Below are positions 1 through 64,000 of a stretch of 64,000 bases of DNA, piece after piece (within the stretch, counting starts at the first letter, position 1; the number at the start of each line of letters is the position of its first letter). The notes under the pieces were generated by a model. The model made no database searches. It saw nothing but the letters and a program-made list of their open reading frames with translations, and was not told the DNA's origin. Made by a program: the position numbers and the translations under genes. The DNA comes from Escherichia phage vB_EcoM_NBG1: sequence record MH243438.1. The stretch is one strand, 5' to 3'.

Positions 1-9
1 AATGTTTCC

Positions 10-2223
10 TTATTTGGCCGCTTCCACGGCCTTCATGAATTTAACGATTTGAGCGACCTGTTCTTTGGAAAGAGTACCACGTCGTCCCATGTAGTCTGAC
101 ACAATATGATAATTGGTTTCGAATTCAATAACCATTTTATCATCATTATCGTAAGCATTATCTTTAAGCTTATCGAAAATTTTAGCACACAATTCTAACT
201 TCTTATTCAGGTCTGTATTAGTAGCACCTGCGAATCGATTCCATCCCCAACGATTATTTACTGTTGAGAGTTTTGCAAAGTCTTTACTGATTTCTTTGTT
301 CTTAGAGCTAAAATACTTACTAAGGAAGTTAAGCTCTTCATTACGAGTAATATGATTCAAATAAGGCTGTGCTCTACGACTTGGTGATACATACTCATCA
401 TAATCCACTTTATCGATTAGCGTAATATAGTCATTAATTGATTTTTCGAACAAGCATTCTACTTCGCCAAGTTTACGAACTTTCTTAGCAATCTGTGGAC
501 GAACTACAGTGAACTCTTTAATACCTGACAAATCAGCAATACGGGTCAAGAAATTGGAGTTATAGTTCAACCAACCTTTATCTGAGTCAAGACATTCAGC
601 ATTAGAACGATTACGAACTATAGCATAACCTTGGATTTCATCTGCTTCACTTGCCGGAATAAAGAGGTCTTCTGATACCCAAACGTCATTTTCATTCTTA
701 AAGAATCGATGAGCACTTGGCGATTTAGGACGAGGCTCATTAGTCCGTTTCCTGACTTCAATCCATGGCTTAACGATTTGTAAAAGCTCTGAAGTCTTGT
801 ACATGTTAATGTTGTCGCCATCAAAGATAACTTTAAGGCGTTCCAGAAGTTTCATTGCATCTTCGTCTGTAGGGTCAACGAATAGTACACTTTTACCAAA
901 ACCGCGTGGAACTTTACCAGTTAATTTAACCTCGTCTTTAGACATTTCAATTGAATTAAGAGCTCGCATTAATGGAACGCGTCCCTTAACGTCGTCAATA
1001 ACAATTTCAACATTTTTAATGTTAATGCCAATCAGACTGTTAATTGAAATGGTTGCCGTTGAGCTACCGCTTTCACGAATACGACGAAGACGAGGGGATT
1101 CAACGATATCGTATACGACACCAAGATTACACCACTCAGGCCCCATTTTAAAACGTTTGTACAACTCAGAATAAGTTAGTTGTTCTTTAGAGTATTTCAG
1201 TGATTCAATATTAGACCCGGCCTTTTCCATGTATTTACGAGCGGTATAGCCAAGAGAATCAATTTCACGGAACACATGACGTGGGTATTTACAATCAATC
1301 CATTTCTTAGAATCTTCAGCAAACAATTTAGCATCGATTTCTGCAACGCGTTTATGGATATTTGCTACTGTACGTTTATCAAATGACAATGCTTCACGAG
1401 ACGGGGCTACATCTAGTTCACCCATAGGGAATTTAATATAAGCTGTAGTGCATCGTGTCATCATCCATGTTTGTTCTTTAATAACACTTCCGATTGGATA
1501 TACAATACCACCGTAAACAGCCATGATATTACCGCGTTCACCCCATGGAGCTTCCTTGGCCAAATATACATCGTCAAATTCAGGGAAGTATTTAATATCT
1601 TTAACACCACGAACTTCTGCAATATCACCTAGAGGACGCATAACATATGCAATTTCGGATGCGAACTTTTCAAAATCTTCTGGGTTAACAGGCACAACTA
1701 CTTCAACGCCGGTCCGGTCATCAGGACCCATCTTATCTACAAAGGTCGGCTTAATTTGTGGACCCGTGTCATCTTGGTAGATTACGTAACCACGAACTTC
1801 ACCGTTGTGATAAGACGTAAGGTTAAACGTATCGGTATATGCTAGTGGAGCTTTAGAGCCGAGTCCGAATCCACCAATGAAATCGTTACTCGATGTTTTA
1901 GTTGAAGCAAAATATGAGTTATAGATTCCTGGCTCTTCGTCATTACCTCGAATGGTGAAATCACTCATACCAGGACCAAAGTCTCGAACTACAAAACGTG
2001 GGTCTAAACGACCTGGAGCCTGAACAATAAACTTATCAGTGCAACCATTAAGAATTTGTCCATCGATACAGTTTGTGATTAATTCACGTACGCAAGCCAA
2101 TTCTTTGTTTGTATAAAGGTCATTAGACAAAATCTTATAAACTTTACTATTGCCTTGAATAGTAAATGCTGTGCTTTTACCACCAGAACCAATAATCGTT
2201 TCTTTAGCCGTTTCAATAATCAT
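10..2223 (-). CDS. rIIA: rIIA protein (GHKL-type ATPase N-terminal domain)
   Basis: 737-aa ORF; Bergerat-fold motifs ELITNCIDG, RDFGPGMS, GGFGLG; resembles remembered T4 rIIA N-terminus; first gene of T4 map. Confidence 0.88.
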   Translation of the reverse strand: MIIETAKETIIGSGGKSTAFTIQGNSKVYKILSNDLYTNKELACVRELITNCIDGQILNGCTDKFIVQAPGRLDPRFVVRDFGPGMSDFTIRGNDEEPGIYNSYFASTKTSSNDFIGGFGLGSKAPLAYTDTFNLTSYHNGEVRGYVIYQDDTGPQIKPTFVDKMGPDDRTGVEVVVPVNPEDFEKFASEIAYVMRPLGDIAEVRGVKDIKYFPEFDDVYLAKEAPWGERGNIMAVYGGIVYPIGSVIKEQTWMMTRCTTAYIKFPMGELDVAPSREALSFDKRTVANIHKRVAEIDAKLFAEDSKKWIDCKYPRHVFREIDSLGYTARKYMEKAGSNIESLKYSKEQLTYSELYKRFKMGPEWCNLGVVYDIVESPRLRRIRESGSSTATISINSLIGINIKNVEIVIDDVKGRVPLMRALNSIEMSKDEVKLTGKVPRGFGKSVLFVDPTDEDAMKLLERLKVIFDGDNINMYKTSELLQIVKPWIEVRKRTNEPRPKSPSAHRFFKNENDVWVSEDLFIPASEADEIQGYAIVRNRSNAECLDSDKGWLNYNSNFLTRIADLSGIKEFTVVRPQIAKKVRKLGEVECLFEKSINDYITLIDKVDYDEYVSPSRRAQPYLNHITRNEELNFLSKYFSSKNKEISKDFAKLSTVNNRWGWNRFAGATNTDLNKKLELCAKIFDKLKDNAYDNDDKMVIEFETNYHIVSDYMGRRGTLSKEQVAQIVKFMKAVEAAK

Positions 2224-2235
2224 ATTTTTCTCTCA

Positions 2236-2436
2236 TCACAAGTTACGTTTAAAAATTTCTGCCACTTCGAGAAGTTCTTCTTTAGTAGCTGTATCGGTTT
2301 GTATTTTATATCGAATTTCTTTAAAGCGTTCTTTAAAGGACTCTGCTGACTCGATATCAAAAAATCTTTGGATAAGCCGGAATTCCCGGAGCACTGCTTT
2401 ATCAAAAAGTTCCAAGTCCACGTTATATGTTCTCAT
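2236..2436 (-). CDS. hypothetical small protein (rIIA.1 position)
   Basis: 66-aa ORF directly downstream of rIIA, same strand; no recognisable motif. Confidence 0.5.
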   Translation of the reverse strand: MRTYNVDLELFDKAVLREFRLIQRFFDIESAESFKERFKEIRYKIQTDTATKEELLEVAEIFKRNL

Positions 2437-2528
2437 AATATTCTCTTCAGTAGATTCCTAGGGCACTATTACTAAAGACCATATAATCTATCATCTTATG
2501 TGTAATAGTGCCTCAGGCTATTCAGGAT

Positions 2529-3629
2529 TTACGCTGTGAAGATTTTATCCCACATCGCAACAACTGCATCTCGATTATACTTCTTCCATACTGCTTCAGC
2601 ACGTTTAACTCGAGCTTCGTATGTGTCAGTGAATTCTAATACAGCTTTTGTGTAAAGCGCAACTACTTCTTTCTTAGGAGTAGAGGAATCAATTTCTACA
2701 CGCACAGTATCTGGGTCATATTCGAATGTCGCGTGCGGATAATCCTTAAAAACTAACTGAATCACAGGGACACCTTTAGAGATGGCTTCAATAGAACTAT
2801 TCTCTACCGTACCCGTGTCAGGACACGTATTAATAAGTGCTTTAGCTGTTTTAAGACGTTCCATGATTTCACTGTGTGGAGCATCAATAATAACAGGATA
2901 CTTAGCCGGTGGTGCCCATTTACTAGGACAGTATCCTACACCATTTTCGCCTAGTGCTTTAATCGCTTCAAGAGCAACATCAGTACGACGCATTTTAGTG
3001 TCATAACGTTGTGCACTAATAATCAGATCAGTCGCCGTAAGAACTTCAGGTTTATCATTCAAACAAATAACCGGATAATCTTCGGCTTCAAACAACGGAT
3101 TTGCTCGCCAATAATCATAATCAATTTTGTCAGTCAGACCTGAAGTCATATAACAATATTTGCGTTCAAATTCACGGAAGGCTTTAGTAGGAGCATAACT
3201 CTTACCACCGTTCTTATGAATTTGAATAGTCTGGTCCCAAATTTGAACAATGCCACGAGATACCGGTTCAAATGGTGTTGCCATAAAATTCTTATGAACT
3301 TTAGAGAGACCCGCGTCTTTAATTGCCTGAACGGTTAGTTTAGTCGGTTCCATAGTAACAACAAAATCATATTCATGGATGCCGGCTAGTTCAACAATCT
3401 TACGAGCCATAGTATAACTCATACCTAGACTGAATTTAGTCAGATGACCAACAGGATGATGATTAACCTTCCAATCACCAAATGTGTCATTATCAAAACC
3501 GATATAATCAATATCAGCACCGATGGACACAAGATATTTCAACACATTTAAATGTACTGCTTCAAGACCACCTTGTACACGTTCTGGGTTAAATGGGACT
3601 GCACGAGATGGGATAAACATAACTTTCAT
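2529..3629 (-). CDS. putative glycosyltransferase (candidate DNA hmC sugar transferase)
   Basis: 366-aa ORF; N-terminus MKVMFIPSRA..GGLE loosely resembles T4 alpha-glucosyltransferase start; sits in an insert between rIIA.1 and gene 39 that T4 lacks. Confidence 0.55.
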   Translation of the reverse strand: MKVMFIPSRAVPFNPERVQGGLEAVHLNVLKYLVSIGADIDYIGFDNDTFGDWKVNHHPVGHLTKFSLGMSYTMARKIVELAGIHEYDFVVTMEPTKLTVQAIKDAGLSKVHKNFMATPFEPVSRGIVQIWDQTIQIHKNGGKSYAPTKAFREFERKYCYMTSGLTDKIDYDYWRANPLFEAEDYPVICLNDKPEVLTATDLIISAQRYDTKMRRTDVALEAIKALGENGVGYCPSKWAPPAKYPVIIDAPHSEIMERLKTAKALINTCPDTGTVENSSIEAISKGVPVIQLVFKDYPHATFEYDPDTVRVEIDSSTPKKEVVALYTKAVLEFTDTYEARVKRAEAVWKKYNRDAVVAMWDKIFTA

Positions 3630-3654
3630 AATTAAGCCTTATTAAAATTAAAAT

Positions 3655-3674
3655 TAAGCTCCCGAAGGAGCTTA
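3655..3674 (-). terminator. UUCG-tetraloop stem-loop at end of gene 39 (possible terminator/RNA stability element)
   Basis: minus RNA AAGCUCC-UUCG-GGAGCUU followed by A/U-rich tract; overlaps gene 39 stop. Confidence 0.4.
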
Positions 3675-5489
3675 GGACATCCATTCTTTACGAAGTTCTG
3701 AATCATCACCCATCAACATTTCAAAGAGTTCTTTCCAATTTTCAGGAAGTTTAACTACGTCGTACACAGGGTTCTGAATCATTTCACGATATTCTGACTT
3801 TTCAAGGGAGCCCAATCCCTTGATGTATCGAATACTATGCTTAGGCAGTGTATCTTTAACTTCTTCATACTCAGCTACAGTATAAAACCATTTTTGAGTT
3901 TTGCCAATTTGTGCAATAATTACAGGCGTTTTAACAAAGCGAATACGTCCTTGTTCGAACAATTCAGGCCAATTACTAAAGAAAGCAAGCAAAGCCGGAT
4001 AGATACTTCCAAGACCGTCGTGATCTGCATCAGTCATAATTGCAATATTACGATAGTTCGTATTCTCTGCCTTTTCACCAAGAATAAGACCTGTGATAGC
4101 ACAGATATCAAAGAGCTCTTTGTTCTTCATCATATCAGCATATGACATACCCCAGCTATTCATCACCTTACCACGTAATGGGAATCCGCCGTGTAGTTCA
4201 CGGTCACGAACATCAATGAGATAACCAATTGCCGAATCACCTTCCGTTAAGAACAATGTCGTATCTGCATCTTTACCACATTGGTTAGCTTTAATATGCT
4301 TATGAACCTTAGCTTTAGTTGCCTTTTTAGCTGCTTTAGTTTCTGCAGCCTTTTCTGCCGCCAATTTACGAGCTAATGCTGCTTCAACAATAGGCATAAT
4401 CAAGGCTTCGTTTTTAAGAAGTGCCTGAGCAATTTTCTTAGCATCTAATTGGATATGATTACGAATATCACCATACGTTGACGTTAAACGTTCTTTAGTC
4501 TGAGAATCAAAACGCATGTTGCTCATGTCTCTAATAAACATCAACATTGTGAGGCATTCTTTAACACGAGCTTTAGTGACTTCAATACCCTTATATTTCT
4601 TTTTAATACCCGGTAAAAGATGTTCGCAGATATCATCCATTACACATTCAACATGATGACCACCATTTTTAGTATGGATGTTATTCACATAAGTTAAATG
4701 ACGGAAGCCATCTGGTGATGTTGTGAATGCTATAGAGACTTTATCATTTTCTTGAATGATGTTATCTTCACCAAATTGTTTAGCAAATCGTTTAAAATTA
4801 CCATCAACCTTTTTACCATTAAATGTGAACTTGATATCAGGATAAACGACTGCCAATGTTTGAAGTCGGTCTAAAGTAATATCTAAATAAATTTGAGATA
4901 AATTATGCTCTTCAAATGAAGAGAAATCAGGAGTGAAGATTACTTTAGTGCCTTTACCTTTAGATTTCTTAGAAGACCATGATTTGTTTTCCATTCCGTT
5001 TGAACAGTTAACAGTGATTTCATTTTCGCCATCTGACGTGATGCCTGTAAACAACGTAGAGAAGATATTAGTTAAACTACTCCCGACGCCGTTCATACCA
5101 CCAGTCTTGCGTTCAGAATCATCACCAAAGTTACCACCAGCCTTTGGAATAGTCCAGGCCGCTACAGGACCAGGAATTTGTTCACCTGTTTGGTCGGTAA
5201 CTAAACCTTGAGGAATACCACGTCCGTTATCTTCCACCGAAACTTGATTATTTTTAATTTGCACATCAATTTTATTTGCAAACTTAAATGATGTACGAAT
5301 AGCTTCATCAACCGAGTTGTCAATAATCTCATCGATTAATTTAACCAGACCAGGAACATATTCAACTTGTTGATATTTACCAAACAAAAAACGCTCATGT
5401 GCTTCTTTAGCAGAAGAACCAATATACATACCACTACGTTTCTTAATATGTTCTACATCTGACAATACCTTAATTTCATTTTTAATCAT
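3672..5489 (-). CDS. 39: DNA topoisomerase II large subunit (gene 39 fused with gene 60 region)
   Basis: 605-aa ORF; GHKL ATPase motifs EIIDNSVDEA, EDNGRGIP, GGMNGVGSS plus TOPRIM-like C-terminal part; single uninterrupted ORF. Confidence 0.9.
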   Translation of the reverse strand: MIKNEIKVLSDVEHIKKRSGMYIGSSAKEAHERFLFGKYQQVEYVPGLVKLIDEIIDNSVDEAIRTSFKFANKIDVQIKNNQVSVEDNGRGIPQGLVTDQTGEQIPGPVAAWTIPKAGGNFGDDSERKTGGMNGVGSSLTNIFSTLFTGITSDGENEITVNCSNGMENKSWSSKKSKGKGTKVIFTPDFSSFEEHNLSQIYLDITLDRLQTLAVVYPDIKFTFNGKKVDGNFKRFAKQFGEDNIIQENDKVSIAFTTSPDGFRHLTYVNNIHTKNGGHHVECVMDDICEHLLPGIKKKYKGIEVTKARVKECLTMLMFIRDMSNMRFDSQTKERLTSTYGDIRNHIQLDAKKIAQALLKNEALIMPIVEAALARKLAAEKAAETKAAKKATKAKVHKHIKANQCGKDADTTLFLTEGDSAIGYLIDVRDRELHGGFPLRGKVMNSWGMSYADMMKNKELFDICAITGLILGEKAENTNYRNIAIMTDADHDGLGSIYPALLAFFSNWPELFEQGRIRFVKTPVIIAQIGKTQKWFYTVAEYEEVKDTLPKHSIRYIKGLGSLEKSEYREMIQNPVYDVVKLPENWKELFEMLMGDDSELRKEWMS

Positions 5490-5530
5490 GTTGTCTCCTC
5501 GTTATGAAGGTATTCTATCATCCGAAATCT

Positions 5531-5553
5531 AAAGCAAAAAGGGCCGAAGCCCT
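5531..5553 (-). terminator. intrinsic terminator-like hairpin (UUCG loop) followed by U tract
   Basis: minus RNA AGGGC-UUCG-GCCCU then UUUUUGCUUU. Confidence 0.5.
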
Positions 5554-5999
5554 TATTTAAATTTAATTTTCTGAAGTGCATCAATTGCAGCCAAACGCCC
5601 TTGTTCACTTTTAACTGTAATGACCACATCGCCTGATACGATCACCGAACCATCAACAAATTCTATGGAGCCTTTTTTGAAATCGACAGCTGTATCTGGT
5701 TCCGGAACTTCTTCAAAGAATTTAAATTCTGCACCATAAAGCAGAATATCACCTTGCATACTATGAATAGTTCGGCCGTAATCGCCTACGGCTTCTACAG
5801 CAATAACCGAAACACCGTAACCAATCATCTCTTCCACAATAAAATCTTTGGACAATAAAGTAGTATGCAGATTAGTATTAAGACGTTTACCAGTCGTATT
5901 AAGAATTCTCAAGAAATTATCTTCTTGACCTTTGATAATACGGTATTTCTTACCAACTTCAAAACCTTTAAAACCTTTAAAAGCCGTATTAAAAGCCAT
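5553..5999 (-). CDS. hypothetical protein
   Basis: 148-aa ORF, compact spacing, same strand. Confidence 0.55.
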   Translation of the reverse strand: MAFNTAFKGFKGFEVGKKYRIIKGQEDNFLRILNTTGKRLNTNLHTTLLSKDFIVEEMIGYGVSVIAVEAVGDYGRTIHSMQGDILLYGAEFKFFEEVPEPDTAVDFKKGSIEFVDGSVIVSGDVVITVKSEQGRLAAIDALQKIKFK

Positions 6000-6001
6000 A
6001 A

Positions 6002-6181
6002 TTAACCCTTCTTAAGTAAGTCGTAAAAACCACCATTCACATGTTTAGGAGCAGAAACCCGACGAGTAGACAGACGATGACATTCAGGGCAAACATCGTT
6101 TTCTCGTTCAGAAATTCTTTTAATTTTTTCATATTCATGACCACAATCTTCAGATTGACATTTATAGTCGTATATCGGCAT
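6002..6181 (-). CDS. small zinc-ribbon protein (CxxC..CxxC)
   Basis: 59-aa ORF found by manual translation ([24 protein letters not shown]); ATG overlaps upstream stop as TAATG. Confidence 0.5.
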   Translation of the reverse strand: MPIYDYKCQSEDCGHEYEKIKRISERENDVCPECHRLSTRRVSAPKHVNGGFYDLLKKG

Positions 6182-6594
6182 TATTGTTCCTTAAAATGTG
6201 CTTTCAACATTTGATACAAAGACCATGCCTGGTCGTTATTTTCGATAGTAATTGTCATCACCGGAAATTCAGACAATTCGTCAAGTTCACCAGAATCTTG
6301 CTCTTCGGACGCTTGATATGGATTTCCAACTTCGTCAAAGAACTCTGCTTCATTCGTGGAGAGCCAGATAAAGTTTTCATCAAGGATATCACCGCCTGTT
6401 GCGTATCCAACCATACCAGTAGATGTCACAATTTTAGTAGGACGACCAAGATGGTCAACATCTAATACTTTAAATGGTTCCATGCCAAGACGACGTGCAT
6501 AAATCCCATTATCAGTGTGGTCTTTAATAAACTCTTCTTGGGCACGTTTATCTTTAAATTGGTACCATGAGTTAACGCGGAATTTATTAGCCAT
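6181..6594 (-). CDS. hypothetical protein
   Basis: 137 aa from ATG at 6594 (MANKFRVNS..), which overlaps upstream stop as TAATG; ORF-track start at 6612 is a TTG. Confidence 0.55.
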
Positions 6595-6821
6595 TAGTAA
6601 GTTTCCTTCCAATAAGTTGTACCATTTTCAGTGATTTCACGGAAGATACCATAGATAGGCATTTCGTCGCCGAGTTTTTCGTAAACGTAAACCACTTCGG
6701 TGTAGCATAAAAATTCGGTCCAGTTTTTCTGTACAACAACTAAATCAGGATTAAACAGAACATCTTCAAACTCATCGATGTTTGAATCAGTAGTTACGTT
6801 TTTAATGATTTGACGTTTCAT
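6594..6821 (-). CDS. hypothetical protein
   Basis: 75 aa from ATG at 6821 (MKRQIIKNV..) preceded by AGGAGA SD; ORF-track 5' extension would run into the promoter. Confidence 0.5.
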
Positions 6822-6849
6822 AATATTCTCCTCTTGTTTTGATAGGTCT

Positions 6850-6878
6850 ATAGTATCATAGACCATAGTTGTTGTACA
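6850..6878 (-). promoter_or_regulatory. early promoter (TGTACA-N17-TACTAT) with GGTCTAT/ATAGACC inverted repeat
   Basis: -10 at 6850-6855 and -35 at 6873-6878 read on minus strand. Confidence 0.45.
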
Positions 6879-7403
6879 TCATTTTAGCAAAATAAAATCA
6901 ACTTGTTCTGCCAATGAACGTCTAAACATTAATTGACAACTTCCGAGGATGAAATCAGGTGCTTCATAGACCGCGATGTAGTATCCTTTAGCTTTCAAGA
7001 GTTCAACATCCACCTGGTCATCAAACCATGCATAAACCGCGTCAACACTTTCAAATCCAAAATAGAACTCTTGAGCCCAATCTTCGTTCAATTCAAATGT
7101 GTGCTCAATTCTATAGTATCTTAAGATATTTTGTTCAAGGAGTTTGTCTTCATTTACTGTAGGACGATTAGGGACATTATAGTTGTCACCGTGATGGTAG
7201 AAGTTACCTGAGATTATCCCATGTTTATCAAGGAACTCCCATGTTTCTTCAGAGTTATCGGTGCCCGACCAACCGTATGGCGAACGAGGTTCTTTATTCC
7301 AAGAGGTTTCCCAAATTCTGACGGCTTTACCGTCTTCGATAGCAATTCCTGGTAATGATTCACGTTGAGTACAAAAACTACGTTCTACGCGGTAAACTAA
7401 CAT
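6879..7403 (-). CDS. hypothetical protein
   Basis: 174-aa ORF; SD AGGAGA lies inside a 13-bp inverted repeat with the upstream promoter spacer. Confidence 0.6.
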   Translation of the reverse strand: MLVYRVERSFCTQRESLPGIAIEDGKAVRIWETSWNKEPRSPYGWSGTDNSEETWEFLDKHGIISGNFYHHGDNYNVPNRPTVNEDKLLEQNILRYYRIEHTFELNEDWAQEFYFGFESVDAVYAWFDDQVDVELLKAKGYYIAVYEAPDFILGSCQLMFRRSLAEQVDFILLK

Positions 7404-7407
7404 ATTA

Positions 7408-7458
7408 TTCTCCTCTGGTTGATACGGTTATAATATCAAAACCAGAGGAGAAGTAAAC
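7408..7458 (-). promoter_or_regulatory. early promoter (GTTTAC-N17-TATTAT) whose spacer is a perfect 13-bp inverted repeat of the downstream SD region
   Basis: arms 7408-7420 (contains SD AGGAGA) and 7440-7452 (promoter spacer); -10 at 7430-7435; -35 at 7453-7458. Confidence 0.55.
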
Positions 7459-7462
7459 AACT

Positions 7463-7882
7463 TTATGCAAAAGATGCTGGACAATATTTTTTGATTTGGA
7501 ACTCAGGAACTACCATGAACTGTCCAGCGAAAACGATGTTATAAAGCTTAACACCATCTTCTACCCATTGGTCCGAAATAAAACCAGCAACTTGATTCGT
7601 TGTCCATGGAGACCCGTCAGTTGCAGCAGCAATAGTAAATTCATGGTCTTTTACAACTAAAACAGACCTGCACAGTTTCCATTTGAACGCACGTTCTTCT
7701 GGCTCAATGAACTGGCTTTTAACGTAACCAATGTTACCATCGGCGTCACGAACTTTAACTTGGTTACGACCAAAAACCGGATCACTCACAGAAAGAACTT
7801 CAACCAACTTCCCAGCAACTTTAGAGCGAGAAGCATCCGATACGTGTACATAATCACCAATAGAGAGATTTGCAATATTCAT
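7463..7882 (-). CDS. MotB-like protein, paralog 1 (KOW-like N-terminus)
   Basis: 139 aa; N-terminal IGDYVHVSDASRSKVAGKLVEV and C-terminal GFISDQWVEDGVKLYNIVF shared with the next ORF; T4 motB map position. Confidence 0.55.
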   Translation of the reverse strand: MNIANLSIGDYVHVSDASRSKVAGKLVEVLSVSDPVFGRNQVKVRDADGNIGYVKSQFIEPEERAFKWKLCRSVLVVKDHEFTIAAATDGSPWTTNQVAGFISDQWVEDGVKLYNIVFAGQFMVVPEFQIKKYCPASFA

Positions 7883-7891
7883 AATAATTCC

Positions 7892-8389
7892 TTAAGCTTT
7901 ACGAGGAGACACATAGCGAGTGATTTCAGATTCTTCAACAACTCGGAAGTCACCTAAGAATACAATATTGTATAGCTTTTTACCATCTTCTACCCATTGG
8001 TCACTAATGAAGCCGCACATAGTATCAGTTTTGCTTGGATAACCGTATTCGTCGATGTAATCAAATTCTTTATCGGTTATAAATTCAACGCCTTTGCAAA
8101 GGGCCCATTTGAACTGTGTAGTAGGCTCAACGATATCGCTTGAAGCAAAGTGTGCAGGTGCAACTTCTTCGCTTGAAGCAAATTGAACTCGTATATGTTT
8201 TTCCAGGAATTTAGGACTCACGTAAGCATACTGGGCATCTTGTCCGCCAAAACTGGGCATGATTCGAACTTTAACTTCTTTAACACGTCCCATGCCGTTA
8301 GTACGAAGCCCTGCTACTTCAACCAGACGACCTGCAGCTTTAGAACGAGAAGCAGGAGATACACGAAGGATTTCACCAATAGTAATCAT
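7892..8389 (-). CDS. MotB-like protein, paralog 2
   Basis: 165 aa; shares SRSKAAGRLVEV and GFISDQWVEDGKKLYNIVF with paralog 1. Confidence 0.55.
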   Translation of the reverse strand: MITIGEILRVSPASRSKAAGRLVEVAGLRTNGMGRVKEVKVRIMPSFGGQDAQYAYVSPKFLEKHIRVQFASSEEVAPAHFASSDIVEPTTQFKWALCKGVEFITDKEFDYIDEYGYPSKTDTMCGFISDQWVEDGKKLYNIVFLGDFRVVEESEITRYVSPRKA

Positions 8390-8417
8390 AATTTCTCTCT
8401 TTGTTTAAATTGAATTC

Positions 8418-8446
8418 ACTATACTCCATCCATCCTTGGATGTACA
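8418..8446 (-). promoter_or_regulatory. early sigma70-like promoter, PeSL-type variant (TTGTACA-N17-TATAGT)
   Basis: minus strand TTGTACATCCAAGGATGGATGGAGTATAGT, about 25 nt upstream of the ATG at 8389. Confidence 0.55.
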
Positions 8447-8449
8447 ACA

Positions 8450-8944
8450 TTAATTAAGGATATTAACCACAGCACTACGCGGAACTACACTAAAATCACC
8501 TGCATGAACTACGTTCAGAAGTTCAACACCGTCTTCAATCCACTGATCAGTTACCCATCCACAAACTGGACCTGCGAACGGACGTCGAATTGAAACAGCT
8601 TTACACAACAAATCAGTAGGCTCAATAGGCTTAATCAGAGTACCGTACATACAAGCGATATCCATATCAATACAGATGTCTTTAACGGGTTCTACTTCTT
8701 CAATCAACAGTTCAAAGTCTGTGCTTGGAAGGGCGGTAGTAGAAATTGTACCATATGAATTTTTAATTTCTAAGAATAACCAAGGGCCTTCAGCTTGTTT
8801 GATGAAGTTAACAATAGTGAAACTGTTACCTTGAGTGGCACCTAAAATTTCACAAAACTTTTCATAAGCTCGCACTGAAGCACCGTACCAGTTGATTTGT
8901 TTTTCGTCTTTCAGGATGTAAGTAGCCGTAGTATTGATATTCAT
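8450..8944 (-). CDS. MotB C-terminal-domain-like protein, paralog 3
   Basis: 164 aa; C-terminus GWVTDQWIEDGVELLNVVHAGDF matches paralogs 1 and 2; N-terminus unrelated; own PeSL-type promoter. Confidence 0.55.
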   Translation of the reverse strand: MNINTTATYILKDEKQINWYGASVRAYEKFCEILGATQGNSFTIVNFIKQAEGPWLFLEIKNSYGTISTTALPSTDFELLIEEVEPVKDICIDMDIACMYGTLIKPIEPTDLLCKAVSIRRPFAGPVCGWVTDQWIEDGVELLNVVHAGDFSVVPRSAVVNILN

Positions 8945-8975
8945 AATGTTTTTCCTGTTTGGTTAAGATAGAAAG

Positions 8976-9005
8976 ATTATACTCCAACCATCCTTGGTTG
9001 TAAAC
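8976..9005 (-). promoter_or_regulatory. early promoter cassette (GTTTAC-N17/18-TATAAT with internal inverted repeat)
   Basis: minus strand AGTTTACAACCAAGGATGGTTGGAGTATAAT; identical 30-nt copies at 50967-50996 and 51987-52015. Confidence 0.6.
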
Positions 9006-9010
9006 TGATT

Positions 9011-9688
9011 TTATCGCTGTTTTACACTTAACGGGTCAGGATTCTCAGGGACATCTTCAAGGTCAAGCGCATAACGCTGAGCATATTTTAACATCAAAAT
9101 ATCTTTAGCGCAATCATGAATACTATCATGGGCAACAAATCCTTTTAGCGTACCCATCGGTAATGGACACGTACTTAATCCTCGTGTCAACGAGTAAGCT
9201 TCGATTGCCGTACGAATATCGCGTTGAGCCCAGAATTTAACCGGTTCTAATTTATCAGTATCAATATCTGGTTCAAGAACACCTTCATCACGATAGAGGT
9301 CACGAATCAAATCGACCAATATCGGGAAGTCAAAGCTCATACCACGGCACCACATCTGTGATTTCCATTGGTCAACTTTATTAGCTCGGCAATAGTCTAA
9401 AAAGATTTTAATGCCTTCAAGCGTAGTGACATCGTCTTCAGACGGAGCCAAGTTTTTACGTGCTTCAGCCGATTGTTCTTTCCACCATTTCATAGTGGAT
9501 TTAGCGAAAACTCGCTTCCCTTTCTGAGAAGCTAAATTAAATTTAATTCGCTTACCTCGTTGAACAAGTTCTTCAAATGATTCAACAACTTCAGGGTCGG
9601 AATTATATGCAATAACCGCAAGGTCAATAACAGCCGCTTTTGATGTATTGCCGAATGTTTCAAAATCTATAATAACATCAGTGCTCAT
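9011..9688 (-). CDS. dexA: exonuclease A (DnaQ-like 3'-5' exonuclease)
   Basis: 225 aa; Exo I motif IIDFETFG; T4 dexA length and position. Confidence 0.85.
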   Translation of the reverse strand: MSTDVIIDFETFGNTSKAAVIDLAVIAYNSDPEVVESFEELVQRGKRIKFNLASQKGKRVFAKSTMKWWKEQSAEARKNLAPSEDDVTTLEGIKIFLDYCRANKVDQWKSQMWCRGMSFDFPILVDLIRDLYRDEGVLEPDIDTDKLEPVKFWAQRDIRTAIEAYSLTRGLSTCPLPMGTLKGFVAHDSIHDCAKDILMLKYAQRYALDLEDVPENPDPLSVKQR

Positions 9689-9697
9689 AATTTTCTC

Positions 9698-11011
9698 TCA
9701 AATAAAATGGACGTCAAAACGACCACGAGTTGTGCCGACATACAATAACTGTTTAGCTAATTCTGAATCGGCATAATGGATACACGGTGTATAAACAAAG
9801 GCCGTGTCAACAGACATACCCTGGGCCTTATGGAAGGTTGATACTGGTAGTGCCTTCACCTTAGTGAACATACGTTTAGCATCCCAGAATTCGCTCCATG
9901 GAGCTTTACCACCTTTATTCCAGAATTTGTATGTTTCTGCGGTCTTAGCCAAAAACAAATTGAATTTATAAAGCTCTTCTTCAGAAGAAATAACCTTTAT
10001 ATCTTCGCGGATGTATTCTTCATCATCCCCATATGTTTCTACTGTAAGATTCCAGTATCGTATCATATATTCGCCTGAAACACCACGTGCTTTAACGAAT
10101 GTAGACGTTTCTACAGCATCTCGAATACGAACGAATTGCCCGTTATTGAAAAGCATTTCGGTCATATTTTTTCCATCTAGCTTGTACGTCTTAGTAAACG
10201 GCTCTTGTAGAACAATGACTTCGTCTTTAATAAATGGTTTTTCTGTTTCAAGAAGTTTTCGGCGAATAATTGAATTCAACTTGTCCACCGACTTATTTGT
10301 GAATGCCATCATTCGATTTTCGAAAAGGTCTTCAGGAGTTTTAACGACGTTAAAATAGTTCATCATATACGATTTAAGGTCTGTATATCCGTGAACACCG
10401 TGTCCATCAACTACTTTATCGTAAATCCATTTGCCATTACGAATATCAGTCGCAACATCAATAATTGGTGCATTGCTACGTTTAACTTCTGTAAGGTTGC
10501 ATTGCACGAAGTCTTTGTGAGTGAAGAAAGGACTTAGATACGCAGTTGATTCGCCTGGGTCTACCGGACGAATCTGGCATCGGTCGCCGATTCCAATTAC
10601 TGTGCACCATTTAGGGATACTAGCTAACATTATTTTAAACAGAGAACGGTCGCACATTGACGCTTCATCAAATAACAGTACACGACACAATGCTAAGTCG
10701 GGGACCTTTTTCTGTTCAAATAATACGTTTTCTTCGTATGTAGTTGGGTTGATTTTAAGAATGCTATGAATAGTCGATGCTTCTTGACCCGCAAGTTTGC
10801 TTAGAACCTTTTTAGCAGCATGTGTAGGGGCTGCTAAAATAATACCTGATTCTCCGGCAGAAATAAGAGCTTCAACGATGAATCTAGTAAGGGTTGTTTT
10901 ACCTGTACCAGCAGGCCCGTTAATAGTTACGTGATGTTTCTTTTCTTTAATAGCGTTCATAACAACGTTGAAGGCGTTTTTCTGGCCTTCAGTCAAATCA
11001 TCAAATTTCAT
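9698..11011 (-). CDS. dda: Dda DNA helicase (SF1)
   Basis: 437 aa; Walker A INGPAGTGKTT; T4 Dda length and position. Confidence 0.9.
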   Translation of the reverse strand: MKFDDLTEGQKNAFNVVMNAIKEKKHHVTINGPAGTGKTTLTRFIVEALISAGESGIILAAPTHAAKKVLSKLAGQEASTIHSILKINPTTYEENVLFEQKKVPDLALCRVLLFDEASMCDRSLFKIMLASIPKWCTVIGIGDRCQIRPVDPGESTAYLSPFFTHKDFVQCNLTEVKRSNAPIIDVATDIRNGKWIYDKVVDGHGVHGYTDLKSYMMNYFNVVKTPEDLFENRMMAFTNKSVDKLNSIIRRKLLETEKPFIKDEVIVLQEPFTKTYKLDGKNMTEMLFNNGQFVRIRDAVETSTFVKARGVSGEYMIRYWNLTVETYGDDEEYIREDIKVISSEEELYKFNLFLAKTAETYKFWNKGGKAPWSEFWDAKRMFTKVKALPVSTFHKAQGMSVDTAFVYTPCIHYADSELAKQLLYVGTTRGRFDVHFI

Positions 11012-11319
11012 CGTAAAGTCCCTGCAATTGGAATACTAACAATACGGCCTGTGTCCAGGATTCGTTGATACAATCTTTGCGTCTCCGCATCTAGTTTAAC
11101 GTGTTTCATTTCAAGCTTATTAAACCAGAACTTACGCGGAGTTTCAACCATTCTTAGAACTCCCATTTTTAAATCTGTTTTATACTGTGTTTTCAAAGTA
11201 TCGAAAACTTTATCTGCAATATCCTTTCTAAAAAATACTGCAGGACGATGTTCATCAAGTGGAACCGGGGCAGTAAATCCTTCCATATCTCGATAAACTA
11301 TTGCATATACATAAACCAT
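11008..11319 (-). CDS. hypothetical protein (dda.1 position)
   Basis: 103-aa ORF, start overlaps dda stop. Confidence 0.55.
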   Translation of the reverse strand: MVYVYAIVYRDMEGFTAPVPLDEHRPAVFFRKDIADKVFDTLKTQYKTDLKMGVLRMVETPRKFWFNKLEMKHVKLDAETQRLYQRILDTGRIVSIPIAGTLR

Positions 11320-11321
11320 AA

Positions 11322-12068
11322 TTAACCTTTAATCAGTTGGAATAATGATGCGCTAAGTGGTAAGCCACGTTTCAATTTTAATTTACCAATAAAACCAATC
11401 TTTTCAAACCGTTGCAGACCTTGGATAACTTTATCATATGTATCGAAAAGCGATTCAGCGTCAGTTAATTTAGTTTTAGTTTTCCAGTCAGAGCCTTTAA
11501 GAAGAACGTTAAGTTTAGTAAGTTCATGGCCTTCTGCTTGATGTGAGCCATTAATGCGTGCTTTCAAAGCAACAATTCTAAGTTTAGATTCGTTAGATAA
11601 AGGTTGATTTTTCATCATGTTCGCCATATGCTTAACACGATTTTCACGTTTTGCTCGGATTTTTAAAATAGTACCATAAACATTTTTAATTTGGGCCCAT
11701 TTCTTCTCGTCGAGATTAAGTTTCTCTACTTTACGGGCAGAAGGATTAGCGATACGTCTTGCAATGGCATCACGTTTCTCAATAAGTTCTTCTAATGTTA
11801 AATCAGAACGAGCCGTGTTATATTTTTTCTTAACTGGGATAACATTACCTTTAATGTAGCCTATATCATTATTAAAACGTTCTAAGGATAATTTCTCACC
11901 TTCAACAGAGTTATTGAAAGATTCACCTGAGTAAGCGCAGACCTTTTGATCAAGAATGTTTTTAAGGTAATTAAAGTCTAAGTTAAAATCCTTAGAGCGT
12001 CTCTTCGCAGAAGCTCTGGTGTGGTCAAGACGACGATTGATTTTGTTAATTTTATTATTTGATAACAT
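11322..12068 (-). CDS. Srd-like protein (syntenic with T4 srd)
   Basis: 248 aa, basic; position after dda as in T4; degenerate HNH-like patch CAYSGE..ERFNNDIGY..GNVIPV lacks catalytic His. Confidence 0.45.
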   Translation of the reverse strand: MLSNNKINKINRRLDHTRASAKRRSKDFNLDFNYLKNILDQKVCAYSGESFNNSVEGEKLSLERFNNDIGYIKGNVIPVKKKYNTARSDLTLEELIEKRDAIARRIANPSARKVEKLNLDEKKWAQIKNVYGTILKIRAKRENRVKHMANMMKNQPLSNESKLRIVALKARINGSHQAEGHELTKLNVLLKGSDWKTKTKLTDAESLFDTYDKVIQGLQRFEKIGFIGKLKLKRGLPLSASLFQLIKG

Positions 12069-12222
12069 AATATTTTCCTCTGTCTTACGGACGTTAAGGT
12101 CATTTAGCTGATAGGTCTATAATATCATGCCCTCAGGTAGTGTACACTCTTTTTTCGTAAAAATGCTTTAATTTTTTATGTGTTATAATGGTTCTGAGTT
12201 CCATCCGGTTATTCCAATTCAG

Positions 12223-12831
12223 TCAGTAACTGACAATAGACAGATTCCAGATTGTATAACGTCCATCCTGAATAATAGAATCTACACGCAGTGTAGTCCC
12301 TATAGGGAGCATAAATTCACATTCGTCAGATATAAGTCTAGCATTAGACCGTCTTGTCGCTTCAGGGAAAGCTCCATTGAACTCACAAGATGGCGCAGCC
12401 AGAATCATGTTAAGCATATGTTCACGGAAGTTGAAAGCAAATGGTGCATCTTTGATGCAGAACATATTAAATGTTCCGTAAAAATTATACGAAGCAAAGT
12501 TACGTGCTACACCGAACACTGGGCTGAAGCTCATTACTCTGTCAAATTTAATAATACTACCAATGCCTTTATCATCGAGTGTAGCCATAGTTTTCTTAGA
12601 GATTCCACGATACATTGTCTCAGGAACAGAAGACGTCCAATTTCTACGAACGATTGAACTTAACTCCTGTTGAATACAGTCTGGCTTGTTTTCCATACAC
12701 TGCCACAGTACACTTTGTTCAATGTCGCTGAATTGACTATCAATTTCGTACTGCAATACATCTTGATATTCGGGGTTTTGAGCACGACGAACCATTTCTT
12801 CAATTTCACACTCGTTATACGGCATAAACAT
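12223..12831 (-). CDS. modA: ADP-ribosyltransferase ModA-like
   Basis: 202 aa; R-S-E ART signature (ETMYRG, RVMSFSP, SDECEF); tandem paralog of next ORF; modA/modB order assumed from T4. Confidence 0.7.
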   Translation of the reverse strand: MFMPYNECEIEEMVRRAQNPEYQDVLQYEIDSQFSDIEQSVLWQCMENKPDCIQQELSSIVRRNWTSSVPETMYRGISKKTMATLDDKGIGSIIKFDRVMSFSPVFGVARNFASYNFYGTFNMFCIKDAPFAFNFREHMLNMILAAPSCEFNGAFPEATRRSNARLISDECEFMLPIGTTLRVDSIIQDGRYTIWNLSIVSY

Positions 12832-12888
12832 TTAGGTTTCTCCTGTGGTTGATAAAGGTATAGTATCATCGTTGGTAGAGTTTGTACA

Positions 12889-13470
12889 CTAAAAATTCAA
12901 CATTTTCAAATGAATGATTTTGTATAACCGAGATAAAGGGTCATATTCTAAGTCTTCAATTTCCACAATCTCAAATCTAGAGATACCTGAGACCATGTAC
13001 TCTTGTTCAGATTCAATCATATCTAGGACATCGATACGAGCTTCTTCCATAACATGCTTAGGGTTCTTTCCGGCGAGTACAATGTTAACCATGTTTTGGT
13101 AGTAATCAAAAATGAACGGAGCATTCCTGAGACTAAGAATAGTGTACGTCTGATATTCCCAACTCCCAGAGAATTGACGAGCTGTACTGAAATCAGTTGT
13201 GAACGATGTTACTCGTCCAGGAGACCAATGGCATCCAACAGAAAGAAGTGAAAGACGTTCTACTTCTTCTGGAGTTACACCACGGTAGAGTTCTACTGGT
13301 ACTGTAGAAGTCATATGCTTACGAACAAGATGGTCTAATTCATAGTGGAAATCCGGGTCTTCCTTAGAATCGGTGCAAGCCCAGAGAATGTTTTGTTCTT
13401 GGCGGGTGAATTTGCTATCAATCAGATTTGTTAGGTATTCACGTTCTTGAAGTTCAGATTGACATGTCAT
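12889..13470 (-). CDS. modB: ADP-ribosyltransferase ModB-like
   Basis: 193 aa; ART signature (VELYRG, RVTSFTTD, ESEQEY); paralog of previous ORF. Confidence 0.7.
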   Translation of the reverse strand: MTCQSELQEREYLTNLIDSKFTRQEQNILWACTDSKEDPDFHYELDHLVRKHMTSTVPVELYRGVTPEEVERLSLLSVGCHWSPGRVTSFTTDFSTARQFSGSWEYQTYTILSLRNAPFIFDYYQNMVNIVLAGKNPKHVMEEARIDVLDMIESEQEYMVSGISRFEIVEIEDLEYDPLSRLYKIIHLKMLNF

Positions 13471-13497
13471 GATAGACCTCCATTTAAAGATAAGCCT

Positions 13498-13526
13498 ATC
13501 ATAACACGAGAGGAGGGAATGTAAAC
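13498..13526 (-). promoter_or_regulatory. early promoter upstream of modB-like gene (GTTTAC-N17-TATGAT)
   Basis: spacer contains CCTCC complementary to the downstream GGAGG SD. Confidence 0.5.
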
Positions 13527-13690
13527 TACTTTTTAAGCTTTCCTACTAAAGGTCCATCAGGGCCAGGTTGTTCTAACATGAATAAGGATGCTTTAAAAAG
13601 CAATGTCAACCCTTTCACCATTCGATACCATGTCTCAAAGTCTTTTTCCTTGATTTCTAGTAAGAATTTCTCTTTCAATTTCTCTTTCAT
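13526..13690 (-). CDS. small hypothetical protein (54 aa)
   Basis: manually translated MKEKLKEKFLLEIKEKDFETWYRMVKG..; ATG overlaps upstream stop as ATGA; below ORF-track size cutoff. Confidence 0.3.
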   Translation of the reverse strand: MKEKLKEKFLLEIKEKDFETWYRMVKGLTLLFKASLFMLEQPGPDGPLVGKLKK

Positions 13691-13866
13691 TTCCAAGGAC
13701 TCCATGGTGGAGGGTCATCATAATAAGAGGCGAGGTCTTTCAGGACATCTAATGGTAAACTAAAGCCATGACGCTGTATAATACTATCTAGTTCATCAAC
13801 AAGTTCACTACGATGCACTTTAGGAGCCTCAACTTCAGGCTCGTCAAACATACTCATAAGGTCCAT
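13687..13866 (-). CDS. hypothetical protein
   Basis: 59 aa from ATG at 13866 (MDLMSMFDEPE..), placed directly after the upstream stop. Confidence 0.45.
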   Translation of the reverse strand: MDLMSMFDEPEVEAPKVHRSELVDELDSIIQRHGFSLPLDVLKDLASYYDDPPPWSPWK

Positions 13867-13867
13867 A

Positions 13868-14332
13868 TTACTCACCTAAATAAAAACTAGGCTGCTCGGA
13901 GAATGTTTCTAGCGCTACACCTTTTGTCTTAAAAAATTTCCAAATAGCTCGTTGCAAATGGATTAAATCTGCTAATGATGTAATAAAGTATTTTTTGGCA
14001 AAATACTTATGGTCTCGCTTTTCAAACAAGTCTAAACGCTTTTCAGGATTCACATAAACGGCATTTTCCGTAGATTCATAACCTAAGTCCTTTATGCCTT
14101 CTTCAAGACTAAACGGAGAATTTTTAGAACGAGTAATAGCTCCAACTCGCTCTACACGAATTTTGTAACCTTTAGGAATCTGCAATTTGCAGAATTCTTC
14201 TACGATATATTGCGGATTATTTAGACTTTTGTTAATGAGAATAGCTATTTCTAGTGGAGTCTTATCTTCTACTGGTATATGTTTAAACGACTTGGCTTCA
14301 AGCAAATACATTTTAAATAACATAGCATCCAT
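13868..14332 (-). CDS. hypothetical protein
   Basis: 154-aa ORF. Confidence 0.6.
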   Translation of the reverse strand: MDAMLFKMYLLEAKSFKHIPVEDKTPLEIAILINKSLNNPQYIVEEFCKLQIPKGYKIRVERVGAITRSKNSPFSLEEGIKDLGYESTENAVYVNPEKRLDLFEKRDHKYFAKKYFITSLADLIHLQRAIWKFFKTKGVALETFSEQPSFYLGE

Positions 14333-14511
14333 TATAATTTCCTCGATGGTTCACCCATATAAAGTTTTACAATACGTTCGCCTTCATCTTCGACGAGCTT
14401 TTCTTCATGTTTCTGGAATTCTTTAGCCATATTCTCTTCAAGAACATCCAGCCAATCTTCTGGACCGACACCATCGTCCCAGCTTTTAAACCATTTAACT
14501 ATCTTGTTCAT
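14332..14511 (-). CDS. hypothetical protein
   Basis: 59 aa from ATG 14511 (MNKIVKWFKSWDD..), SD GGGAG, ATGA overlap with upstream stop. Confidence 0.45.
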   Translation of the reverse strand: MNKIVKWFKSWDDGVGPEDWLDVLEENMAKEFQKHEEKLVEDEGERIVKLYMGEPSRKL

Positions 14512-14756
14512 TCGCAGCTCCCTGAGCTTGAACCACAATCAGAATAACTTGACCCAGAATCACCAGGCCAAGACGATACGTATGAATGATTATAACTTGA
14601 AGAGCTTGAAGCATTAACCTGTTTTGTTTTTGGACGAACAACTTCTTCCATCATTCCGTCACCGATATATTCCCAACTTTTTTCGTGTGTATCAGGAATA
14701 GGCATCATACCTTCGCCCGGTTTAACAGCAAACAACTTCTTCAGCATCGTAAGCAT
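14508..14756 (-). CDS. hypothetical protein
   Basis: 82 aa from ATG 14756 (MLTMLKKLF..), SD GAGGAA; longer ORF-track version overlaps the neighbouring gene. Confidence 0.45.
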   Translation of the reverse strand: MLTMLKKLFAVKPGEGMMPIPDTHEKSWEYIGDGMMEEVVRPKTKQVNASSSSSYNHSYVSSWPGDSGSSYSDCGSSSGSCE

Positions 14757-14949
14757 TAATTGTTCCTCGAACAAAACGAACACCACCGTCATCCCAGCGG
14801 ATTTCGGCATTAAATTTGACGTCTTCACCATCCATCATGAATGAGTGTACGACTACATCATCGTAATATCCAAGACAGTATTTCAACGAAACTTCTTGAG
14901 CAATCAAAGCACCTAATGTGTTATTAGGTTTAATCCAACGATTTAACAT
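14722..14949 (-). CDS. hypothetical protein
   Basis: 75 aa from ATG 14949 (MLNRWIKPNN..), SD AGGAGA 5 nt upstream. Confidence 0.5.
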   Translation of the reverse strand: MLNRWIKPNNTLGALIAQEVSLKYCLGYYDDVVVHSFMMDGEDVKFNAEIRWDDGGVRFVRGTINAYDAEEVVCC

Positions 14950-15013
14950 ATTGTTCTCCTCTTGAGTAAGTAAGAATATATTAACACAGTTTTTAGTGGT
15001 TGTAAACTGTAGA

Positions 15014-15046
15014 AACAAAAAAAAAAGGAATCCCGAAGGATTCCTT
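15014..15046 (-). terminator. intrinsic terminator after soc
   Basis: minus RNA 9-bp stem AAGGAAUCC-UUCG-GGAUUCCUU followed by U9. Confidence 0.7.
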
Positions 15047-15053
15047 AAATTAT

Positions 15054-15290
15054 TTAACCGCTTACTGGTGTAGGGGTAAACATTGCAGCGTTCTTAGTTT
15101 TCCAGTCAGCTGCATCAGAAACTACAGTAGAATAAGCTGCCTTTTCTGATGGAAAGATTTGGTAATGAGAATCTGCAATCCGATGTTCGTTTGAATAAAT
15201 CTCAAACGGCACAGAAACTTCCATACCTTTAACTTCTTTGCCTTCACCAGCCGGATGTGTAAAGGTTTTGATATTAACGTAACCACCCAT
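15054..15290 (-). CDS. soc: small outer capsid protein Soc
   Basis: 78 aa; GYVNIKTF..HYQIFPSEKAAYSTV matches remembered T4 Soc; TATAAATA late promoter upstream and UUCG terminator downstream. Confidence 0.85.
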   Translation of the reverse strand: MGGYVNIKTFTHPAGEGKEVKGMEVSVPFEIYSNEHRIADSHYQIFPSEKAAYSTVVSDAADWKTKNAAMFTPTPVSG

Positions 15291-15321
15291 AATTAACTCC
15301 TTTGTTGTTTAATTACAGGTG

Positions 15322-15329
15322 TATTTATA
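15322..15329 (-). promoter_or_regulatory. T4-type late promoter TATAAATA (soc)
   Basis: exact TATAAATA on minus strand about 32 nt upstream of soc ATG. Confidence 0.65.
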
Positions 15330-15335
15330 ACTTAA

Positions 15336-15857
15336 TCAGTAACCATTATCCTGACGTTCAAAGTTGTGTTGGTTTTTCAAGTAGTAAAGTTTAAAGATTT
15401 CTTCAGCGGAAAGACCCAGACCTTGGAACATATTCAGAACAAAGTGGAGGATATCAATCATCTCGAATTTAATTTCAAGCTGGTCTTCAGGAGACAGTTC
15501 ATCGATACGACGATTACGATATTCAGCATGTTGTGCTTTCCATGGCTTCCATACACTGCTGGCGGCTTTTTCACCATTGCTCATACCGCCAAGTGAAGTC
15601 AGCAGTTCACGGAATTCATCATCAATATAATCTTTCTGATTACGCAGCCAATCAACAACATCACCAGCAGTAGCCAATTCATCAGGATGTTTGTTATGTT
15701 CAGGCTTGTCATTTGCCAGACGAACTTGTAAAGATTTCTGCATATCAAGCATTACCTGCAGTGGGTCTTTATCTTCGTGAATCAGAGCATTAAAATAAGC
15801 TTCTTCTGCTTTATCAACACCAGAAATAAGTTGTGAACATTCGTTAAAGTGCGCCAT
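15336..15857 (-). CDS. 56: dCTP pyrophosphatase (dCTPase/dUTPase, MazG-like)
   Basis: 173 aa from MAHFNEC..; strong resemblance to remembered T4 gp56; SD AAAGGA. Confidence 0.85.
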   Translation of the reverse strand: MAHFNECSQLISGVDKAEEAYFNALIHEDKDPLQVMLDMQKSLQVRLANDKPEHNKHPDELATAGDVVDWLRNQKDYIDDEFRELLTSLGGMSNGEKAASSVWKPWKAQHAEYRNRRIDELSPEDQLEIKFEMIDILHFVLNMFQGLGLSAEEIFKLYYLKNQHNFERQDNGY

Positions 15858-15947
15858 TATTTTTCCTTTCAATTCAGTATAAGAGAGTTTAATTCTAACA
15901 TTAATTTTATAAAGCGTAATAAATAATAAGGTAACTAAGGAGATATT

Positions 15948-16145
15948 ATGTTTAAACTTCCATCGTTAATCAACGCTATTAAAGGCAATAAAAAGAAAAC
16001 TGCTATCGCTGCAATAGTTGTAGGTGGCATTATTTCATGGAACTTCGGGATTGCACCATTGTTAGTTGCCCATGGTGTTATGGTTCCTTCTGTTCCATTG
16101 GATACTGTGGTTGACCTAGCTTTTGCTGTTATAGGGCTTGTTTAA
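15948..16145 (+). CDS. small hydrophobic membrane protein (plus strand)
   Basis: 65 aa; strong SD AAGGAG 5 nt before ATG; two predicted TM segments; only plausible plus-strand gene; 3' end overlaps primase stop. Confidence 0.45.
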   Translation: MFKLPSLINAIKGNKKKTAIAAIVVGGIISWNFGIAPLLVAHGVMVPSVPLDTVVDLAFAVIGLV

Positions 16146-17164
16146 ATCTTCGAATAACGAGATAATCTCATTTTAGCATGCAACCCACTTGAAATATTCT
16201 GTTTCATATATTCTAAAATTTCTTGTGGTGTTGCATTTTCTTTCATTACCATATCATTCACATCCTTTGAACTCCATGGAGCTCTATCCCAGAACATGAC
16301 ACGTTCGCCTGCATCAACTAATCGCTTCATGCGAGCTATAGTATCTGGATGCCTAGGTTCATTATCCATTACCCATACCCGACGTTCTTTAAATGGTACC
16401 ACATCTAAATCTATTGAGCCGCCTGTAATAGCGATTGCATTGGGTATGAATAAACTATCAATAGGGCCTTCCATTACCCAGACGTCTCCTTCCTTAACAC
16501 GTTCAACACCATAAATTTTTGTTGCAGACTCAAACGCTTTAATAGTGATATATTTCTGAGGAGCATCTTTACGAAGTGCACGTCCTTGGAATGACTCGGC
16601 CTTCCCATCTTTATTAAAAATAGGAATAACTAAACGCGGTTCGGGGATCTCTTTCTTATACGTACCAGGTTGAATCTTGTTGACCAATTTAGGCCATTCT
16701 AATGTGAACCATAATCTGTTCCATGATTCTTTAGGAATACACCGAGACTTAACATATTTCACAATAGGATGCTCTTCAGGCAGCTTGTCCAGACGAGAAC
16801 AAGACGGCAAAGAATTTATAGTCTTTTTCTCCGGTTCTGGTTTATGTTCAGGAACCTTTTCAATCTTTGGTTCCATTCTAGCTTTTTCTTTACGAACTTC
16901 CATTAGATACTCGCGATAAAGCTCTTCATCATACTCTTTTAAGTATCCGGAAATTGTATTGTGGTATTGACAGTTATAGCAATGTACATTACCAGGAGTA
17001 CCGCCATAATACCATCCGCGAGCTTTCATTGCATCTGTCTGGGAGTCGCCACAAACTGGACATCGAAATGTTAATTTAAATGTACTTGAATTATTGATTT
17101 GTCTAAAACGAGGTAGGTGAGAAAACGCACGATAAGCAAATTCATTATCTATCCATTCAGCCAT
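16142..17164 (-). CDS. 61: DNA primase
   Basis: 340 aa; zinc ribbon CPVCGDS..CYNC followed by TOPRIM region; T4 gp61 size and position. Confidence 0.9.
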   Translation of the reverse strand: MAEWIDNEFAYRAFSHLPRFRQINNSSTFKLTFRCPVCGDSQTDAMKARGWYYGGTPGNVHCYNCQYHNTISGYLKEYDEELYREYLMEVRKEKARMEPKIEKVPEHKPEPEKKTINSLPSCSRLDKLPEEHPIVKYVKSRCIPKESWNRLWFTLEWPKLVNKIQPGTYKKEIPEPRLVIPIFNKDGKAESFQGRALRKDAPQKYITIKAFESATKIYGVERVKEGDVWVMEGPIDSLFIPNAIAITGGSIDLDVVPFKERRVWVMDNEPRHPDTIARMKRLVDAGERVMFWDRAPWSSKDVNDMVMKENATPQEILEYMKQNISSGLHAKMRLSRYSKI

Positions 17165-17203
17165 AGTATTCTCCAGAGGCCTTAAATTAATAAGGCCATC
17201 TTA

Positions 17204-17698
17204 TCACAACTTATTAATATTTACTTTAATTCGCTTTCTTTTCTTGGAAGGAATTTGTTCGGGTCCTTTATTTACAATTGCACCTGTAGTAGTTCCTGAT
17301 GCAATAGCTTGAGGGCTGCCACCTGAATCGCCAGCAACCATATCCTCAAATAAAGGGAGCTCTTTAAATATTTCTTTCTGTTGTTCTTCCGTAATGTTAT
17401 AGCGTGAAGCTACAGCACTCCAGGCAGACATCATTGAGGCCATTCCATTAAGACCTGGAACAGTGCTCATCATTCGCTTCATTGAACGAACTGAAGCATG
17501 AAAAGGTGTATAAGCCGCTTTCTCTTCAGGAGTAGAAGGACGTTTAAGAACACTTCCACGTTCATCGATGATTTTGGCTTCGTATGCTTTCCATTCGGTA
17601 AAAGGTTTTTGCATTAGTCGAATAAACTTATATGCGTAAACAGAATCTATTGCAGTGTTAATAATACCCATAGGTACCTCCTGAGTATATTTAATCAA
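17204..17698 (-). CDS. hypothetical protein (61.1 position)
   Basis: 164-aa ORF with basic C-terminal tail KKRKRIKVNINKL. Confidence 0.6.
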   Translation of the reverse strand: MIKYTQEVPMGIINTAIDSVYAYKFIRLMQKPFTEWKAYEAKIIDERGSVLKRPSTPEEKAAYTPFHASVRSMKRMMSTVPGLNGMASMMSAWSAVASRYNITEEQQKEIFKELPLFEDMVAGDSGGSPQAIASGTTTGAIVNKGPEQIPSKKRKRIKVNINKL

Positions 17699-17888
17699 TC
17701 ACAAAGATCGCTTTATCACCATTTATATCTGTGACTTCATATGTAGTGCCTTCATACTGTGGAATATTCCAAATTACACCATCATTAGCTTTTACGCTAA
17801 TATGGCATTGGTGTTTTGAAACAACTTCATAATCTTCAAAACTTGTAAAAACACTAATTTTAGAACCAGTGCAAATTGCAGTAGTCAT
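17691..17888 (-). CDS. hypothetical protein
   Basis: 65-aa ORF. Confidence 0.5.
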   Translation of the reverse strand: MTTAICTGSKISVFTSFEDYEVVSKHQCHISVKANDGVIWNIPQYEGTTYEVTDINGDKAIFVID

Positions 17889-17889
17889 T

Positions 17890-18549
17890 TTAACCTCGAT
17901 TCATAAATGCATTAAATATTTGGTCATCAACAGAAATTTCTAATTCGACTTCAATTGCTTCAGCCTTTTCTTCAGGTGGTAATTCGTATCCACACACTAC
18001 AATTTTTTCATCGATATCAAAATATACAGAAGCAATACGATTAATGTTACTTTCAGTTAAGTCTAAATCAACATCAACATCTTTTTGACCTACACTTAAA
18101 GGATAACTAATACGGGTTATTTTATTATCTTTAACAAAGAGTCCACCAACATACTCTGTACTGCGTTTGAAGTTTACACGTTTCCGAATTGAAAGATATG
18201 ATACATCTTTACCGTGAGCTCGGCTCATAGGACATAATGAATAGCTAGAATAAGAGATGTCAAATCCTACACCTTCAATATGAGCCAACGTGTCATGATT
18301 AAACCAATTATAATCATATGCCAAATCCATTATATTGTAATATGTGAAAGGCACAGGATTAACATCATATGTTGTACCTTTAAAATCGGCCCAGGCAACG
18401 ATTTCGTTATCTTTAACAATTACAAAAATTACACCAATATGATATCCGTTATTATTTTCGTTCGGCGTTATATTATAACATTGTGCATTAGGAAATTTAC
18501 CATATTTAAATGGTGCGTTTTTGTGCATATAATAAATCATATTATTCAC
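17890..18549 (-). CDS. hypothetical protein (syntenic with T4 61.2 region)
   Basis: 219-aa ORF, AT-rich; precise start uncertain. Confidence 0.55.
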   Translation of the reverse strand: MNNMIYYMHKNAPFKYGKFPNAQCYNITPNENNNGYHIGVIFVIVKDNEIVAWADFKGTTYDVNPVPFTYYNIMDLAYDYNWFNHDTLAHIEGVGFDISYSSYSLCPMSRAHGKDVSYLSIRKRVNFKRSTEYVGGLFVKDNKITRISYPLSVGQKDVDVDLDLTESNINRIASVYFDIDEKIVVCGYELPPEEKAEAIEVELEISVDDQIFNAFMNRG

Positions 18550-18835
18550 CTGTGATTTCGGTTACGATATCTTTGTTATCGAAATTAGGGTCACAATACA
18601 AAACATAGTTGTACTGCATGATACCACCAGACTTAAGTTGTTCAACAACTTTATTAACCATATTAGGACGGTCTCGTTTAGTGATGTTCATGATATCAGA
18701 GAAGATTTGTTGTTCAACATCTTCTTGATTTGCAGTCATTGACCACTCACAGAGGTCTTTATCATAACCTGCCGTAACTGGAGCCGGTGCACATGATACT
18801 GCAAGTAAGATTGCTGCCAATGATAACTTTTTCAT
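18542..18835 (-). CDS. sp: Spackle-like periplasmic protein (signal peptide/lipobox)
   Basis: 97 aa; N-terminal signal peptide with LAVSC lipobox-like cleavage site; size and position as T4 sp; own early promoter. Confidence 0.5.
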   Translation of the reverse strand: MKKLSLAAILLAVSCAPAPVTAGYDKDLCEWSMTANQEDVEQQIFSDIMNITKRDRPNMVNKVVEQLKSGGIMQYNYVLYCDPNFDNKDIVTEITGE

Positions 18836-18864
18836 TTTAACTCCTTAGTTGATTTGATAGGACT

Positions 18865-18894
18865 ACTATACTATAGTCCATCTATAATGTAAAC
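18865..18894 (-). promoter_or_regulatory. early promoter upstream of spackle-like gene (GTTTAC-N18-TATAGT)
   Basis: minus strand GTTTACATTATAGATGGACTATAGTATAGT. Confidence 0.45.
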
Positions 18895-18898
18895 AAGT

Positions 18899-19147
18899 TT
18901 ATTCTTTTTCGCGAATAATAATTACTTGTTGAGGCTGCTGAGCAGATTTCTTTTCGGCAACGATAGACCAAATTAAAGTTCCAATCCAACCAATCATCGT
19001 CCAGTTAAAGAGTAAAGATACAAAGAAGATTGCTGTTGTGCTTTTTGTGCCACGAATAAGTGCGATTACCCAAGGCAACATGTAAATGATGATTGAACCA
19101 ATACCTGCGATTAAAACTGCTACTGAACTAGCTACGAATAATTCCAT
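18899..19147 (-). CDS. superinfection-immunity family membrane protein (Imm-like)
   Basis: 82 aa; YMLPWVIALIRG....LLFNWTMIGWIGTLIWSIV fits the Imm_superinfect pattern. Confidence 0.55.
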   Translation of the reverse strand: MELFVASSVAVLIAGIGSIIIYMLPWVIALIRGTKSTTAIFFVSLLFNWTMIGWIGTLIWSIVAEKKSAQQPQQVIIIREKE

Positions 19148-19208
19148 GTTAATTTCCTCTTGATTTGTTATGTTTATAGTATCTTGTTTTAACTTTTGCG
19201 TAAACCAA

Positions 19209-19577
19209 TTAATTAAATTTGTTTAAACGTTCAATACACTGGACGTAGTTATTCGCGATTTGTTTCTGGGTAGGCTCTTTACCAGTTGTTTCAACATAGC
19301 GAATGAATGCGATTTCAGTAGCCTGTAAGCAATGTTCTTTAACGCGTTGTTCTTTTGACAACGCTACGGTATCAGAATCACGATAACGTTGAGCATGGGC
19401 ATCAGCTTGAATCATTCGATTACCTACAGTAACCGGGTCTTCCACTTCAACTTTAGGTTGGTTGTACTGTTTAACATTCGGATTGTAAATCAGTTGGCCA
19501 ACGTTATTAGGGATAAAGCCATGAGCACCACATCCGGTTAATCCAAATACCATTGCTAAAGCGATTAATTTTTTCAT
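19209..19577 (-). CDS. putative lipoprotein
   Basis: 122 aa; signal peptide with lipobox LTGC. Confidence 0.6.
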   Translation of the reverse strand: MKKLIALAMVFGLTGCGAHGFIPNNVGQLIYNPNVKQYNQPKVEVEDPVTVGNRMIQADAHAQRYRDSDTVALSKEQRVKEHCLQATEIAFIRYVETTGKEPTQKQIANNYVQCIERLNKFN

Positions 19578-19649
19578 TTCAATTTCCTCTGTAGTTGATA
19601 GAAAGATAGTAACACAGTATGTGGGGCTTGTAAACAGTTATTTTTAAAA

Positions 19650-19838
19650 TTATCGAAAATCTGCTTCGAAAACTTTCTCGTCATTAATAAATGCTTTAAC
19701 TAATGCATTGTTCACTTCAGCAAGTTGTACCGTAACCCACTCGATTTCTTCGCGATCACCTGATAACATGATATCTTTAGTGAACATCTCACCGCTTTTA
19801 AACCAACCGATAAAAGTAACTTTAGTTAATTTGCTCAT
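19650..19838 (-). CDS. dmd: Dmd-like antitoxin (inhibitor of RnlA/LsoA-type toxins)
   Basis: 62 aa from MSKLTKVTFIGWFKSGEMFTKDI..; resembles remembered T4 Dmd; ATGA overlap with upstream stop. Confidence 0.55.
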   Translation of the reverse strand: MSKLTKVTFIGWFKSGEMFTKDIMLSGDREEIEWVTVQLAEVNNALVKAFINDEKVFEADFR

Positions 19839-20152
19839 ATTTCCTCGCAAAATGCCCATTCAGCGTGATAAACTGTAGCGCCTTTAGTATCATTCATTTG
19901 AACTACATCTACAGGAGAAATTACTCGATAGAGACGTGGTTCACCTCCATAAGAGCGTGCTGCTCGTCCTGCATAAATCTTTGCTAAACCGATATCTTCA
20001 GTAAAGAATACACGATCCAAGTTTTTCTTACGTCCAGTTTCAGACAGAACTCCTGTTTCTTCAGGAGGACAAAGCATGTTTTCGATGTTAGCTGAACTAC
20101 TTGAACCGTGATAAAAAATCTTAAATTCTGCTTTACAATCGATGGTTTTCAT
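19835..20152 (-). CDS. hypothetical protein
   Basis: 105-aa ORF; SD GGAG inside a perfect 12-bp inverted repeat with the promoter spacer. Confidence 0.6.
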   Translation of the reverse strand: MKTIDCKAEFKIFYHGSSSSANIENMLCPPEETGVLSETGRKKNLDRVFFTEDIGLAKIYAGRAARSYGGEPRLYRVISPVDVVQMNDTKGATVYHAEWAFCEEI

Positions 20153-20158
20153 TTTGTT

Positions 20159-20207
20159 CTCCAGTAGTTGATAGGTCTATAATAACACAACTACTGGAGA
20201 AGTAAAC
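20159..20207 (-). promoter_or_regulatory. early promoter (GTTTAC-N17-TATTAT) with perfect 12-bp inverted repeat pairing spacer and SD
   Basis: arms 20159-20170 (SD GGAG of gene 19835-20152) and 20189-20200 (spacer); -10 at 20179-20184; -35 at 20202-20207. Confidence 0.55.
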
Positions 20208-20582
20208 TTAAAAATGTAATTTAGATATATCTGCGTTGATTTCGTTTTGGTTTGCGTCGTATGCAATTAAACGAACCGCTTTAGATGGGTCATTCAATGC
20301 ATAGAAATGATGGAACATTGCTCGAACGATATCACCATTTACGAGTTCTACCTGGATAGGAGAACCTTTTTCGAGTTGGAAATGTTCATAAGCTTTGATG
20401 GTTCGTAGATAATCAAGTTTTTGATTTCCAGCTCCAACTATTTGTACGATACGTTTGCCCATGTTTTCCATACGAGATACAATAGTTTTAGGAGCAAGAA
20501 TAACGTAGGTTGCCAGCGGAGAAACTACTTCAACAGTTGTGTTTTCGGTGATTGCAGTAAAAATTGCTTGAGACATATTCAT
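20208..20582 (-). CDS. hypothetical protein
   Basis: 124-aa ORF. Confidence 0.6.
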   Translation of the reverse strand: MNMSQAIFTAITENTTVEVVSPLATYVILAPKTIVSRMENMGKRIVQIVGAGNQKLDYLRTIKAYEHFQLEKGSPIQVELVNGDIVRAMFHHFYALNDPSKAVRLIAYDANQNEINADISKLHF

Positions 20583-20645
20583 AATGTTTTCCTCTTGGTT
20601 GGTGTAAGTACATCATATCATGCCTAGAGGAAGATGTAAACCCCG

Positions 20646-20667
20646 AAAGGAGACCGAAGTCTCCTTT
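20646..20667. terminator. UUCG stem-loop after gene 41 (orientation ambiguous)
   Basis: 9-bp stem AAAGGAGAC-CGAA-GTCTCCTTT; T tract follows on plus strand, none on minus strand. Confidence 0.4.
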
Positions 20668-20670
20668 TTA

Positions 20671-22113
20671 TTAAAATTTTAACTCGTTGGCTAAGCTATC
20701 TAGGTCAGCACGTGTTGCTTTGGCTTTACCTACGCGTTCCGTACGATTCACCTCTGCCTGACGCATCTGAGCACCTGCGTTTTCATTTACTGTGTTAGGT
20801 GTGTTCATGCCTTCTTGCTCAATCTCAATCCATTTCTGGTTGCCTTTACGTACACCCATCAGGAATTTATTCCACTTATTCTTATCACCATATCGTGATT
20901 TGATTTGTTTGATAAGTTGTTGTTCAGCTTGTGCAAGTTCTTCGGTTTCAATTACGGCCAACATGAAATCTGCCGTTGCTGGTAAACCTGCTGATTCTGC
21001 GATATCACTCATGTTCATGTCTGAAGCATCCCATGCTGCACGTCCTACTTGAGCTGCAGTCCATAGAACTGTTTCAGATTCTACTGCTAATGCACGAAGT
21101 TCTTCTGCGATAGCTTTAACTAATGTGTAGCTATTTTCAGTGTAAACTCTGATACGACAAGACCCACAAATACCTAAGTAATCAACCATGATTACAGATG
21201 GCACAAAGTTCTTCTTAAGTTTTAACTCATTAAGCAATGCACGAAATGTATTAGCATTAGCTCCGCCAGTAGGATACTGTTTAACTACTAAACGTCCTAA
21301 TGTGGATTTTGAACGCCATTTTTCCATCTTGGCTTTATATTCAGCATAAGATACGTTACCATCATCAATATCATCAAGTGATACGTCAAGCATGTTTGCA
21401 TCTATACGCTTAGCACAAACTTCTTCAGCCATTTCCATGGAAATATAAAGAACATTATGACCTGTTTGAAGATAATCTGCAGCAAGTGAACAAAGGCCTA
21501 AAGATTTACCAACGTTAACACCGGCCATTAAAACATTCAGTGTACCGGTTTCAGCACCACCTTTAGTGATTTTATTCAGAATGTTTAATTTGAACGGGAC
21601 CTTACGTGCCTTGTTCAGATAAGAAAGCCAGCGTGCTTCATAGTCTTCCATCCAGTCATGCCCAACATAACTATCAAACGAAATTGAAAGTGCTTGACGC
21701 ATAATATCAGGAATAGCTCCTACGTCAGGCATTTTCTTGTTACGTTGTTCTGGAGGTAGTTCAGCATTAGACTGAATCTCAATGATTTTGGATGTAGCAT
21801 TATACATCGCTTTTTGCTGGACATATTTCTCAGTTTCTTTAACCAACCATTCGTGGTCTTCAGGAGTATCAGCCAATTTTTCAATTAGGTCTGAAGTTCC
21901 TTTATATTCGGCTTCAGTTAAAGAACTGTTATCTAAAGCCACCTTTAATGCATTGATAGATGGCATTGCATTATATTCGTTAACGTGGCTCTTTATAATT
22001 TTAAAGACATTTTTTGCCGGTCCACGCTCAAAATACTCAGAATCCATATAAGGCCAGACCTTAGAAAAATAAGCCTGGTCATATACGAGATGAGACAAAA
22101 TAATTTCTACCAC
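20671..22113 (-). CDS. 41: replicative DNA helicase (DnaB-like)
   Basis: 480 aa; Walker A LMAGVNVGKSLGL; T4 gp41 size and position. Confidence 0.92.
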   Translation of the reverse strand: MVEIILSHLVYDQAYFSKVWPYMDSEYFERGPAKNVFKIIKSHVNEYNAMPSINALKVALDNSSLTEAEYKGTSDLIEKLADTPEDHEWLVKETEKYVQQKAMYNATSKIIEIQSNAELPPEQRNKKMPDVGAIPDIMRQALSISFDSYVGHDWMEDYEARWLSYLNKARKVPFKLNILNKITKGGAETGTLNVLMAGVNVGKSLGLCSLAADYLQTGHNVLYISMEMAEEVCAKRIDANMLDVSLDDIDDGNVSYAEYKAKMEKWRSKSTLGRLVVKQYPTGGANANTFRALLNELKLKKNFVPSVIMVDYLGICGSCRIRVYTENSYTLVKAIAEELRALAVESETVLWTAAQVGRAAWDASDMNMSDIAESAGLPATADFMLAVIETEELAQAEQQLIKQIKSRYGDKNKWNKFLMGVRKGNQKWIEIEQEGMNTPNTVNENAGAQMRQAEVNRTERVGKAKATRADLDSLANELKF

Positions 22114-22122
22114 GATAACTCC

Positions 22123-22464
22123 TTAAAAGAATTTAAATTTTTTCTTGGTCCGTTCATTAAAAGCTTGTTGTACTTGCATTGTAACACATTTTTCAACATG
22201 TGGTGCAAGTTCTGCTTTTCTGTCCTGGTCAAGAACTGCAAAGTCCATTACGATTTTACCATCAACCCAGTCTAGTTTTGTAATATAGACTATATGATGG
22301 GAACCGTCTTCAAGTGTAATCAGAATCTCTTGAATGACATTTTCCATTGCTGAACGGACAATTTTAAGAGATTCATTAAACACTCGTTCTTTGCGAATGT
22401 CTTCCCCTTCCGAAGAAGGGGATTCATCAACGATTTCTAGATTCAAATCATCGAGATTATTCAT
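22123..22464 (-). CDS. 40: gene 40-position protein (head vertex assembly chaperone-like)
   Basis: 113 aa from ATG 22464 (MNNLDDL..), overlapping uvsX stop; synteny with T4 gene 40. Confidence 0.5.
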   Translation of the reverse strand: MNNLDDLNLEIVDESPSSEGEDIRKERVFNESLKIVRSAMENVIQEILITLEDGSHHIVYITKLDWVDGKIVMDFAVLDQDRKAELAPHVEKCVTMQVQQAFNERTKKKFKFF

Positions 22465-23629
22465 CGAAATCTTCCATTTCGTCAAGGTCGTTTTCTATAT
22501 CTGCTGCAGACGGAGCATCAGAAGTTTTAACTGGAACCTTAGTTGTTGCTTTGCAATTAATAAGGTCGTTAACAGCGTCATCAACTTCTTTAATAGAAGA
22601 GATAGCACCTAGTTTATATTTAGTTTCAATTGCATCTCGGAAAGGTTTGTGTTTAAACAAAGGTCCCCAGAATTCTACACAATCAGTAGCTTTAGCACGC
22701 CATGATTTTTCTTCACGAATCATTTCGCCTGTTTCTTCGTCAAGGAATTCGCGAGCATACCAACCGGCTTTAGGCTTAACTACAAAACCAATTTCAGTTG
22801 CCATTTCTAACAAGCCACTGAATGGGTCGATACCACCATCGAAATTAACCGTGATTGGGAAAGTAGATTTTTCTTTAACGGTGCGAGATTTTTCTGCTTT
22901 CAACGTGAAGTCATAACCGGTCAATTCTGTACCTTCTTTAACCTGACGTTTAGAGATAAAAAATACCGTGTTGGCAGAATAAAGAATACCTGTACCACCA
23001 CCCATAATCTCTTTAGGATATAGTCCGCCGATTTCCATTGCTGTATGGTTGATTGCAACACATGGAATATCTTTAATAGTCAGATAAGGAGTCACAATGC
23101 GGAACAGAGATTTAAGTGCCTTAGCACGAGACATATCACCTACAACTTTCTCGTTCAATGCATCTTCGGTTTCTTTCTTAGATGCAGTATTACCGATTGA
23201 ATCGATAAAGATAATAACTTTATCACCTCGTTCAATCGCGTCAAGCTGATTAGTCATATCAACTTTAAGTTGTTCGACGGACTGAATTGGTGTATGAACT
23301 ACACGGTCTAAATCAACACCCATTGAACGAAAATAAGATTCCGAAGCACCGAATTCCGAATCATAGAACAAACAGATTGCATCTTTATATTTCTTCATAT
23401 ATGCTGCGACCATAGTTAGTCCAAACAATGTTTTAAAATGTTTAGAAGGTGCAGCAAAAATAGTCAAGCCTGATTGCAATCCTGCATTCAGAGCACCACC
23501 TAGTGCAATATTCAACATCGGAATACGAGTAGGGACTTCATCGCGATTATTAAACAGCTTAGACTTAGTCAAGTCTGCAGTCATTTTAGAAGTAGAAGCT
23601 TTAATCAGACGAGATTTTAAATCAGACAT
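22457..23629 (-). CDS. uvsX: UvsX recombinase (RecA-like)
   Basis: 390 aa; RecA-fold with P-loop-like APSKHFKT; T4 UvsX size and position. Confidence 0.92.
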   Translation of the reverse strand: MSDLKSRLIKASTSKMTADLTKSKLFNNRDEVPTRIPMLNIALGGALNAGLQSGLTIFAAPSKHFKTLFGLTMVAAYMKKYKDAICLFYDSEFGASESYFRSMGVDLDRVVHTPIQSVEQLKVDMTNQLDAIERGDKVIIFIDSIGNTASKKETEDALNEKVVGDMSRAKALKSLFRIVTPYLTIKDIPCVAINHTAMEIGGLYPKEIMGGGTGILYSANTVFFISKRQVKEGTELTGYDFTLKAEKSRTVKEKSTFPITVNFDGGIDPFSGLLEMATEIGFVVKPKAGWYAREFLDEETGEMIREEKSWRAKATDCVEFWGPLFKHKPFRDAIETKYKLGAISSIKEVDDAVNDLINCKATTKVPVKTSDAPSAADIENDLDEMEDFDE

Positions 23630-23727
23630 TGTATTTTTCCATAGGCATCATTATATTTTACTCATGTTTAAAAGATAAGACGATTATATACTAATGGTTA
23701 TACAGCATTTAAAACTTTAAATGGCTC

Positions 23728-24276
23728 TTAACGAGCCCATTTGATAATTTCTGTAATCAAATCATTACGTTCGCTTGCGTTAAATCCTATAACTTTGTTA
23801 GCACCATCATGATTAAGTAATTGATACGTTTGGATTTCGTTATGAATTGCAAACTCTTCAAAATGTGAAATGACTGTATTAAAACCGAATGAAGACAAAG
23901 TAATAAGGTCGTCTTCAAAACTTTCAGTCATTTCGTTACGTGTTAAAATAATTGTGAACACATCATGGTTTTGGCAAAGACGAACATAATCCTGTTCATA
24001 AACGTCAAGAACCGAGTCCGCATCTTGTCGAATACGTCCATAAACCCAGTTACTAATATATCCACGGTCTAACAGATAAATCTTAGTAGGGTCTAAATAA
24101 TTCAACATTGTTTCGAAACAGCCAACTTCATTTCGAGACTTAACATCGAAACGTCCATCAACTGTTCGTTTAGGGAAATCAATCTTTACATATCTTTCAC
24201 TAATTTCCATTATGTCATTAATGAAAGTTGTTTTACCAGCGTTATCCGGGCCATCTACTAAAATAATTTTAGCCAT
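23728..24276 (-). CDS. P-loop nucleoside/nucleotide kinase-like protein
   Basis: 182 aa; Walker A VDGPDNAGKTT and DRGY motif typical of dNMP/thymidylate-kinase-like enzymes; sits where T4 has beta-gt. Confidence 0.6.
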   Translation of the reverse strand: MAKIILVDGPDNAGKTTFINDIMEISERYVKIDFPKRTVDGRFDVKSRNEVGCFETMLNYLDPTKIYLLDRGYISNWVYGRIRQDADSVLDVYEQDYVRLCQNHDVFTIILTRNEMTESFEDDLITLSSFGFNTVISHFEEFAIHNEIQTYQLLNHDGANKVIGFNASERNDLITEIIKWAR

Positions 24277-24277
24277 T

Positions 24278-25177
24278 TTATTCCTCGATTACGACATCTT
24301 CGTATTTAGGTATATTATACGGTGAAGAAATTAAAGCATTAAAGTAGATGAACTCACCAAGACCTGGATGAAATACTTCTTCAGGATTTTCGAAATATTG
24401 AATCTTCGGACGTCCTTTAAGAATTTGATAGTACTCAGTTTTAGTTGGTTTAAAAATTCTAATCAGCGCTTCTTCAGGATACTTATTTCTGTCAAAGCTA
24501 TTATTTGGATCGGTTATATAAAGCGGTTGACCTAATTGAATTGCGCATTCAACCACTTGTTCAAAACGATAACATGGGTCACTAATTCGAAATGGATGAA
24601 AAATACCATCTAGATGAATAGGAGCCAAATCACCTACAAGACGCTGCATGATGGAAGGACGTATAACTTTCTGCGTTACGATAATCTTATTACCATCTGC
24701 ACCTGCGTTAACCAGCACTTCTTTTTGACGTTCATTCAACACAGTAGTTTGAAGTGAACGATTAACCGACAACATGTCGGTTTTTAAGAATTCGTCAATA
24801 TAAAAACGTGGTTTATTAGGGTCTGCAGTGATATTGAAATTGAATTCTACATCAAAAGCGCCGTCATATCCGGTGATATCTGTGATTAGAAAATCACAAT
24901 CATAATAAGCAATTAATGAATCAACCACAAATTCATTTTCAGACCAGAAATATTTACGAGTGTTATACGCGTTATCTTTATACCATAATGGAACAAACTT
25001 AAATTCCGGGAAAAGACGTTCGCATTCTTTAATATCAGATGCATTACGTGGATATGTAATCACATCACCTGGATTAGCACGGTGCAAATGAAGTTGGAAG
25101 TTGCCATCCTTAAGGATAGCATACTGTCCAGTTTCATAAGACCGCATACTCAAAATAGGTACGCGGAAAATAGCCAT
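24278..25177 (-). CDS. hypothetical protein (beta-gt syntenic position)
   Basis: 299-aa ORF between the P-loop kinase and gene 42; no confident motif. Confidence 0.6.
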   Translation of the reverse strand: MAIFRVPILSMRSYETGQYAILKDGNFQLHLHRANPGDVITYPRNASDIKECERLFPEFKFVPLWYKDNAYNTRKYFWSENEFVVDSLIAYYDCDFLITDITGYDGAFDVEFNFNITADPNKPRFYIDEFLKTDMLSVNRSLQTTVLNERQKEVLVNAGADGNKIIVTQKVIRPSIMQRLVGDLAPIHLDGIFHPFRISDPCYRFEQVVECAIQLGQPLYITDPNNSFDRNKYPEEALIRIFKPTKTEYYQILKGRPKIQYFENPEEVFHPGLGEFIYFNALISSPYNIPKYEDVVIEE

Positions 25178-25893
25178 TAGTCAAGGAATCCTTTAACATA
25201 ATCAAAATCACGTTCAAACACATGGGCACTTACCATGGTATGAGTATAATCACCAACTTCTACACCACATTCGTTAGCGATATAATGAAGTAATTTTCCT
25301 TGGAGATAAAAATCCAACTGCATAACAACAGCACAGTTCTGAGAACGCATATGACAGTGGGTATAAAGCTTACCATCACGAATATAATAAGTCACTGAGT
25401 CAGTACATGGATATTCAAGCGTTTCGTCTGAATCAAGCAAAGCCTGATCAGAACTTTCTAGAATTTGGAACACAACTCTTCGGGAGTTAGGCTTCTCTTT
25501 AAGTTCTTTTAGAAGAGCTGGTAATTGGGCCGCAATGCGAGGACCATAGAAAGTGTTGAAGTTCGCCGGCAAAACATCTGATTTTGGTTTAGAAATAAAT
25601 TTAGCGACATTAGGATATGCCTTAAACGCTTCTTCTGCGTTGGTACCACCAGAAATCATAAACTTCCAGAAATCTTCAGCATATTCATAAGAGATGCGGT
25701 TAATACGTGGGTCGGTCATTTTGAATGTTGACGGAGTGTCAACAACTACTGTCATAGACCCAATTTCATTACAACGTCCAATACGAGAATCAGTTACGAA
25801 TTCCGGGTTTTCTAAAATTTCACGATTGACTGCTTTAAATGCGGCTTGAAAATCTGCGGCTTTGATATATTTCATTGTGTTATGTTTTCCCAT
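25177..25893 (-). CDS. 42: dCMP hydroxymethylase
   Basis: 238 aa; thymidylate-synthase-like, active-site region EYPCTDS; T4 gp42 position. Confidence 0.85.
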   Translation of the reverse strand: MGKHNTMKYIKAADFQAAFKAVNREILENPEFVTDSRIGRCNEIGSMTVVVDTPSTFKMTDPRINRISYEYAEDFWKFMISGGTNAEEAFKAYPNVAKFISKPKSDVLPANFNTFYGPRIAAQLPALLKELKEKPNSRRVVFQILESSDQALLDSDETLEYPCTDSVTYYIRDGKLYTHCHMRSQNCAVVMQLDFYLQGKLLHYIANECGVEVGDYTHTMVSAHVFERDFDYVKGFLD

Positions 25894-25934
25894 GTTTACC
25901 TCAATACAGTTATTATATACTCAATTCATAAAGC

Positions 25935-26174
25935 TTATTTGAATTTCTTAGTGATGTTGATATAACGTAGAGCTTCGGCATCGATACTTCCAAGAACACT
26001 ATGAAGAAATGCATCAGCGTAGTATTCCAATTGAACAGGTTCTTTAATCACTTTAGCCGCTTTGGTTTCAAACAGGCCCATAAGGGCCTTTTTAAGAATT
26101 TGTTCATTAGTGTTCAGTTTCATAGTCAAAATCTCTTCATTAAGTTGGTGGTTAAAAGTTTTTCTAGAAATCAT
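25935..26174 (-). CDS. hypothetical protein
   Basis: 79-aa ORF, start overlaps stop of the 386-aa gene. Confidence 0.5.
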   Translation of the reverse strand: MISRKTFNHQLNEEILTMKLNTNEQILKKALMGLFETKAAKVIKEPVQLEYYADAFLHSVLGSIDAEALRYINITKKFK

Positions 26175-27331
26175 TCCGGGTACCTCAAAGCGTCATCAGA
26201 GTTAGTTATATCAATAATAGATATAGAGTTTTCTGCTAACCCATTTTTAGATAACTGACGTTTATAATATCTTTCACAATATGTACACGTCGTCCCGCAG
26301 ATTTCATTAGCACAATCGAAATCTGGATGTCTGAACCACCTTTTTTCTAAAAAGCCATCTAACAAAGAGGTTTCAATATTTACTGTATGTGAAAACTCGG
26401 TCTCATTTTCAAGAGTGAAAATGGTCTCTAAAGGCTTCCACAATTCCAACAAATTACCTTCAAACTTTTCAGAAGCATAAGCTTCAAGAACTTTCAAAAT
26501 GTAGTCGGTGCTACCTGTACGTCCTGAAACTTTGAATTGAGTGATACCAATATCATTATAAAGTTTCAAATCTTGAGGACGAACAAAACGAGTTCTCAAC
26601 CAGTTAAATGGGTCTGTATCACGAGCTTTAATGCAGTGTTGCATTGGATATCCATTTAAGGATTTGGCATCATCTACTGTAACATCGGTGCTATGGAAAA
26701 TATAGCAAGAGTCACGATAGCTACAATGTGTTGTATACCCTTTACCAGCATTAGAACAGAACTCATTTACAAGAACTTCAAATATTATATTGTTCTTATT
26801 GCAAAACTCTGCTGCACGCTTCAGGAAAGAAACCGAACGGTTCTTATGAATTCCGCAACAGACTTTTTTGATGTTATATTGGTCATGCAAGTATTTGATT
26901 TGAGTTACAGCATCAACATGTAGAATTGTTGAAACTTCAATCTCAATGTCTTTATTGACTTCACGAACAATTTCCATAACAACAGGATTAGCGATAGTAA
27001 TACGCCATACGCCTATTGACCAAAGATACTGAACATAATCCTGAATAGCTTTCTTCTTCCACTCAACTAGTTCTCTTTTTGAACCAGGATTTATCGTGTT
27101 GAGTGTATAGTTAAAGCAAATACCTAATTCGTTACAACGTTTAACATAATCTTCTAACATCTTTTTGTCAACGTCAGGAAGCCTAAAATCAGGTCTGGCT
27201 GCTACAAAAGCCATTTCTCTTGTAGAGCCATATACTTCGTTTATCAAGCTATTAGGATAAGTTTTATTGAGCTCTACGATTTTATCAAGAAGAGCTAAAT
27301 CAAAATTCGTTCCGATTTTAAAAGTATTCAT
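26171..27331 (-). CDS. Cys-rich hypothetical enzyme (candidate Fe-S/metal-binding protein)
   Basis: 386 aa; Cys clusters CCGIH, FCSNAGKGYTTHCSYRDSC and C-terminal CANEICGTTCTYC (CX3CX-aromatic-C pattern); inside the sugar module. Confidence 0.65.
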   Translation of the reverse strand: MNTFKIGTNFDLALLDKIVELNKTYPNSLINEVYGSTREMAFVAARPDFRLPDVDKKMLEDYVKRCNELGICFNYTLNTINPGSKRELVEWKKKAIQDYVQYLWSIGVWRITIANPVVMEIVREVNKDIEIEVSTILHVDAVTQIKYLHDQYNIKKVCCGIHKNRSVSFLKRAAEFCNKNNIIFEVLVNEFCSNAGKGYTTHCSYRDSCYIFHSTDVTVDDAKSLNGYPMQHCIKARDTDPFNWLRTRFVRPQDLKLYNDIGITQFKVSGRTGSTDYILKVLEAYASEKFEGNLLELWKPLETIFTLENETEFSHTVNIETSLLDGFLEKRWFRHPDFDCANEICGTTCTYCERYYKRQLSKNGLAENSISIIDITNSDDALRYPE

Positions 27332-27387
27332 TTTTTTGCATCTCGCGTTAATTGATGCGATGGTTTTTGCAGGTCTTACTTAAATTA

Positions 27388-27789
27388 TTATAGATTCGGT
27401 TTATATGATTTAAATGTTTCGAATTCGCCTTTATTCATAAGAGCTTTGAATTCGTCAGGACGCATAGCTTTGTCGTCGATAATCCAATCATATACTGGTT
27501 TATGTGTTAGCAAATTATGGTACTTCAAGCCAATGTTTGCCAAGTTCTGAATCAGACTCGGGAGAATGTCAATTGCTATACGACCAGGACCTACTGACTT
27601 CATACCACGAGCAGTGTAAAGCGTTATGGTATGCCCTGCATCATACAGGGCATTAATGGCAGACACCATTTCGACGTCTGGTTTGAAGTTCACGTAATCA
27701 CGATTGTTATTCCACTCTGTTATACAATCATCGACATCAAAACAAAGATTAAGCATGTTTTCTACACGGTGCATTAGATTCGTTCCCAT
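27388..27789 (-). CDS. HAD-superfamily phosphatase (KdsC-like small sugar-phosphate phosphatase)
   Basis: 133 aa; HAD motif I FDVDDCIT, motif II TITLYTAR, motif III/IV K..IIDDKA. Confidence 0.7.
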   Translation of the reverse strand: MGTNLMHRVENMLNLCFDVDDCITEWNNNRDYVNFKPDVEMVSAINALYDAGHTITLYTARGMKSVGPGRIAIDILPSLIQNLANIGLKYHNLLTHKPVYDWIIDDKAMRPDEFKALMNKGEFETFKSYKPNL

Positions 27790-29459
27790 TGATGAGTGAT
27801 ATCGCCACCGATTGGACGATAGGAAACACCAGTTTCTTTATCAGTTAGTACCCATTTACCAGGATTTTTTGTAATCAGAGTAGCCGTTACAGGTTCTGCT
27901 ACGTCATAACTAATAGAGCCGTCTTGAAGTACACGGCCCATGTTACGTAATTGCTTAGTCAGAAGTTCCATACCTTTATAATATGCGGCTACCGCTTTAA
28001 GTGGATTATTCTTGAAATAACCACCTAATGCAATCCAGATAATTGCTACAGCCAAATGATGATATTCATTAAACGAACTCAGCTTTCCATATTTGTAAAC
28101 TAATGGATTGATGTTAATAGTCACATTACAAGTTGTTTCATCAATAGTAAACTGTCCCCAGGTCGGATTAGCGTTGAATTCATCATAACCTGAAACAGCG
28201 TAAAGCACTTTAGCTTCATCATACAATTTTGGCCCGTAAATCTTGGTTTCACCAAAATATCCACGAGGGTCGATAAACTTGACTTCGCCATTATCAGTAA
28301 TCATAGTATTACTGAAGTTCGGGTCGCCATGAATAACAGAGTACTGTCCCTGAGAACGGTTATGATAACGAATAAGGTGTTCTAAAGCTTGTTTCAGCAT
28401 TGGCTTCAGACGTCCAATCTTAGTGTAGTTCACATGTGTGATTTTACCAAATGAATCAATCAACGGTTGAATGCTTTCACAACGATCAATAACTTTCGTA
28501 TAGAATTCTTTAGTGAAATCACGACGAACAGTTTCAGGACTTACAAAATAAGTGTCTGTGCTGAATTTCAGTGCATCTAAAATTGCATCAACAATTTGTG
28601 GACGAGCAAGACTTGATTTGGATTTAATATATTCAAATGCTGGCTTACCTTTAATGCGTTCCATTTCAAAGTTATTTTCATTAACAGAAACTAACTGAGG
28701 AACTGAATCTGATTTCACTTTCAAATACCACGAAATCTCATCTTTCTGAAGAGCTCGTCCCTGTTCGGTTAATGCGAATTTAGTTACAGTTTCTTCACCA
28801 ATTTCAACTGCATTAAAACTACGATTAAGTTCACGAACTTCATGAGCCTTTTCAAGTTTAGGCATATCACCTAAATCAATTAGATTCATAAGCTCTGATT
28901 TATTGAATGCGCCACTGTAAAGGAATTCTACGAAATCACGTCCTTTGCAGTATTCATGAATTTCCTCATCAGTAGAACCCATGTAGAATTCCCAGTCTTT
29001 GAACTGGTAAATTCCCACAACATTACCGCCTGTTGCACCTACATTAGTGATATTTTCACCGTCGAAATTATATCGACATTCGTCACCCTTAACATAGATT
29101 GCGTTAACATTCCAAGACCATGAACCAAAATCGGGAATAATATCACACCAGTTAACAATTACGTTATGGCCGTCTAAATCTTTGTGTAATTTAGCAAGAG
29201 CATAAGCAGAACCATACGCTTCATCAACTGTACGAATAGTCACATTGAACCCTTCTTGCTCGCAATAAGCTCGAACAGTTTCAGCAAATTTTGAATGAAC
29301 TACTACAATAATTTCATCTGCGCCAAGGCCAGAATAAATTGTATACAAATTGCTCAGAATAGTGTCTTGTTTATAGTTAACAAGCACCTTAGGAATATGA
29401 TGCGTTATTGGATACAAACGAGTCGCCAGTCCAGCACCAAGAATAACAGCTTTTTTCAT
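27774..29459 (-). CDS. bifunctional sugar-1-phosphate nucleotidyltransferase / sugar kinase
   Basis: 561 aa; N-terminal ILGAGLATRLYPIT..PK nucleotidyltransferase signature; C-terminal APH/choline-kinase-like VIHGDPNFSNT..FIDPRGYFG. Confidence 0.8.
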   Translation of the reverse strand: MKKAVILGAGLATRLYPITHHIPKVLVNYKQDTILSNLYTIYSGLGADEIIVVVHSKFAETVRAYCEQEGFNVTIRTVDEAYGSAYALAKLHKDLDGHNVIVNWCDIIPDFGSWSWNVNAIYVKGDECRYNFDGENITNVGATGGNVVGIYQFKDWEFYMGSTDEEIHEYCKGRDFVEFLYSGAFNKSELMNLIDLGDMPKLEKAHEVRELNRSFNAVEIGEETVTKFALTEQGRALQKDEISWYLKVKSDSVPQLVSVNENNFEMERIKGKPAFEYIKSKSSLARPQIVDAILDALKFSTDTYFVSPETVRRDFTKEFYTKVIDRCESIQPLIDSFGKITHVNYTKIGRLKPMLKQALEHLIRYHNRSQGQYSVIHGDPNFSNTMITDNGEVKFIDPRGYFGETKIYGPKLYDEAKVLYAVSGYDEFNANPTWGQFTIDETTCNVTININPLVYKYGKLSSFNEYHHLAVAIIWIALGGYFKNNPLKAVAAYYKGMELLTKQLRNMGRVLQDGSISYDVAEPVTATLITKNPGKWVLTDKETGVSYRPIGGDITHQWERI

Positions 29460-29500
29460 GTTGAAGTCCTCATTGGTAAGTAGGAGTATTGTACACTATT

Positions 29501-29644
29501 CTAGTTAAAGCATTCATACTTTGCTTGTAGTCCAATCATAATCCATCCAATTACAAGTGTTGGAATCATTACTGGAGCCGTTAAGCTCCAGTAGATAGTC
29601 ATGACAAGCATCAATAGTAAAAGTCCTATTGTTATTGCTTTCAT
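29501..29644 (-). CDS. small membrane protein (47 aa)
   Basis: manually translated MKAITIGLLLLMLVMTIYWSLTAPVMIPTLVIGWIMIGLQAKYECFN; ATGA overlap with the isomerase stop. Confidence 0.35.
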   Translation of the reverse strand: MKAITIGLLLLMLVMTIYWSLTAPVMIPTLVIGWIMIGLQAKYECFN

Positions 29645-30276
29645 TGTTCGCCTCGTAACATGGCACCTAGTGCACCGCCTGGATGGAACTTAAGGAAATC
29701 ATTAGAGGTAAATCCACGTTCAGACGAAAGGTTGATAGCGAACGTATCGATAAGCGCTAACAACAATGTAGTAGACATTGTCGGAGCTAAAGAGTTCTCG
29801 TCAACTTCTACCGCGATACCGGTACAGAACGTATAATCAAAAAGAGCTTCGTATTCTTGTGGAATGTCAGGGTTACAATGTAACAGAATCTGTTTAACCT
29901 GAGGACGAATCATACGAAGATGTTTAGCAACACCTATCATTTCTTCAGTCTTACCAGAACGACTGATGTGAACTAATACATCATTAGGTGCAATAAATCC
30001 TGCGTCACCATGAGAATAATGCCCAGTGTTCAAGTACATACTTGGGATACCGAGTGAAGCAAAAGTCTCGGAAGCTTTAGTTGCGATATTAGCGTTCTTA
30101 CCAACACCTGTAATAATTACTCGGCTTTCATAATTACTAAGTCCCGGGCGTCGAAGAGTTTCTAGAATAGCATTATAACGAGCAGGGTTTTGACTAATTA
30201 CTTTAGCCATAGTGGCAAGAGATGAAGCTTGTTTTACGATTGCGTCAATAGCGATAGTGATTGGTGTAGTTTTCAT
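29641..30276 (-). CDS. D-arabinose-5-phosphate isomerase (SIS domain only, KdsD/GutQ-like)
   Basis: 211 aa; ITGVGKNANIATKASETFASLGIPS, ISRSGKTEE and FHPGGALG align with remembered E. coli KdsD SIS domain; no CBS domains. Confidence 0.85.
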   Translation of the reverse strand: MKTTPITIAIDAIVKQASSLATMAKVISQNPARYNAILETLRRPGLSNYESRVIITGVGKNANIATKASETFASLGIPSMYLNTGHYSHGDAGFIAPNDVLVHISRSGKTEEMIGVAKHLRMIRPQVKQILLHCNPDIPQEYEALFDYTFCTGIAVEVDENSLAPTMSTTLLLALIDTFAINLSSERGFTSNDFLKFHPGGALGAMLRGEQ

Positions 30277-30316
30277 ATTTCTCTCATTTAATTAGTTGGC
30301 CGTCCTTGGCATTATA

Positions 30317-33028
30317 TCAAAAATCAAACATATCGAACAGAGATGCTTTCTTCTCGTAATCGAGTTTAGCTGCTGATGTGAATCCTTCAAGTGGTTTAAT
30401 AAATGTCTTCTCAAGGAGAACAGTGTAGTCCATCCAATGAAGTACGTCGTCTTTAATTAAATCTGTGATTTCAGTACCAGAAGGCCATGCGATACATTTA
30501 TCACCGAATGGGTTTCCTTCACGTAAAGGCAGAACATATACTTTTTCACCTTCTACAACTTGTGGTGCATCAATATTACCTTTGATAGCTCGGTTATACG
30601 TCAGAATTCCACGAATATGGAACGGGCATTTAGGACCCGGGAATCCACCTACGTCGTATTTAGCAATGTTATTCGCAGAAGATACCGACGCGATGCTAAT
30701 ATAATTCAATTGACGGAATTCTTTTTCAAACTCTTTAAAATATTCTTGTAATGATTCTTCACCTTCTTGAAGCATACGACGAATACATTCTTTAAGAGCT
30801 TTCTGTACTGCTTTAGGAGTCGAAGATTTCTGAGTCTCTAGACCCATGATTTTGAGTTTAGGCTCAGCGTAACGAGTGCCTTCCATATCCCACACGTTTA
30901 ATGCATAACGTTTCTTACCAGTCCAGAATCCACCAATACCTTTAGAACCGAGCGGAGGACCAGCGATAGCTTCTCGGTCCATGAACATTAAGTGTTGTTT
31001 ATTGTTCATGTATTCACACATTTCACGGAAACCTTTATCAATAGCTGGTTCCATACGTTCACGTGCAAACTTATCTAAGAAGTCTACCCAATGGTTGGTA
31101 TCACGGAATTTAGATTCACCAACCTTATCAATAATTTTATCAGCAGATACGTAAATAGAGTCTGTATCACCATATAGAACGAAAGCTTCGCCTTCTGTAC
31201 CACAAACTTCATTCAGATATTCATTAACTTTACGTTCAATCCACTGTAAAGCCATTTGTCCGAATGTTGTGATTGCAGTAGCATTACGCAAATCGTAATA
31301 ACGGAACCATACGTTACCAAGTGCACCATAAAGCGAGTTGATAAGCAATTTACGGTTAATTTGTGCAGTCATACCTGCAACTTCAGTACGTTGAGCTCTG
31401 AACAACATTTCATTAAGAGATTTAGCAGACAACTTTTTAATCTTTTCTTTAATCTCATCACTGAAGTCGAAACGATAATCAACATCTAATGGTTCGTCAA
31501 CAGAAAGATTAGGATTATGCAATGCCTCTTTAATTATTTCACAATTACGTTGAGCTGCAAGCATGTAACCTTTATGTTCTTTACGTTGGTTAAAGACCTT
31601 AGTGATTTCAGTTGGAACTACACCATCACGGTCTTTATAATACATCATGCCGTTAGGAGAGCAACTGTACACATCTGAAGGACGTTCAGCGATTGCGTTA
31701 ATATAATCATGCAGTGGAGCTACTTTAAACGTTCCTGCTATTGTTTCCGGGCTAATATTCACTTGGCGAATAATACTTGGATACAGAGATGTAAGGTCGA
31801 AACTCATTACATATTTGTATCGATTTGGAATAGGTTCCTTAACAAAAGCGCCAGGATAAGGTTGAACCGGGTGAGAACGACCTTGTGGAATCACCTTGTT
31901 CTGCTCTTTAAGGCTATTAAAAATAATAGCATCCCATGTTTTAATTGGGCTAAACACAGATTGAATCTGTATCTTAGCATAATAACCCATGTCCAAACTC
32001 AAGTTGATGAACTGACGCTTAGCATCAATTTGCAATACACGATACACGTCGATAATGTTATAAGAAATATATCGTTGGTGATTGCTTTCACGAAGCTTAG
32101 AAATAGGGCCGTCATATTTCAGTTTACCAACGTTCAATTCAAATTCTGAAATGTAATCCAGAGAATACGACGGTTGATTGGTAAAAGAGAATTTTTTGTA
32201 AAGGTCAATGTAATCAAGAACAGAGATACCGAACAATGTAATGATTTCACGAGAACCATACATGTTTTCGATAACTTTAACACGAGTTTTACGATGTGGC
32301 GATAAACGTTTCGCAGTAGATTCGCCAAAAATATTCTTGATTCGGTTATACACATATGGAATATCAAATGACTCAACGTTCCATCCAGTCAAAATGACAG
32401 GAGTTTTCTGTTGCCAGAAGTTGAGATATTCCATCAATAATTCTTTTTCATTATCAAACGGCATATAAACAATTTTGTCGATAATTTCGGATGGAACTTC
32501 ATCACCACCTTGTTCTTGAAGCTTAGCAGCGATTTCAATAGACCATTCTTCTACATTACCGTATGGAGAATTCAATAGATCAAATACGTAGAACCTGTCA
32601 TCAATTGAGTCATAATGGGTGATAGCATCAATCGGATGTTTTGCTTGTGACGGCTCAGGGAACCCGTCCGGAGATGTTACTTCGATGTCGAAGTTAGCCA
32701 CACGAATTTTTGTATGGTCATATTTGATTTCATAGTTATAAGTGTCAGACAAATACGCCAATTTGAAATCGTCCATGCCAAGTGCTTCAAGTCCGATATC
32801 TTCCATGCGTTTAATCCATTGGGAAGCATCACGCATATTAGCGAACAGCTTACGAGTACACGGCTTACCGTAGATATCGAAATATTTCGTAGCCTGACTT
32901 TCTGGACAATGAGCAAACAGTGATGGTTTATATTCTACTTCACGAGTACGTTCACGGCCATTAGAATCGATGTAACGTTCAAAAATTGAATCACCAATCT
33001 GTTCAACCGTTAAGTAAAATTCTTTCAT
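30317..33028 (-). CDS. 43: DNA polymerase (family B)
   Basis: 903 aa; exonuclease motif FDIE and polymerase motif YGDTDS; T4 gp43 size. Confidence 0.95.
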   Translation of the reverse strand: MKEFYLTVEQIGDSIFERYIDSNGRERTREVEYKPSLFAHCPESQATKYFDIYGKPCTRKLFANMRDASQWIKRMEDIGLEALGMDDFKLAYLSDTYNYEIKYDHTKIRVANFDIEVTSPDGFPEPSQAKHPIDAITHYDSIDDRFYVFDLLNSPYGNVEEWSIEIAAKLQEQGGDEVPSEIIDKIVYMPFDNEKELLMEYLNFWQQKTPVILTGWNVESFDIPYVYNRIKNIFGESTAKRLSPHRKTRVKVIENMYGSREIITLFGISVLDYIDLYKKFSFTNQPSYSLDYISEFELNVGKLKYDGPISKLRESNHQRYISYNIIDVYRVLQIDAKRQFINLSLDMGYYAKIQIQSVFSPIKTWDAIIFNSLKEQNKVIPQGRSHPVQPYPGAFVKEPIPNRYKYVMSFDLTSLYPSIIRQVNISPETIAGTFKVAPLHDYINAIAERPSDVYSCSPNGMMYYKDRDGVVPTEITKVFNQRKEHKGYMLAAQRNCEIIKEALHNPNLSVDEPLDVDYRFDFSDEIKEKIKKLSAKSLNEMLFRAQRTEVAGMTAQINRKLLINSLYGALGNVWFRYYDLRNATAITTFGQMALQWIERKVNEYLNEVCGTEGEAFVLYGDTDSIYVSADKIIDKVGESKFRDTNHWVDFLDKFARERMEPAIDKGFREMCEYMNNKQHLMFMDREAIAGPPLGSKGIGGFWTGKKRYALNVWDMEGTRYAEPKLKIMGLETQKSSTPKAVQKALKECIRRMLQEGEESLQEYFKEFEKEFRQLNYISIASVSSANNIAKYDVGGFPGPKCPFHIRGILTYNRAIKGNIDAPQVVEGEKVYVLPLREGNPFGDKCIAWPSGTEITDLIKDDVLHWMDYTVLLEKTFIKPLEGFTSAAKLDYEKKASLFDMFDF

Positions 33029-33085
33029 TTAATTTCCTTTAGACGAGTTATTGTCTTTTGTTTGTTGATGAACTTATTATACTCC

Positions 33086-33107
33086 AAATGGGACCGAAGT
33101 CCCATTG
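33086..33107 (-). other. intercistronic UUCG stem-loop between regA and gene 43
   Basis: 9-bp stem with CGAA/UUCG loop, no U tract; adjacent to a TTATACTCCAA promoter-cassette remnant. Confidence 0.4.
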
Positions 33108-33109
33108 CT

Positions 33110-33487
33110 TTAATTACCAATTGTATATTTTGCTTTCAGAGTCCAGTCATCTTTCTGTTTAAAAGAGATAACACGGAAGTTATTAGTCAGGCCAAACAGA
33201 TCTTCACGAGCGGAGTCTTCAATAACAATCAAGCCCCAGTCTTCAAGCAACTGAGCAATCGAATCACGTCGTTGGTAGTCTTCACCATTGATATCAACTT
33301 GACGTCCGTCCATACGCAGCATTTCTTTAAAGTGGACGATGTAGTATTTACCTTGCTTTTGGAGGATATGACAGGACTGATAAAGGATTTTATCCTTGTT
33401 ATTAGCGATACCCATACGGGTCAGAGTCTCTTTGACTTTCAGAAAATCTTCAGGGTTCTTCAATTTAATTTCGATCATTTTTACCAT
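33110..33487 (-). CDS. regA: RegA translational repressor
   Basis: 125 aa; near-identical to remembered T4 RegA ([28 protein letters not shown]). Confidence 0.9.
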
Positions 33488-34044
33488 TCCAATGCTAATT
33501 TTTTAAATTGTTTTTGTTCTTTCACATTTTTTGTAACTTCTTTGAGAAACTCATCAGTGACCATGGCCTTCAGTTCTTTAAGGACTATTGGCAGCTTGTT
33601 ATTTTTTTCAAGGAGCCGCTTATACTCGGTAGCATCATTCATGTTGATTGTGTAATGTTTCATCAACAATTTGATAACTAGTAACTCTGAAGTGTCTTCA
33701 ACCAGTTTAGCCCATTTAGAGAATCGTCGGCCACGCGGAATGGCGGCCATCATGTAGTTGAAGTGTGCTTCATCACTTAATTCAGAACCGACCAAGTTCA
33801 TCATGTAAACTGCGGGCATACATTCTGGAAACTGGGACAATGAGTTTTCAACCATAAATTTTGAGTAGTCAACCTGAGCAATTGACATCGATTTCTTTTC
33901 ATTAATTGCGTTAATGATTTTAAAGAATTCGTTCTCAGGTTTTTCTTTAAACATGTCAGCACATTTTTGAATCGCATCAGCGTCGTTAGACTTCCATGCG
34001 ATTTGGTGCTCGTTAAGTTGGACGTCATCATCAAATAAGTTCAT
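33481..34044 (-). CDS. 62: clamp loader small subunit
   Basis: 187 aa; T4 gp62 length and position; overlaps regA start. Confidence 0.85.
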
Positions 34045-34045
34045 A

Positions 34046-35008
34046 TTATTTCCAAGTCAATTCACAAGTCAATTGAAGAAGCATATACATAACATGTAAT
34101 TCAATATTACTAGCTAGTCCATGAAACTTATTATTTTCACCTGCAATTTCATAAAGCGAAATAATACTTTTACCTGGTGCGACTTTGTCATAACACTCAG
34201 AAACTAATTTATCGATGAACCATGAATAATCAGCGGCATATTTTGGAGCTAATGCACGAAGCTGTTTGATATCTTTATTTTTCATTGCTTCTATGACATC
34301 ATCTACCGTGCCACGATCATTGGTTACAATCGACAAAATACCTGCATCAAGAACACCTTTAGACGAGTACTGGTCTAATTGACCAATTGTACGACGAAAG
34401 TCCGGGAAGTTCTTTTTAACCAGAGCTGCAACAACTTTCATATCAGCGATTTCGATATTTTCGTTCTTACAGATTTCAACCATACGATGAATCATTTTCT
34501 TCATCATTGAGATTTTATCTTCTTCGGTTGGACGTCCGAATTCGATAACTCGACAACGACTACGTAACGGTTCGATAATTCCATCGATGTTGTTGGCAGT
34601 AATAATAATAGAACAGTTACTAGAGAATTCTTCCATGAATGTACGAAGGTGACGTTGTGATTCAGCGAGGCCACTACGGTCAAATTCATCAATAACAATA
34701 ACTTTAGGCTTGCCTTCCATTGAGACTGAACGAGCGAATGCAGTTAATGGACCACGCACAAAATCAATCTTACAATCAGAACCGTTGACGAACATCATTT
34801 CGGCATTGATATCATTACATAATGCTTTTGCTACGGTTGTTTTACCGGTACCAGGAGATGGAGAGTGTAAAATAATATGAGGAAGTTTTCCTTTAGATAC
34901 TAAAGACTTGAATGTTTCATGGTCATACGCAGGCAGAATACATTCGTCAATGGAAGAAGGACGATATTTCTGTTCTAGAATGTGTTCTTTGGAATTGATA
35001 GTAATCAT
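34046..35008 (-). CDS. 44: clamp loader large subunit (AAA+)
   Basis: 320 aa; Walker [11 protein letters not shown]; T4 gp44 size and position. Confidence 0.9.
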
Positions 35009-35083
35009 GTAATTTTCCTCATTATCATTAAACTGGAGGATTTCTCCTCCATAATCGTATCACAATAAACGTAAAGCTTTGAC

Positions 35084-35770
35084 TTAGAAGTCGTGAGTAG
35101 AATCGGCTTCCATCGCAATAACATAACTTACTTGAGAGCTTTCAAACTTAGCTGCAACTTTATCACCAGCTCCCCACAACATTACTTTATAGTTACCTGG
35201 CTGGATTTTCATATTAGCCATATTGATTACGAAGTTAAAGTTATTAGAACCGTCATAATCAGTAAGAGTCAAAGAATACTTAGGACGAGTTAGTCCGGAA
35301 TCTTCAACTTTATTATAGCCATTGATAACAATTTTACCATCTTTATTTGTAATAGCAATTGTATCAATCTGAAGACCACGTGAAACTCGAAGCAATTGTT
35401 GAAGGTCTTCAGCTTTAATTTCAGTAATCACAGAAGCCACTGGGAATTGAATTGGCTTATTAGGAAAAACAATGGTGCTCTTGTCGGCAGCAGGCCAATA
35501 AACTGTGGAACGTGTATCTGCAATTTTAATATTGCCATCAGTATGCATTGAAATTTCGGCATCATCAGACACTAGACTCAAAATGCTTAAGAAGCTATTC
35601 AAATCATAAAGTGCTACGTCAAAATCAATTTCATCAGAGATATTTGCTTCCGCATAAGTGGTGCCATTAACTGCACGAGTCATAATAAATTTACCTTGAC
35701 TCAGCAGAATGCCAGAGTTAATAGAGGCAAAGTTTTTCAGAATAGCGATAGTATCTTTAGACAGTTTCAT
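35084..35770 (-). CDS. 45: sliding clamp
   Basis: 228 aa from MKLSKDTIAILKNFASINSGI, closely matching remembered T4 gp45; ORF-track 5' extension rejected. Confidence 0.9.
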   Translation of the reverse strand: MKLSKDTIAILKNFASINSGILLSQGKFIMTRAVNGTTYAEANISDEIDFDVALYDLNSFLSILSLVSDDAEISMHTDGNIKIADTRSTVYWPAADKSTIVFPNKPIQFPVASVITEIKAEDLQQLLRVSRGLQIDTIAITNKDGKIVINGYNKVEDSGLTRPKYSLTLTDYDGSNNFNFVINMANMKIQPGNYKVMLWGAGDKVAAKFESSQVSYVIAMEADSTHDF

Positions 35771-35812
35771 TTTATTTCCTTTCAAGACAATTCAAAGTTT
35801 ATAACAAATTTA

Positions 35813-36229
35813 TTATGCAGCAACCATCTGCTTTTTAATAGCTTCAGGCAGTGATTCAATATATTCTGGAATTTTAGAAGCAACAATTTCGCCAGCTGCA
35901 ATTAGTTGTTCGTCGGCATCAACACAGTAAAAATCTTCAAGGCGTTCAGAACCGTCTTTATCAAGAACGATTTTAGCACCTGCTTCGATAGAATCTTTAT
36001 AGTGCTTACGCATCAAATGAATCCACATATCAGACACATCGTTATCAATAAAACCATAAATCATAAAACGAGTTTCTTGTGGCAAAGATTGGAGTTTTTT
36101 AGCACTTGCGTCATCACAATGCAGGACCCATGCTTTACGAACACGATTATGGTTATGCGGGTTAGCGTCAGTACGGATAGAAGTAACTTTCAGATCAGCA
36201 GCGGTAAAACCTTTAGCAGTAGTAAACAT
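35813..36229 (-). CDS. RNA polymerase-binding protein RpbA-position protein
   Basis: 138-aa ORF in the position of T4 rpbA; sequence identity not verified. Confidence 0.5.
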   Translation of the reverse strand: MFTTAKGFTAADLKVTSIRTDANPHNHNRVRKAWVLHCDDASAKKLQSLPQETRFMIYGFIDNDVSDMWIHLMRKHYKDSIEAGAKIVLDKDGSERLEDFYCVDADEQLIAAGEIVASKIPEYIESLPEAIKKQMVAA

Positions 36230-36241
36230 ATTATTTCTCTC

Positions 36242-36442
36242 TTATTCGTAGAAGTCGGTAACTGTCCATGCGGAATTGCGATTAGACATTATTTTATTAT
36301 ACTCATCTTTAAAAGCAGATTTGAGCATTTGTTCAGTAACAATATGTTCTTCACCTGAAAACGTATTGGTCAAAACATATTTTTTAATTTCAGGGACAAC
36401 GAGAAGATGTTGTCCAGTTGAATACTCCATGTTGTTCTCCAT
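36242..36442 (-). CDS. hypothetical protein
   Basis: 66-aa ORF. Confidence 0.5.
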   Translation of the reverse strand: MENNMEYSTGQHLLVVPEIKKYVLTNTFSGEEHIVTEQMLKSAFKDEYNKIMSNRNSAWTVTDFYE

Positions 36443-36484
36443 TTAATTTGATGTGGTCATTATAACCACATCGTGTTAAAGCGT

Positions 36485-38173
36485 TTATGAAACAGTCATT
36501 ACAGTAAATCGTCCAACTTTGCTCATCTGAAGATGTTGTCCATAACGTTGAGGGTCATGGTCTCTATGAGAGATAATGAACACATTAGTATTTTGTAAAC
36601 TACCAAGGATGGTATCTATAGCCTTAACAGCTTCAGAATCCACAGCGCCGTCAAAAACTTCATCTAAAATCAGAGTGTTGATTTTAACACCAGAAACCTT
36701 TTCAGCAATATCTCGCCATGTAAACAACAGTGCGATATCGATACGTGCTTTTTCACCTTGACTAAATGAAGCATAACTGAACTCTTCACGGCCACGTGAT
36801 TTTATAGACTCATTGAATTCTTCGTCAATAGAAAACACGTAATCGGCTTCCATGATTTTAAGATAATGGTTAATCTGCTTATTGAACAAAGGCACGTATT
36901 TTTTAATGATAGCACCTTTAATACCAGAATCTTTTAACATATCTGTGATAATACCACGATGGTATTTTTCAAGAACGATGTCTGATTTTGTTTTAATGAT
37001 TTTATCAAGTTCTTTTTGAAGCAAAGCTATCTCATCAGCATGGTCGATAAATTCTGCTGAGGCTTGCTCTATTGCAGCTTTAACTTTCTTAGCTTTATCA
37101 ATAGTGGCAATCATTGCTTGTTTCTTGGTACGAATATCAGATGCAAGGTCCTGTTTAGTCTTAACATTAGCTCTATATTCGTCCACTAGGACACTCAGAT
37201 TATCTCTGTGACAGGTAAGTTGCTCGAATGAGTGATTACATTCATGAAGCTTATCGGTAATCTTAGAGACAATAGGATCACCCTGGTGCAACTGTGATGC
37301 ACAAGTAGGACATGTACCGCCATCATGATACATCTTAATAACTTTGTTATATGAGTCAATTTTAGATTTAATCAAGAATGCTTCTTGTCCTATCTTGTCG
37401 AATGCCTCAGTAGGGTCTTCATCAAGAACGATATTAAGTAGTCGCTCATTAGCTTCTTCGATTTCTGCTTTTAATGAACGAGCTTCTTTGGCTAGGTCGT
37501 CATACATATTCTGTAGACGCGCTACATTATCACCGGATAATTTCTTTTGACGTTCGATATTCTCATTATAAATCTTAATTTGTTGGATAACACCATCTTT
37601 CTTGGCGTCGAGAACTTGCCCCTGGGAATTAAGTTCTCGAACTTGAGACTTATTGATTTTATCCATTTCAGCGAGCGTGCCAACTTCTAAAAGGTCTTCG
37701 ACAAGTTTTCTACGAGCAGGGGTGCTAAGAGCCATGAAAGGGGTATACCCTGCCGTCCCAAGCACAACGATTTGTTTAAAAGACGCGTATGACATTCCGA
37801 TGCTACGTTCAAATTCTTCTTGGAAGTCACGACTGCTGGCAGATTCATCGAGACGAACACCGTCAACGGAGATTTCGAAAATATTGGGCTTTTGGCCACG
37901 TTTAATGAAGTATTTTTTATCATCGAATTCCATCCAAAGCTCAACTAAGAGCTCTTTCTTGTTCGTGCTATTAATGATTTGTCCTTTCTTAACATCACGA
38001 AATGGTTTACCGAAAAGTCCGAAAGTAATGGCTTCTAACATCGTAGATTTACCACCGCCATTTTTACCAGTGATTAATGTCTTTTGGACTTTATCTAATT
38101 GGATATCAATAGGATTCCCACCTACCGACATGATGTTTTGATAACGAACACGATTTAATTTAAATGATTTCAT
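36485..38173 (-). CDS. 46: recombination endonuclease subunit (Rad50/SbcC-like ATPase)
   Basis: 562 aa; Walker A GKNGGGKST, long coiled-coil middle; T4 gp46 size. Confidence 0.9.
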   Translation of the reverse strand: MKSFKLNRVRYQNIMSVGGNPIDIQLDKVQKTLITGKNGGGKSTMLEAITFGLFGKPFRDVKKGQIINSTNKKELLVELWMEFDDKKYFIKRGQKPNIFEISVDGVRLDESASSRDFQEEFERSIGMSYASFKQIVVLGTAGYTPFMALSTPARRKLVEDLLEVGTLAEMDKINKSQVRELNSQGQVLDAKKDGVIQQIKIYNENIERQKKLSGDNVARLQNMYDDLAKEARSLKAEIEEANERLLNIVLDEDPTEAFDKIGQEAFLIKSKIDSYNKVIKMYHDGGTCPTCASQLHQGDPIVSKITDKLHECNHSFEQLTCHRDNLSVLVDEYRANVKTKQDLASDIRTKKQAMIATIDKAKKVKAAIEQASAEFIDHADEIALLQKELDKIIKTKSDIVLEKYHRGIITDMLKDSGIKGAIIKKYVPLFNKQINHYLKIMEADYVFSIDEEFNESIKSRGREEFSYASFSQGEKARIDIALLFTWRDIAEKVSGVKINTLILDEVFDGAVDSEAVKAIDTILGSLQNTNVFIISHRDHDPQRYGQHLQMSKVGRFTVMTVS

Positions 38174-38424
38174 ATGTATTCTCTTCGAATGAAGTCCTCT
38201 ACATATTTTAACATGTCATCTCTATCAGCAAAATATTCATCTAGTTCTGCATACATAACAACACCTGGTGCGTACTCACAGGTAACATACATTGTTCCAA
38301 AGAAACGAGGAGTTGATTCCTCGTAATTCTCAGTCCATTCAACGATACCAATATAACCGTCACCAATACTAAATTCATGACGATGGATTTCATAATCAGT
38401 CTTCGTCATTATACGCATCCTCAA
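38170..38424 (-). CDS. hypothetical protein
   Basis: 84-aa ORF overlapping the gp46 start. Confidence 0.55.
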   Translation of the reverse strand: MRMRIMTKTDYEIHRHEFSIGDGYIGIVEWTENYEESTPRFFGTMYVTCEYAPGVVMYAELDEYFADRDDMLKYVEDFIRREYI

Positions 38425-38653
38425 TACACGCTTCAGCCATTTTAAGAATAGAGCCGGGAGTATCGTTGTCCATTATATTAAAGCTAAATTCAATAGCCCA
38501 GTCGGTGCAGACATGAACTGCTTTAACTTCATTGCCTTCAACGCGTAATGGCTCAATCCAATACTTGATGGTGTTCTCGAATCCATCATCATCTTTAACG
38601 TCTATTTCAACTTCAAGCCCGAGCCCAGCATTGTTAAATTCATCTAAAGTCAT
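38396..38653 (-). CDS. hypothetical protein
   Basis: 85-aa acidic ORF. Confidence 0.55.
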   Translation of the reverse strand: MTLDEFNNAGLGLEVEIDVKDDDGFENTIKYWIEPLRVEGNEVKAVHVCTDWAIEFSFNIMDNDTPGSILKMAEACIEDAYNDED

Positions 38654-39669
38654 TGTGTTGCCTCAATATAAAGTTCGTTGGAATATTTGACCAGCGCTTC
38701 TCTGTCTTCGTCTGAGATATCTGGAATCGCGTCAATATATTCTTTAATGATATCTTGAAGTGATTTAATCTCGATTTCCTGGTCATCATCAGATTCAACA
38801 CTGTTATCAACTTTAGAAACCATACGAAGAGAGTGAACTACTTTTTCAAGTTCAGATTCAAACTTAGTCAACTCTGAATCAATTTCTGATACTATAACAC
38901 GTACGGCTAGATTAGTATAATCAGAATAATTAATTTTGCCTTTAAACGGATAAGTGATTCGTCGATGCCATGTTGTTTCATTAGGAATAAATTCCATACG
39001 TTCAACATCAGTGTCAAATACCCAGAATCCGCGCGGGTCGTTCTCGTCACCTGCAGTAAGGGTCCATGGTGTCCCAATATATTTGACGTTAGCAGCTTCA
39101 GAGATTGTGTGGAAGTGGCCAGACCAGACTTGTTTATAGGTCTTTAAGAAATCAGGTTCAAGCCCATGAGACTTCATTCCTTTATAGAAATAAAAGCCAT
39201 TCAGTTCCCAGTGCCCAACACAATACGCTGCGGAAGAAGTCTTGATGTGCTCTAAGATTTCACCTGTATTTTCTTCACACATCCATGGAACGATATCAAT
39301 CAGACATCCGTCAAAATCTACAGTAGTCGGATGCTCGTAAATAGTAAAGTTTTCAAATTGAGTTAACAATTCAGAAACAGTGTTAGGTGTTATTGTATTC
39401 TTAAACGCCATGTCATGGTTTCCTATCGTGACATGAACGTGAATGCCTGCTTTAGAAATCATATCAACGATTTCACGATTGAATTCCATTGTACGATGTG
39501 TTATTGCTTTACGGACGTCAAACCAATCGCCGTACTGAATCCAAGTTTTAATCCCGTGTTTCTTAGAGTATTCAATTGCTTGACGAATACCATCACGTTG
39601 AATATCTTGAACCCATGGGTCGTCTTGTTTGACTCCGATATGGAAGTCGCCTAAGTGCAAAATTTTCAT
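38650..39669 (-). CDS. 47: recombination endonuclease subunit (Mre11/SbcD-like nuclease)
   Basis: 339 aa; phosphoesterase motifs LHLGDFHIG, GNHD; T4 gp47 size. Confidence 0.9.
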   Translation of the reverse strand: MKILHLGDFHIGVKQDDPWVQDIQRDGIRQAIEYSKKHGIKTWIQYGDWFDVRKAITHRTMEFNREIVDMISKAGIHVHVTIGNHDMAFKNTITPNTVSELLTQFENFTIYEHPTTVDFDGCLIDIVPWMCEENTGEILEHIKTSSAAYCVGHWELNGFYFYKGMKSHGLEPDFLKTYKQVWSGHFHTISEAANVKYIGTPWTLTAGDENDPRGFWVFDTDVERMEFIPNETTWHRRITYPFKGKINYSDYTNLAVRVIVSEIDSELTKFESELEKVVHSLRMVSKVDNSVESDDDQEIEIKSLQDIIKEYIDAIPDISDEDREALVKYSNELYIEATQ

Positions 39670-39710
39670 ATTATTTCCTCATTAGTTAATTCATTCTATC
39701 ATCCGTTTAT

Positions 39711-39740
39711 AAAGCAAAAAAGGAACTCCGAAGAGTTCCT
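39711..39740 (-). terminator. intrinsic terminator upstream of gene 47
   Basis: minus RNA AGGAACUC-UUCG-GAGUUCCU followed by UUUUUUGCUUU. Confidence 0.6.
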
Positions 39741-39912
39741 ATCCACATAGTACACCGTACAGAGGCTCATTTGAACTTTTAAATCGAATGGGCTTGTATG
39801 TAATAGTTCCTTCGGCTTTAGCTTTATCATAAGACTCTTTAAAACGTCTCATTCTTTCTGCTTTGCCTTTACGGATTTTATCGAAATTTTCAGAAGTCGG
39901 GATGTTCGTCAT
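39739..39912 (-). CDS. small basic protein (57 aa)
   Basis: manually translated MTNIPTSENFDKIRKGKAERMRRFKESYDKAKAEG..; SD GAGAGGTG; stop lies in the terminator hairpin. Confidence 0.35.
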   Translation of the reverse strand: MTNIPTSENFDKIRKGKAERMRRFKESYDKAKAEGTITYKPIRFKSSNEPLYGVLCG

Positions 39913-39951
39913 GCATAAGCACCTCTCAGAAAATGCCTAAATCAATTTCTC

Positions 39952-40173
39952 TCATCGTTTCCACCATTTCTTAACTTGAAATGAATCAACCCACACGAGT
40001 TGTTTTGGGTCTGCCTTTACAATAGGCGGACAAATTTCTGTAATAGAACCGTCGTGATATTCCTTTTCAGAAATTTTAACACAAAGAGGACCTCCCAATT
40101 TAAGGGTGAACCCTGCGTTCAGCTTCAGACGTTTAAACTTTGTTTGAACTAGCGCCATTAATGATGTCCTCAA
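39952..40173 (-). CDS. hypothetical protein
   Basis: 73-aa ORF. Confidence 0.45.
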   Translation of the reverse strand: MRTSLMALVQTKFKRLKLNAGFTLKLGGPLCVKISEKEYHDGSITEICPPIVKADPKQLVWVDSFQVKKWWKR

Positions 40174-40456
40174 TAGCCTGACGAGTAGTAACCCACTGGA
40201 TTTTAATTAACTTGTCATTGTATGGTTGTCGTAGAATATCCCGAGATTTCTTAATAGCATATTCGTAAGCTTCGAAGTTGTTTTGAATTGCTGCTTCTTG
40301 AGCATGAGCATAAAGACGGTTTAGTTCAAAACGATTCTTTTTAAGAATCTTTTCGGATTTTTTACGTGCTTCAGCTTCATTTTTCTTTTGGATTTCTTGT
40401 AGCATTTTAGCTACTGCATCTTCTGCTTCTTTATTTTCAATAATCTCGGTAGTCAT
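40133..40456 (-). CDS. hypothetical protein
   Basis: 107-aa ORF, predicted helical. Confidence 0.5.
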   Translation of the reverse strand: MTTEIIENKEAEDAVAKMLQEIQKKNEAEARKKSEKILKKNRFELNRLYAHAQEAAIQNNFEAYEYAIKKSRDILRQPYNDKLIKIQWVTTRQAIEDIINGASSNKV

Positions 40457-40457
40457 A

Positions 40458-40673
40458 TTATCTCATTAAATTAAAATAAAAACGTCCATCCTCTTCAATA
40501 CAGAACTCATATTCAACTGGAGTCCCGTTTATCGAAAATGACACGTCATGTGGGTTCAAAGGGTCGATGTCAAAATTAATTTTAAATTCACGACCCAACA
40601 GTTTTACCAAATAAGGGATTGCTTCGTCAAAAGGTTCTTCTAAGTAGTTAGAGATGTCAATTGTCATCCTCAT
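40458..40673 (-). CDS. hypothetical protein
   Basis: about 71 aa from an internal ATG; the ORF-track 5' extension overlaps the gene 55 3' end. Confidence 0.4.
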
Positions 40674-41214
40674 ATAAAAAATCCAAACTAGGCGAATCGC
40701 TAACAACTTCCTTCTTTTCAGCCCCAGGAGCTTTATAAGCGGATTCTTCATAATGCGTCATTTTATCGTAGATGTCTTGAATAAACGTTTCATCTACCAA
40801 CGCTACCATATCATCGTCATGACTGTCGTAGACATTATGAACGAAGTAACTATATTTCTTTGCAACTTCCTTACGTTCTTTTTTGATACGTTGGACAAAA
40901 GCATTAAAACAAGCTCGAGTTATGTATGCATGTGGGTTATTGTACTTAGTTTCGTCGAAATTATGAAGTCCCTTAATAGAGGCTTCAATCCCATCTGCAA
41001 TCATCTCCTGCTTCCAAGACTGGGTATATCCTGAAAAGTTGAAACGTTTGGACAGGCCTTCGGCGATAAGCATAATTGCTAAACCGATAGTATCATTCTG
41101 ACGAATAATTTTGTTTGGGTCTTTATTATTTAAGAGCTCCTTTTTCCACTCGATTATAGCGGCGAGAAGCTCTTTATTATTCACATAGTTATTTTTAGGT
41201 TTTTGTTCAGTCAT
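40657..41214 (-). CDS. 55: late sigma factor gp55
   Basis: 185 aa from [17 protein letters not shown]; long stretches match remembered T4 gp55 ([45 protein letters not shown]). Confidence 0.9.
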
Positions 41215-41286
41215 AAGTACCTCTTGGCTCAATTCATAGGTCTATTATATCATAATATTTAGAGACCTATCTTAAAGCACGAGATA

Positions 41287-41556
41287 CTATCGGAGCAAAC
41301 AATAAGCCTGAAACACTTTTTCCATTAAACGTTTGAACTCATGGATATCGATATAAAGCTCAGTAAGACCGGCATTATAAAGAAAATCTAAAAAGTTCTC
41401 ATGTGTTTCGTTATAGTCGCCTTCGTTTAATTGAGATACATGAGTTTCCCAAAAACCAACACCTTTAACGAATGGAAAATACGTGACTTTCATGTATTCG
41501 TCAACATAAAATTCGCCCAGCTTTTCTTCAGTTATACTGATTCGAGTTAATTTCAT
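41287..41556 (-). CDS. hypothetical protein
   Basis: 89-aa ORF. Confidence 0.55.
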   Translation of the reverse strand: MKLTRISITEEKLGEFYVDEYMKVTYFPFVKGVGFWETHVSQLNEGDYNETHENFLDFLYNAGLTELYIDIHEFKRLMEKVFQAYCLLR

Positions 41557-41780
41557 TCTAGTTCCTTTGCTGCTTCAAGAGCAGCATCCAGCGAATCAAA
41601 TTGGTCAACGAAATCAATATTCAACGCATCGTCAACCGTAGCATATAACCACCATTGTTTGAATTCGTATTCTAGAATAAATCCAGGACCTTCAATCTGA
41701 GGAAGACCTAGACTATTTGTACCAACTTCGTAACCAGCTAGACGCAGGTCATTAATCAAAGTTTCTGTTAATACGCTCAT
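41553..41780 (-). CDS. hypothetical protein
   Basis: 75-aa acidic ORF. Confidence 0.55.
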   Translation of the reverse strand: MSVLTETLINDLRLAGYEVGTNSLGLPQIEGPGFILEYEFKQWWLYATVDDALNIDFVDQFDSLDAALEAAKELE

Positions 41781-42109
41781 TTTACCGCCTTAACAATTTT
41801 AAGGTCAACGAATTTTTTCTTACGTTGATTTTTCATACGACGGATAGTCTTTTCAGAGATTTCATGTTTCTGATAAGCTTTAGATTCAACACCAAATGCA
41901 GCAACGTCAAATTCAGAAAGAATATATTGTACTAGAATTTCACGAATAGAATTACGTCCAATTTTCTGGTCGTGTTTTTGCATGATTTCATAAAGACGGA
42001 ATTCCCACGCATCAAGAACTTGAGGAGTAACAATATTGCCAGATTCCAGAAGAGCAACAACTTTATCGAAAGCGAAAGAATTAACTACGTTTTTGATTTT
42101 AGTAGACAT
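41777..42109 (-). CDS. hypothetical protein
   Basis: 110 aa from ATG 42109 (MSTKIKNVVNS..) with SD GAGGAAAA. Confidence 0.55.
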   Translation of the reverse strand: MSTKIKNVVNSFAFDKVVALLESGNIVTPQVLDAWEFRLYEIMQKHDQKIGRNSIREILVQYILSEFDVAAFGVESKAYQKHEISEKTIRRMKNQRKKKFVDLKIVKAVK

Positions 42110-42175
42110 ATTATTTTCCTCGGTTATTTTATTATCCAACGAGAGAATTATACTCATCTCTCAAGAGTTTGTATA

Positions 42176-42415
42176 CTATTTTTTAAGCATGAAAAGTAAG
42201 TAATTTGTATCACGTGGAGTAATATCAACACCCATATCAAAGATGCCTTTATAGATTGGGTATTTGTTTTCGGTTGTATCGAAGCTGAAACTATTTCCAT
42301 CACATCTAACAGTAATAGCATCTGTTAAAATGTCATACTCAATCCTAACAATTGAATCCCCAATTTTAACGTCGAGGTGTTTTTTGAATTTGATAAAATC
42401 TAATTCTTGGGCCAT
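42176..42415 (-). CDS. hypothetical protein
   Basis: 79-aa ORF. Confidence 0.55.
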   Translation of the reverse strand: MAQELDFIKFKKHLDVKIGDSIVRIEYDILTDAITVRCDGNSFSFDTTENKYPIYKGIFDMGVDITPRDTNYLLFMLKK

Positions 42416-42478
42416 GATATTTTCCTCATTTTAAGACGATAGGAAGTCATGTTATTATCTTCCTATCGTTGTACATTA

Positions 42479-42691
42479 TTAACCGAACTTTTTAGCGCCT
42501 TTCCAGCCTTCGTACATAACTGCGCAAGTCAATAGCACGGCATGTTGGCATTCTTTGTATTTGTAAATCCAGAACCAGCGTAAAAAGTCTTCATCCTCAA
42601 CACCGTTGAGTTTCATATTGGCAAAGAATTCGGCACGTTCTTCACGAAGCTTTTGCGATAACATAGATTCAGGATTCATTTTGTGTTCCAC
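42479..42691 (-). CDS. hypothetical protein
   Basis: 70-aa ORF. Confidence 0.5.
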   Translation of the reverse strand: MEHKMNPESMLSQKLREERAEFFANMKLNGVEDEDFLRWFWIYKYKECQHAVLLTCAVMYEGWKGAKKFG

Positions 42692-42810
42692 GCCCCATTT
42701 TCATCGATGAACTTAATCCAGTCATTTACAGACCATTTAGTTGTATCACCCTTTGGATTAACATTTAAAGTATATAATCCCTGCTTAAAAAGCATTCGTT
42801 TGATATTCAT
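42676..42810 (-). CDS. small hypothetical protein
   Basis: 44 aa from ATG 42810 (MNIKRMLFKQGLY..) with SD GAGGAAA. Confidence 0.35.
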   Translation of the reverse strand: MNIKRMLFKQGLYTLNVNPKGDTTKWSVNDWIKFIDENGAWNTK

Positions 42811-42817
42811 AATTTCC

Positions 42818-43111
42818 TCAACTGTAACGATAACATTCGTTAGCTTTACGTTTGGCTTCAGTATGAGAAGTATTATAATCATACTCTTCTTTACTGTAAA
42901 CATCTTTTTTCAACTTACGAACTTCTTTGCGGAGTTGTCGATTCATTTCGTTCTTGACTTCAGAATCAACGCCTTTCATACGTTTCCATTTATCTGAGCG
43001 GAAGATGTTTTCAACCATGTCTTTGTGGCTAACACCGTCAGGAGCTTTACGCTTACCAAAATAGTCGTAATCGCGAACTTTCAAATCTTTACGACGATAT
43101 GTTTTACCCAT
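42818..43111 (-). CDS. lysine/arginine-rich basic protein
   Basis: 97 aa from ATG 43111 (MGKTYRRKDLKVRDYDYFGKRK..), SD GAGG. Confidence 0.5.
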   Translation of the reverse strand: MGKTYRRKDLKVRDYDYFGKRKAPDGVSHKDMVENIFRSDKWKRMKGVDSEVKNEMNRQLRKEVRKLKKDVYSKEEYDYNTSHTEAKRKANECYRYS

Positions 43112-43118
43112 AAGTACC

Positions 43119-43367
43119 TCAGAGGTTGATTGATACAACGCGTTTGATAAAATTCACTTCACTTACTGAAAGGTCTTTAAGACCGATTGATTCTAAACGC
43201 TGAGTAAGCGTCAACATCGGGATATAATCCCAATGAGTTTTATTTGCTTGATAAGTACGAACGCCATTAGCAATTTCAACATGCAAATCGGAAATGGTAA
43301 CGAATACCGGACGTTCGTCATTAACTTTAAGGGTTAGAACAACTTTCTTTGAATCTAAACTAATCAT
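43119..43367 (-). CDS. hypothetical protein
   Basis: 82-aa ORF. Confidence 0.55.
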   Translation of the reverse strand: MISLDSKKVVLTLKVNDERPVFVTISDLHVEIANGVRTYQANKTHWDYIPMLTLTQRLESIGLKDLSVSEVNFIKRVVSINL

Positions 43368-43546
43368 GACTTAATTTCCTTCGCAATTGAACAGAAGATA
43401 CCACGGTCACAAAGCATTTCACCAATTTCTGGATATTTGATTGAACGGTACCAAACATCCAGGCTTGAAACTTTGGTTATCTGTATTGCATTACCGTTGA
43501 CAGAATAGTACTGGTCAACCTTAATTTCTTTATCTTCAATTGTCAT
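43364..43546 (-). CDS. hypothetical protein
   Basis: 60-aa ORF, first gene after the terminator at 43677-43706. Confidence 0.5.
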   Translation of the reverse strand: MTIEDKEIKVDQYYSVNGNAIQITKVSSLDVWYRSIKYPEIGEMLCDRGIFCSIAKEIKS

Positions 43547-43576
43547 TTTATTTTCCTCTATAGTAAGATGGTGTTA

Positions 43577-43605
43577 ATCTTAACATATCTATCGAGGATG
43601 TAAAC
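43577..43605 (-). promoter_or_regulatory. early promoter (GTTTACA-N16-TAAGAT)
   Basis: first promoter after the terminator at 43677-43706, upstream of gene 43364-43546. Confidence 0.4.
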
Positions 43606-43676
43606 TGGTTTTATGAAAATATTTTTGATTTGAGAGGGGCACAAGGAGATAGTGAAGTGAAGATTCCAATGGATTA

Positions 43677-43706
43677 TATTAGAAATGAGATAAAGAAGAC
43701 CAGGCG
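43677..43706 (-). terminator. intrinsic terminator after nrdH-like gene
   Basis: GC-rich 7-bp stem GACCAGG-UGCCG-CCUGGUC followed by UUCUUUAUCU on minus strand. Confidence 0.6.
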
Positions 43707-43714
43707 GCACCTGG

Positions 43715-44038
43715 TCAATCTTCTATGATATCGGAGTCATATCCTAATGAAATCAAGGACTTTTTAAACTCTGCAATATTCTTTTGTTTCTTATCATTTA
43801 AAAATATGACAGGATAACGAATATTAAGTGAAGTGAATCCTGCACGTTTAGCAAGAGATACGATTAAAGGACGGTCATATTCAATCTTACCATTATTAGT
43901 GAGGACTTTATAAAATGTATAAGGAGCATTGAGCTCCTTTAAAAGTTTTGTAACAGCATAACATCCTGGACAACGTCCTACTTCTTCAGGGATGCCATAG
44001 ATTTCAATCTTGTTCTTTAAGTTCGAGTTTTGTTCCAC
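43715..44038 (-). CDS. nrdH: glutaredoxin-like protein NrdH-like
   Basis: redox motif CPGC in KIEIYGIPEEVGRCPGCYAV; probable GTG start at 44038 with AAGGAA SD; ORF-track N-terminal extension overlaps the upstream gene. Confidence 0.5.
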   Translation of the reverse strand: MEQNSNLKNKIEIYGIPEEVGRCPGCYAVTKLLKELNAPYTFYKVLTNNGKIEYDRPLIVSLAKRAGFTSLNIRYPVIFLNDKKQKNIAEFKKSLISLGYDSDIIED

Positions 44039-44321
44039 GAGAAATAATTCCTTGGTAAGCCCAATAAGGAGGATTAACAGAATCCTCACCAGAGTTTTCT
44101 TCAGGAAAATAAACCTGGATAACAAATCCAGACTCATCAAAGGTAAAATAAACCGTAGGCAGTTCACCTAACAAATCGGCACGAGCGTTGATTTCTTCGA
44201 GGTCTTGTTCACGTCCAGCCCAAAAACTAGGATTTAGATTACATTCGTAAAAATAATAGTCATTACCGAACATATCAAACCCCTTCCAACTCTCTACCAC
44301 ATACCGCTCAAAACTAATCAT
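44004..44321 (-). CDS. hypothetical protein
   Basis: 105-aa acidic ORF. Confidence 0.55.
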   Translation of the reverse strand: MISFERYVVESWKGFDMFGNDYYFYECNLNPSFWAGREQDLEEINARADLLGELPTVYFTFDESGFVIQVYFPEENSGEDSVNPPYWAYQGIISRGTKLELKEQD

Positions 44322-44323
44322 AA

Positions 44324-44539
44324 TTAAGCCTTTTTATCAAGAACAGAATTCAGTTTATTAGTAATTTTGTCCAAACGTTCATTGAATTCGCTGGAGGATA
44401 AACCCTTTTCCGGAGAAATTAAACTAATCACGAAAAATACACCAGTAAAAGGAATAAGAAAAATAGCTCCAACTGCCATAAACAAAAAGAACGTTACAGT
44501 TGTAAGAAAATCAGCTAAACCTTTACGAAATTTGTACAT
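44324..44539 (-). CDS. small membrane protein
   Basis: 71 aa with one hydrophobic TM segment. Confidence 0.5.
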   Translation of the reverse strand: MYKFRKGLADFLTTVTFFLFMAVGAIFLIPFTGVFFVISLISPEKGLSSSEFNERLDKITNKLNSVLDKKA

Positions 44540-44649
44540 ATTTACCCTTAATTAACTAAGCATTGATAATCATTAAACTATATTGCGAATAAAATTCTGG
44601 ACCAAAACGAAAAATCATATCATTTATAGTATCCATAATGTAATTCAAT

Positions 44650-45120
44650 TTAATCATGTTTCCACACCCCATCGGTATTTGACCAAAGTCGCTGATTATC
44701 TGATCCTCGCCACAGCTTTTTGGTCGGAAGATTTTTCTCATACTTCCCATCAATAATAACATCAACATATTTAAGCATTTCTAGTTGTTTAATATCTTCA
44801 AACTTATATCCTGTCCACAACCAAATGCTTTTACTGGGATAAAGATTTTTAATAGTTTGAACCACAGAGTGAATCACATCTCGGTTATCAGGATAGAGAG
44901 GGTCACCTCCGGTTATAGTCAATCCTTCTATATAATCATTATTCAAACATTCAATTAATTGTTCTAGTGTTTCACCAGTGAATGGAATACCATTTCTAGC
45001 ATTCCATGTTGATTTATTATAACACCCTTCACATTTATGCAAACAACCTGTAACGAAAAGAACGACCCTGCAACCAGGGCCATTCACAAAATCGCAAGGA
45101 TAAAATCTATCATAATTCAT
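44650..45120 (-). CDS. nrdG: anaerobic ribonucleotide reductase activating protein (radical SAM)
   Basis: 156 aa; radical SAM cluster CLHKCEGC; start overlaps nrdD stop. Confidence 0.85.
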   Translation of the reverse strand: MNYDRFYPCDFVNGPGCRVVLFVTGCLHKCEGCYNKSTWNARNGIPFTGETLEQLIECLNNDYIEGLTITGGDPLYPDNRDVIHSVVQTIKNLYPSKSIWLWTGYKFEDIKQLEMLKYVDVIIDGKYEKNLPTKKLWRGSDNQRLWSNTDGVWKHD

Positions 45121-46934
45121 TGGTGTTTAACCCTATGCATGATTTCTTTATTTTTACCGAGATTAAATCCGCGTTCGTTCGGATTTCCCAAATAGCCGCA
45201 TGTTCTTCTTATTGTGTTCATCTTTTTAGGATCAGTTTCTCCACAGATAGAACAAACAAATCCGTTTTCAGTAGGAGTCATTTCATGAGTACTTCCGCAT
45301 GTAAAACATTTATCTACTGGCATATTAACACCAAAATAATCTAAATGTTGTGCAGCATAATCCCACACGGCCTCAAGACCTTTTAAGTTATTTTTCATAT
45401 CAGGAAGTTCAACATAAGAAATGTGACCACCTGTCGCAATGAAATGATATGGCGCTTCACGAGAAATCTTTTCAAACGGAGTAATATTTTCTTCTACTGA
45501 AACGTGGAAACTGTTAGTGTACCAGCCTTTATCGGTAACATATTTTACACTTCCATATTTTTCTGTATCAAGTTTACAGAAGCGGTAACAAAGGTTTTCA
45601 GCAGGAGTCGAATATAAACTAAAAGCAAATCCAGTTCTTTCAGTCCATTGCTTAAGATGAGCATTCATTTTAGTTAAAATTTCTTGTCCAATATCACGAC
45701 CAACAAGAATATTCAATTCGTGAATACCAATGTATCCTAAAGACACTGAACTTCTACCGTTTTTAAATAACTCAATTATGTCGTCATCAGGTTTAAGACG
45801 AACCCCGAATGCACCTTCTTGGTAAAGAATAGGAGCAACAGTCGCTTTAACTCCTTTTAAGGAACTAATTCTACACATCAAAGCTTCAAAACACAGGTCC
45901 ATTCGTTCGTTAAATAGCTCAACAAATTTCTGTTCATTGAACTGTGTTCCAATATAAGAATCTAACGCAATACGAGGAAGATTCAGTGTTACAACACCAA
46001 GATTATTACGTCCATCAAGAATTTCATTACCAGTCGAATCTTTCCATACGCTCAAGAAACTACGGCAACCCATCGGAGAAACAGGAACTGAAGAACCGGT
46101 AATAGCTTTATTATTCTTAACCGAAATAATGTCAGGATACATTCTTTTGCTTGCACATTCTAACGCAAGTTGTTTAATATCATAGTTTGGATCATCTTTA
46201 TAAAGATTAACACCTTCTTCAACAAACATAACAAGCTTAGGGAAAATAGGAGTTATCCCATCACGACCAAGACCTTTAATACGATTTTTCAGAATTGCTT
46301 TCTGAATCATTCGTTCAGTCCAGTCAGTTCCCGTACCAAATGTAATTGTTACAAAAGGCGTTTGCCCGTTTGAACTAAAAAGAGTATTTACTTCATATTC
46401 ATAAGCTTGGAATGCATCGTATACATCTTTTTCTGTTTTAGATTGAGCATAATTCAACGCATCAGCGATTTGCCATTTTTCTGCATCCTCAATATGTTTT
46501 GCATAGGTGCGTTTAACATAAGGAGAAAGTACTTTATCTACATTAGCAAAAGTCGTTCCGCCGTATTGATGGGAAGCAACTTGTGCAGTAATTTGTGCCA
46601 TAACTGCAGTAGCAACACCAATCGATTTAGGCGTTTCAATTTGAGCATTGCCTAATTTAAATCCGTTCTCAAGCATCCCCTTTAAATCGACTAAACAGCA
46701 ATTAGTAAATGGAAGAGCAGGGGAATAATCAATATCGTGGAAATGGATAATTCCGCTTTCGTGTGCTTTCATAATAAAAGACGGGACCATATTTTTGGCA
46801 ATGTGTTTAGACACAATACCAGCCATAAGGTCCCGTTGAGTTGGAAAAACACGAGAATCTTTATTAGCATTCTCGTTTAAAAGGTCTTTATTAGTTTTAT
46901 GAATCAGTCCTTCAATTTCTTTTTCAATTTTCAT
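45117..46934 (-). CDS. nrdD: anaerobic ribonucleoside-triphosphate reductase
   Basis: 605 aa; glycyl radical site RRTCGYLG; C-terminal zinc site CFTCGS..CSICG; uninterrupted ORF (no intron). Confidence 0.92.
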   Translation of the reverse strand: MKIEKEIEGLIHKTNKDLLNENANKDSRVFPTQRDLMAGIVSKHIAKNMVPSFIMKAHESGIIHFHDIDYSPALPFTNCCLVDLKGMLENGFKLGNAQIETPKSIGVATAVMAQITAQVASHQYGGTTFANVDKVLSPYVKRTYAKHIEDAEKWQIADALNYAQSKTEKDVYDAFQAYEYEVNTLFSSNGQTPFVTITFGTGTDWTERMIQKAILKNRIKGLGRDGITPIFPKLVMFVEEGVNLYKDDPNYDIKQLALECASKRMYPDIISVKNNKAITGSSVPVSPMGCRSFLSVWKDSTGNEILDGRNNLGVVTLNLPRIALDSYIGTQFNEQKFVELFNERMDLCFEALMCRISSLKGVKATVAPILYQEGAFGVRLKPDDDIIELFKNGRSSVSLGYIGIHELNILVGRDIGQEILTKMNAHLKQWTERTGFAFSLYSTPAENLCYRFCKLDTEKYGSVKYVTDKGWYTNSFHVSVEENITPFEKISREAPYHFIATGGHISYVELPDMKNNLKGLEAVWDYAAQHLDYFGVNMPVDKCFTCGSTHEMTPTENGFVCSICGETDPKKMNTIRRTCGYLGNPNERGFNLGKNKEIMHRVKHQ

Positions 46935-47404
46935 TTTAAACTCTTTCTAAGCTGCTTTTTGAATGAAGCTATTAATTGTGTTTTAGTATCAGATTCATTA
47001 TATTCAAATCCTCTTTGAAGCATCTCAGCCATCATTTCCTCTTTACCTAGTCTTGAGAACTCTTTAGTTTTGTCTGGAACAAAATTAGGATGGATATTAT
47101 TATCAGAATAATCTTGTTTCAAATAAGCAAGAAGAGCTTCAAGCCATTTGAGGTAGTCGACATCACGACCTTTAAGACCAGAACGGTTGAACTTATGCTT
47201 CATTTGGCCTTCTGCTGCGTTGCACAGATTACAGAGTAACCCACGAACTCTACCTGCTTTTGGCCCGTTTAATTCGTGGTCGTGGTCAAGATGGTTACCT
47301 TGAACATCAGGGTCTAATTCACGGTGGCAAATAGGACACTTACCGTTCTGTGCATCATAAAATTTTTGTTTTTCTTCTTTGTATAATTTGCCAGATAATA
47401 ACAT
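46931..47404 (-). CDS. 49: endonuclease VII (Holliday junction resolvase)
   Basis: 157 aa; CPIC..HLDHDH..CNLCN zinc/His-Me finger motifs; TATAAATA late promoter and SD-sequestering hairpin upstream. Confidence 0.9.
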   Translation of the reverse strand: MLLSGKLYKEEKQKFYDAQNGKCPICHRELDPDVQGNHLDHDHELNGPKAGRVRGLLCNLCNAAEGQMKHKFNRSGLKGRDVDYLKWLEALLAYLKQDYSDNNIHPNFVPDKTKEFSRLGKEEMMAEMLQRGFEYNESDTKTQLIASFKKQLRKSLK

Positions 47405-47409
47405 AATAA

Positions 47410-47440
47410 ACCCTTACCATATTAGATAAGGGTATTTATA
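47410..47440 (-). promoter_or_regulatory. late promoter TATAAATA plus SD-sequestering hairpin upstream of gene 49
   Basis: TATAAATA at 47433-47440; inverted repeat ACCCTTA/TAAGGGT (47410-47433) with the gene 49 SD AAGGG in the 3' arm. Confidence 0.6.
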
Positions 47441-47442
47441 AT

Positions 47443-47622
47443 TTAATAAATGTTATAAAAGTCACGATGGAAACGTTTGTATTGACGAATCATTCTTTTA
47501 GTAGGACGTGTTACCGAAATGATTGAAGTCCTCATGTTCGGATTGTTTGGAGCACCAATTATAACAAATTTCCAAGATTTTTGGCCGTTTGTTCTTTCGC
47601 CAAAAAATAATGCAGTTTTCAT
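47443..47622 (-). CDS. small basic protein, paralog 1
   Basis: 59 aa (MKTALFFGERTNGQKSWKFVIIGAP..VTRPTKRMIRQYKRFHRDFYNIY) by manual translation; shares RPTKR..FY..Y with ORF 48047-48217. Confidence 0.4.
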   Translation of the reverse strand: MKTALFFGERTNGQKSWKFVIIGAPNNPNMRTSIISVTRPTKRMIRQYKRFHRDFYNIY

Positions 47623-47631
47623 AATAAGCCC

Positions 47632-48045
47632 TTAACTTAAACGTCTTTCTAAATATTCAATGTATTCCGCTGCGGCTTGCATCAGATTACCTTCATAACC
47701 GTCATTATTTTCTTGACCGGCTAATTTAGCTAAAGCATAAGAAATACGTTCACCTTCGAATTCGCCAAGTCCACCATCACAAACTACTTGGTCAATTTCT
47801 TCGAGTTCATCTATTGAATGGGATTCCCAGAAGCACCAAAGAGAAGTATCACGGTCATAGATGCAAAGTTTCTCACCTGTGTTCAACATCACTTCGTTAA
47901 TGCCATGGTCGCCATAACCATCTTCGGTAGTAGTACCAATTACCTTGATGATTGTTCCTTTCTTTAATTCAGGAAACTTGACTTGTAGTTCTTCATCTTC
48001 TTTAACAATCTTGAACCATTTACCGCGAGTTTCAGAAATATTCAT
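47632..48045 (-). CDS. hypothetical protein
   Basis: 137 aa from ATG 48045 (MNISETRGKWFKIVKEDEEL..). Confidence 0.55.
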   Translation of the reverse strand: MNISETRGKWFKIVKEDEELQVKFPELKKGTIIKVIGTTTEDGYGDHGINEVMLNTGEKLCIYDRDTSLWCFWESHSIDELEEIDQVVCDGGLGEFEGERISYALAKLAGQENNDGYEGNLMQAAAEYIEYLERRLS

Positions 48046-48046
48046 A

Positions 48047-48217
48047 TCAATATTCTCTATAAAAGTTACGATGAGAACGTTTAGCTTTGCGAAGCTGACG
48101 TTTAGTAGGACGAACTGTAAATGGTTGTCCAGAGAAAAAATTAGGATCGGTTTTAATAAGCAAATACCAATCATGTTTGCCATTTTTTAATAAACGGTAC
48201 AATAATTTAACTTGCAT
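48047..48217 (-). CDS. small basic protein, paralog 2
   Basis: 56 aa from ATG 48217 (MQVKLLYRLLKNGKHDWYLLIK..TVRPTKRQLRKAKRSHRNFYREY). Confidence 0.4.
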   Translation of the reverse strand: MQVKLLYRLLKNGKHDWYLLIKTDPNFFSGQPFTVRPTKRQLRKAKRSHRNFYREY

Positions 48218-48345
48218 AATAATCTCTTCCCATTTCCATATCAATTAATTCATTTATTGAAGGTTCATCATAACACGTTTCTTCGTCGTTGTAAACTGTT
48301 TCGACGTCTGGCTCGACCGTCTCCCATCGAGCCGAATACCACGGT

Positions 48346-48702
48346 TTAACCGCGGAGCTTATTGAGCTCTTCATAATCAATCCAGGATTCTAACCCAGAT
48401 GGCAGGTCACATTCGATGTTCCACAGAAGCTCTTCAATGGCTTGTAGACGATTGAGTTCTTCAACGGTAATAGTAACCATTGGTTCAACCGGTTTTGCCT
48501 TTTTAACCATCATGTCATTCATCAGGACGTACAAGTCGTCACGAACAACGGTATCATTCCAACCCCATGATTTGGCTGCATACGCTAATGATGATGGGAG
48601 CACATTTAAAACTTCAATAATAGATGGAGATTCAGGACCAAGCTCAGATACACAAACTTCGTATACATCTTGGAAATCTTTAAGATTTAATGAATATGTC
48701 AT
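48346..48702 (-). CDS. hypothetical protein
   Basis: 118-aa acidic ORF; its start region is a 22-nt duplicate of the nrdC 3' end. Confidence 0.55.
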   Translation of the reverse strand: MTYSLNLKDFQDVYEVCVSELGPESPSIIEVLNVLPSSLAYAAKSWGWNDTVVRDDLYVLMNDMMVKKAKPVEPMVTITVEELNRLQAIEELLWNIECDLPSGLESWIDYEELNKLRG

Positions 48703-48721
48703 TTAAAATATTCTCGCAGTT
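48700..48721 (-). repeat. 22-nt direct repeat copy A (CATTTAAAATATTCTCGCAGTT)
   Basis: identical to 49015-49036; contains ATG of gene 48346-48702. Confidence 0.8.
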
Positions 48722-49017
48722 TATTGTTCTACACATGCACAGGAAACTTCGAAATCAGGACCGTCGTACTTCCAGTGATATTCACCAACAGGAATCCAGT
48801 CACCATGCTCGTTTTCTTCATAGTCCTCAGGCTCAAGGCCAACGAATCGCCATTGGACACCGATGATTCTATTACCCATCATTACTCGAAATTCGCCCCA
48901 TGGATTATCAATAGCATACTGAATATCGTTCTTAGCACGAGAGCACATTTCTTGATATAACAAAGTTTCTAATTCGTCCTGGTCATAAGGGCCTGGGAAA
49001 GTTAAATCGATATTCAT
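48721..49017 (-). CDS. hypothetical protein
   Basis: 98-aa acidic ORF with C-terminal CAC; ATGA overlap with nrdC stop. Confidence 0.55.
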   Translation of the reverse strand: MNIDLTFPGPYDQDELETLLYQEMCSRAKNDIQYAIDNPWGEFRVMMGNRIIGVQWRFVGLEPEDYEENEHGDWIPVGEYHWKYDGPDFEVSCACVEQ

Positions 49018-49277
49018 TTAAAATATTCTCGCAGTTGGTCAAATCCACCAATGTGACTTCCGTCAGGAGCAAACACTTGAGGCATCGTCAATCCAACATG
49101 TGTTTCACGTCCAAGCTTAGCCAGAAGCTCAGCAATTTTCTCATCGTCGAACACACCTTTTTCTGGCATAACATTAATGAATTCGAATGGTTGTTTCTTA
49201 ACAGTCAGCAATCGTTTCGCATTATCACAATAAATGCATTTATGAATAGTAGAGTCATACCCGTACACTTTAAACAT
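49014..49277 (-). CDS. nrdC: thioredoxin/glutaredoxin NrdC
   Basis: 87 aa from MFKVYGYDSTIHKCIYCDNAKRLL, near-identical to remembered T4 NrdC; CIYC redox motif. Confidence 0.88.
   Translation of the reverse strand: MFKVYGYDSTIHKCIYCDNAKRLLTVKKQPFEFINVMPEKGVFDDEKIAELLAKLGRETHVGLTMPQVFAPDGSHIGGFDQLREYFK
49015..49036 (-). repeat. 22-nt direct repeat copy B (3' end of nrdC plus ATG of downstream gene)
   Basis: identical to 48700-48721; encodes the nrdC C-terminus QLREYFK. Confidence 0.8.
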
Positions 49278-49683
49278 TATTTTTCCTTTCATCAATTAAA
49301 TATGCAATGCCAAATACAATACATGTAATAAAACCTGTGATACAGATAGAAACCAACAACACTGTACCAAAGAACCAAATCAAGTTATCTTTAGTAGTTT
49401 GTTTGATATCCATCTCACGAATTTCTATAGCTATCGTATCACCTTTATTCAGAAGCGTATAAAACGATGGCGATACACGTCTGTCAAAAACTCGTCCTTG
49501 CTCATCTTTATAGACTGCAATAAATTCTAATTTAGAATATTTTCCTGTAGATTGACCTGAGATTAGCTCTACTACCTCCACAGGAATTACTTTAGTTTCC
49601 ATGTAAGTATTCTGGCTGTTCCAAATGAATGGAATAATAGCAAAAACTAAAGCTGCGATAAAACAACGAAAGCTATATCTCAT
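49270..49683 (-). CDS. membrane protein
   Basis: 137 aa; N- and C-terminal hydrophobic TM segments. Confidence 0.55.
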   Translation of the reverse strand: MRYSFRCFIAALVFAIIPFIWNSQNTYMETKVIPVEVVELISGQSTGKYSKLEFIAVYKDEQGRVFDRRVSPSFYTLLNKGDTIAIEIREMDIKQTTKDNLIWFFGTVLLVSICITGFITCIVFGIAYLIDERKNNV

Positions 49684-49988
49684 TATAATGTTCTCTCAAA
49701 TTTGTGGAAGCATTTACGGCATTTCAATTTCAAGTTATCACTGGTCCAGTTAACCAGTTGGACTTGGATAGTTCCACATTCCGGACATGGATGTTTTGCT
49801 GCCGATTTGGCAGCATTTTCACGTCGTTCAACCATTTTCATTATTTCGTTCCATGCTGGAGGAACGAACTCTTCTTCACCATGAATTTTATCTCGCTGAA
49901 CAAATTCAATCTTTGAACTATCATCAATAAACTTAACCAAGTCATGATTAGTGCTCATATCAATATCCTCTAAAAGACGTAGTTTCAT
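49683..49988 (-). CDS. zinc-ribbon protein
   Basis: 101 aa; CPECG..CRKCFHKF. Confidence 0.55.
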   Translation of the reverse strand: MKLRLLEDIDMSTNHDLVKFIDDSSKIEFVQRDKIHGEEEFVPPAWNEIMKMVERRENAAKSAAKHPCPECGTIQVQLVNWTSDNLKLKCRKCFHKFERTL

Positions 49989-50938
49989 TATAAAACCTCA
50001 ATGGCATTTCGTAAACCATCCGCTTTCGCATTCAGAGCTTTTAACGATTTAGTTTGTTCTTTAATCTGAGCTTCGACTTCTTTCAGACGAGATTTGAGAT
50101 ATTCACGTTCTTCGGCCATAATATCTACCTTTTCTGCTTTAGGTTCTTTAATAGGCTTAGGCTTATACGTATTAGGGTTCTTCAACTTAATTTGAATGCG
50201 AGAACTGAATAACATCGAACCGTTATCTTCGGTTTCATCATGCATTTCTACCACGTCCATGATTCTTAACATCATGCGAAGTTTATAAGACAGCGAACGA
50301 ACGGTTTTATTGTGCTTCTTAATTTCTTCAGCTTTCATGGTGCCGAGATTACGTGAGTAATAATAAGGAACCTGAATATCAATTGATAATGATGCAGTAC
50401 CATTACCGGTTGGTTTGAACACTGCAGTAACCCAATCTTTAGCATGAACTGTATTTGTACGATCATCGCCGCCTGTGAATAATTTACGAGAATGTTTAAA
50501 AAGCATATTCACTTGGTTATTGAATTCACAAGCAAATTTATCAGCAAATTTAGTTTCAGGAATGGTAGATAACCAATCAGCCAAATGAGTCTTTTTAACA
50601 TCATTAACAATAGTGAATTCAACCAAATCGGTTTTAGATGTCACAGATTTAATAAAGCTCGGCTTCATAAAGTTTTTAATGTTATCGCGAGCTACAGTAG
50701 AAGATAATAAACGAGAACGTTTGAACCATTGAAGCAGTGTCCCTAATGAATGAGAATATGCATTTTGAGTATCTTTACAGATATGATTTTCTTGGCCTAT
50801 GTATGTACCAAAATCTCGAAGAATACCACTTACTACATCTCGGTGTGGAACATCAAATCCTAGTGCACCAGAAGCACGTTGGGCATGAACGTTAGCGATA
50901 AGACCTGCAAAGTATTCAATGTAATGTGAACGTGTCAT
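49988..50938 (-). CDS. hypothetical protein with C-terminal coiled coil
   Basis: 316-aa ORF with its own PeSL-type promoter at 50967-50996. Confidence 0.65.
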   Translation of the reverse strand: MTRSHYIEYFAGLIANVHAQRASGALGFDVPHRDVVSGILRDFGTYIGQENHICKDTQNAYSHSLGTLLQWFKRSRLLSSTVARDNIKNFMKPSFIKSVTSKTDLVEFTIVNDVKKTHLADWLSTIPETKFADKFACEFNNQVNMLFKHSRKLFTGGDDRTNTVHAKDWVTAVFKPTGNGTASLSIDIQVPYYYSRNLGTMKAEEIKKHNKTVRSLSYKLRMMLRIMDVVEMHDETEDNGSMLFSSRIQIKLKNPNTYKPKPIKEPKAEKVDIMAEEREYLKSRLKEVEAQIKEQTKSLKALNAKADGLRNAIEVL

Positions 50939-50966
50939 AATATTTTCCTCTCGTTAAGATAAATTC

Positions 50967-50996
50967 ATTATACTCCAACCATCCTTGGTTGTAAAC
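50967..50996 (-). promoter_or_regulatory. early promoter cassette (identical PeSL-type copy)
   Basis: plus strand TTATACTCCAACCATCCTTGGTTGTAAAC; upstream of ATG 50938. Confidence 0.6.
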
Positions 50997-51000
50997 TATT

Positions 51001-51960
51001 TTATGATTTTAATGCATTCATTGCGTTAAAAAGTTTAGAATACTGCAACTGGAGATTCGTTACAACACTTTGAGCATCACGAAGCTTAGCTTGTGCTTTG
51101 TCAAGTTCAACAGACAGTTGGTCCATAGTGGCCTTGATTTGATTGTAATGGTAATCTTCGGCCGGAAGAAGGTCATTAGAAACATTTAGTTTTACTGCAG
51201 ACAGTTTGCACACATTTGGCAAACCTTTAAACATTGATTTAGCCGAAGTAGAATAAGCACTTAGGACTTCGGCTTGTTCAATTGGGGTCCCAGTAAGCGA
51301 TGCTTCAAACAATGCATTTTCCTTTTTAAGATTTTGATAGTATTCAGAGTCTTTGTGCCACCATGGCGCAGGAACCTTTTTACCAATAGATACACGAGCC
51401 TGGATAGCGATATTGCCCTTATTCTTGATAGGGTCGATAATATTAAGCTCACGAGAATAAATTGCTTTAATCTGGTGAATATTATCACCTAAAACTTCCA
51501 ACGCTTGGTGGAATACACGAGCAACGTTATCATTCTTAGGTTTATACGTGAGAGTGAACTCGTTCTCACTGATAACCATGATTTCCAACTTATCGTAAGT
51601 ATATTTCAAATGTTTCATGTTAATTGCTTGAGGACGAATACGAGAAGCAATGGCCATCAGATTGTTAAGGTTATTCCGGAACTGCTTAGCGAAATATTGT
51701 CCTTCACCGCCAATACAAAAATTACGAAGTTTCTGTTTGGCCAATAAACGGCTGAACTCGCCATTTTTAATGAACTCTTTAACGGGTGTGTTAGTAACGC
51801 ATTCAAATTGAGTAAACTTACGAGAATTAATCCCATAATACGAACAGATTTCCTCAATCTCTTCAGGAGTCTTTACAGGCATACGGATAGGATTAGGTCC
51901 TGGAGTATATGCGTTCGAGGTAAATTCTTTGATAAGTTCTCTACGTGTAATAAAAGCCAT
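51001..51960 (-). CDS. hypothetical protein with C-terminal coiled coil
   Basis: 319-aa ORF with its own PeSL-type promoter at 51987-52015. Confidence 0.65.
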   Translation of the reverse strand: MAFITRRELIKEFTSNAYTPGPNPIRMPVKTPEEIEEICSYYGINSRKFTQFECVTNTPVKEFIKNGEFSRLLAKQKLRNFCIGGEGQYFAKQFRNNLNNLMAIASRIRPQAINMKHLKYTYDKLEIMVISENEFTLTYKPKNDNVARVFHQALEVLGDNIHQIKAIYSRELNIIDPIKNKGNIAIQARVSIGKKVPAPWWHKDSEYYQNLKKENALFEASLTGTPIEQAEVLSAYSTSAKSMFKGLPNVCKLSAVKLNVSNDLLPAEDYHYNQIKATMDQLSVELDKAQAKLRDAQSVVTNLQLQYSKLFNAMNALKS

Positions 51961-51986
51961 TTTATATTCCTCATGTTGAAAAATTT

Positions 51987-52015
51987 ATTATACTCCAACC
52001 ATCCTTGGTTGTACA
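51987..52015 (-). promoter_or_regulatory. early promoter cassette (identical PeSL-type copy)
   Basis: plus strand TTATACTCCAACCATCCTTGGTTGTACA; upstream of ATG 51960. Confidence 0.6.
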
Positions 52016-53011
52016 TCATTCCTTAAGAAGTTTTACTACTTGAATAAGATTAGCTCGTTCTGTTTTATTTTTACCATTTAAGCCTGCTAATCGTGAGATT
52101 TCATCGTCAGTCTGTTGAATAGTTACATTAAGTTCGTTAATCAAAGCTTCAAAGTATTTGATTTGCTCAGCATGTTTTGATTCAAATTTCTGAACAGGAA
52201 TAACGTCTTGGTTCAGTTCATCAATAAGGTCTTTAAGAGCATCTTCTTGGTTGATATCATATTCAACTTCTTTTATTTCTTCAACGAGCTCGTCTTTATA
52301 TCTAACGTCTTTTAGTCCTGGTGCTGGTCCTGAAATCTCTTCTTTAAGAGTACAAACATATCCAATACGGTATCCAATGCCGTCTCGCTTGATATCAACT
52401 TCGTCGATAAATCCACAATGTTTAAGCCCGGAGCCGATTATGTCAAAATATCCTTGACGTCGTCCTTCAAACGTTACACGAACTACTAAGACAGTTTTAC
52501 CTGCAACCTTTTGAAGCTCACATTTATAAAAGTCAGTTGAACCTGAATAACGTGGATTAGTTTTAAAGTTCATCTGACGATCTAGGCCCATTTGTAAGCG
52601 TGCTGTTACGGCCATAAAACGTGTTTGGTTCTCGTTAAGATGAGCAACAATCCATTTCAAAGGCATTTTACACTGTTCACGGCCGAACAAATCAGTACGT
52701 CCTAAATTACGCAGGATATTGTTAGAGTTAATCATCGACAGAACGTTAAGTTTATTCAGCGCGCTGAAGATTCCATCGGCCATTGATTTTCCGTAACCTT
52801 TACACGCTTTAATAAGTGCTCGCGGTAGATTAGTATAGATTTCAGACGGCATATGAAAATCAAATTTACTAACCAGTAATTGATGAACTTGGATAGCAAT
52901 TTGTTCATAATTAAGTGCTCTGCGATCATTATGGTCTTTAAACCACACTTTAATCTGTGAAGCACATAAACCGTTAATTTCATGTTTTACCGCATCAGAT
53001 GTAATGCTCAT
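52016..53011 (-). CDS. hypothetical protein with C-terminal coiled coil
   Basis: 331-aa ORF; degenerate PeSL-like element upstream (53041-53070). Confidence 0.65.
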   Translation of the reverse strand: MSITSDAVKHEINGLCASQIKVWFKDHNDRRALNYEQIAIQVHQLLVSKFDFHMPSEIYTNLPRALIKACKGYGKSMADGIFSALNKLNVLSMINSNNILRNLGRTDLFGREQCKMPLKWIVAHLNENQTRFMAVTARLQMGLDRQMNFKTNPRYSGSTDFYKCELQKVAGKTVLVVRVTFEGRRQGYFDIIGSGLKHCGFIDEVDIKRDGIGYRIGYVCTLKEEISGPAPGLKDVRYKDELVEEIKEVEYDINQEDALKDLIDELNQDVIPVQKFESKHAEQIKYFEALINELNVTIQQTDDEISRLAGLNGKNKTERANLIQVVKLLKE

Positions 53012-53073
53012 AACTATTTCCTCAGATTGAATTGGAACTCAAAACCATTATAACCCGTCCTTGGGTAAAGCGT

Positions 53074-53601
53074 TTATGCGTGAACCGTCTTTAAACGTTC
53101 TTCAAATTTCCGAAGAGTACTAATACGTTCTGCTTTCTGTTTTGTATAGTTTGCAATACGTTCTGAAGTGAGAGCGTATCGTTCGTTTACTGTTTCTTTC
53201 ATGAAGTCAGGGATTTCACGAGAAGCTTTAATTTCATCAAACTTATCGAGTACTGCCTGGTCTTCAGCAATTAAATTTTCGTACATCTCGATATCTTTCT
53301 TGATGAAGTCGATATCTTCCTGGGTTACTTTGGATAAACGAGATGCTTTATCCTTTTTGTACTGCTCGTTAGTTTCACGAGACCAGAATAATGTACGTTT
53401 TTTGTTAGTGTTTTTGTAGACTTCCACAATTCCAACTGAATCGATGATAACAATCCAATTCCAGCGAGATTTGAAAATCTGACCTCCGTCCACGGTAATC
53501 TCGTTACCATAAGCAATGTCATTAAAGAACTTACTTTGTGCTTCAGATTTAAATTTACCGTCGTTATAATTTACCAGGTTGAAAATATCTTTAGCGTTCA
53601 T
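53074..53601 (-). CDS. hypothetical protein
   Basis: 175-aa ORF with early promoter GTTTAC-N17-TATTAT upstream. Confidence 0.6.
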   Translation of the reverse strand: MNAKDIFNLVNYNDGKFKSEAQSKFFNDIAYGNEITVDGGQIFKSRWNWIVIIDSVGIVEVYKNTNKKRTLFWSRETNEQYKKDKASRLSKVTQEDIDFIKKDIEMYENLIAEDQAVLDKFDEIKASREIPDFMKETVNERYALTSERIANYTKQKAERISTLRKFEERLKTVHA

Positions 53602-53659
53602 GTTTTACCTCCAGTAGTTGATAGGTCTATAATAACATAACCATAGACCTTGTAAACAA

Positions 53660-53947
53660 CTAAAAGAAACTTTTTTCGGTATTTTTTCCACTGAACCAAA
53701 CAGACTTCGGGATTTTTTGTAATTTTTCAGATTTAAGTTTCTCTTCCTGTTCTTTCTTATATACACCCTTGTCGTACTGGAGCATCTCTATGGCATTCTT
53801 TTGCAAACGATCTAAGGTAATTAAGGCTTTAGTTTTTCCTTTCAAGGAAGAGTCCTGGCGAACCTCCTCACTATATTGCATCGTAGAACTAACCATACGA
53901 TGAGCATACAGTTCGACTGCGGCTTTAATTTTTTGCATAAAATCCAT
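53660..53947 (-). CDS. hypothetical protein
   Basis: 95-aa ORF. Confidence 0.55.
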   Translation of the reverse strand: MDFMQKIKAAVELYAHRMVSSTMQYSEEVRQDSSLKGKTKALITLDRLQKNAIEMLQYDKGVYKKEQEEKLKSEKLQKIPKSVWFSGKNTEKSFF

Positions 53948-54084
53948 AACATATCCTCTTTGATTTGTACATCATTATTTTAAATATTTCTATGCCCTCA
54001 GTAGGTTCCTGGTGTCCTTCTTTGAGGTAAGCCATATGATTATTCATCTTTATGGCTTTTGTTACCTCAGAACTTCCTATAAGC

Positions 54085-55086
54085 TTATTTCAGTAAAGTT
54101 ACTTCAGAGATTTCCTCCCAACCATCTTTATCAGTTGAAATAAAATCTGCTACATAAAGAGCGGTACGTAATGATACATTGCGAAGACGAGATACATTAG
54201 CCTTCATCCAGGACAATGCTTTGTACGTTTCTGCATCCGTCAGGCCACGTTTCTGCATCATGTCAGTAGATAATATTACATCTTCAACTCGAACCATAAT
54301 CTCTTCATTAGAGTGTACTCCAAGGTCGAGATACACTGAACGAGATACTAAAGCTTGAAGGTGTGGAGCAAGTTTCGAACCCCGTTCTAACTCTTTATCG
54401 ATATCAACGTTTGTAATGAAAACGATAGTACCTTCAAACTCAAATTCTTTATCAATACCCTTATCCTCGAGATAAGATGACGCAGTGCTCCAACAAACTT
54501 TGCGTTTATCGCCTGTATCTAATGCTGCTTTAAGAAGGTTCAAGATGTCCATATCTGAGAATACGTCAACGTCGTCGATTAAGAGAACGCTGTCTGCATC
54601 ACGGTTGAGCCAAAGTTGTTCGTAAAGGCCAATACCAGAGATTTTACCATTAATGCTTTTGTATTTGATGAAACCATTACCATTAGCATTATTAAGTGCT
54701 TTATCCAGAGAGTACGTCTTACCAATACCGGCTGCACCTGAAATAATGAGTGAACGAATTTTGCCATCGATAATGCCATTCGTCATCATGTTCATTACTT
54801 TAAAGCGTTTGTTGATACGAGTTTTCATATCTTCAGCGCTTTCAATAACTGCAACTGGTGACGTCTCAACTCCTTCCATTACGATGTCTGATTTGAAGAC
54901 CCATACTCCACGTTCAGAACCATCAATCATAACGAAAATTTTACCATCACCTAAGTGGGAACATTCAGGATTAAGCTTTGCCGGGAACCATGTCTTTGTG
55001 GCGACATAAGAACCAGAGATTTCGTTATTACGATAGATACCTTTTTTGATTTGAACGTTGAACATTTTATTCTCCAATTTACTCAT
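54085..55086 (-). CDS. P-loop NTPase (AAA-like ATPase)
   Basis: 333 aa; Walker A ISGAAGIGKT and Walker B VLLIDDVD, preceded by an about 110-aa N-terminal domain. Confidence 0.7.
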   Translation of the reverse strand: MSKLENKMFNVQIKKGIYRNNEISGSYVATKTWFPAKLNPECSHLGDGKIFVMIDGSERGVWVFKSDIVMEGVETSPVAVIESAEDMKTRINKRFKVMNMMTNGIIDGKIRSLIISGAAGIGKTYSLDKALNNANGNGFIKYKSINGKISGIGLYEQLWLNRDADSVLLIDDVDVFSDMDILNLLKAALDTGDKRKVCWSTASSYLEDKGIDKEFEFEGTIVFITNVDIDKELERGSKLAPHLQALVSRSVYLDLGVHSNEEIMVRVEDVILSTDMMQKRGLTDAETYKALSWMKANVSRLRNVSLRTALYVADFISTDKDGWEEISEVTLLK

Positions 55087-55163
55087 TTCGTTTCGATAGG
55101 TCTATAATAACATATCCTAAAAGCATGTACACTACTTTTTTAAAAATATTTTAACCCCCTAAA

Positions 55164-55178
55164 GGGACCCGAAGGTCC
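55164..55178 (-). terminator. UUCG-tetraloop hairpin after the late 88-aa gene
   Basis: minus RNA GGACC-UUCG-GGUCC followed by UUUAGGGGGUU. Confidence 0.4.
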
Positions 55179-55184
55179 TCGCAT

Positions 55185-55451
55185 TTACTTATCGCACTTA
55201 GCAACATAATTAGGCATATCACAGAATACGGAGCGAGTAACTATTCGTCCCTTTGACCATGCTTCAGTTGCTTGTCCGGCCGTGCTATTAATATAGCTTG
55301 ATTTGATATTCTCAATACCCTGAGAATGTGATGCATTTACCGAACCGTTGGAAGGCCCAGAAGACTGGTTACCACCAGCTCCTGTACCTGTGGTAGCACC
55401 AACAGAGAATGCCATCATTACTGCGAATAAACCAATTACTAATTTTTTCAT
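55185..55451 (-). CDS. small secreted Gly/Ser-rich protein with C-terminal Cys pair
   Basis: 88 aa; signal peptide MKKLVIGLFAVMMAFSVGA; CDMPNYVAKC; TATAAATA late promoter upstream and UUCG hairpin downstream. Confidence 0.6.
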   Translation of the reverse strand: MKKLVIGLFAVMMAFSVGATTGTGAGGNQSSGPSNGSVNASHSQGIENIKSSYINSTAGQATEAWSKGRIVTRSVFCDMPNYVAKCDK

Positions 55452-55482
55452 ATTTACCTCAAGTTAAGAGTTATTTATCTAC

Positions 55483-56472
55483 TTATTTATAGTAAGAATT
55501 ATGATTTTCGAGATAGACTTGCTCAAGGAAATCATCCCAGAAACTCATATCTACTTTTTGTTGCATACCGTTCTTAGCGGCTTGTTCTGATGCTTGTTCT
55601 ACCTGGTCAACAATGACTTCCAGGAATTCTTGTACAGTTTTAAACGTATGTTTACCAAGCTTAACATCGAGAATAAATGGAGCATCCTGAAGTGGGTAAA
55701 CCAAGTCACCGGTTTTGTAAATTTCCAATAATTGAAGTCCACCACGACATGCATGACTCAATGCTTTCCAGTCAATACCTTCGTTAGCTTCTGCCTTACG
55801 AGCACGTTCACCATAGTTCTCTTCCAGTTTAACCAGGATGGCATTGAACTCTTTATTGGTTAACGTATCTTGGAATTTACGGTCTAACAGATTATAGAAT
55901 GTTTGCTTACCTGTTTTCTCGTTTTCGGTTTCAATCCACGAAGCAAATTCACCTACAGGCAGAACATTCTTCATATGTGATAAACGAATTACTGCGCCAT
56001 TATCAAAGTATTGTCCCCATTCATTAGAACGTTTAAGGGCTTGACGAAGAACAGCCAGTCGAGAACCCTTGACACCGTATTTAGAAGCTTGCTTACGGAC
56101 ATACCCCAAATAAGATTTCATGTTAGTGGTATAGAAACGAGACCTGTTATCTTGAATATACTTCCACACGTCAGGCAAATCAGATTTAACCACTAGACTT
56201 GGTGGAGTGTGAAGCATATCTAATGCGACAGTTTCACCATCCGCAGCTAGTTTAAAGAAATATTTGAGACTATACAACTCATGGTCCACGTCGTCTTTTG
56301 TGTTCTTAGAAGATGTGTTATTCGTGTTCTTGCTCATGTGTTCTTTAACGTTACCGGTCAAGATATCACGAGCATGAGGGACATAAATTTCTTTAAAATC
56401 GACGTCAGATTCAGGAGTAGACGTTCCATAAAGGTGGCTACCAAAGTAGCCTTTCATAATTGTTTTCATCAT
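55483..56472 (-). CDS. Pol-beta-superfamily nucleotidyltransferase
   Basis: 329 aa; N-terminal GYFGSHLYGTSTPESDVDF fits the NTase-fold GS-x9-SDxD signature. Confidence 0.7.
   Translation of the reverse strand: MMKTIMKGYFGSHLYGTSTPESDVDFKEIYVPHARDILTGNVKEHMSKNTNNTSSKNTKDDVDHELYSLKYFFKLAADGETVALDMLHTPPSLVVKSDLPDVWKYIQDNRSRFYTTNMKSYLGYVRKQASKYGVKGSRLAVLRQALKRSNEWGQYFDNGAVIRLSHMKNVLPVGEFASWIETENEKTGKQTFYNLLDRKFQDTLTNKEFNAILVKLEENYGERARKAEANEGIDWKALSHACRGGLQLLEIYKTGDLVYPLQDAPFILDVKLGKHTFKTVQEFLEVIVDQVEQASEQAAKNGMQQKVDMSFWDDFLEQVYLENHNSYYK
55484..55491 (-). promoter_or_regulatory. T4-type late promoter TATAAATA (88-aa secreted protein gene)
   Basis: exact TATAAATA on minus strand about 33 nt upstream of ATG 55451. 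Confidence 0.55.
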
Positions 56473-56942
56473 TTAGCCTTATATTCAAGAGTAGGACAGA
56501 CTTTTTCTTTACGAGCTTTAAGGTATTCGCCTATTAATGATTTCTTACGTTCAATAGGCTCAAGTCCATTTTTAATTCGTTCTTGGTTTTGCGCAATGAG
56601 CTCAATTTCTTTATAATATTTTCTGTCGTTATATTTGTCTAACAGCCAAGACGGACCAATTACCAACCCGGTAGCAATAAAAGCCATGACTGCTACAATT
56701 AAAATGCCCACACCAATTGAGGCCGGAACTAATGTCCATAGACTGCTAAAAACAAAGAATTTAGTTAAAATTTCCTGGCCAATGATTGTGACTGCTGCTA
56801 AAATCGCAAATCCAATAATTGAAGCAGCCAATACCGGGATTAACGTTTTCCAAAAATAAGCACACAACGTTTTCGGACGATTCCATGTACTATTGAACGC
56901 GGCATAAATTTTAAAGTGCCAAGAGTTTTCATTGATAATCAT
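56469..56942 (-). CDS. membrane protein (3 predicted TM helices)
   Basis: 157 aa; hydrophobic segments and a basic C-terminal tail; stop overlaps NTase start (ATGA). Confidence 0.6.
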   Translation of the reverse strand: MIINENSWHFKIYAAFNSTWNRPKTLCAYFWKTLIPVLAASIIGFAILAAVTIIGQEILTKFFVFSSLWTLVPASIGVGILIVAVMAFIATGLVIGPSWLLDKYNDRKYYKEIELIAQNQERIKNGLEPIERKKSLIGEYLKARKEKVCPTLEYKAK

Positions 56943-56951
56943 AATAATTCC

Positions 56952-57482
56952 TTATTTCAAAGTTGGGATAATAGAATCGAGATAAGCTTTAAGAGCAACT
57001 GCTTCATCTTTGTCTAATGTAATGATATGCTGACGAAGGTCATCAATTTGGCGAATAACTACGACATCACCGTCTTCATAAGAAGGATTAACGCCTAGGA
57101 CTGTTGTATAGTCAGGGCGGTCCTGATTTGTAATAAAAGCATTACGGCATTTAGCCCATTGAAGTTTGGCCTTTTTGGCAGTTTCAGATTCTATGAATTC
57201 TTTCACCTTAGTGACGAATGTTTTCCAATTATTGATAGAAAGGCATTCATCTTCTGTTTCGATATTAACCCCACTATAAAGACCGTGATAAAAACGAACT
57301 TGAAGGTCTTCATCAATGTTAATTACAGATGCATGGCCGGGCGGATTGAGTTTCAAAATCTTGTCCAGTTCCATAGGAAGAATAGTAACAGCATCATCTT
57401 CTTGTGTCAGAACGTAAGCATAACCACGTTTTTCGATACATAAATCGCCAAACAACTCGGTTGTTTCAATTACAGTTTTCAT
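56952..57482 (-). CDS. hypothetical protein
   Basis: 176 aa from ATG 57482 (MKTVIETTELF..). Confidence 0.6.
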   Translation of the reverse strand: MKTVIETTELFGDLCIEKRGYAYVLTQEDDAVTILPMELDKILKLNPPGHASVINIDEDLQVRFYHGLYSGVNIETEDECLSINNWKTFVTKVKEFIESETAKKAKLQWAKCRNAFITNQDRPDYTTVLGVNPSYEDGDVVVIRQIDDLRQHIITLDKDEAVALKAYLDSIIPTLK

Positions 57483-57483
57483 A

Positions 57484-57663
57484 TTATTCACCAATTAAAG
57501 TTTCAACAAAATTCACCAAATCATTCAGACAAGCATCAACCTGATTTTCATAAAAGTCTTCGTTATCATTTACTGCATGATAAGCTACATCATTCAAATC
57601 TGAATCGGCTTCACGTAAGTTACGGATAAGTTCCATCAATTTATTAGCTTGTTCACGGGTCAT
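57484..57663 (-). CDS. small acidic protein
   Basis: 59 aa (MTREQANKLMELIRNLREADSDLND..) by manual translation. Confidence 0.4.
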   Translation of the reverse strand: MTREQANKLMELIRNLREADSDLNDVAYHAVNDNEDFYENQVDACLNDLVNFVETLIGE

Positions 57664-57827
57664 TTTACCATACTCGTTTCAATAAGATTCACTATGCCGT
57701 TTACCATGTTATAAGTAAACATCGGATAATTGTATTGTACTACAACATAAGAGATAAGCAAAAGTTTCATTTTGTTCTCCGTTCGTTTTGGTAGGACTAC
57801 TATAACATAATCCTACCAAGATGTAAA

Positions 57828-58034
57828 CTACCGATTGTGTTTTAAATGTTGATAAAGTTCTTCAACTTGTTTAGGGTCCAAAACAATTAGGTCATTTTCT
57901 TGACGAAGATAAATCCATCCCTTATCCCCAGGTCCATTTTTACAAAACATCACCACCATATCATCATCTTCAGCGCTTTCAGGTAAAAGTTCAAGTACAC
58001 CGTCTTCAGATTTTCCAGTATAATCGTAAAGCAT
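57828..58034 (-). CDS. hypothetical protein
   Basis: 68 aa from ATG 58034 (MLYDYTGKSEDG..), SD GAGGA. Confidence 0.5.
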   Translation of the reverse strand: MLYDYTGKSEDGVLELLPESAEDDDMVVMFCKNGPGDKGWIYLRQENDLIVLDPKQVEELYQHLKHNR

Positions 58035-58041
58035 AATATCC

Positions 58042-58221
58042 TCACATAATCTCGTTAACATACATTTGCAATTCGGAGTGGGCGATGGTCATCTTTTTCA
58101 TAGCTCTGTTAATGTCGATGTCTCCATCTTCGCAACCATGAGCATTTTCCCAATCAGATACCGCATTAGCGTACTCTTCAATCAAAAACATTAACTTTGA
58201 AATCTTTTCTTTACGCGTCAT
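58042..58221 (-). CDS. hypothetical protein
   Basis: 59 aa from ATG 58221 (MTRKEKISKL..); SD GAGGAG inside the promoter-spacer inverted repeat. Confidence 0.45.
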   Translation of the reverse strand: MTRKEKISKLMFLIEEYANAVSDWENAHGCEDGDIDINRAMKKMTIAHSELQMYVNEIM

Positions 58222-58225
58222 AATG

Positions 58226-58277
58226 TTCTCCTCTAGTAAGTAAGGACTACTATAACACAACCTGAGGAGAAGTAAAC
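58226..58277 (-). promoter_or_regulatory. early promoter (GTTTAC-N17-TATAGT) with spacer/SD inverted repeat
   Basis: spacer arm 58261-58271 complementary to SD arm 58226-58236 (8 of 11 contiguous). Confidence 0.5.
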
Positions 58278-58322
58278 TGATAGATGCCAAAAAGCCCCAA
58301 CCATAAGGAAGGGGCTAGTAAA

Positions 58323-58625
58323 TTAGATAGATGTAGGCTCTAATTTTATTTTCATGAACTCGGCAAATTGTCTGGCTGTTTTTATGCCTTGTTCATGACA
58401 TTCAAATGCATCATCACAGGGGCTATTTTTGTAATGCTTTGCCATATACTTATAGAATTTTTCAGAATTCTCGACATTTTGAATTTCAAACAAAGTATAT
58501 ACGTTTTTAATCCCTGATTCCATAAAGTTATCAAAATATGGGTCAACATATGCAGTGCCAACAATAGGAGTTGTTACTGCAAAAAACCCCAGCATCACCA
58601 TGACGGCTATCGCTCTTAAGGCCAT
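58323..58625 (-). CDS. rI: lysis inhibition regulator RI-like membrane/periplasmic protein
   Basis: 100 aa; N-terminal signal-anchor MALRAIAVMVMLGFFAV; position just before tk as in T4; identity not verified. Confidence 0.55.
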   Translation of the reverse strand: MALRAIAVMVMLGFFAVTTPIVGTAYVDPYFDNFMESGIKNVYTLFEIQNVENSEKFYKYMAKHYKNSPCDDAFECHEQGIKTARQFAEFMKIKLEPTSI

Positions 58626-58637
58626 ATAGGCCTCCTG

Positions 58638-58850
58638 TTAATTTTGGCCAGTATTTATTTTTCGCCTTTGGACGGCCTTAACATCTGCGAGGTATTTTTC
58701 CAGCTTGCGCTTGCGTGTATAATCAGCTTTAGAACCAGTTTGACGGATATCCTCGTTTAAATGAGAAATAGAATGTCCTAATTCTCTTCGGATTTCATCC
58801 AATTGGGTTACAGTAAGATTACGAAGTTGTCTTTCGTTTAATTGCTGCAT
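58638..58850 (-). CDS. hypothetical protein (rI.1 position)
   Basis: 70-aa basic ORF. Confidence 0.5.
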
Positions 58851-58877
58851 ATATACCTCTTGGTTAGATATTAGTAT

Positions 58878-59459
58878 TTATAACAATCCTGTTAAATCAT
58901 TCCAATGCTTCCGGCATAATGACACATATCTATCGGTATCACCAATTTCAATTTGACTGCCATCTGTAATTGGAAGACCGTCTTCCGTGACTCTAGCTAC
59001 CATTGTGGCCTTTTTACCACAATGACAGACACCTTTAAGTTCAACAAGCTTATCGGCAATAGCCATTAATGCTTGAGAACCTTCAAATAGATTACCTTTA
59101 AAATCTGTTCGTAGTCCATATGCCATTACCGGCACATTGTATACGTCAACAATACGACTAAGTTGATACACCTTTTCAGTAGTTAAGAACTGAGCTTCGT
59201 CAACAAATACGCAGTGAATATCCTTTTGTGCTGCAGCCCATTTATAGAATTCAAAGATATCCATGTCTTTTGTAATTATATTGGCGTCCTGACGAATACC
59301 AATACGAGAGACTATTTCACCTTTTGAATCGCGAGTATCAATAGCCGGTTTAAGAACTAATACACCCATGCCACGTTCTTTATAGTTATGTGCGGCAGTA
59401 AGTAATGAAGCAGACTTACCAGCGTTCATAGCGGCATAGGTAAAAATTAAACTAGCCAT
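58878..59459 (-). CDS. tk: thymidine kinase
   Basis: 193 aa; P-loop AMNAGKS; zinc site CHCGKKA..CRKHW; strong similarity to remembered bacterial/T4 Tk. Confidence 0.9.
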   Translation of the reverse strand: MASLIFTYAAMNAGKSASLLTAAHNYKERGMGVLVLKPAIDTRDSKGEIVSRIGIRQDANIITKDMDIFEFYKWAAAQKDIHCVFVDEAQFLTTEKVYQLSRIVDVYNVPVMAYGLRTDFKGNLFEGSQALMAIADKLVELKGVCHCGKKATMVARVTEDGLPITDGSQIEIGDTDRYVSLCRKHWNDLTGLL

Positions 59460-59468
59460 AAGAGTCCC

Positions 59469-59651
59469 TTATAGTGAATTCACGTAGTCAATGAGTTCTT
59501 GTTCTTTCCTGTCAAATGATTCCAACAATGCTTGATATTCTTCGTCCGTCAAAGGAGCATATTCATCATACGCATTGGTGGCTGCTTGCTCATCCAATAG
59601 GTCATGGATAAGTTCAAACAGTTTAGTTTTCTCTTCTTTAGTCAATTTCAT
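59469..59651 (-). CDS. hypothetical protein
   Basis: 60-aa acidic ORF. Confidence 0.5.
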   Translation of the reverse strand: MKLTKEEKTKLFELIHDLLDEQAATNAYDEYAPLTDEEYQALLESFDRKEQELIDYVNSL

Positions 59652-59875
59652 TTAGGTTCACCTTCTTTAACGAAATCTGGGTAAGGGTAAAATCCTGAGT
59701 AAAACCATTCACCTTTATGATTGCTACAACCTTTGTTCGAACAGTAACACCAATAATCAAAATCACAAGCCATTTCGTCATTGCATAAAGCAAAAACTAC
59801 AGGCCATTCGCATTTTTCGCATTTAGCACCTGTAAGAATTTTTGTTTGACTCATAGCCATGTCACCTTTAAGCAA
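59648..59875 (-). CDS. Cys-rich small protein (putative zinc-binding)
   Basis: 75 aa with 10 Cys (CEKCEW..CNDEMACDFDYWCYCSNKGC). Confidence 0.5.
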   Translation of the reverse strand: MLKGDMAMSQTKILTGAKCEKCEWPVVFALCNDEMACDFDYWCYCSNKGCSNHKGEWFYSGFYPYPDFVKEGEPK

Positions 59876-60078
59876 TATTCTTCTACATGTTGTTTACGGC
59901 CTTTCTTATCAATAAAGGTATATTCAACGAATGTTCCGATGTAGTCTTTATCTACATCATGTGGACTATTAATTGGACATTTAGTACGACAAATGCGTTC
60001 CCATTGACGAATAATTACTGCCTTATTCTTTGGATCGTATGGATGTGGATAATGTATATTCATAATAACGGTTCCCAA
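59851..60078 (-). CDS. hypothetical protein
   Basis: 75-aa ORF. Confidence 0.5.
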   Translation of the reverse strand: MGTVIMNIHYPHPYDPKNKAVIIRQWERICRTKCPINSPHDVDKDYIGTFVEYTFIDKKGRKQHVEEYCLKVTWL

Positions 60079-60557
60079 TCAACAATCACAATTTCTAGTT
60101 TAGTAGAATACGTATCTAAAATCTCTTCGATGACATCCCAGTTTCCACCACCAATACCTGCACCAATTCTTGGCATATAAATTACAGGCTTTGTTATCTT
60201 ATTCTTTCCGAATTCATTTAATTCTATTATACAATTCATTAAAGCAGAGTACTCAAAATTAGGTCCCGGCTCAAACTGTGTATAAAGATTAAAGCAATAA
60301 GCTTTATAGGTCTTAAAATATTTTTCATAAACCGAATAAGTCCCGAGTTTAGACTTGTCTCCGAATTCGGTTTGAAGTTTATCGGCTTCTAAAATTTTTG
60401 GATAAGCCTTTGCTAATTGGCCTGCTACACCGGCGCCCATTGTATGAAAACAATTACACCCATGAGCAATATTATTACCTTTAGAAAACAGGGCGACAAT
60501 ATCGCCCTTGATATAGTTTTTAATCACTTGCTGCAAGTCCTCTATTATAAGAGTCAA
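60060..60557 (-). CDS. macro domain protein (putative ADP-ribose binding/hydrolase)
   Basis: 165 aa; macro-domain signatures NNIAHGCNCFHTMGAGVAGQ and PRIGAGIGGG. Confidence 0.7.
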   Translation of the reverse strand: MTLIIEDLQQVIKNYIKGDIVALFSKGNNIAHGCNCFHTMGAGVAGQLAKAYPKILEADKLQTEFGDKSKLGTYSVYEKYFKTYKAYCFNLYTQFEPGPNFEYSALMNCIIELNEFGKNKITKPVIYMPRIGAGIGGGNWDVIEEILDTYSTKLEIVIVDWEPLL

Positions 60558-60867
60558 CTAGACGGTCCACCATAGAATTGCATGCTGCCTTATCTTTAGG
60601 TTCCGCCACTGAGCATTCTAATATTTGCCATTTTTTATAGTATCTTTTAATTAAGGTAGACGCCTTGAACCTACTAGACGCCCCATCTTTTTCTCCGTCT
60701 TTATACGCGTATAACAATTTTTGTGAAAAATCTACTTTACACTCTTGACTTTTACCACAATAATCAGACGCCGTTCTGTTTGTATACTCCGTTACATCAG
60801 TATATGTAGTATTAGCAAGAGCGTTAAATGAAACCAAGCTAACTATTAAAGCCAACATTTTGGTCAT
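60520..60867 (-). CDS. small secreted protein with 4 Cys (vs position)
   Basis: 115 aa; signal peptide MTKMLALIVSLVSFNALA. Confidence 0.55.
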   Translation of the reverse strand: MTKMLALIVSLVSFNALANTTYTDVTEYTNRTASDYCGKSQECKVDFSQKLLYAYKDGEKDGASSRFKASTLIKRYYKKWQILECSVAEPKDKAACNSMVDRLVDSYNRGLAASD

Positions 60868-61406
60868 TCTTTTATTTCCAGTAGTTTATTTGATTTAAGG
60901 TAATTAGCCTTTTCTAGGACTTCAGAAGCATATTTACTTCCAGCACTTGTCTTCCATCCCGCATTATATGAGGATATAGCTTTTCTTATATCCCCGTTAT
61001 GTATATTTAACCAATAAGAAAATTCGATATAAGCCCATCTGGCTGAATTAGACCGCTTAGATAGCATTTTCTTAATTTGGGCATCAGTCATATTATAACC
61101 AAGCTGGTTAATTCTTGCCCTCATTGTTGGTAGATAATTTTGGAACATTCCATACGCATGGTGACCTTTCTTATCTTTAAGATTAATACCGGCAGATGAT
61201 TCCTGCCATAGTATTGCGGCCATTATGTATCCAAGTCCTTTCTTATGCATATTTTCATGCGTTTTAAATTTTCCGTCCTTAGAAAACTGTTCCCCAAACT
61301 GATAAGCATAATTCAAGTTATCGAGTTGGACATTACTAAAAGTATGCTCGGAGCTATGTGCTGATAACGAAAGAGCAAATAGACCAGCGAGTAGTGCTTT
61401 TCTCAT
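60864..61406 (-). CDS. secreted lytic transglycosylase (SLT domain)
   Basis: 180 aa; signal peptide; SLT motifs LWQESS, AYGMFQ, SYNAG. Confidence 0.7.
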   Translation of the reverse strand: MRKALLAGLFALSLSAHSSEHTFSNVQLDNLNYAYQFGEQFSKDGKFKTHENMHKKGLGYIMAAILWQESSAGINLKDKKGHHAYGMFQNYLPTMRARINQLGYNMTDAQIKKMLSKRSNSARWAYIEFSYWLNIHNGDIRKAISSYNAGWKTSAGSKYASEVLEKANYLKSNKLLEIKE

Positions 61407-61414
61407 GTTTACCT

Positions 61415-61873
61415 CTAGATTTTAATCACTGCTTTAGAAGCTTTTCCTGGTAGTCGTTTACTGTTAATAATAGCCATTCTGCATTGAAGAGTCTTCATTT
61501 TGAATGCCGGATTTTCGCGACAAACTGTAAGTCCTAACCAAAGATTTCCGTCAGTTATTTCTAAACGGCCTGGACGATACTCGACACCTTCGACAAAATC
61601 TTCATCAACATCTGGACGTGCCGGCATTGATAAAAATTCTGCAACTTCTTTAACGTGATTTTTTACTTTATGAAATAATTCAAAAACGTAATTCTCATCT
61701 ATTTCTCTCTGGATGGCACGATCTAAGAGATGTTGAGAATACTTGATATGAAAGCCTGGTAGTCCAAGAGACTTTGCAGCATCTTTTATACCGGCATTTA
61801 TTTTGCGGAACTCCGTTTCAAAGATTCGACGGAGTTTATTACGGCGGATAAAAACTTCCGAATTGATAGTCAT
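61415..61873 (-). CDS. regB: RegB endoribonuclease
   Basis: 152 aa from MTINSEVFIRRNKLRR, near-identical to remembered T4 RegB; ORF-track start at 61897 is a TTG. Confidence 0.85.
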   Translation of the reverse strand: MTINSEVFIRRNKLRRIFETEFRKINAGIKDAAKSLGLPGFHIKYSQHLLDRAIQREIDENYVFELFHKVKNHVKEVAEFLSMPARPDVDEDFVEGVEYRPGRLEITDGNLWLGLTVCRENPAFKMKTLQCRMAIINSKRLPGKASKAVIKI

Positions 61874-61880
61874 TTTGATT

Positions 61881-61930
61881 TCTCCTCTAGTTGACAAGTC
61901 TATAGTAACACAACTAGAGGAGAAGTAAAC
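61881..61930 (-). promoter_or_regulatory. regB early promoter (GTTTAC-N17-TACTAT) with perfect 13-bp spacer/SD inverted repeat
   Basis: arms 61881-61893 (regB SD GAGGAG) and 61911-61923 (spacer); -10 at 61902-61907; -35 at 61925-61930. Confidence 0.6.
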
Positions 61931-62229
61931 TACTCTTTGAAAGGAATTAACTTTTTAACTGCTTTAGATACTTCGTCACGAACCTGATGGAAGTTCTTGA
62001 GCTGTTCAAGGCGTTGTTCGTAATACGCAATCTCATCTTCTTCAAGACAATCGTCAGCGTCTTCTTTCAGATATGCCTTGTACTCATTAAAGAGGGCCCA
62101 TAGGCGGTTCTCAAAGTCATCAAGGCTTTGAATTTTCTTGTGCTTCGGAACAAGGCCAAAAGGATTGCTTTCAGTTATGCGTCTAGATGCTTCATAATGA
62201 GTTCCAAAGCCTGATAGGATTTGAGCCAT
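61930..62229 (-). CDS. hypothetical protein
   Basis: 99-aa ORF. Confidence 0.55.
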
Positions 62230-62495
62230 TAGTATTTTTCCTCAGGTCGAAATACTGCACGACATGCCCACATGCTGGCTTCTTTTAGATGTTGCTTAGC
62301 ATACTTAAGAGCCTGTACTGCATCCATATCTTCTTTGGTTTGTTGCTCTGTTTCATTTTCTTTCAAGATATATGCTTCTTCAATCAGAGCATCAAACAAC
62401 AATCCAAGACGGACTTCTGCATCTTTAATAGCGTTCACTTTACCGATTTTATCATCGGTATGCGGCTTGTAGCCTTTGATGTCTTCAATCGACAT
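62229..62495 (-). CDS. hypothetical protein
   Basis: 88 aa from internal ATG 62495 ([15 protein letters not shown]..), SD GAGGAAA; longer version overlaps the upstream ORF. Confidence 0.45.
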
Positions 62496-62709
62496 AAGGA
62501 ATTTCCTCATCGGTGGCAAGGTCATATTCGACCAATTGGATAGGCTCATTAATACCATATCCACGTACAGTGATATCAGTTGCCGGATAGTTTCCAGTAA
62601 TATCACCCATTCTAAATGCTTCAATGAATGATTGCTCGCCTGAGCAACTAAACCAGGCGGCAAAACATTTTAAAACATCTTCAGACCCTTCTATAATCAA
62701 TTTAGCCAT
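62485..62709 (-). CDS. hypothetical protein
   Basis: 74-aa acidic ORF. Confidence 0.5.
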   Translation of the reverse strand: MAKLIIEGSEDVLKCFAAWFSCSGEQSFIEAFRMGDITGNYPATDITVRGYGINEPIQLVEYDLATDEEIPYVD

Positions 62710-63071
62710 TATAGACTCTCAGTAAAGGTACGAGCGATAACGTCGCGCTGCTGTTCCGGAGTCAGAGAGTTAAAGCGAACTGCATAACCGGATACACGGA
62801 TGGTCAACTGCGGATATTTTTCTGGATGCTTAACTGCATCTTCCAGAGTTTCACGACGCAGAACATTAACGTTCAGGTGTTGACCACCTTCAATTTTAAC
62901 TTTAGGTTGATGTTCAATTTCAATTTCACGGGCATTCAAACCGTAGAAAATTTCCGGGTCTACAATAGCGTCTTCTTTAAAAGTCTTAGAGACAATAATC
63001 CGGGCTTGAGTACCGTCTTCAAAATAAATAGTGCCTTTGTGTGTGCCTTCAAGAATTTGATATGCTTTCAT
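62709..63071 (-). CDS. autonomous glycyl radical cofactor (GrcA/YfiD-like)
   Basis: 120 aa; glycyl-radical motif [27 protein letters not shown]; C-terminal half closely resembles remembered E. coli GrcA. Confidence 0.85.
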
Positions 63072-63077
63072 ATAACC

Positions 63078-63386
63078 TCAATTAGAAAATAAATTTATCC
63101 AAGTTTTTTCTTTAATCAAAAATGGGTCGGAATTAAACGCCATTAAACTTTGAGTGATTAATCCCTTAAATGGCCCATCAATAAATTCCATTTTGAAATG
63201 TGGAATACTAGTCATCAACCGTGCATTAGGAGCAGTACAAAGAACCTGCTGCCCTGCGAACGGACCTTTAGTCAAACGGTATCGTTTAGGTTTAAAATGG
63301 TAAATCTCGTAATTTTCTACAAGGGCCCTTTTATTGCATACTGGGCTGGTATAACAATATTCAAAAACTTCAATAGTGGTCATCAT
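63078..63386 (-). CDS. hypothetical protein
   Basis: 102-aa ORF. Confidence 0.55.
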   Translation of the reverse strand: MMTTIEVFEYCYTSPVCNKRALVENYEIYHFKPKRYRLTKGPFAGQQVLCTAPNARLMTSIPHFKMEFIDGPFKGLITQSLMAFNSDPFLIKEKTWINLFSN

Positions 63387-63922
63387 TGCATTCCAATCAC
63401 AAAAAATTGAGGACGAGCATTACCGCCGATGCAATATTTGCTTTTGCAACAGTGTTGGACTGTTTTAATATGTACATTGTAAATCTTATCCATATCAGGA
63501 GCTTTAATAGGCTCGTCAATTATATACAGAATACGAGAAAGCGTTAATCCACGGAATTTAGAACCTTCATTGCCAATAAAACTACGAACAGAATCAGTAA
63601 ATAAACGGAATCGAATATCGTCGCTAGAATAACGAGAAAATTCTTTTTCAATGTTGCCAGCAGAAATTTTAGCATAAGCTGAAGTATTAGAAAGAACAAT
63701 AACTGTTCCGCCATCATACAGCCAATTAGCAGCAAAGTTAGTCACAGCAATTGATTTACCTGATTGTCGGCCGCCGTCTAAACGAAGTGTACAGTACTGC
63801 TTGAGTACGTCTTCAAATGGTGGGACGTAACCGTTCTTACAAATTTCTTCTACTCTAGCATCAGAATGGTGTGTAAAAGCATTCATCAGGGATAGATAAG
63901 GTCCAGTTAAAAATGTTCTCAT
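63383..63922 (-). CDS. hypothetical protein with P-loop-like motif
   Basis: 179 aa from ATG 63922 (MRTFLTG..); GGRQSGKS Walker-A-like segment. Confidence 0.5.
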   Translation of the reverse strand: MRTFLTGPYLSLMNAFTHHSDARVEEICKNGYVPPFEDVLKQYCTLRLDGGRQSGKSIAVTNFAANWLYDGGTVIVLSNTSAYAKISAGNIEKEFSRYSSDDIRFRLFTDSVRSFIGNEGSKFRGLTLSRILYIIDEPIKAPDMDKIYNVHIKTVQHCCKSKYCIGGNARPQFFVIGMQ

Positions 63923-64000
63923 ATTATTTCTCTTAAGGTTGGGGCCCTTCCGTGGCACATGTTAGGTCCTTCGACTCGCTATGTAAACCCATTACCGCAT

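Follow-up and report, generated by a model that had tools for sequence, protein, structure and literature searches.

The tk.4 gene of Escherichia phage vB_EcoM_NBG1 (sequence record MH243438.1) probably encodes the Mosigvirus version of AdfM, an orphan antitoxin that would hydrolyze the thymine-N3-ribose bond made by the host toxin DarT2, with an active site of the SCO6735/BT1257 type. The gene occupies positions 60060..60527 (minus strand) of the window, i.e., the whole 64,000-nucleotide stretch of DNA that was analyzed, and specifies a stand-alone macrodomain of 155 aa that starts with GTG. The basis for this model in the present analysis is the fold of the protein, its orthology and synteny, and the residue pattern of its active site. 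The anti-DarTG2 role of tk.4 is already known from the T4 orthologue, and by inference the NBG1 protein would be an enzyme acting on dT-ADP-ribose DNA.

The tk.4 Gene in NBG1 and Related Phages

The 2.1-kb stretch around tk.4 shares 99.0-99.6% identity with many Mosigvirus genomes (including JK36, mar005P1-like, vB_Eco_F31, and AV115), and the source phage is a Mosigvirus, i.e., a T4-like phage of the RB69 type. The tk.4 protein is 84% identical to T4 Tk.4 (130/155 residues, ungapped) and 98% identical to RB69 Tk.4 (150/153 residues). Additionally, the gene order of the window (regB, vs.1, vs, tk.4, small ORFs, tk) is the same in T4 and RB69. Protein identity and gene order identify it as the syntenic orthologue of T4/RB69 tk.4.

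The longest mechanical ORF at this locus spans 60060..60557 (minus strand) and encodes 165 aa from a TTG start. This ORF, which the original prediction took as the gene, is real and contains both of the macrodomain motifs quoted for it, but the start coordinate lies 30 nt too far upstream. The start was reassigned from orthologous loci and from the JK36 annotation. Specifically, the in-frame upstream extension (60528..60557, minus strand, with its TTG at 60557), which falls inside the 3' end of vs, is probably not translated, because four orthologous loci carry in-frame stops there and an ATG at the position of the window GTG. The orthologue ATG aligns exactly with the GTG at 60527 in T4, Shigella phage Sf21, Enterobacter phage vB_EluP_RZH, and Klebsiella phage Roth76. 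Moreover, the 155-aa form is annotated in the near-identical JK36 record, Tk.4 is 155 aa long in T4 and 154 aa long in RB69, and a Shine-Dalgarno-like GAGGA motif (60538..60542, minus strand) precedes the GTG start by 10 nt, within the terminal part of vs and at the same place as in T4. Together with the orthologous ATG positions and the upstream stops, these observations place tk.4 at 60060..60527.

Tight gene packing is typical of T4 early gene blocks, and tk.4 overlaps both of its neighbors. Upstream, the stop of the valyl-tRNA synthetase modifier gene vs (60520..60867, minus strand; PHROG 1256, 3.3e-35, and synteny with T4 and RB69) and the start of tk.4 share an overlap of 8 nt. Downstream, the TGA of tk.4 overlaps the ATG (60063) of a DUF7202 gene (59851..60063, minus strand; Pfam PF23832, 2.1e-38, and JK36 annotation), forming ATGA at 60060-60063. 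Between 58800 and 62300, promoter-like sites show no excess (9, compared with 11.8±4.2 in shuffled sequence), and the total of terminator-like sites (4, compared with 2.3±1.7) is not above the shuffled expectation. A terminator-like hairpin located within tk.4 codons 7-13 (60490-60508, minus strand; 8-bp stem with 5 G-C pairs, followed by GTTTTCT) may be a chance occurrence, since the regional count of such sites does not exceed that expectation.

The annotation of this region is uneven. In T4 and RB69, tk.4 is annotated as "contains A1pp phosphatase motif," and its labels in Mosigvirus records vary between "macro domain protein," "Poa1p_like family," "phosphatase," and "hypothetical protein." The labels "phosphatase" and "hypothetical protein" should be corrected to anti-DarT2 macrodomain, with the corrected start codon. 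Between tk.2 and tk.4, the window carries two small genes (59648-60063, minus strand) that encode Phage_zn_bind (PF23895) and DUF7202 (PF23832) proteins. RB69, which has two small genes fewer than NBG1 in this interval, lacks both of them, and tk.2 directly abuts tk.4 (RB69 record, 3317-3960). The presence or absence of these genes is an indel between Mosigvirus genomes that are nearly identical elsewhere. The label "endoribonuclease" is given in the JK36 record to the vs.1 homologue and to several further small genes (3965-4507, 5031-5330, 6179-7023). The vs.1 homologue of the window (60864-61406) shows a weak match to SLT transglycosylase (E=1.3e-3, below the Pfam cut-off) and falls in PHROG 600, which is of "unknown function." The JK36 labels look like a misannotation that spread from the neighboring regB.

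A Macrodomain of the ALC1/TARG1/DarG-Like Class

The original macrodomain call is borne out by Pfam Macro (PF01661; 28.5 bits against a gathering cut-off of 22, E=1.6e-6, profile positions 2-117/118), by PHROG 335 (3.8e-66), by matches to solved macrodomains, and by a confident AlphaFold2 model. Among the solved macrodomains, BT1257 (1.4e-10), Poa1p (2.3e-8), and SCO6735 (5E3B; 6.5e-5) are matched from sequence only, and the TARG1 and DarG macrodomains match at about 1e-3. The AlphaFold2 model, which was built with 75 homologues (mean pLDDT 95.8, pTM 0.91), shows a three-layer α/β/α macro fold, and its nearest structural neighbors (top Foldseek matches) are TARG1, DarG, Poa1p, and BT1257/SCO6735, not macrodomains of the MacroD, viral, or PARG types. 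The tk.4 protein is a macrodomain of the ALC1/TARG1/DarG-like class. It also retains the glycine-rich loops M30-G-A-G-V-A-G36 and P119-R-I-G-A-G-I-G-G-G128, and ADP-ribose binding is predicted from the conservation of just these loops.

A Glutamine in Place of the Catalytic Lysine

The position of the catalytic lysine in TARG1 (K84) and DarG (K80) is occupied by Gln84 in the tk.4 protein (codon 60276..60278, minus strand). This placement was obtained with hhalign against TARG1 and M. tuberculosis DarG, with an HMM alignment to BT1257, and from the SCO6735 numbering; the reference sequences of M. tuberculosis DarG and Poa1p match the deposited PDB chains exactly. In the profile-profile alignment, the "N-L-Y-T-Q" strand of the Tk.4 type lies on "Y-L-I-T-K" of TARG1 and "N-F-P-T-K" of DarG, and D125 of TARG1 aligns with Gly126 of the tk.4 protein. 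The Lys-to-Gln replacement is common to the tk.4 protein and its closest solved relatives, SCO6735 of S. coelicolor and BT1257 of Bacteroides, and Gln84 is the equivalent of the essential Gln85 of SCO6735. When mapped via the 5E3B chain (offset of 20 residues), V25/N27/Q85/G126/G128 of SCO6735 correspond to G23/N25/Q84/G122/G124 of the window protein. Thus numbered, Asn25 (codon 60453..60455, minus strand) is the counterpart of the active-site Asn of SCO6735 (Asn27), DarG (Asn22), and PhiKZ AdfM (Asn23), which is required for activity (PMC9411070, PMC13309987), and the second glycine-rich loop (60144..60173, minus strand) is the counterpart of the diphosphate-binding loop of SCO6735, in which G122 and G124 match Gly126 and Gly128.

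SCO6735 removes ADP-ribose from DNA thymidine but not from guanosine, does so faster than DarG or TARG1, and rescues E. coli from DarT (PMC9411070). Its activity is lost completely in the Q85A mutant, nearly completely in N27S, and partially upon mutation of G128 (PMC9411070). The conservation of these positions in the Tk.4 type was assessed in a set of 262 homologues aligned with hmmalign, which was drawn from a word-indexed search (120 sequences) and an exhaustive HMM search (150 cluster representatives), with partial overlap between the two. Gln84, Asp49, and Tyr82 are present in all 262 homologues, Asn25, Cys26, and Asn80 in 261/262, Gly124 in 260/262, and His22 in 253/262; in the second loop, P119, G122, and G124 are invariant or, as in the case of G124, almost so. 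The invariance of the residues that are key to a Gln-type enzyme supports, by analogy with SCO6735, a dT-ADP-ribose glycohydrolase in which an activated water and the positioning of the substrate would take the place of a lysine. Since the T4-type AdfM lacks the lysine of DarG and TARG1 and resembles SCO6735, the chemistry of DarG should not simply be transferred to it.

Additional residues set the Tk.4 type apart. D49, Y82, and C26 are invariant or nearly so, and K/R60 is near-invariant, among the 262 homologues, and none of them has a counterpart in SCO6735 or DarG. At position 49, where the Tk.4 type has Asp, most of SCO6735, BT1257, DarG, and TARG1 have an aromatic residue. To judge from this residue pattern, D49, K60, Y82, and C26 could mark a distinct substrate preference or range. 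It is conceivable, although rather unlikely, that Tk.4-type macrodomains constitute a mechanistically distinct nucleic-acid de-ADP-ribosylase whose substrate range is wider than, or different from, that of DarG; the targets might then also include, e.g., uracil-linked ADP-ribose on RNA or DarT-like toxins yet uncharacterized, and the type would be more than a plain copy of DarG.

Anti-DarTG2 Role and Proposed Mechanism

Genetic evidence for the role of tk.4 comes from a HIDEN-SEQ preprint of November 2025, in which a T4 transposon library was grown on a DarTG2-expressing host and tk.4 emerged as the single significant hit (10.1101/2025.11.20.689424). A clean T4 tk.4 knockout is DarTG2-sensitive, and the gene was renamed adfM (anti-DarT factor Macrodomain); its authors remarked on the structural similarity of the product to M. 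tuberculosis DarG and proposed that AdfM takes ADP-ribose off DNA (10.1101/2025.11.20.689424). The knockout result fits with the earlier observation that the loss of adfA together with adfN leaves the DarTG2 resistance of T4 fully intact (PMC11825919). The suggestion that the macrodomain reverses host DarT-type ADP-ribosylation of DNA had therefore already been reported for the 84%-identical T4 orthologue, and the experiment suggested along with it, infection of DarTG hosts with a deletion mutant, has been carried out by others on that orthologue, the mutant being sensitive to DarTG2 (10.1101/2025.11.20.689424).

The host DarT2 toxin ADP-ribosylates thymidines in single-stranded phage DNA and thereby blocks replication. 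In the mechanism proposed here, the Tk.4 macrodomain would bind the ADP-ribose and hydrolyze the thymine-N3-ribose bond, restoring normal DNA. In this reaction Gln84, held by Asn25, would replace the catalytic lysine, with catalysis proceeding via positioning of the substrate and an activated water. AdfM adds one more case of T-even phages stacking anti-DarT factors (AdfA, AdfN, and AdfM), and such stacking explains the resistance of these phages to DarTG systems.

A second anti-DarT gene is present in the window. The adfA (gp61.2) homologue, located with tblastn using T4 gp61.2, lies at 17890..18528 (minus strand); its product is identical to RB69 gp61.2 at 209/212 residues and carries Arg at position 164. 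The Arg164 allele of AdfA reportedly does not neutralize E. coli DarT1; the T4 residue is His, and the R164H mutation allows RB69 to escape DarTG1 (PMC11825919). Should gene 30.3 of NBG1 (adfN), which the window does not include, be defective as well, like that of RB69, NBG1 would be sensitive to DarTG1 and resistant to DarTG2.

The ADP-Ribosyltransferases of the Phage

Two ModA/ModB-like ADP-ribosyltransferases (ARTs) at 12223-13470 had been part of the original prediction, and they are real: two tandem genes of the ModA/ModB family (12223-12831 and 12889-13470, minus strand) match PHROG 832 at about 1e-37 each and, by BLASTP, are 31% (first ORF) and 38% (second ORF) identical to T4 ModB. The first ORF is also 30% identical to T4 ModA, and the second yields no BLASTP match to ModA. 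Both show the R, S, and E-x-E motifs and are closer to ModB than to ModA. No Pfam model detects either ORF, and the genes adjoin srd, as in T4. The T4 enzymes Alt, ModA, and ModB modify arginine.

The phylogenetic reach of the two families differs. Searches with tblastn gave 2800 phage records for the macro family, among them 183 from Pseudomonas, 134 from Vibrio, 94 from Acinetobacter, and 86 from Aeromonas phages, and only 1080 for Mod-type ARTs, mostly of enterobacterial T4-like phages; Pseudomonas, Vibrio, Acinetobacter, and Aeromonas phages are absent from the ten commonest organism names for the Mod-type ART.

Alternative Explanations

Protection against DarT2 could be mainly non-catalytic, with the tk.4 protein acting as a stoichiometric inhibitor that binds the toxin or sequesters ADP-ribosylated DNA. 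The catalytically dead Q85A mutant of SCO6735 still inhibits DarT in vitro, and more so than DarG K80A or TARG1 K84A (PMC9411070), other phage factors (AdfA and AdfB) act through toxin binding (PMC11825919), and the absence of the DarG catalytic Lys from the tk.4 protein would suit such a role. Nevertheless, the residues of the ADP-ribose site (N25, Q84, G122, G124, and G31/G33) vary little or not at all among 262 very diverse homologues, as would be expected for an enzyme rather than for a binder of one fast-evolving toxin. Moreover, the tk.4 protein lacks the C-terminal domain with which DarG binds DarT, and PhiKZ AdfM, the tested phage macrodomain, works as an enzyme (PMC13309987). A mainly non-catalytic protection is therefore improbable. 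Another possibility is that the protein is a metabolite enzyme without action on DNA, i.e., a Poa1p-like ADP-ribose-1''-phosphate phosphatase or an O-acetyl-ADP-ribose deacetylase. His22 and Thr29 of the tk.4 protein indeed align with H23 and S30 of Poa1p, residues that were probed, together with F152, by Poa1p mutant structures, but position 29 is Thr in just 147/262 homologues, Phe152 of Poa1p corresponds to Gly/Ala126 in the Tk.4 type, and Poa1p has a Ser where the Tk.4 type has its invariant Gln84. The "phosphatase" label itself derives from the Poa1p/A1pp domain name and not from assays. Additionally, Appr-1''-p is a product of tRNA splicing of the Tpt1 type, a route that T4-type RNA repair does not include, and a phosphatase is further disfavored on this account. 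With DarTG2 sensitivity as the sole phenotype described in the preprint for T4 tk.4 (10.1101/2025.11.20.689424), a purely metabolic role is even less probable than a non-catalytic one.

The original prediction had also offered that the macrodomain tunes the ART activity of the phage, in which case Tk.4 would erase or read the ADP-ribosylation made by Alt/ModA/ModB-type transferases on host proteins or RNA. This is compatible with the two ModA/ModB-family ARTs encoded in the same genome and with the existence of at least one macrodomain specific for arginine-ADP-ribose, Legionella MavL, which is cited in PMC13036486. However, the ART genes lie 47 kb from tk.4 in different gene blocks and are not co-organized with it, and the distribution of the two families among phages is unequal (2800 records for the macro family against 1080). 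The linkage is mismatched as well: the TARG1/DarG/SCO6735 class acts on Glu/Asp-linked and thymine/uracil-linked ADP-ribose, and arginine-linked ADP-ribose is not among the substrates described for TARG1 and SCO6735 (PMC9411070, PMC13036486). Furthermore, in the T4 screen tk.4 was a hit specifically when DarTG2 was present (10.1101/2025.11.20.689424). The tuning of the phage's own ARTs is thus unsupported and very improbable.

Family Size and Genomic Surroundings

An exhaustive HMM search retrieved 18,239 cluster representatives (50% identity) at E<=1e-3, of which 8,937 reached E<=1e-10 and 1,186 reached E<=1e-30, and the Tk.4-type macrodomains are a very large, mostly phage-borne clade. A bacterial toxin-antitoxin origin was sought through the contigs of two bacterial-looking homologues, one from a Nitrospirae MAG (P0113) and one of 246 aa (P0120). 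Small ORFs without annotation and an SLT gene give both contigs a phage-like look, and the Pfam families recorded for the neighbors on them include no ADP-ribosyltransferase or DarT; these surroundings are uninformative on the origin.

Comparison with Known Macrodomains and Anti-DarT Factors

The Tk.4 proteins of T4 and RB69 are encoded by the same gene as the one described here, with identity over the full length and a position between vs and the tk.x genes. T4 Tk.4 differs in the second loop, which reads "GIGKG" instead of "GIGGG," and in its ATG start, the NBG1 gene starting with GTG. Among solved macrodomains, SCO6735 and BT1257 (PDB 5E3B and 2FG1/2AFC) share with the tk.4 protein the Gln at the Lys position, the Asn (Q85 and N27), and the phosphate-loop Gly (G128), which are Q84, N25, and G124 in NBG1. 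Nevertheless, BT1257 is only about 28% identical to the tk.4 protein, and SCO6735 and BT1257 are chromosomal, whereas Tk.4 is phage-borne and has its own invariant D49, Y82, and C26. Another difference concerns the mobile loop, which in SCO6735 is five residues longer than in DarG/TARG1 and carries the DNA-binding Lys89. The Tk.4 type is devoid of this long loop: in the HMM alignment, the segment after Gln84 is about 6 residues shorter than in BT1257 and contains no equivalent of Lys89.

DarG is a further point of reference. The DarG profile of PADLOC (PDLC02990) matches the tk.4 protein with E=2.2e-8, in the macro part only (positions 4-145/329), and the DarG2 macrodomains of T. aquaticus (5M31/5M3E) and M. 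tuberculosis (5M3I) are 21-22% identical to it, with Gln84 in place of Lys80 of the "PTK" motif. DarG2 has a C-terminal DarT-binding domain that is missing from the 155-aa tk.4 protein, and no darT gene adjoins tk.4, whose neighbors are vs and the small DUF7202/zinc-binding genes. Membership in the DarG family is ruled out by the lack of this C-terminal domain, of an adjacent darT, and of the catalytic lysine, and for the same reasons the tk.4 protein is best described as an orphan antitoxin-like macrodomain.

A similar case is gp104 of phage PhiKZ, also named AdfM, which in vitro removes DarT2-made ADP-ribose from DNA and requires its conserved Asn to do so (Cell Rep 2026, PMC13309987). Like Tk.4, it is a stand-alone phage macrodomain directed against DarTG2, but it is 20% identical to the tk.4 protein and retains the DarG-type "FPTK" lysine, which places it in a different subfamily. 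The two AdfMs presumably do the same job from different subfamilies, and on the sequence comparison the T4-type and PhiKZ proteins appear as two independent acquisitions. The name AdfM was given independently in two papers to the Gln-type T4 Tk.4 and to the Lys-type PhiKZ gp104, and the shared name is likely to cause confusion in future annotation.

Human TARG1/OARD1 and yeast Poa1p have the same ALC1-like fold as the tk.4 protein (top Foldseek matches). TARG1 also takes off thymine-linked ADP-ribose (PMC8501950, PMC9411070); its K84/D125 dyad contrasts with Q84/G126 in the tk.4 protein. In Poa1p, position 84 is a Ser, and there is a long insertion that is absent from the tk.4 protein. Lastly, AdfN (T4 gp30.3, NADAR) and AdfA (gp61.2) are, like AdfM, anti-DarT factors of T-even phages, but their folds are unrelated: AdfN acts only against DarT1, whose ADP-ribosylation of guanosine it reverses, and AdfA works by binding to the toxin (PMC11825919).

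Follow-up and report, generated by a model that had tools for sequence, protein, structure and literature searches.

A probable T4-type early promoter and a predicted hairpin that pairs with the Shine-Dalgarno sequence share the same DNA upstream of the phage gene regB

Introduction

RegB is a potent nuclease whose synthesis is confined to the first minutes of infection. Its cleavage sites are intergenic GGAG sequences, rarely GGAU, and usually lie within Shine-Dalgarno (SD) sequences (PMC3014915, PMC1702504). The RegB/S1 target consensus, GGAGRAYARAA, has its most conserved A residues at positions 6, 8 and 11 and nearly excludes C (PMC1702504), and the enzyme needs the 11-nt site to be single-stranded, secondary structure being inhibitory (PMC1702504; PMC3014915). 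That T4 RegB cuts the GGAG of its own SD is experimentally established (PMC3014915 section 11; PMC2988021), work which these secondary accounts credit to Sanson & Uzan (1993) and Piesiniene et al. (2004). Among 35 T4-related phages the regB SD is GGAG (GGAU in RB49) and was cleaved whenever tested (PMC3014915 section 11; PMC2988021), and mutating or removing the GGAG of the SD raises the yield of recombinant RegB (PMC9409239).

In the T4 genes e, soc, 49 and I-TevI, hairpins sequester the translation start on long transcripts and a late promoter lies inside the hairpin (PMC3014915 section 29); regB is absent from that list. The promoter-early stem-loop (PeSL) cassettes of T4-like phages (Arbiol et al., 2010, PMC2839356; Comeau et al., 2014, PMC4122927) are repeated, sit at recombination junctions and carry a stem-loop that has been read as a terminator or attenuator and as a recombination site (PMC2839356, PMC4122927). 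Translation, ribosomes and regB go unmentioned in both PeSL papers (PMC2839356, PMC4122927), and we found no description of a regB hairpin in the accessible reviews or the PeSL papers, a coverage that does not extend to Sanson & Uzan (1993) and Piesiniene et al. (2004).

Here we analyze the regB leader of Escherichia phage vB_EcoM_NBG1 (MH243438.1) within a window, the whole stretch of DNA under analysis, of 64,000 nucleotides. The original prediction, made from the letters of the sequence, was a layered autoregulation in which the regB SD is masked by a hairpin in read-through RNA and cleaved by RegB in promoter-proximal RNA. We conclude, with a probability of about 0.6, that regB expression depends on the point at which the RNA starts, through an early promoter and a hairpin that occupy the same DNA.

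The regB locus

Over 851 bases the region matches Shigella phage JK36 at 100% identity, and about 150 other Mosigvirus (RB69-like) genomes are 95–99% identical to it. The genes at the locus are oriented on the minus strand, and the T4 gene order is vs.4 > vs.3 > regB > vs.1 > vs:

61930..62229, minus strand: upstream open reading frame (ORF) at the vs.3 position, 99 aa, from the ORF list and the T4 gene order
61415..61873, minus strand: regB coding sequence, 152 aa plus stop, start codon ATG at 61873-61871
60864..61406, minus strand: downstream ORF at the vs.1 position, 180 aa, from the T4 gene order

The regB product matches Pfam REGB_T4 (PF10715) over residues 3–151 of 152 (4e-69; 231.8 bits, the cut-off being 27) and is 78% identical to T4 RegB; in JK36 the coding sequence annotated as a site-specific RNA endonuclease is 100% identical. 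In an alignment with the RegB proteins of the lineages L001, L011, L013, L015 and L018, the window protein has both of the catalytic residues H48 and H68 (T4 numbering, PMC3014915). Across this alignment His48 and His73 are invariant, and His68, named as catalytic in T4 RegB (PMC3014915), is replaced in L015 and L018, the most distant homologues. A mechanical ORF call starts the gene at TTG 61897-61895 (minus strand; 160 aa), a codon inside the hairpin loop described below, and was rejected; ATG 61873, which is preceded by an SD, is the credible start. The coding sequence contains a single GGAG, at 61814, in a context that is not A-rich.

Upstream of regB, the ORFs are tightly packed back to 63958, where there is another promoter-like site, and a generic scan found no terminator-like site on the minus strand between 62800 and the regB hairpin. 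Read-through from the upstream genes is thus plausible, and RNA would then cross the junction between the upstream ORF and regB. The TAG stop codon of that ORF lies at 61932-61930 (minus strand), its G being the first base of the promoter's -35 box.

Several neighbors of regB are annotated in JK36 as "endoribonuclease" or "RegB domain-containing", namely those at the vs.1 and vs.3 positions and two further upstream, together corresponding to about 60864-63958 of the window. None of them carries REGB_T4, the Pfam match being restricted to the true regB, and the vs.1-like protein has a weak, sub-threshold match to an SLT transglycosylase. The 120-aa ORF at the vs.6 position (63071-62709, minus strand) contains a glycine-radical domain (PF01228, 2e-18), and its product looks like a stand-alone glycyl-radical cofactor protein.

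Promoter and hairpin in one element

The leader comprises the following features, in the order in which they are read on the minus strand:

61925..61930, minus strand: -35 element GTTTAC of a T4-type early promoter, from motif enrichment; the hexamer is conserved across lineages
61911..61924, minus strand: 5' arm (anti-SD) TTCTCCTCTAGTTG = UUCUCCUCUAGUUG, the first 14 of the 17 promoter-spacer bases
61894..61910, minus strand: loop of 17 nt holding the TGn (TGT), the -10 box and the predicted start site
61902..61907, minus strand: -10 box TACTAT, in the hairpin loop and preceded by TGn, conserved in the regB-leader alignment
near 61895, minus strand: predicted transcription start, placed at the usual 7-nt distance
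61880..61893, minus strand: 3' arm CAACTAGAGGAGAA = CAACUAGAGGAGAA, which holds the SD and is present in all regB transcripts
61882..61887, minus strand: SD GAGGAG, read from the sequence, containing the GGAG at 61885-61882
between G61884 and A61883, minus strand: predicted RegB cut, by the published rule GG^AG (PMC3014915, PMC1702504)
61875..61885, minus strand: candidate 11-nt RegB/S1 target GGAGAAAUCAA, by comparison with the consensus; identical to the RB69 site

On the minus strand, which is the regB-sense strand, positions 61924-61911 pair with 61893-61880 in a perfect inverted repeat of 14 bp, which a repeat search extends to 19 nt at 89% complementarity. The repeat was correctly foreseen as perfect, as lying at this place and as shared with the promoter spacer, its predicted length of 13 bp being one pair short, and the SD does fall within a hairpin arm, the 3' one (61887-61882). 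By its layout the element thus assigns the 5' arm to the promoter spacer, the loop to the -10 box and predicted start (the segment AGACTTGT separates TACTAT from the 3' arm) and the 3' arm to the SD, with ATCAAA between that arm and the ATG at 61873-61871. Also by layout, the 5' arm is transcribed from upstream promoters only.

The promoter has the sigma-70-type form GTTTAC-N17-TACTAT with TGn. In the window, GTTTAC-N16-18-TAnnnT occurs 21 times against 2.8 expected, with 20 of the occurrences on the coding strand just upstream of ORFs, and the annotation of Yersinia phage fPS-2 likewise places a predicted early promoter at this site. Judged from these sequence features, GTTTAC-N17-TACTAT is probably the T4-type early promoter of regB. 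A generic sigma-70 and terminator scan called neither a promoter nor a terminator at the hairpin; it missed the promoter because GTTTAC/TACTAT scores only 8/12. We also considered, and rejected, a plus-strand gene or promoter using the repeat: the TTGACA at 61892-61897 lacks a properly spaced -10, and no start codon follows the plus-strand GAGGAG.

The 60-nt hairpin segment folds at -21.6 kcal/mol (z = -5.1), and none of 200 shuffles folds as well. Perfect inverted repeats of at least 12 bp with loops of 3–30 nt number exactly three in the 64-kb window, all of them early-promoter/SD hairpins; 30 first-order shuffles of the window contain 0.17 such repeats on average and none of at least 14 bp. 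As the window repeat is perfect, both of its strands fold alike. The T4 regB stem has two G.U pairs, which form on the sense strand only (-22.4 kcal/mol sense vs -12.5 antisense), and L048 and L055 agree with T4, but L051 and L030 fold better antisense. The asymmetry is not general, being clear for T4, L048 and L055 and contradicted by L051 and L030, and because this folding-energy test is mixed we base the strand assignment mainly on the orientation of the genes and the involvement of the SD. The SD always forms one of the arms, the geometry relative to the start site is fixed and different stems occur in one genome, and from these three features we read the element as acting in sense RNA.

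Comparison with described systems

The cleavage half of the arrangement coincides with the autogenous control of T4 regB, with which it shares the gene, the early-promoter position and a GGAG-containing SD followed by an A-rich tract; for this layer there is no difference, and it was already known. The likeness to e, soc, 49 and I-TevI lies in an SD held in a helix on long RNA initiated upstream and an internal promoter that yields a short, translatable RNA lacking the 5' arm. At regB the SD is predicted to sit in a stable helix (paired in 2000/2000 sampled structures), and the predicted start site falls between the arms by sequence geometry. In place of the T4 late promoter TATAAATA the regB element has an early, sigma-70-type promoter, so that, unlike the late promoters, which take their genes from early-silent to late-active, the regB promoter is immediate-early and the switch runs the other way. 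The masked sequence at regB is also a predicted nuclease target, unlike that at e, soc, 49 and I-TevI.

With the PeSL cassettes the element shares the order of parts (an early promoter, a stem-loop over the -10 box, then SD and ATG), repetition within the genome, where there are three cassettes in the window, and a position at gene-swap junctions, here replacement junctions between relatives. It differs in that the PeSL stem-loops are described as separate from the SD, whereas the 3' arm at regB is the SD, with no U tract after it. In the GenBank record of phage SA35RD (L067, OL960577.1 61740-61788) the regB hairpin, without a U tract, is annotated as a rho-independent terminator by WebGeSTer, a label that is probably a systematic mis-annotation of promoter hairpins.

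Conservation and covariation across regB leaders

RegB-encoding loci were taken from IMG/VR, and T4 and RB69 from GenBank. The RB69 leader equals the window leader from the -35 box to the ATG except at one loop base. Pairing upstream of regB is kept in about ten T4-like lineages whose stem sequences differ, and the hairpin arrangement occurs in T4 and at least eight further IMG/VR lineages, each with its own stem sequence (example arm pairs from other lineages are TTTTCCTCTTGACTG/CAGTTAAGAGGAGAA, ATCTCCTTTTAG/CTAAAAGGAGAT and ATCCTCATTTG/CAAATGAGGAT). The arms of six leaders are:

T4: UUUUCCUCUUGACUG/CAGUUAAGAGGAGAA, with two G.U pairs
L028: UUUCUCCUCUUUAUG/CAUAAAGAGGAGAAA
L046: UCUCCUGUAAGU/ACUUACAGGAGA
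L035: AUCUCCUUUUAGU/ACUAAAAGGAGAU
L038: AUCUCCUGUAG/CUACAGGAGAU
L045: AUCCUCAUUUG/CAAAUGAGGAU, in which the SD itself has shifted to GAGGAU

Shorter hairpins are present in the regB leaders of L048, L051, L052, L031 and L055. No such pairing was found at regB in L047/L049, in L053/L054 or in the distant L059-L062, whose RegB proteins are about 40% identical; the hairpin is therefore dispensable, common but not universal. Uncompensated stem mismatches occur in the individual isolates L029 and L030.

Covariation was scored on a covariance-model alignment of 21 leaders, plain MAFFT having put the arms out of register; a first covariance-model alignment that included the whole window was discarded because reverse-strand and paralogous matches were mixed in. 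Nine of the 14 pairs carry double changes (43 cells), and pairing holds in 87.7% of cells. Covariation scores 0.340, compared with 0.109 ± 0.019 in shuffles, none of 500 of which reach the observed value, and sliding the partners gives no more than 0.053. In an arm-swap test, the mean helix length was 9.4 bp for cognate spacer/leader combinations and 6.2 bp for non-cognate ones, and none of 100,000 permutations reaches the observed sum. This covariation lies between deep lineages or whole cassettes, where both arms could be kept together by cassette exchange or by templated mutation of quasi-palindromes, with no selection on individual pairs. In every hairpin-bearing lineage the whole 5' arm precedes the -10 box, with the 3' arm beginning 8–13 nt downstream of the box, and from these positions it follows that the proximal transcript always lacks the 5' arm.

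Close relatives have unrelated genes upstream of regB, with homology resuming exactly at the -35 box (a boundary at window position 61934). Such upstream-gene swaps separate L020 and RB69 from the window and L028 from L029, and for many Mosigvirus records the alignment starts only at the -35 box, a pattern consistent with module exchange at promoter cassettes.

Accessibility of the SD and of the RegB site

The GGAG at 61885-61882 lies within GAGGAG, 8 nt before the ATG. As a RegB target the SD was anticipated correctly for the tetranucleotide itself and in part for its surroundings: compared with GGAGRAYARAA (PMC1702504), the candidate site GGAGAAAUCAA agrees at GGAG, A5, A6, A10 and A11 and departs from it at positions 7–9 (A, U and C). 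The 7 nt 3' of the GGAG thus give 4/7 matches, A6 and A11 among them, with U8 and C9 among the departures.

Among 2000 sampled structures of read-through RNAs of 101–221 nt, none leaves the SD and the 11-nt RegB site unpaired, compared with 6–17% of samples for RNAs that start at 61894-61896. Predicted accessibility in the proximal RNA is lowered by a weak competing structure (-6 to -8 kcal/mol) that pairs the GGAG with CUCC in the coding region, and a 47-nt proximal RNA has an open centroid and is essentially unstructured. The RegB site is thus predicted to be single-stranded in part of the proximal-RNA ensemble and never in read-through RNA. Taken with the covariation across regB lineages, these samples bear out the idea of structural masking in read-through RNA at the level of prediction.

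SD-pairing hairpins at other early promoters

The other two perfect repeats in the window have the same arrangement at other genes:

7458-7401 (repeat 7452-7408), minus strand: SD hairpin copy in which the spacer pairs with the SD of the 174-aa ORF 7403-6879
20207-20150 (repeat 20201-20157), minus strand: SD hairpin copy in which the spacer pairs with the SD of the 105-aa ORF 20152-19835

Their perfect stems are of 13 bp (-24.8 kcal/mol) and 14 bp (-21.7 kcal/mol), respectively, the 174-aa ORF lying just upstream of a cef-like gene and the 105-aa ORF upstream of dmd. The stem differences among the three paralogous cassettes are all compensated, and the GGAG sites of the two copies, GGAGAAUAAUA (7458-7401) and GGAGAACAAAA (20207-20150), fit the RegB consensus better than that of regB itself. 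In the first 76 kb of T4 (AF158101, L068/L069), both kinds of promoter hairpin are found:

spacer pairs with the downstream SD: regB (62797), denV (65413), nrdC.8 (53943) and motB.2 (8218)
-10-box hairpin that stops short of the SD: dmd (20612), mobD.2 (57990) and ipI (73939)

The design is a general feature of early-promoter cassettes and is not specific to regB, as the two further copies in the window and those at T4 denV, nrdC.8 and motB.2 attest. The sites cut by RegB include those of motB.2, nrdC.8 and regB, and denV is named as resistant (PMC1702504); for a relation between hairpin type and RegB sensitivity in T4 these cases are suggestive and too few for a test.

Window repeats that bracket the -10 box and stop short of the SD occur at 57828-57790, 53657-53625 and 18894-18860 (minus strand; e.g., CTTGGTAGGATTAT/GTAGTCCTACCAA), and these hairpins resemble the PeSL type. 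The 30-nt promoter GTTTACAACCAAGGATGGTTGGAGTATAAT is present in identical form at 9005-8976 and at 50996-50967 (minus strand), 42 kb apart, with a small internal repeat, AACCA/TGGTT, between its -35 and -10 elements. The T4 denV cassette, ATCTCCTGTAG...CTACAGGAGA, differs very little from that of regB in L038, from which it seems that promoter cassettes move between genes and phages.

A model for start-point-dependent expression of regB

The model that we favor combines what we observed here, namely the repeat with its folding energy, its placement in the promoter and its conservation with covariation, with the early promoter of T4 regB, RegB self-cleavage and the inhibition of RegB by RNA structure, which come from the literature (PMC3014915, PMC2988021, PMC1702504). 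With the anti-SD arm in the promoter spacer, the -10 box and start site in the loop and the SD in the 3' arm, RNA from the early promoter would begin about 2 nt before the 3' arm and have no pairing partner for it; its SD would be single-stranded and could be translated immediately. As RegB builds up, this proximal RNA would be cut within the GG^AG of its own SD, which is the documented autoregulation. Read-through RNA from the vs.8-to-vs.3 genes would instead carry both arms and form the 14-bp, -21.6 kcal/mol hairpin, which should shut 30S subunits out from the SD and, since RegB requires single-stranded RNA, should also deny the site to RegB. The predicted outcome is that RegB synthesis is limited to the short life of the early promoter and that longer polycistronic RNAs reach the downstream genes (vs.1, vs and the tk cluster) intact. 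For this phage we infer the position of the start site, the read-through RNA and the block of translation and cleavage.

The mechanism first proposed for this leader is in substance the best-supported reading, one half of it, self-cleavage, being already published and the other an instance of known T4 design principles. Cleavage of the regB SD by RegB is established for T4 and conserved wherever tested (PMC3014915, PMC2988021), and the RB69 leader is near-identical to that of the window. The term layered autoregulation holds for the cleavage layer; the hairpin would tie translation to the promoter from which the RNA comes and not to the level of RegB, and in that sense is not autoregulatory.

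Alternative explanations

Several other readings of the same element have to be weighed. The hairpin might serve translational coupling, with ribosomes that terminate at the upstream stop codon melting it and regB translation being tied to the upstream gene, as might be suggested by a stop codon 5 nt before the 5' arm here (5–13 nt in 15 of 16 lineages) and by the location of the SD pairing at the stem base, the end closest to that codon. When a stop codon occupies the A site, the stretch of mRNA that the ribosome unwinds extends only about 5–7 nt beyond it. By this footprint, 0–2 bp would be opened here and none where the gap is 9–13 nt (22 nt in L029); the stop-to-arm distance is not conserved, and short gaps between stop codon and promoter are typical of these compact genomes, so that we consider coupling decidedly unlikely. 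Somewhat better placed, although still improbable in our judgement, is a PeSL-type cassette in which the stem-loop mainly attenuates or terminates upstream transcription, the repeat is a recombination module and the SD pairing is incidental. Termination at one RB49 stem-loop was as efficient as at rrnB T1 (PMC2839356), the window has three cassettes that are about 80% similar, relatives differ in their upstream genes with homology from the -35 box on, the SA35RD record labels the hairpin a terminator, and several early promoters of both the window and T4 have -10-box hairpins short of the SD. Against it, the stem is followed by GAGGAGAAAUCAAAAUG without a U tract, and the 17-nt loop, the AU-rich stem (G-C pairs 6/14) and the tail AAUCAAAAUG, which lacks a U run, are not those of an intrinsic terminator, in keeping with a terminator scan that made no call. 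Recombination homology, moreover, needs no complementarity, yet complementarity persists while the sequence changes, and in regB leaders the SD is always included in the 3' arm. Attenuation or recombination of this kind is compatible with start-point-dependent expression and does not exclude it.

An action at the level of DNA, in which the repeat would form a cruciform or be a palindromic operator bound by a dimeric shut-off protein of early promoters, appears very improbable. The repeat is centered on the -10 box, both strands fold equally well in the window, and the shut-off mechanism of early promoters has been described as not fully understood (PMC3014915). However, the three window cassettes differ in the upper stem and yet stay complementary, so that one protein could not read all of them; the arms vary freely between lineages; and the G.U pairs of T4 work only in sense RNA. 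A 17-nt loop disfavors cruciform extrusion, and the loop here has that length. That a purine-rich SD and a pyrimidine-rich promoter spacer are complementary by chance deserves almost no credence: several early-promoter spacers of the window do start with T/C-rich runs such as TTCTCC, and a 6–8 bp core against GAGGAGAA could arise unselected, as the 6.2-bp average of the non-cognate combinations indicates, but the stem runs 6–7 bp past the SD core with a different sequence in each lineage, a perfect repeat of at least 14 bp appears in no shuffle, and the shuffles, the arm-swap test and the covariation together exclude it. A role as an RNase III substrate was set aside on general grounds, a stem of 14 bp being short for that enzyme.

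Implications

If the start point of the RNA does govern regB expression, the hairpin together with self-cleavage would explain a sharp pulse of RegB synthesis, and the hairpin would explain how longer RNAs carrying the downstream genes escape RegB at the regB site. Automated annotation marks such promoter hairpins as terminators. We suggest, tentatively and as a possibility we regard as less than even, that promoter-embedded anti-SD arms are general in T4-like early cassettes and set, for each transcript, the access of ribosomes and of RegB to the GGAG. Were this true, the inactivation of promoter-proximal early mRNAs by RegB, and its sparing of the same sequences in longer delayed-early or middle read-through mRNAs, would have a structural explanation. 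The same design at other early genes suggests that PeSL stem-loops may also act in translation and RNA decay.

Follow-up and report, generated by a model that had tools for sequence, protein, structure and literature searches.

Two proteins have been validated as spare parts for pyruvate formate-lyase (PFL): YfiD (GrcA) from Escherichia coli and Y06I from phage T4 (PMC8683613, citing Wagner et al., 2001). Both, according to that source, are activated by the PFL-activating enzyme (PFL-AE) and enter into a complex with the cleaved PFL, and reconstitution of the oxygen-cleaved enzyme by Y06I was reported in 2001. The vs.6 gene and its function are thus already known, this being a named and biochemically studied gene of T4. 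In YfiD, residues 61–127 form the structured domain and residues 1–60 aid binding and activation. The closest precedent for exchange between a phage gene and its host counterpart comes from the cyanophage genes psbA and psbD: in the account of Sullivan et al. (2006; PMC1484495), these phage copies of host metabolic genes swap segments, with transfers that run from host to phage and cluster by host.

The locus studied here lies in a 64,000-nucleotide stretch of DNA from Escherichia phage vB_EcoM_NBG1 (sequence record MH243438.1; the window), which is from a T4-like phage of the genus Mosigvirus. An open reading frame on the minus strand at 62709..63071 (ATG start, 120 amino acids, TAA stop) encodes the Y06I ortholog, a phage autonomous glycyl radical cofactor; we call the gene vs.6. 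It sits between vs.7 and vs.5, on the same strand, in the tk-vs-regB-vs.x-denV early region. The flanking frames are 63078..63386 (phrog_2049) and 62485..62709 (phrog_1986), and the order vs.7-vs.6-vs.5 is the same in the annotations of Mosigvirus mar005P1 and T4. Read from the sequence, a GAGG Shine–Dalgarno motif at 63076..63079 (minus strand) overlaps the vs.7 stop codon, TGA, and lies 4 nt upstream of the vs.6 start; Klebsiella phage pKp20 and Citrobacter phage Miller both have a ribosome-binding site annotated at the equivalent place. At the other end the stop of vs.6 and the ATG of the next gene overlap as TAATG. A promoter and terminator scan of 61800–64000 gave five promoter-like sites where 6.2 were expected, and is thus uninformative on regulation. 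The gene is 100% identical in nucleotide sequence to that of Escherichia phage vB_EcoM-ZQ3 and matches 730 phage records in megablast; tblastn matches to a GrcA homolog occur in 1,588 phage records.

Elsewhere in the window are nrdD, encoding an anaerobic ribonucleotide reductase (45117..46934, minus strand; Pfam NRDD E = 1e-170, Gly_radical E = 1e-25, motif RRTCGYLG), and nrdG, encoding its radical-SAM activase (44650..45120, minus strand; Pfam Fer4_12 E = 1.5e-48, Radical_SAM E = 1.5e-7). The preliminary description had named both genes and linked them with anaerobic metabolism, and the Pfam assignments agree. The nrdD product is the phage's other glycyl radical protein.

The same description had placed a GrcA/YfiD-like cofactor at 62709–63071, which is borne out by the exact reading frame, the domain content and the orthology to T4 Y06I. 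The protein is identical to Y06I (NP_049730) at 113 of 120 residues (∼94%); the two share their length, their position and an E. coli-type DNA in the C-terminal half. Six of the seven substitutions fall in the N-terminal half, the other (R73H) being found in T4 alone, and the C-terminal halves differ by six synonymous changes. Residues 1–120 match the phrog_1209 profile over its full length (positions 1–121 of 121, E = 6.1e-63), placing the protein in PHROG 1209, and Pfam Gly_radical (PF01228) covers residues 59–101 (E = 2e-18; 67.3 bits, the cutoff being 22.2). The GrcA class comprises small stand-alone proteins (∼14 kDa) with PF01228 in their C-terminal part, the RVSGYAV fingerprint and a C-terminal domain superimposable on PFL 693–759, and vs.6 agrees with this description in its size, its PF01228 match, its fingerprint and its alignment with PFL 696–759. 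The E. coli GrcA entry (PDB code 6OWR, NMR) is matched by phmmer with E = 2e-42, far beyond chance, and by Foldseek, with the AlphaFold2 (AF2) model as query, over 60 residues with 100% identity. The NCBIfam GrcA equivalog TIGR04365 (IPR011140) narrowly misses the phage copies: vs.6 scores 159.1 bits, below the curated cutoff of 170, over residues 18–120 only, because of its divergent N-terminal half (E. coli GrcA scores 233.9). Despite this shortfall RefSeq names the T4 ortholog GrcA.

Residues 57–120 align with the C-terminal glycyl radical domain of PflB (residues 696–759; PDB codes 1H16 and 2PFL) with E = 3e-26 in phmmer. PflB itself has 759 residues, with a barrel that carries the catalytic Cys418 and Cys419, whereas the 120-residue vs.6 has no barrel. 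We therefore reject vs.6 as a pyruvate formate-lyase (formate C-acetyltransferase): it is 120 residues long against an enzyme of ∼760, lacks the ten-stranded barrel and the catalytic cysteines, and scores 89.6 bits on TIGR01255 (cutoff 994), over profile positions 679–744 only. The labels 'pyruvate formate-lyase' and 'acetyltransferase' that many phage copies carry in GenBank are misnomers, and mislabelling of this kind, together with the near miss of the equivalog, is an annotation problem. The predicted radical-bearing glycine is Gly95 (codon at 62787..62789, minus strand), which corresponds to G102 of GrcA and, as the alignment with PFL 696–759 and PMC8683613 show, to G734 of PflB. It lies within RVSGYAV (residues 92–98; located at 62798, minus strand), a motif that the preliminary description had picked out. 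Gly95 is invariant in an alignment of 37 phage and host sequences, as are 41 positions of the C-terminal half.

Rescue of PFL, anticipated by the preliminary description for a protein of this type, has been reported for the ortholog Y06I (Wagner et al., 2001, as cited in PMC8683613). Given ∼94% identity to Y06I and 100% identity to E. coli GrcA in the functional domain, we infer that the vs.6 protein of the window would likewise restore oxygen-cleaved PFL. By orthology, the host PFL-activating enzyme PflA would place the radical on Gly95, and the C-terminal domain would insert into host PFL cut by oxygen at G734 and replace the lost radical loop. Pyruvate would again be converted to acetyl-CoA and formate, and with it the fermentative ATP supply would be restored. 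T4-type phages shut off host transcription, so that host grcA would not be inducible during infection; the benefit to the phage of its own copy is thus plausibly that of a grcA substitute during host shutoff. A different job for the protein, either to titrate host PflA as a radical sink or decoy or to serve the phage NrdD as a spare part, seems improbable to us. The N-terminal half is conserved, strongly unlike that of the host and predicted by AF2 to be folded; since in YfiD binding and activation are governed by the N-terminal half, the partner preference of the phage protein could differ, and the window also encodes nrdD and nrdG. Nevertheless, the radical domain is of the GrcA/PFL type (RVSGYAV...TFTESL) and not of the NrdD type (RRTCGYLG), it aligns with the PFL C-terminus as given above, and T4 Y06I is reported in PMC8683613 to restore oxygen-cleaved PFL with PFL-AE.

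E. coli GrcA (P68066; PDB code 6OWR) has the same two-part architecture, radical loop and C-terminal helix as vs.6; it contains a DDLLNSFWLL stretch that the phage protein does not have in this host form, and grcA stands at its own locus between ung and eamB whereas vs.6 is part of a phage operon. The two halves of vs.6 relate to this protein very differently. In a global alignment the N-terminal half (codons 1–60; 62892..63071, minus strand), a phage-type GrcA N-region, is identical to E. coli GrcA at 18 of the first 58 residues (∼31%) and is 7 residues shorter; Q5, R24 and D34 (phage numbering) are conserved with the host. This phage type (MKAYQILEG...ARxIVSK...) is common to Tequatrovirus, Mosigvirus, Jiaodavirus, Karamvirus, Slopekvirus and Pseudotevenvirus; Klebsiella, Enterobacter and RB16-type phages share it. 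Residues 1–50 of the AF2 model form four β-strands with a pLDDT of ∼90; a Foldseek search with this model gave no significant match for the N-terminal half, and KOW-like matches at E = 0.2–0.8 were disregarded.

In one rival reading, host grcA was captured whole in recent times and its N-terminal half then diverged very fast in the phage; in its favour, BLASTP of the separate halves shows the N-terminal half to be homologous to that of the host (35% over 40 residues, E = 3e-6). This homology indicates that the whole gene once came from a grcA-like ancestor, but recent capture is extremely unlikely: the phage-type half occurs in all six genera with synonymous sites that are mutually saturated, and among codons for the same amino acid as in E. 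coli 8 of 18 differ in the N-terminal half against 6 of 60 in the C-terminal half (Fisher p = 0.002). Between T4 and the window the N-terminal half has a dN of 0.047 and a dS of 0.39 (dN/dS ∼0.12), which points to purifying selection and not to runaway divergence. To judge from these comparisons of sequence, the N-terminal half is an old, conserved module specific to phages and kept by purifying selection.

The C-terminal glycyl radical domain (codons 61–120; 62712..62891, minus strand) is identical to E. coli GrcA residues 68–127 at 60 of 60 positions in the global alignment, so that the near-identity of the last ∼60 residues claimed in the preliminary description is complete. At the nucleotide level 174 of 180 positions are the same (6 differences, dS 0.147, dN 0), and T4 differs from E. 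coli grcA at only 3 of 180 (dS 0.046); for reference, there are 13 differences between the grcA of E. coli and that of Citrobacter (dS 0.36) and the dS between E. coli and Salmonella is 1.0, all of these divergence estimates carrying wide errors over 180 nt. Five of the six changes specific to the window are GC→AT, the bias expected for amelioration in an AT-rich phage; the GC content of the host-like tract is 0.46, compared with 0.37 for the whole window.

Such identity could in principle stem from constraint only, the C-terminal half having been frozen by purifying selection and by the codon preference of a highly expressed gene after one ancient acquisition, with no recent exchange. The 60 residues are indeed nearly invariant, with 56–60 of 60 the same from Haemophilus to E. 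coli, and phages RB16, Nando and 05F keep 58–60 of them with no close host DNA. RB16-type phages, under the same constraint and on the same host, encode 60 of 60 E. coli residues yet differ at 31 nucleotides, with saturated synonymous sites, which shows that constraint alone explains the amino-acid identity. It does not account for the 6 and 3 differences of the window and T4. At all 21 sites diagnostic between E. coli and K. pneumoniae, the state found in the window and in T4 is that of E. coli; Klebsiella phages pKp20 and pzk-kv4 have the K. pneumoniae state at 18 and 15 of them. Exact host-identical runs reach 88–138 nt, the clade of the window, T4, E. coli and Escherichia sp. is recovered in 492 of 500 neighbour-joining bootstrap replicates, and the host genes themselves show no difference in dS between their two halves. 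Constraint as the sole explanation is accordingly very improbable. The amino-acid identity of the C-terminal half, as we read the alignments, is due to constraint, and the nucleotide identity reflects real host-specific import of DNA in the T-even phages and Jiaodavirus. The preliminary description had offered host-derived acquisition or strong constraint, and a low identity to host GrcA, the opposite of the 60 of 60 residues and 174 of 180 nucleotides seen in the C-terminal half, would have spoken against it; the RB16-type pattern set beside the Escherichia DNA of the window and T4 shows that the two are not exclusive. Both hold, with constraint everywhere and recent host DNA in the T-even phages and Jiaodavirus.

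The import is confined to a tract at 62719..62893 (minus strand), with a 5′ junction at codon 60/61 and a 3′ junction 3–4 codons before the stop. Over positions 1–173 of the C-terminal half it has 3 nucleotide differences from E. coli grcA, with an exact run of 88 nt. The maximum-χ² breakpoint falls at alignment columns 199–207, corresponding to codon 60/61, and none of 10,000 permutations reached the observed value. For the N-terminal half, a triplet test counted 66 sites at which the window agrees with phage pKp20 alone and 20 at which it agrees with E. coli alone; for the C-terminal half the counts were 2 and 25, respectively (Fisher p = 9e-11 for the comparison of the halves). The final informative sites go back to the phage type, and the last codons, GAG AGT CTA, are those of RB16 and 05F and not of E. 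coli. Differences between phage and host cluster in the last 7 nt with p = 5e-13 over five phages, a value inflated by the relatedness of these phages; in the window alone 3 of the 6 differences lie there. The switch at codon 60/61 and the phage-type last 3–4 codons together identify a gene-conversion patch: one segment groups with the host and the rest with phages, the breakpoint is supported, and the dS of the C-terminal half to E. coli is low (0.05–0.15 for the window and T4, compared with 0.36 for E. coli–Citrobacter). The dS between T4 and the window is higher in the N-terminal than in the C-terminal half at only p = 0.06. The megablast alignments extend 3–10 nt beyond the stop (TAA(T)GGCT(T)AA); we rejected a transfer of the 3′ flank from the host, as a match of this length is too short to serve as evidence and the phage-type last coding codons argue against it.

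In a megablast search with the 64-kb window, nothing but the tract matches the 5,426 E. coli genomes, and this, with its raised GC content, is what would be seen if it were an assembly chimera, host-DNA contamination or an acquisition during laboratory propagation on E. coli. The probability of such an artefact is practically nil. The tract is present in 752 independent phage records (in 624 of them with an identity to E. coli grcA of 95% or more), including phages isolated on Yersinia and Salmonella, and it lies in frame within a conserved gene; the E. coli grcA match begins at the same place, grcA nucleotide 200, in 57 of 60 phage rows among the matches listed. Its AT-biased, phage-specific synonymous changes agree with none of the alleles in the 5,426 genomes, the best match being 96.3%. 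All 5,426 genomes match at 90–99%, so that the E. coli and K. pneumoniae alleles used for comparison are unlikely to be atypical ones of phage origin. We conclude with high confidence that the reading frame is the Mosigvirus vs.6/Y06I ortholog, a predicted PFL-rescue cofactor, and that the tract in its C-terminal half is a gene conversion from Escherichia grcA. Homologous recombination has overwritten ∼175 bp over the glycyl radical domain with Escherichia DNA, with both junctions inside the gene. In the T-even group one event or several are both possible, and spread from phage to phage could contribute.

Klebsiella phages of the same subfamily (Jiaodavirus) have a tract of the K. pneumoniae type whose boundaries are those of the tract in the window: over 167 nt, pKp20 shares 97.0% identity with K. 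pneumoniae grcA, compared with 87% for E. coli. The K. pneumoniae reference was taken from chromosomes mislabelled as plasmids in PLSDB, and it resolved an ambiguity left by the grcA of a Klebsiella metagenome-assembled genome (MAG), to which Klebsiella phages are 89–91% identical, compared with 85–89% to E. coli. The controls RB16 and 05F showed no switch in the diagnostic-site and breakpoint tests. The same domain replacement took place in Jiaodavirus with K. pneumoniae grcA as the donor, and the two kinds of tract mean that conversion to match the host has happened at least twice. The Escherichia tract persists in tequatroviruses isolated on Yersinia and Salmonella, and no Salmonella-type tract was found, Salmonella grcA being at most 83.8% identical to any of the phages; this makes host tracking a coarse and infrequent process, not a rapid one. 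More divergent homologs, in RB16 and other Pseudotevenvirus, Slopekvirus, Karamvirus, Krischvirus, T5-like Tequintavirus and T4-like phages of Aeromonas and Vibrio, have the same family and architecture as vs.6, but differ from every sampled host gene at 27–50 of 180 nt and hold no host-identical DNA, no close host DNA having been found for them among 62 host genes. In some of them the C-terminal half is more PflB-like (...TFTQAM).

We consider it probable, though with less assurance than the conversion itself, that vs.6 is a standing target of host-to-phage gene conversion whose tract signs the long-term host of the lineage. Protein constraint would keep ∼180 bp at least 80% identical to host grcA and so allow repeated overwriting by recombination with host DNA, giving the Escherichia type of tract in Tequatrovirus and Mosigvirus and the K. 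pneumoniae type in Jiaodavirus; the non-homologous, phage-specific N-terminal half would stay untouched. The likeness to psbA and psbD, as these are presented in PMC1484495, lies in the intragenic recombination between host and phage. Unlike the genes described there, vs.6 belongs to a virulent enterobacterial T-even phage and is a small gene in which a single domain is replaced, with the same boundaries in two phage genera and a phage-specific other half. No description of host-derived exchange at vs.6 or grcA was found in the searchable literature, outside which most subscription journals lie.

The new part is the mosaic at the DNA level, a modest addition that separates constraint from DNA import as causes of likeness to the host. 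Together with the phage's anaerobic ribonucleotide reductase, vs.6 indicates that enteric phages invest in host fermentation when oxygen fluctuates. The gene offers a small, easily sequenced locus for the rate of recombination between virulent phages and host chromosomes and for a record of hosts. If vs.6 is indeed a standing target of conversion, T-even phages would have in the tract a built-in marker of their host history, and the locus would provide a natural, measurable case in which a virulent phage, one that degrades the DNA of its host, recombines with the host chromosome.

The open reading frame at 62709..63071 on the complementary strand (ATG start, 120 aa) carries the name vs.6 in T4 and in an annotated Mosigvirus genome; in both its neighbours are vs.7 and vs.5, within the tk-vs-regB-vs.x-denV region. 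Its protein differs from that of T4 (NP_049730) at 7 of 120 residues, matches phrog_1209 over the full length and belongs with the vs.6/Y06I orthologues; PHROGs lists the function of phrog_1209 as unknown. A GAGG in the Shine–Dalgarno position, separated from the ATG by 4 nt, overlaps the stop codon (TGA) of the frame before it, and the TAA stop overlaps the ATG of the next frame as TAATG. Given these overlaps at both ends, vs.6 lies in a tightly packed operon with probable translational coupling. Megablast matched the gene to 730 phage records, with 100% identity over 363 nt to Escherichia phage vB_EcoM-ZQ3; homologues are common in phages of enteric bacteria, with tblastn matches in 1,588 phage records that include T5-like, Aeromonas and Vibrio phages, and 7,834 protein clusters match the protein at E ≤ 1e-10. 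Phage GenBank records name the gene variously ('pyruvate formate-lyase', '2-ketobutyrate formate-lyase', 'putative acetyltransferase-related protein', 'hypothetical protein', 'autonomous glycyl radical cofactor'). A 118-aa phage-type protein named 'GrcA [Escherichia coli]' (P0007) comes from a contig of 167,969 bp, suggestive of a T4-like phage genome submitted under the name E. coli.

The preliminary description had proposed a GrcA-like protein with a host-like C-terminal stretch of about 60 residues including RVSGYAV, and the alignment bears this out with exact coordinates: residues 61–120 are identical to residues 68–127 of E. coli GrcA (YfiD) from a complete genome (60/60), with RVSGYAV at residues 92–98 inside the identical part, and among the first 58 residues only 18 are shared. 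The Pfam Gly_radical domain was found at residues 59–101 (E = 2e-18). The top PDB match is the E. coli GrcA/YfiD structure solved by NMR (6OWR; E = 2e-42), followed by residues 696–759 of pyruvate formate-lyase (PFL; E = 3e-26). By its structure the protein qualifies as an autonomous glycyl radical cofactor of the GrcA type; it narrowly misses the NCBIfam GrcA equivalog cutoff (159.1 versus 170 bits) because of its N-terminal half. An identity as PFL itself was rejected, despite the many GenBank labels. A 2021 JBC paper (PMC8683613, citing Wagner et al. 2001, BBRC 285:456) gives two validated 'spare part' proteins, E. coli YfiD and T4 Y06I: the PFL-activating enzyme activates both, and PFL that oxygen has cleaved at G734 regains function with them. 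YfiD residues 61–127 form the structured domain that stands in for the lost PFL segment; residues 1–60 are disordered, aid binding to cleaved PFL, raise radical installation about fourfold and are dispensable for catalysis (PMC8683613). The orthologue Y06I thus has an established function, which by orthology would apply to the present protein. The anaerobic genes with which the gene had been associated, nrdD (45117..46934) and nrdG (44650..45120), are both present in the window.

It had also been suggested that the similarity reflects either host-derived acquisition or strong constraint; both were seen, constraint in the amino-acid identity and host-like sequence in the DNA. The 60 C-terminal residues are conserved at 56–60 positions from Haemophilus to E. 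coli, so amino-acid identity alone cannot decide between the two. RB16, a Pseudotevenvirus that is also an E. coli phage, has all 60 residues identical although 31 of the 180 nt depart from E. coli grcA (dS ∼2); constraint is thus sufficient for protein identity. Against E. coli grcA, the C-half of the window gene (codons 61–120) has only six differences in 180 nt, each of them synonymous (dS 0.147), that of T4 has three and that of phage OES_C-2 one. Between E. coli and Citrobacter, the nearest sampled genus, the same segment differs at 13 nt (dS 0.36), and dS reaches 1.0 between E. coli and Salmonella. A neighbour-joining tree of the 180 nt groups the window, T4, E. coli and Escherichia sp. 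(bootstrap 492/500), and the longest exact runs against E. coli grcA are 88 nt for the window and 138 nt for T4. Of the six window-specific changes, five are GC to AT, the direction that amelioration would be expected to take in a phage genome with 37% GC. A matching tract is present in all 5,426 complete E. coli genomes (90–99% identity), none of which is identical to the phage version, and nothing else in the 64-kb window has a megablast match to any E. coli genome. In host–host comparisons dS is similar for both halves of grcA, so the effect is not intrinsic to the C-half.

The N-half (codons 1–60) is not E. coli-like: its DNA is 51% identical to E. coli grcA, although homology with the N-half of the host persists in the protein (35% over 40 aa, E = 3e-6). 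In a triplet test with Klebsiella phage pKp20 and E. coli, the window shares 66 N-half sites with pKp20 only and 20 with E. coli only; the corresponding C-half numbers are 2 and 25 (Fisher p = 9e-11). Maximum chi-square analysis places the breakpoint at alignment columns 199–207, the C-half starting at column 202, and 0 of 10,000 permutations were as high. With E. coli grcA as the megablast query 752 phage records matched, and among the matches listed the alignment starts at grcA nucleotide 200 in 57 of 60. The final informative sites return to phage type: the last codons are GAG AGT CTA, the form of RB16 and 05F, against GAA AGC CTG in E. coli. A host-like tract with phage-type sequence on both sides in one frame is the pattern left by gene conversion through homologous recombination, and not one that capture of a free host fragment would leave. 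Capture of the whole gene followed by rapid N-terminal divergence was excluded because the N-half type predates the split of the phage genera that share it and has diverged much further from E. coli at synonymous sites (codons for the same amino acid differ from E. coli at 8/18 in the N-half versus 6/60 in the C-half, p = 0.002).

Megablast alignments between phages and E. coli extend 3–10 nt beyond the stop (window 62700..62711; 1728-1740 of the E. coli grcA locus L002). The sequence there is TAATGGCTAAA in the phage, part of which is the ATG GCT AAA start of vs.5, and TAAGGCTTAAG in E. coli; the similarity may be chance or a remnant of a transferred 3' flank. Around vs.6, local identity to T4 moves between ∼33% and 100% within a few hundred bases, with 60-nt windows of 98–100% in vs.8 (63386..63960) and gapped or diverged stretches (33–63%) in vs.7, vs.5 and vs.4, which looks like phage–phage mosaicism. 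Further along, the 165-aa frame at 60060..60557 (−), the counterpart of T4 tk.4, has a Macro domain (ADP-ribose-binding/hydrolase; Pfam E = 1.6e-6) and is annotated in T4 as a phosphatase with an A1pp motif. The 180-aa frame in the vs.1 position (60864..61406, −) has a hydrophobic, signal-like N-terminus (MRKALLAGLFALSLSAHS) and has no Pfam match at E ≤ 0.001.

The Jiaodavirus pKp20 combines a phage-type N-half with a GC3-rich C-half (0.60). Against K. pneumoniae grcA, taken from chromosomes filed as plasmids in PLSDB, this C-half is 97.0% identical over 167 nt, a match that begins at the same codon as the window tract and stops ∼13 nt before the stop codon; its first 101 nt are identical. With K. 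aerogenes the identity is 92.9%, and with E. coli 87%. At the 21 C-half positions where E. coli and K. pneumoniae grcA differ, the window and T4 each have the E. coli state at all 21 (K. pneumoniae 0, neither 0). The counts for E. coli, K. pneumoniae and neither are 2, 18 and 1 in pKp20 and 5, 15 and 1 in the Klebsiella phage pzk-kv4; the no-switch controls RB16 and 05F give 12, 5 and 4 and 10, 7 and 4. An E. coli-state tract in the window and T4 and a K. pneumoniae-state tract in Jiaodavirus show at least two independent, host-matched replacements with identical boundaries. Tequatroviruses isolated on Yersinia and Salmonella keep the Escherichia tract, and a search of phage records with Salmonella grcA found no Salmonella-type tract. 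The copies in seven other phage lineages have no close host DNA among the 62 host genes sampled. The dS between T4 and the window (N-half 0.39, C-half 0.15, p = 0.06) is compatible both with a single event followed by spread and with several events in the T-even group.

CP125156.1, a 5.37-Mb K. pneumoniae replicon called 'plasmid unnamed2' in PLSDB, and several Mb-sized E. coli records filed there as plasmids are chromosomes or chromosome pieces. In K. aerogenes NCTC10006 (LR134122.1) the grcA annotation is a truncated 'pyruvate formate-lyase' of 324 nt, the result of a frameshift caused by an extra A in a GAAAAAT run; a sequencing error or a pseudogene is the probable explanation. A contig labelled Vagococcus sp. 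WN89Y contains an enterobacterial grcA with 91% identity to the E. coli gene, which suggests contamination or mislabelling.

A recognizable phage-type N-half is common to the window, Jiaodavirus, Karamvirus, Slopekvirus and Pseudotevenvirus, and between T4 and the window its dN of 0.047 against the dS of 0.39 indicates purifying selection. An AlphaFold2 model (m747f4c42ba7f) has a four-stranded β-sheet at residues 1–50 (62922..63071; pLDDT ∼90) and a low-confidence linker at 56–69. Structure searches with the model gave significant matches for the C-half only; those for the N-half were weak and non-significant, to KOW-like domains. The predicted N-half fold is taken as a lead only, since the equivalent region of YfiD is disordered by NMR.

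Y06I orthology, the intact radical motif, the GrcA-identical functional domain, the conserved phage-type N-half and the mosaic DNA are directly supported; the literature supplies the activation step by PflA and the docking into G734-cleaved PFL. With host transcription shut off in infection, grcA would be uninducible and the phage would supply its own protein, and active PFL would sustain the supply of acetyl-CoA and ATP through gut oxygen fluctuations. The similarity that constraint preserves in the C-half would also give host DNA the homology needed to replace that half, the N-half being presumably too divergent to recombine with host DNA. In the E. coli phages the conversion may be neutral because no amino acid changed; that in Jiaodavirus brings in two Klebsiella-type residues (LLDAVEH). 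The closest described evolutionary analogue is intragenic recombination between host and phage in cyanophage psbA/psbD (PMC1484495). We found no report of a host-specific vs.6/grcA conversion patch in the literature searched, key subscription papers lying outside its reach. The finding is real and was correctly interpreted; the gene and its function were already known, and what is added is the nucleotide-level evidence. On that evidence, host-specific gene conversion has recently replaced the C-terminal domain in T-even phages and Jiaodavirus, and in other phage lineages the domain is maintained by constraint alone.
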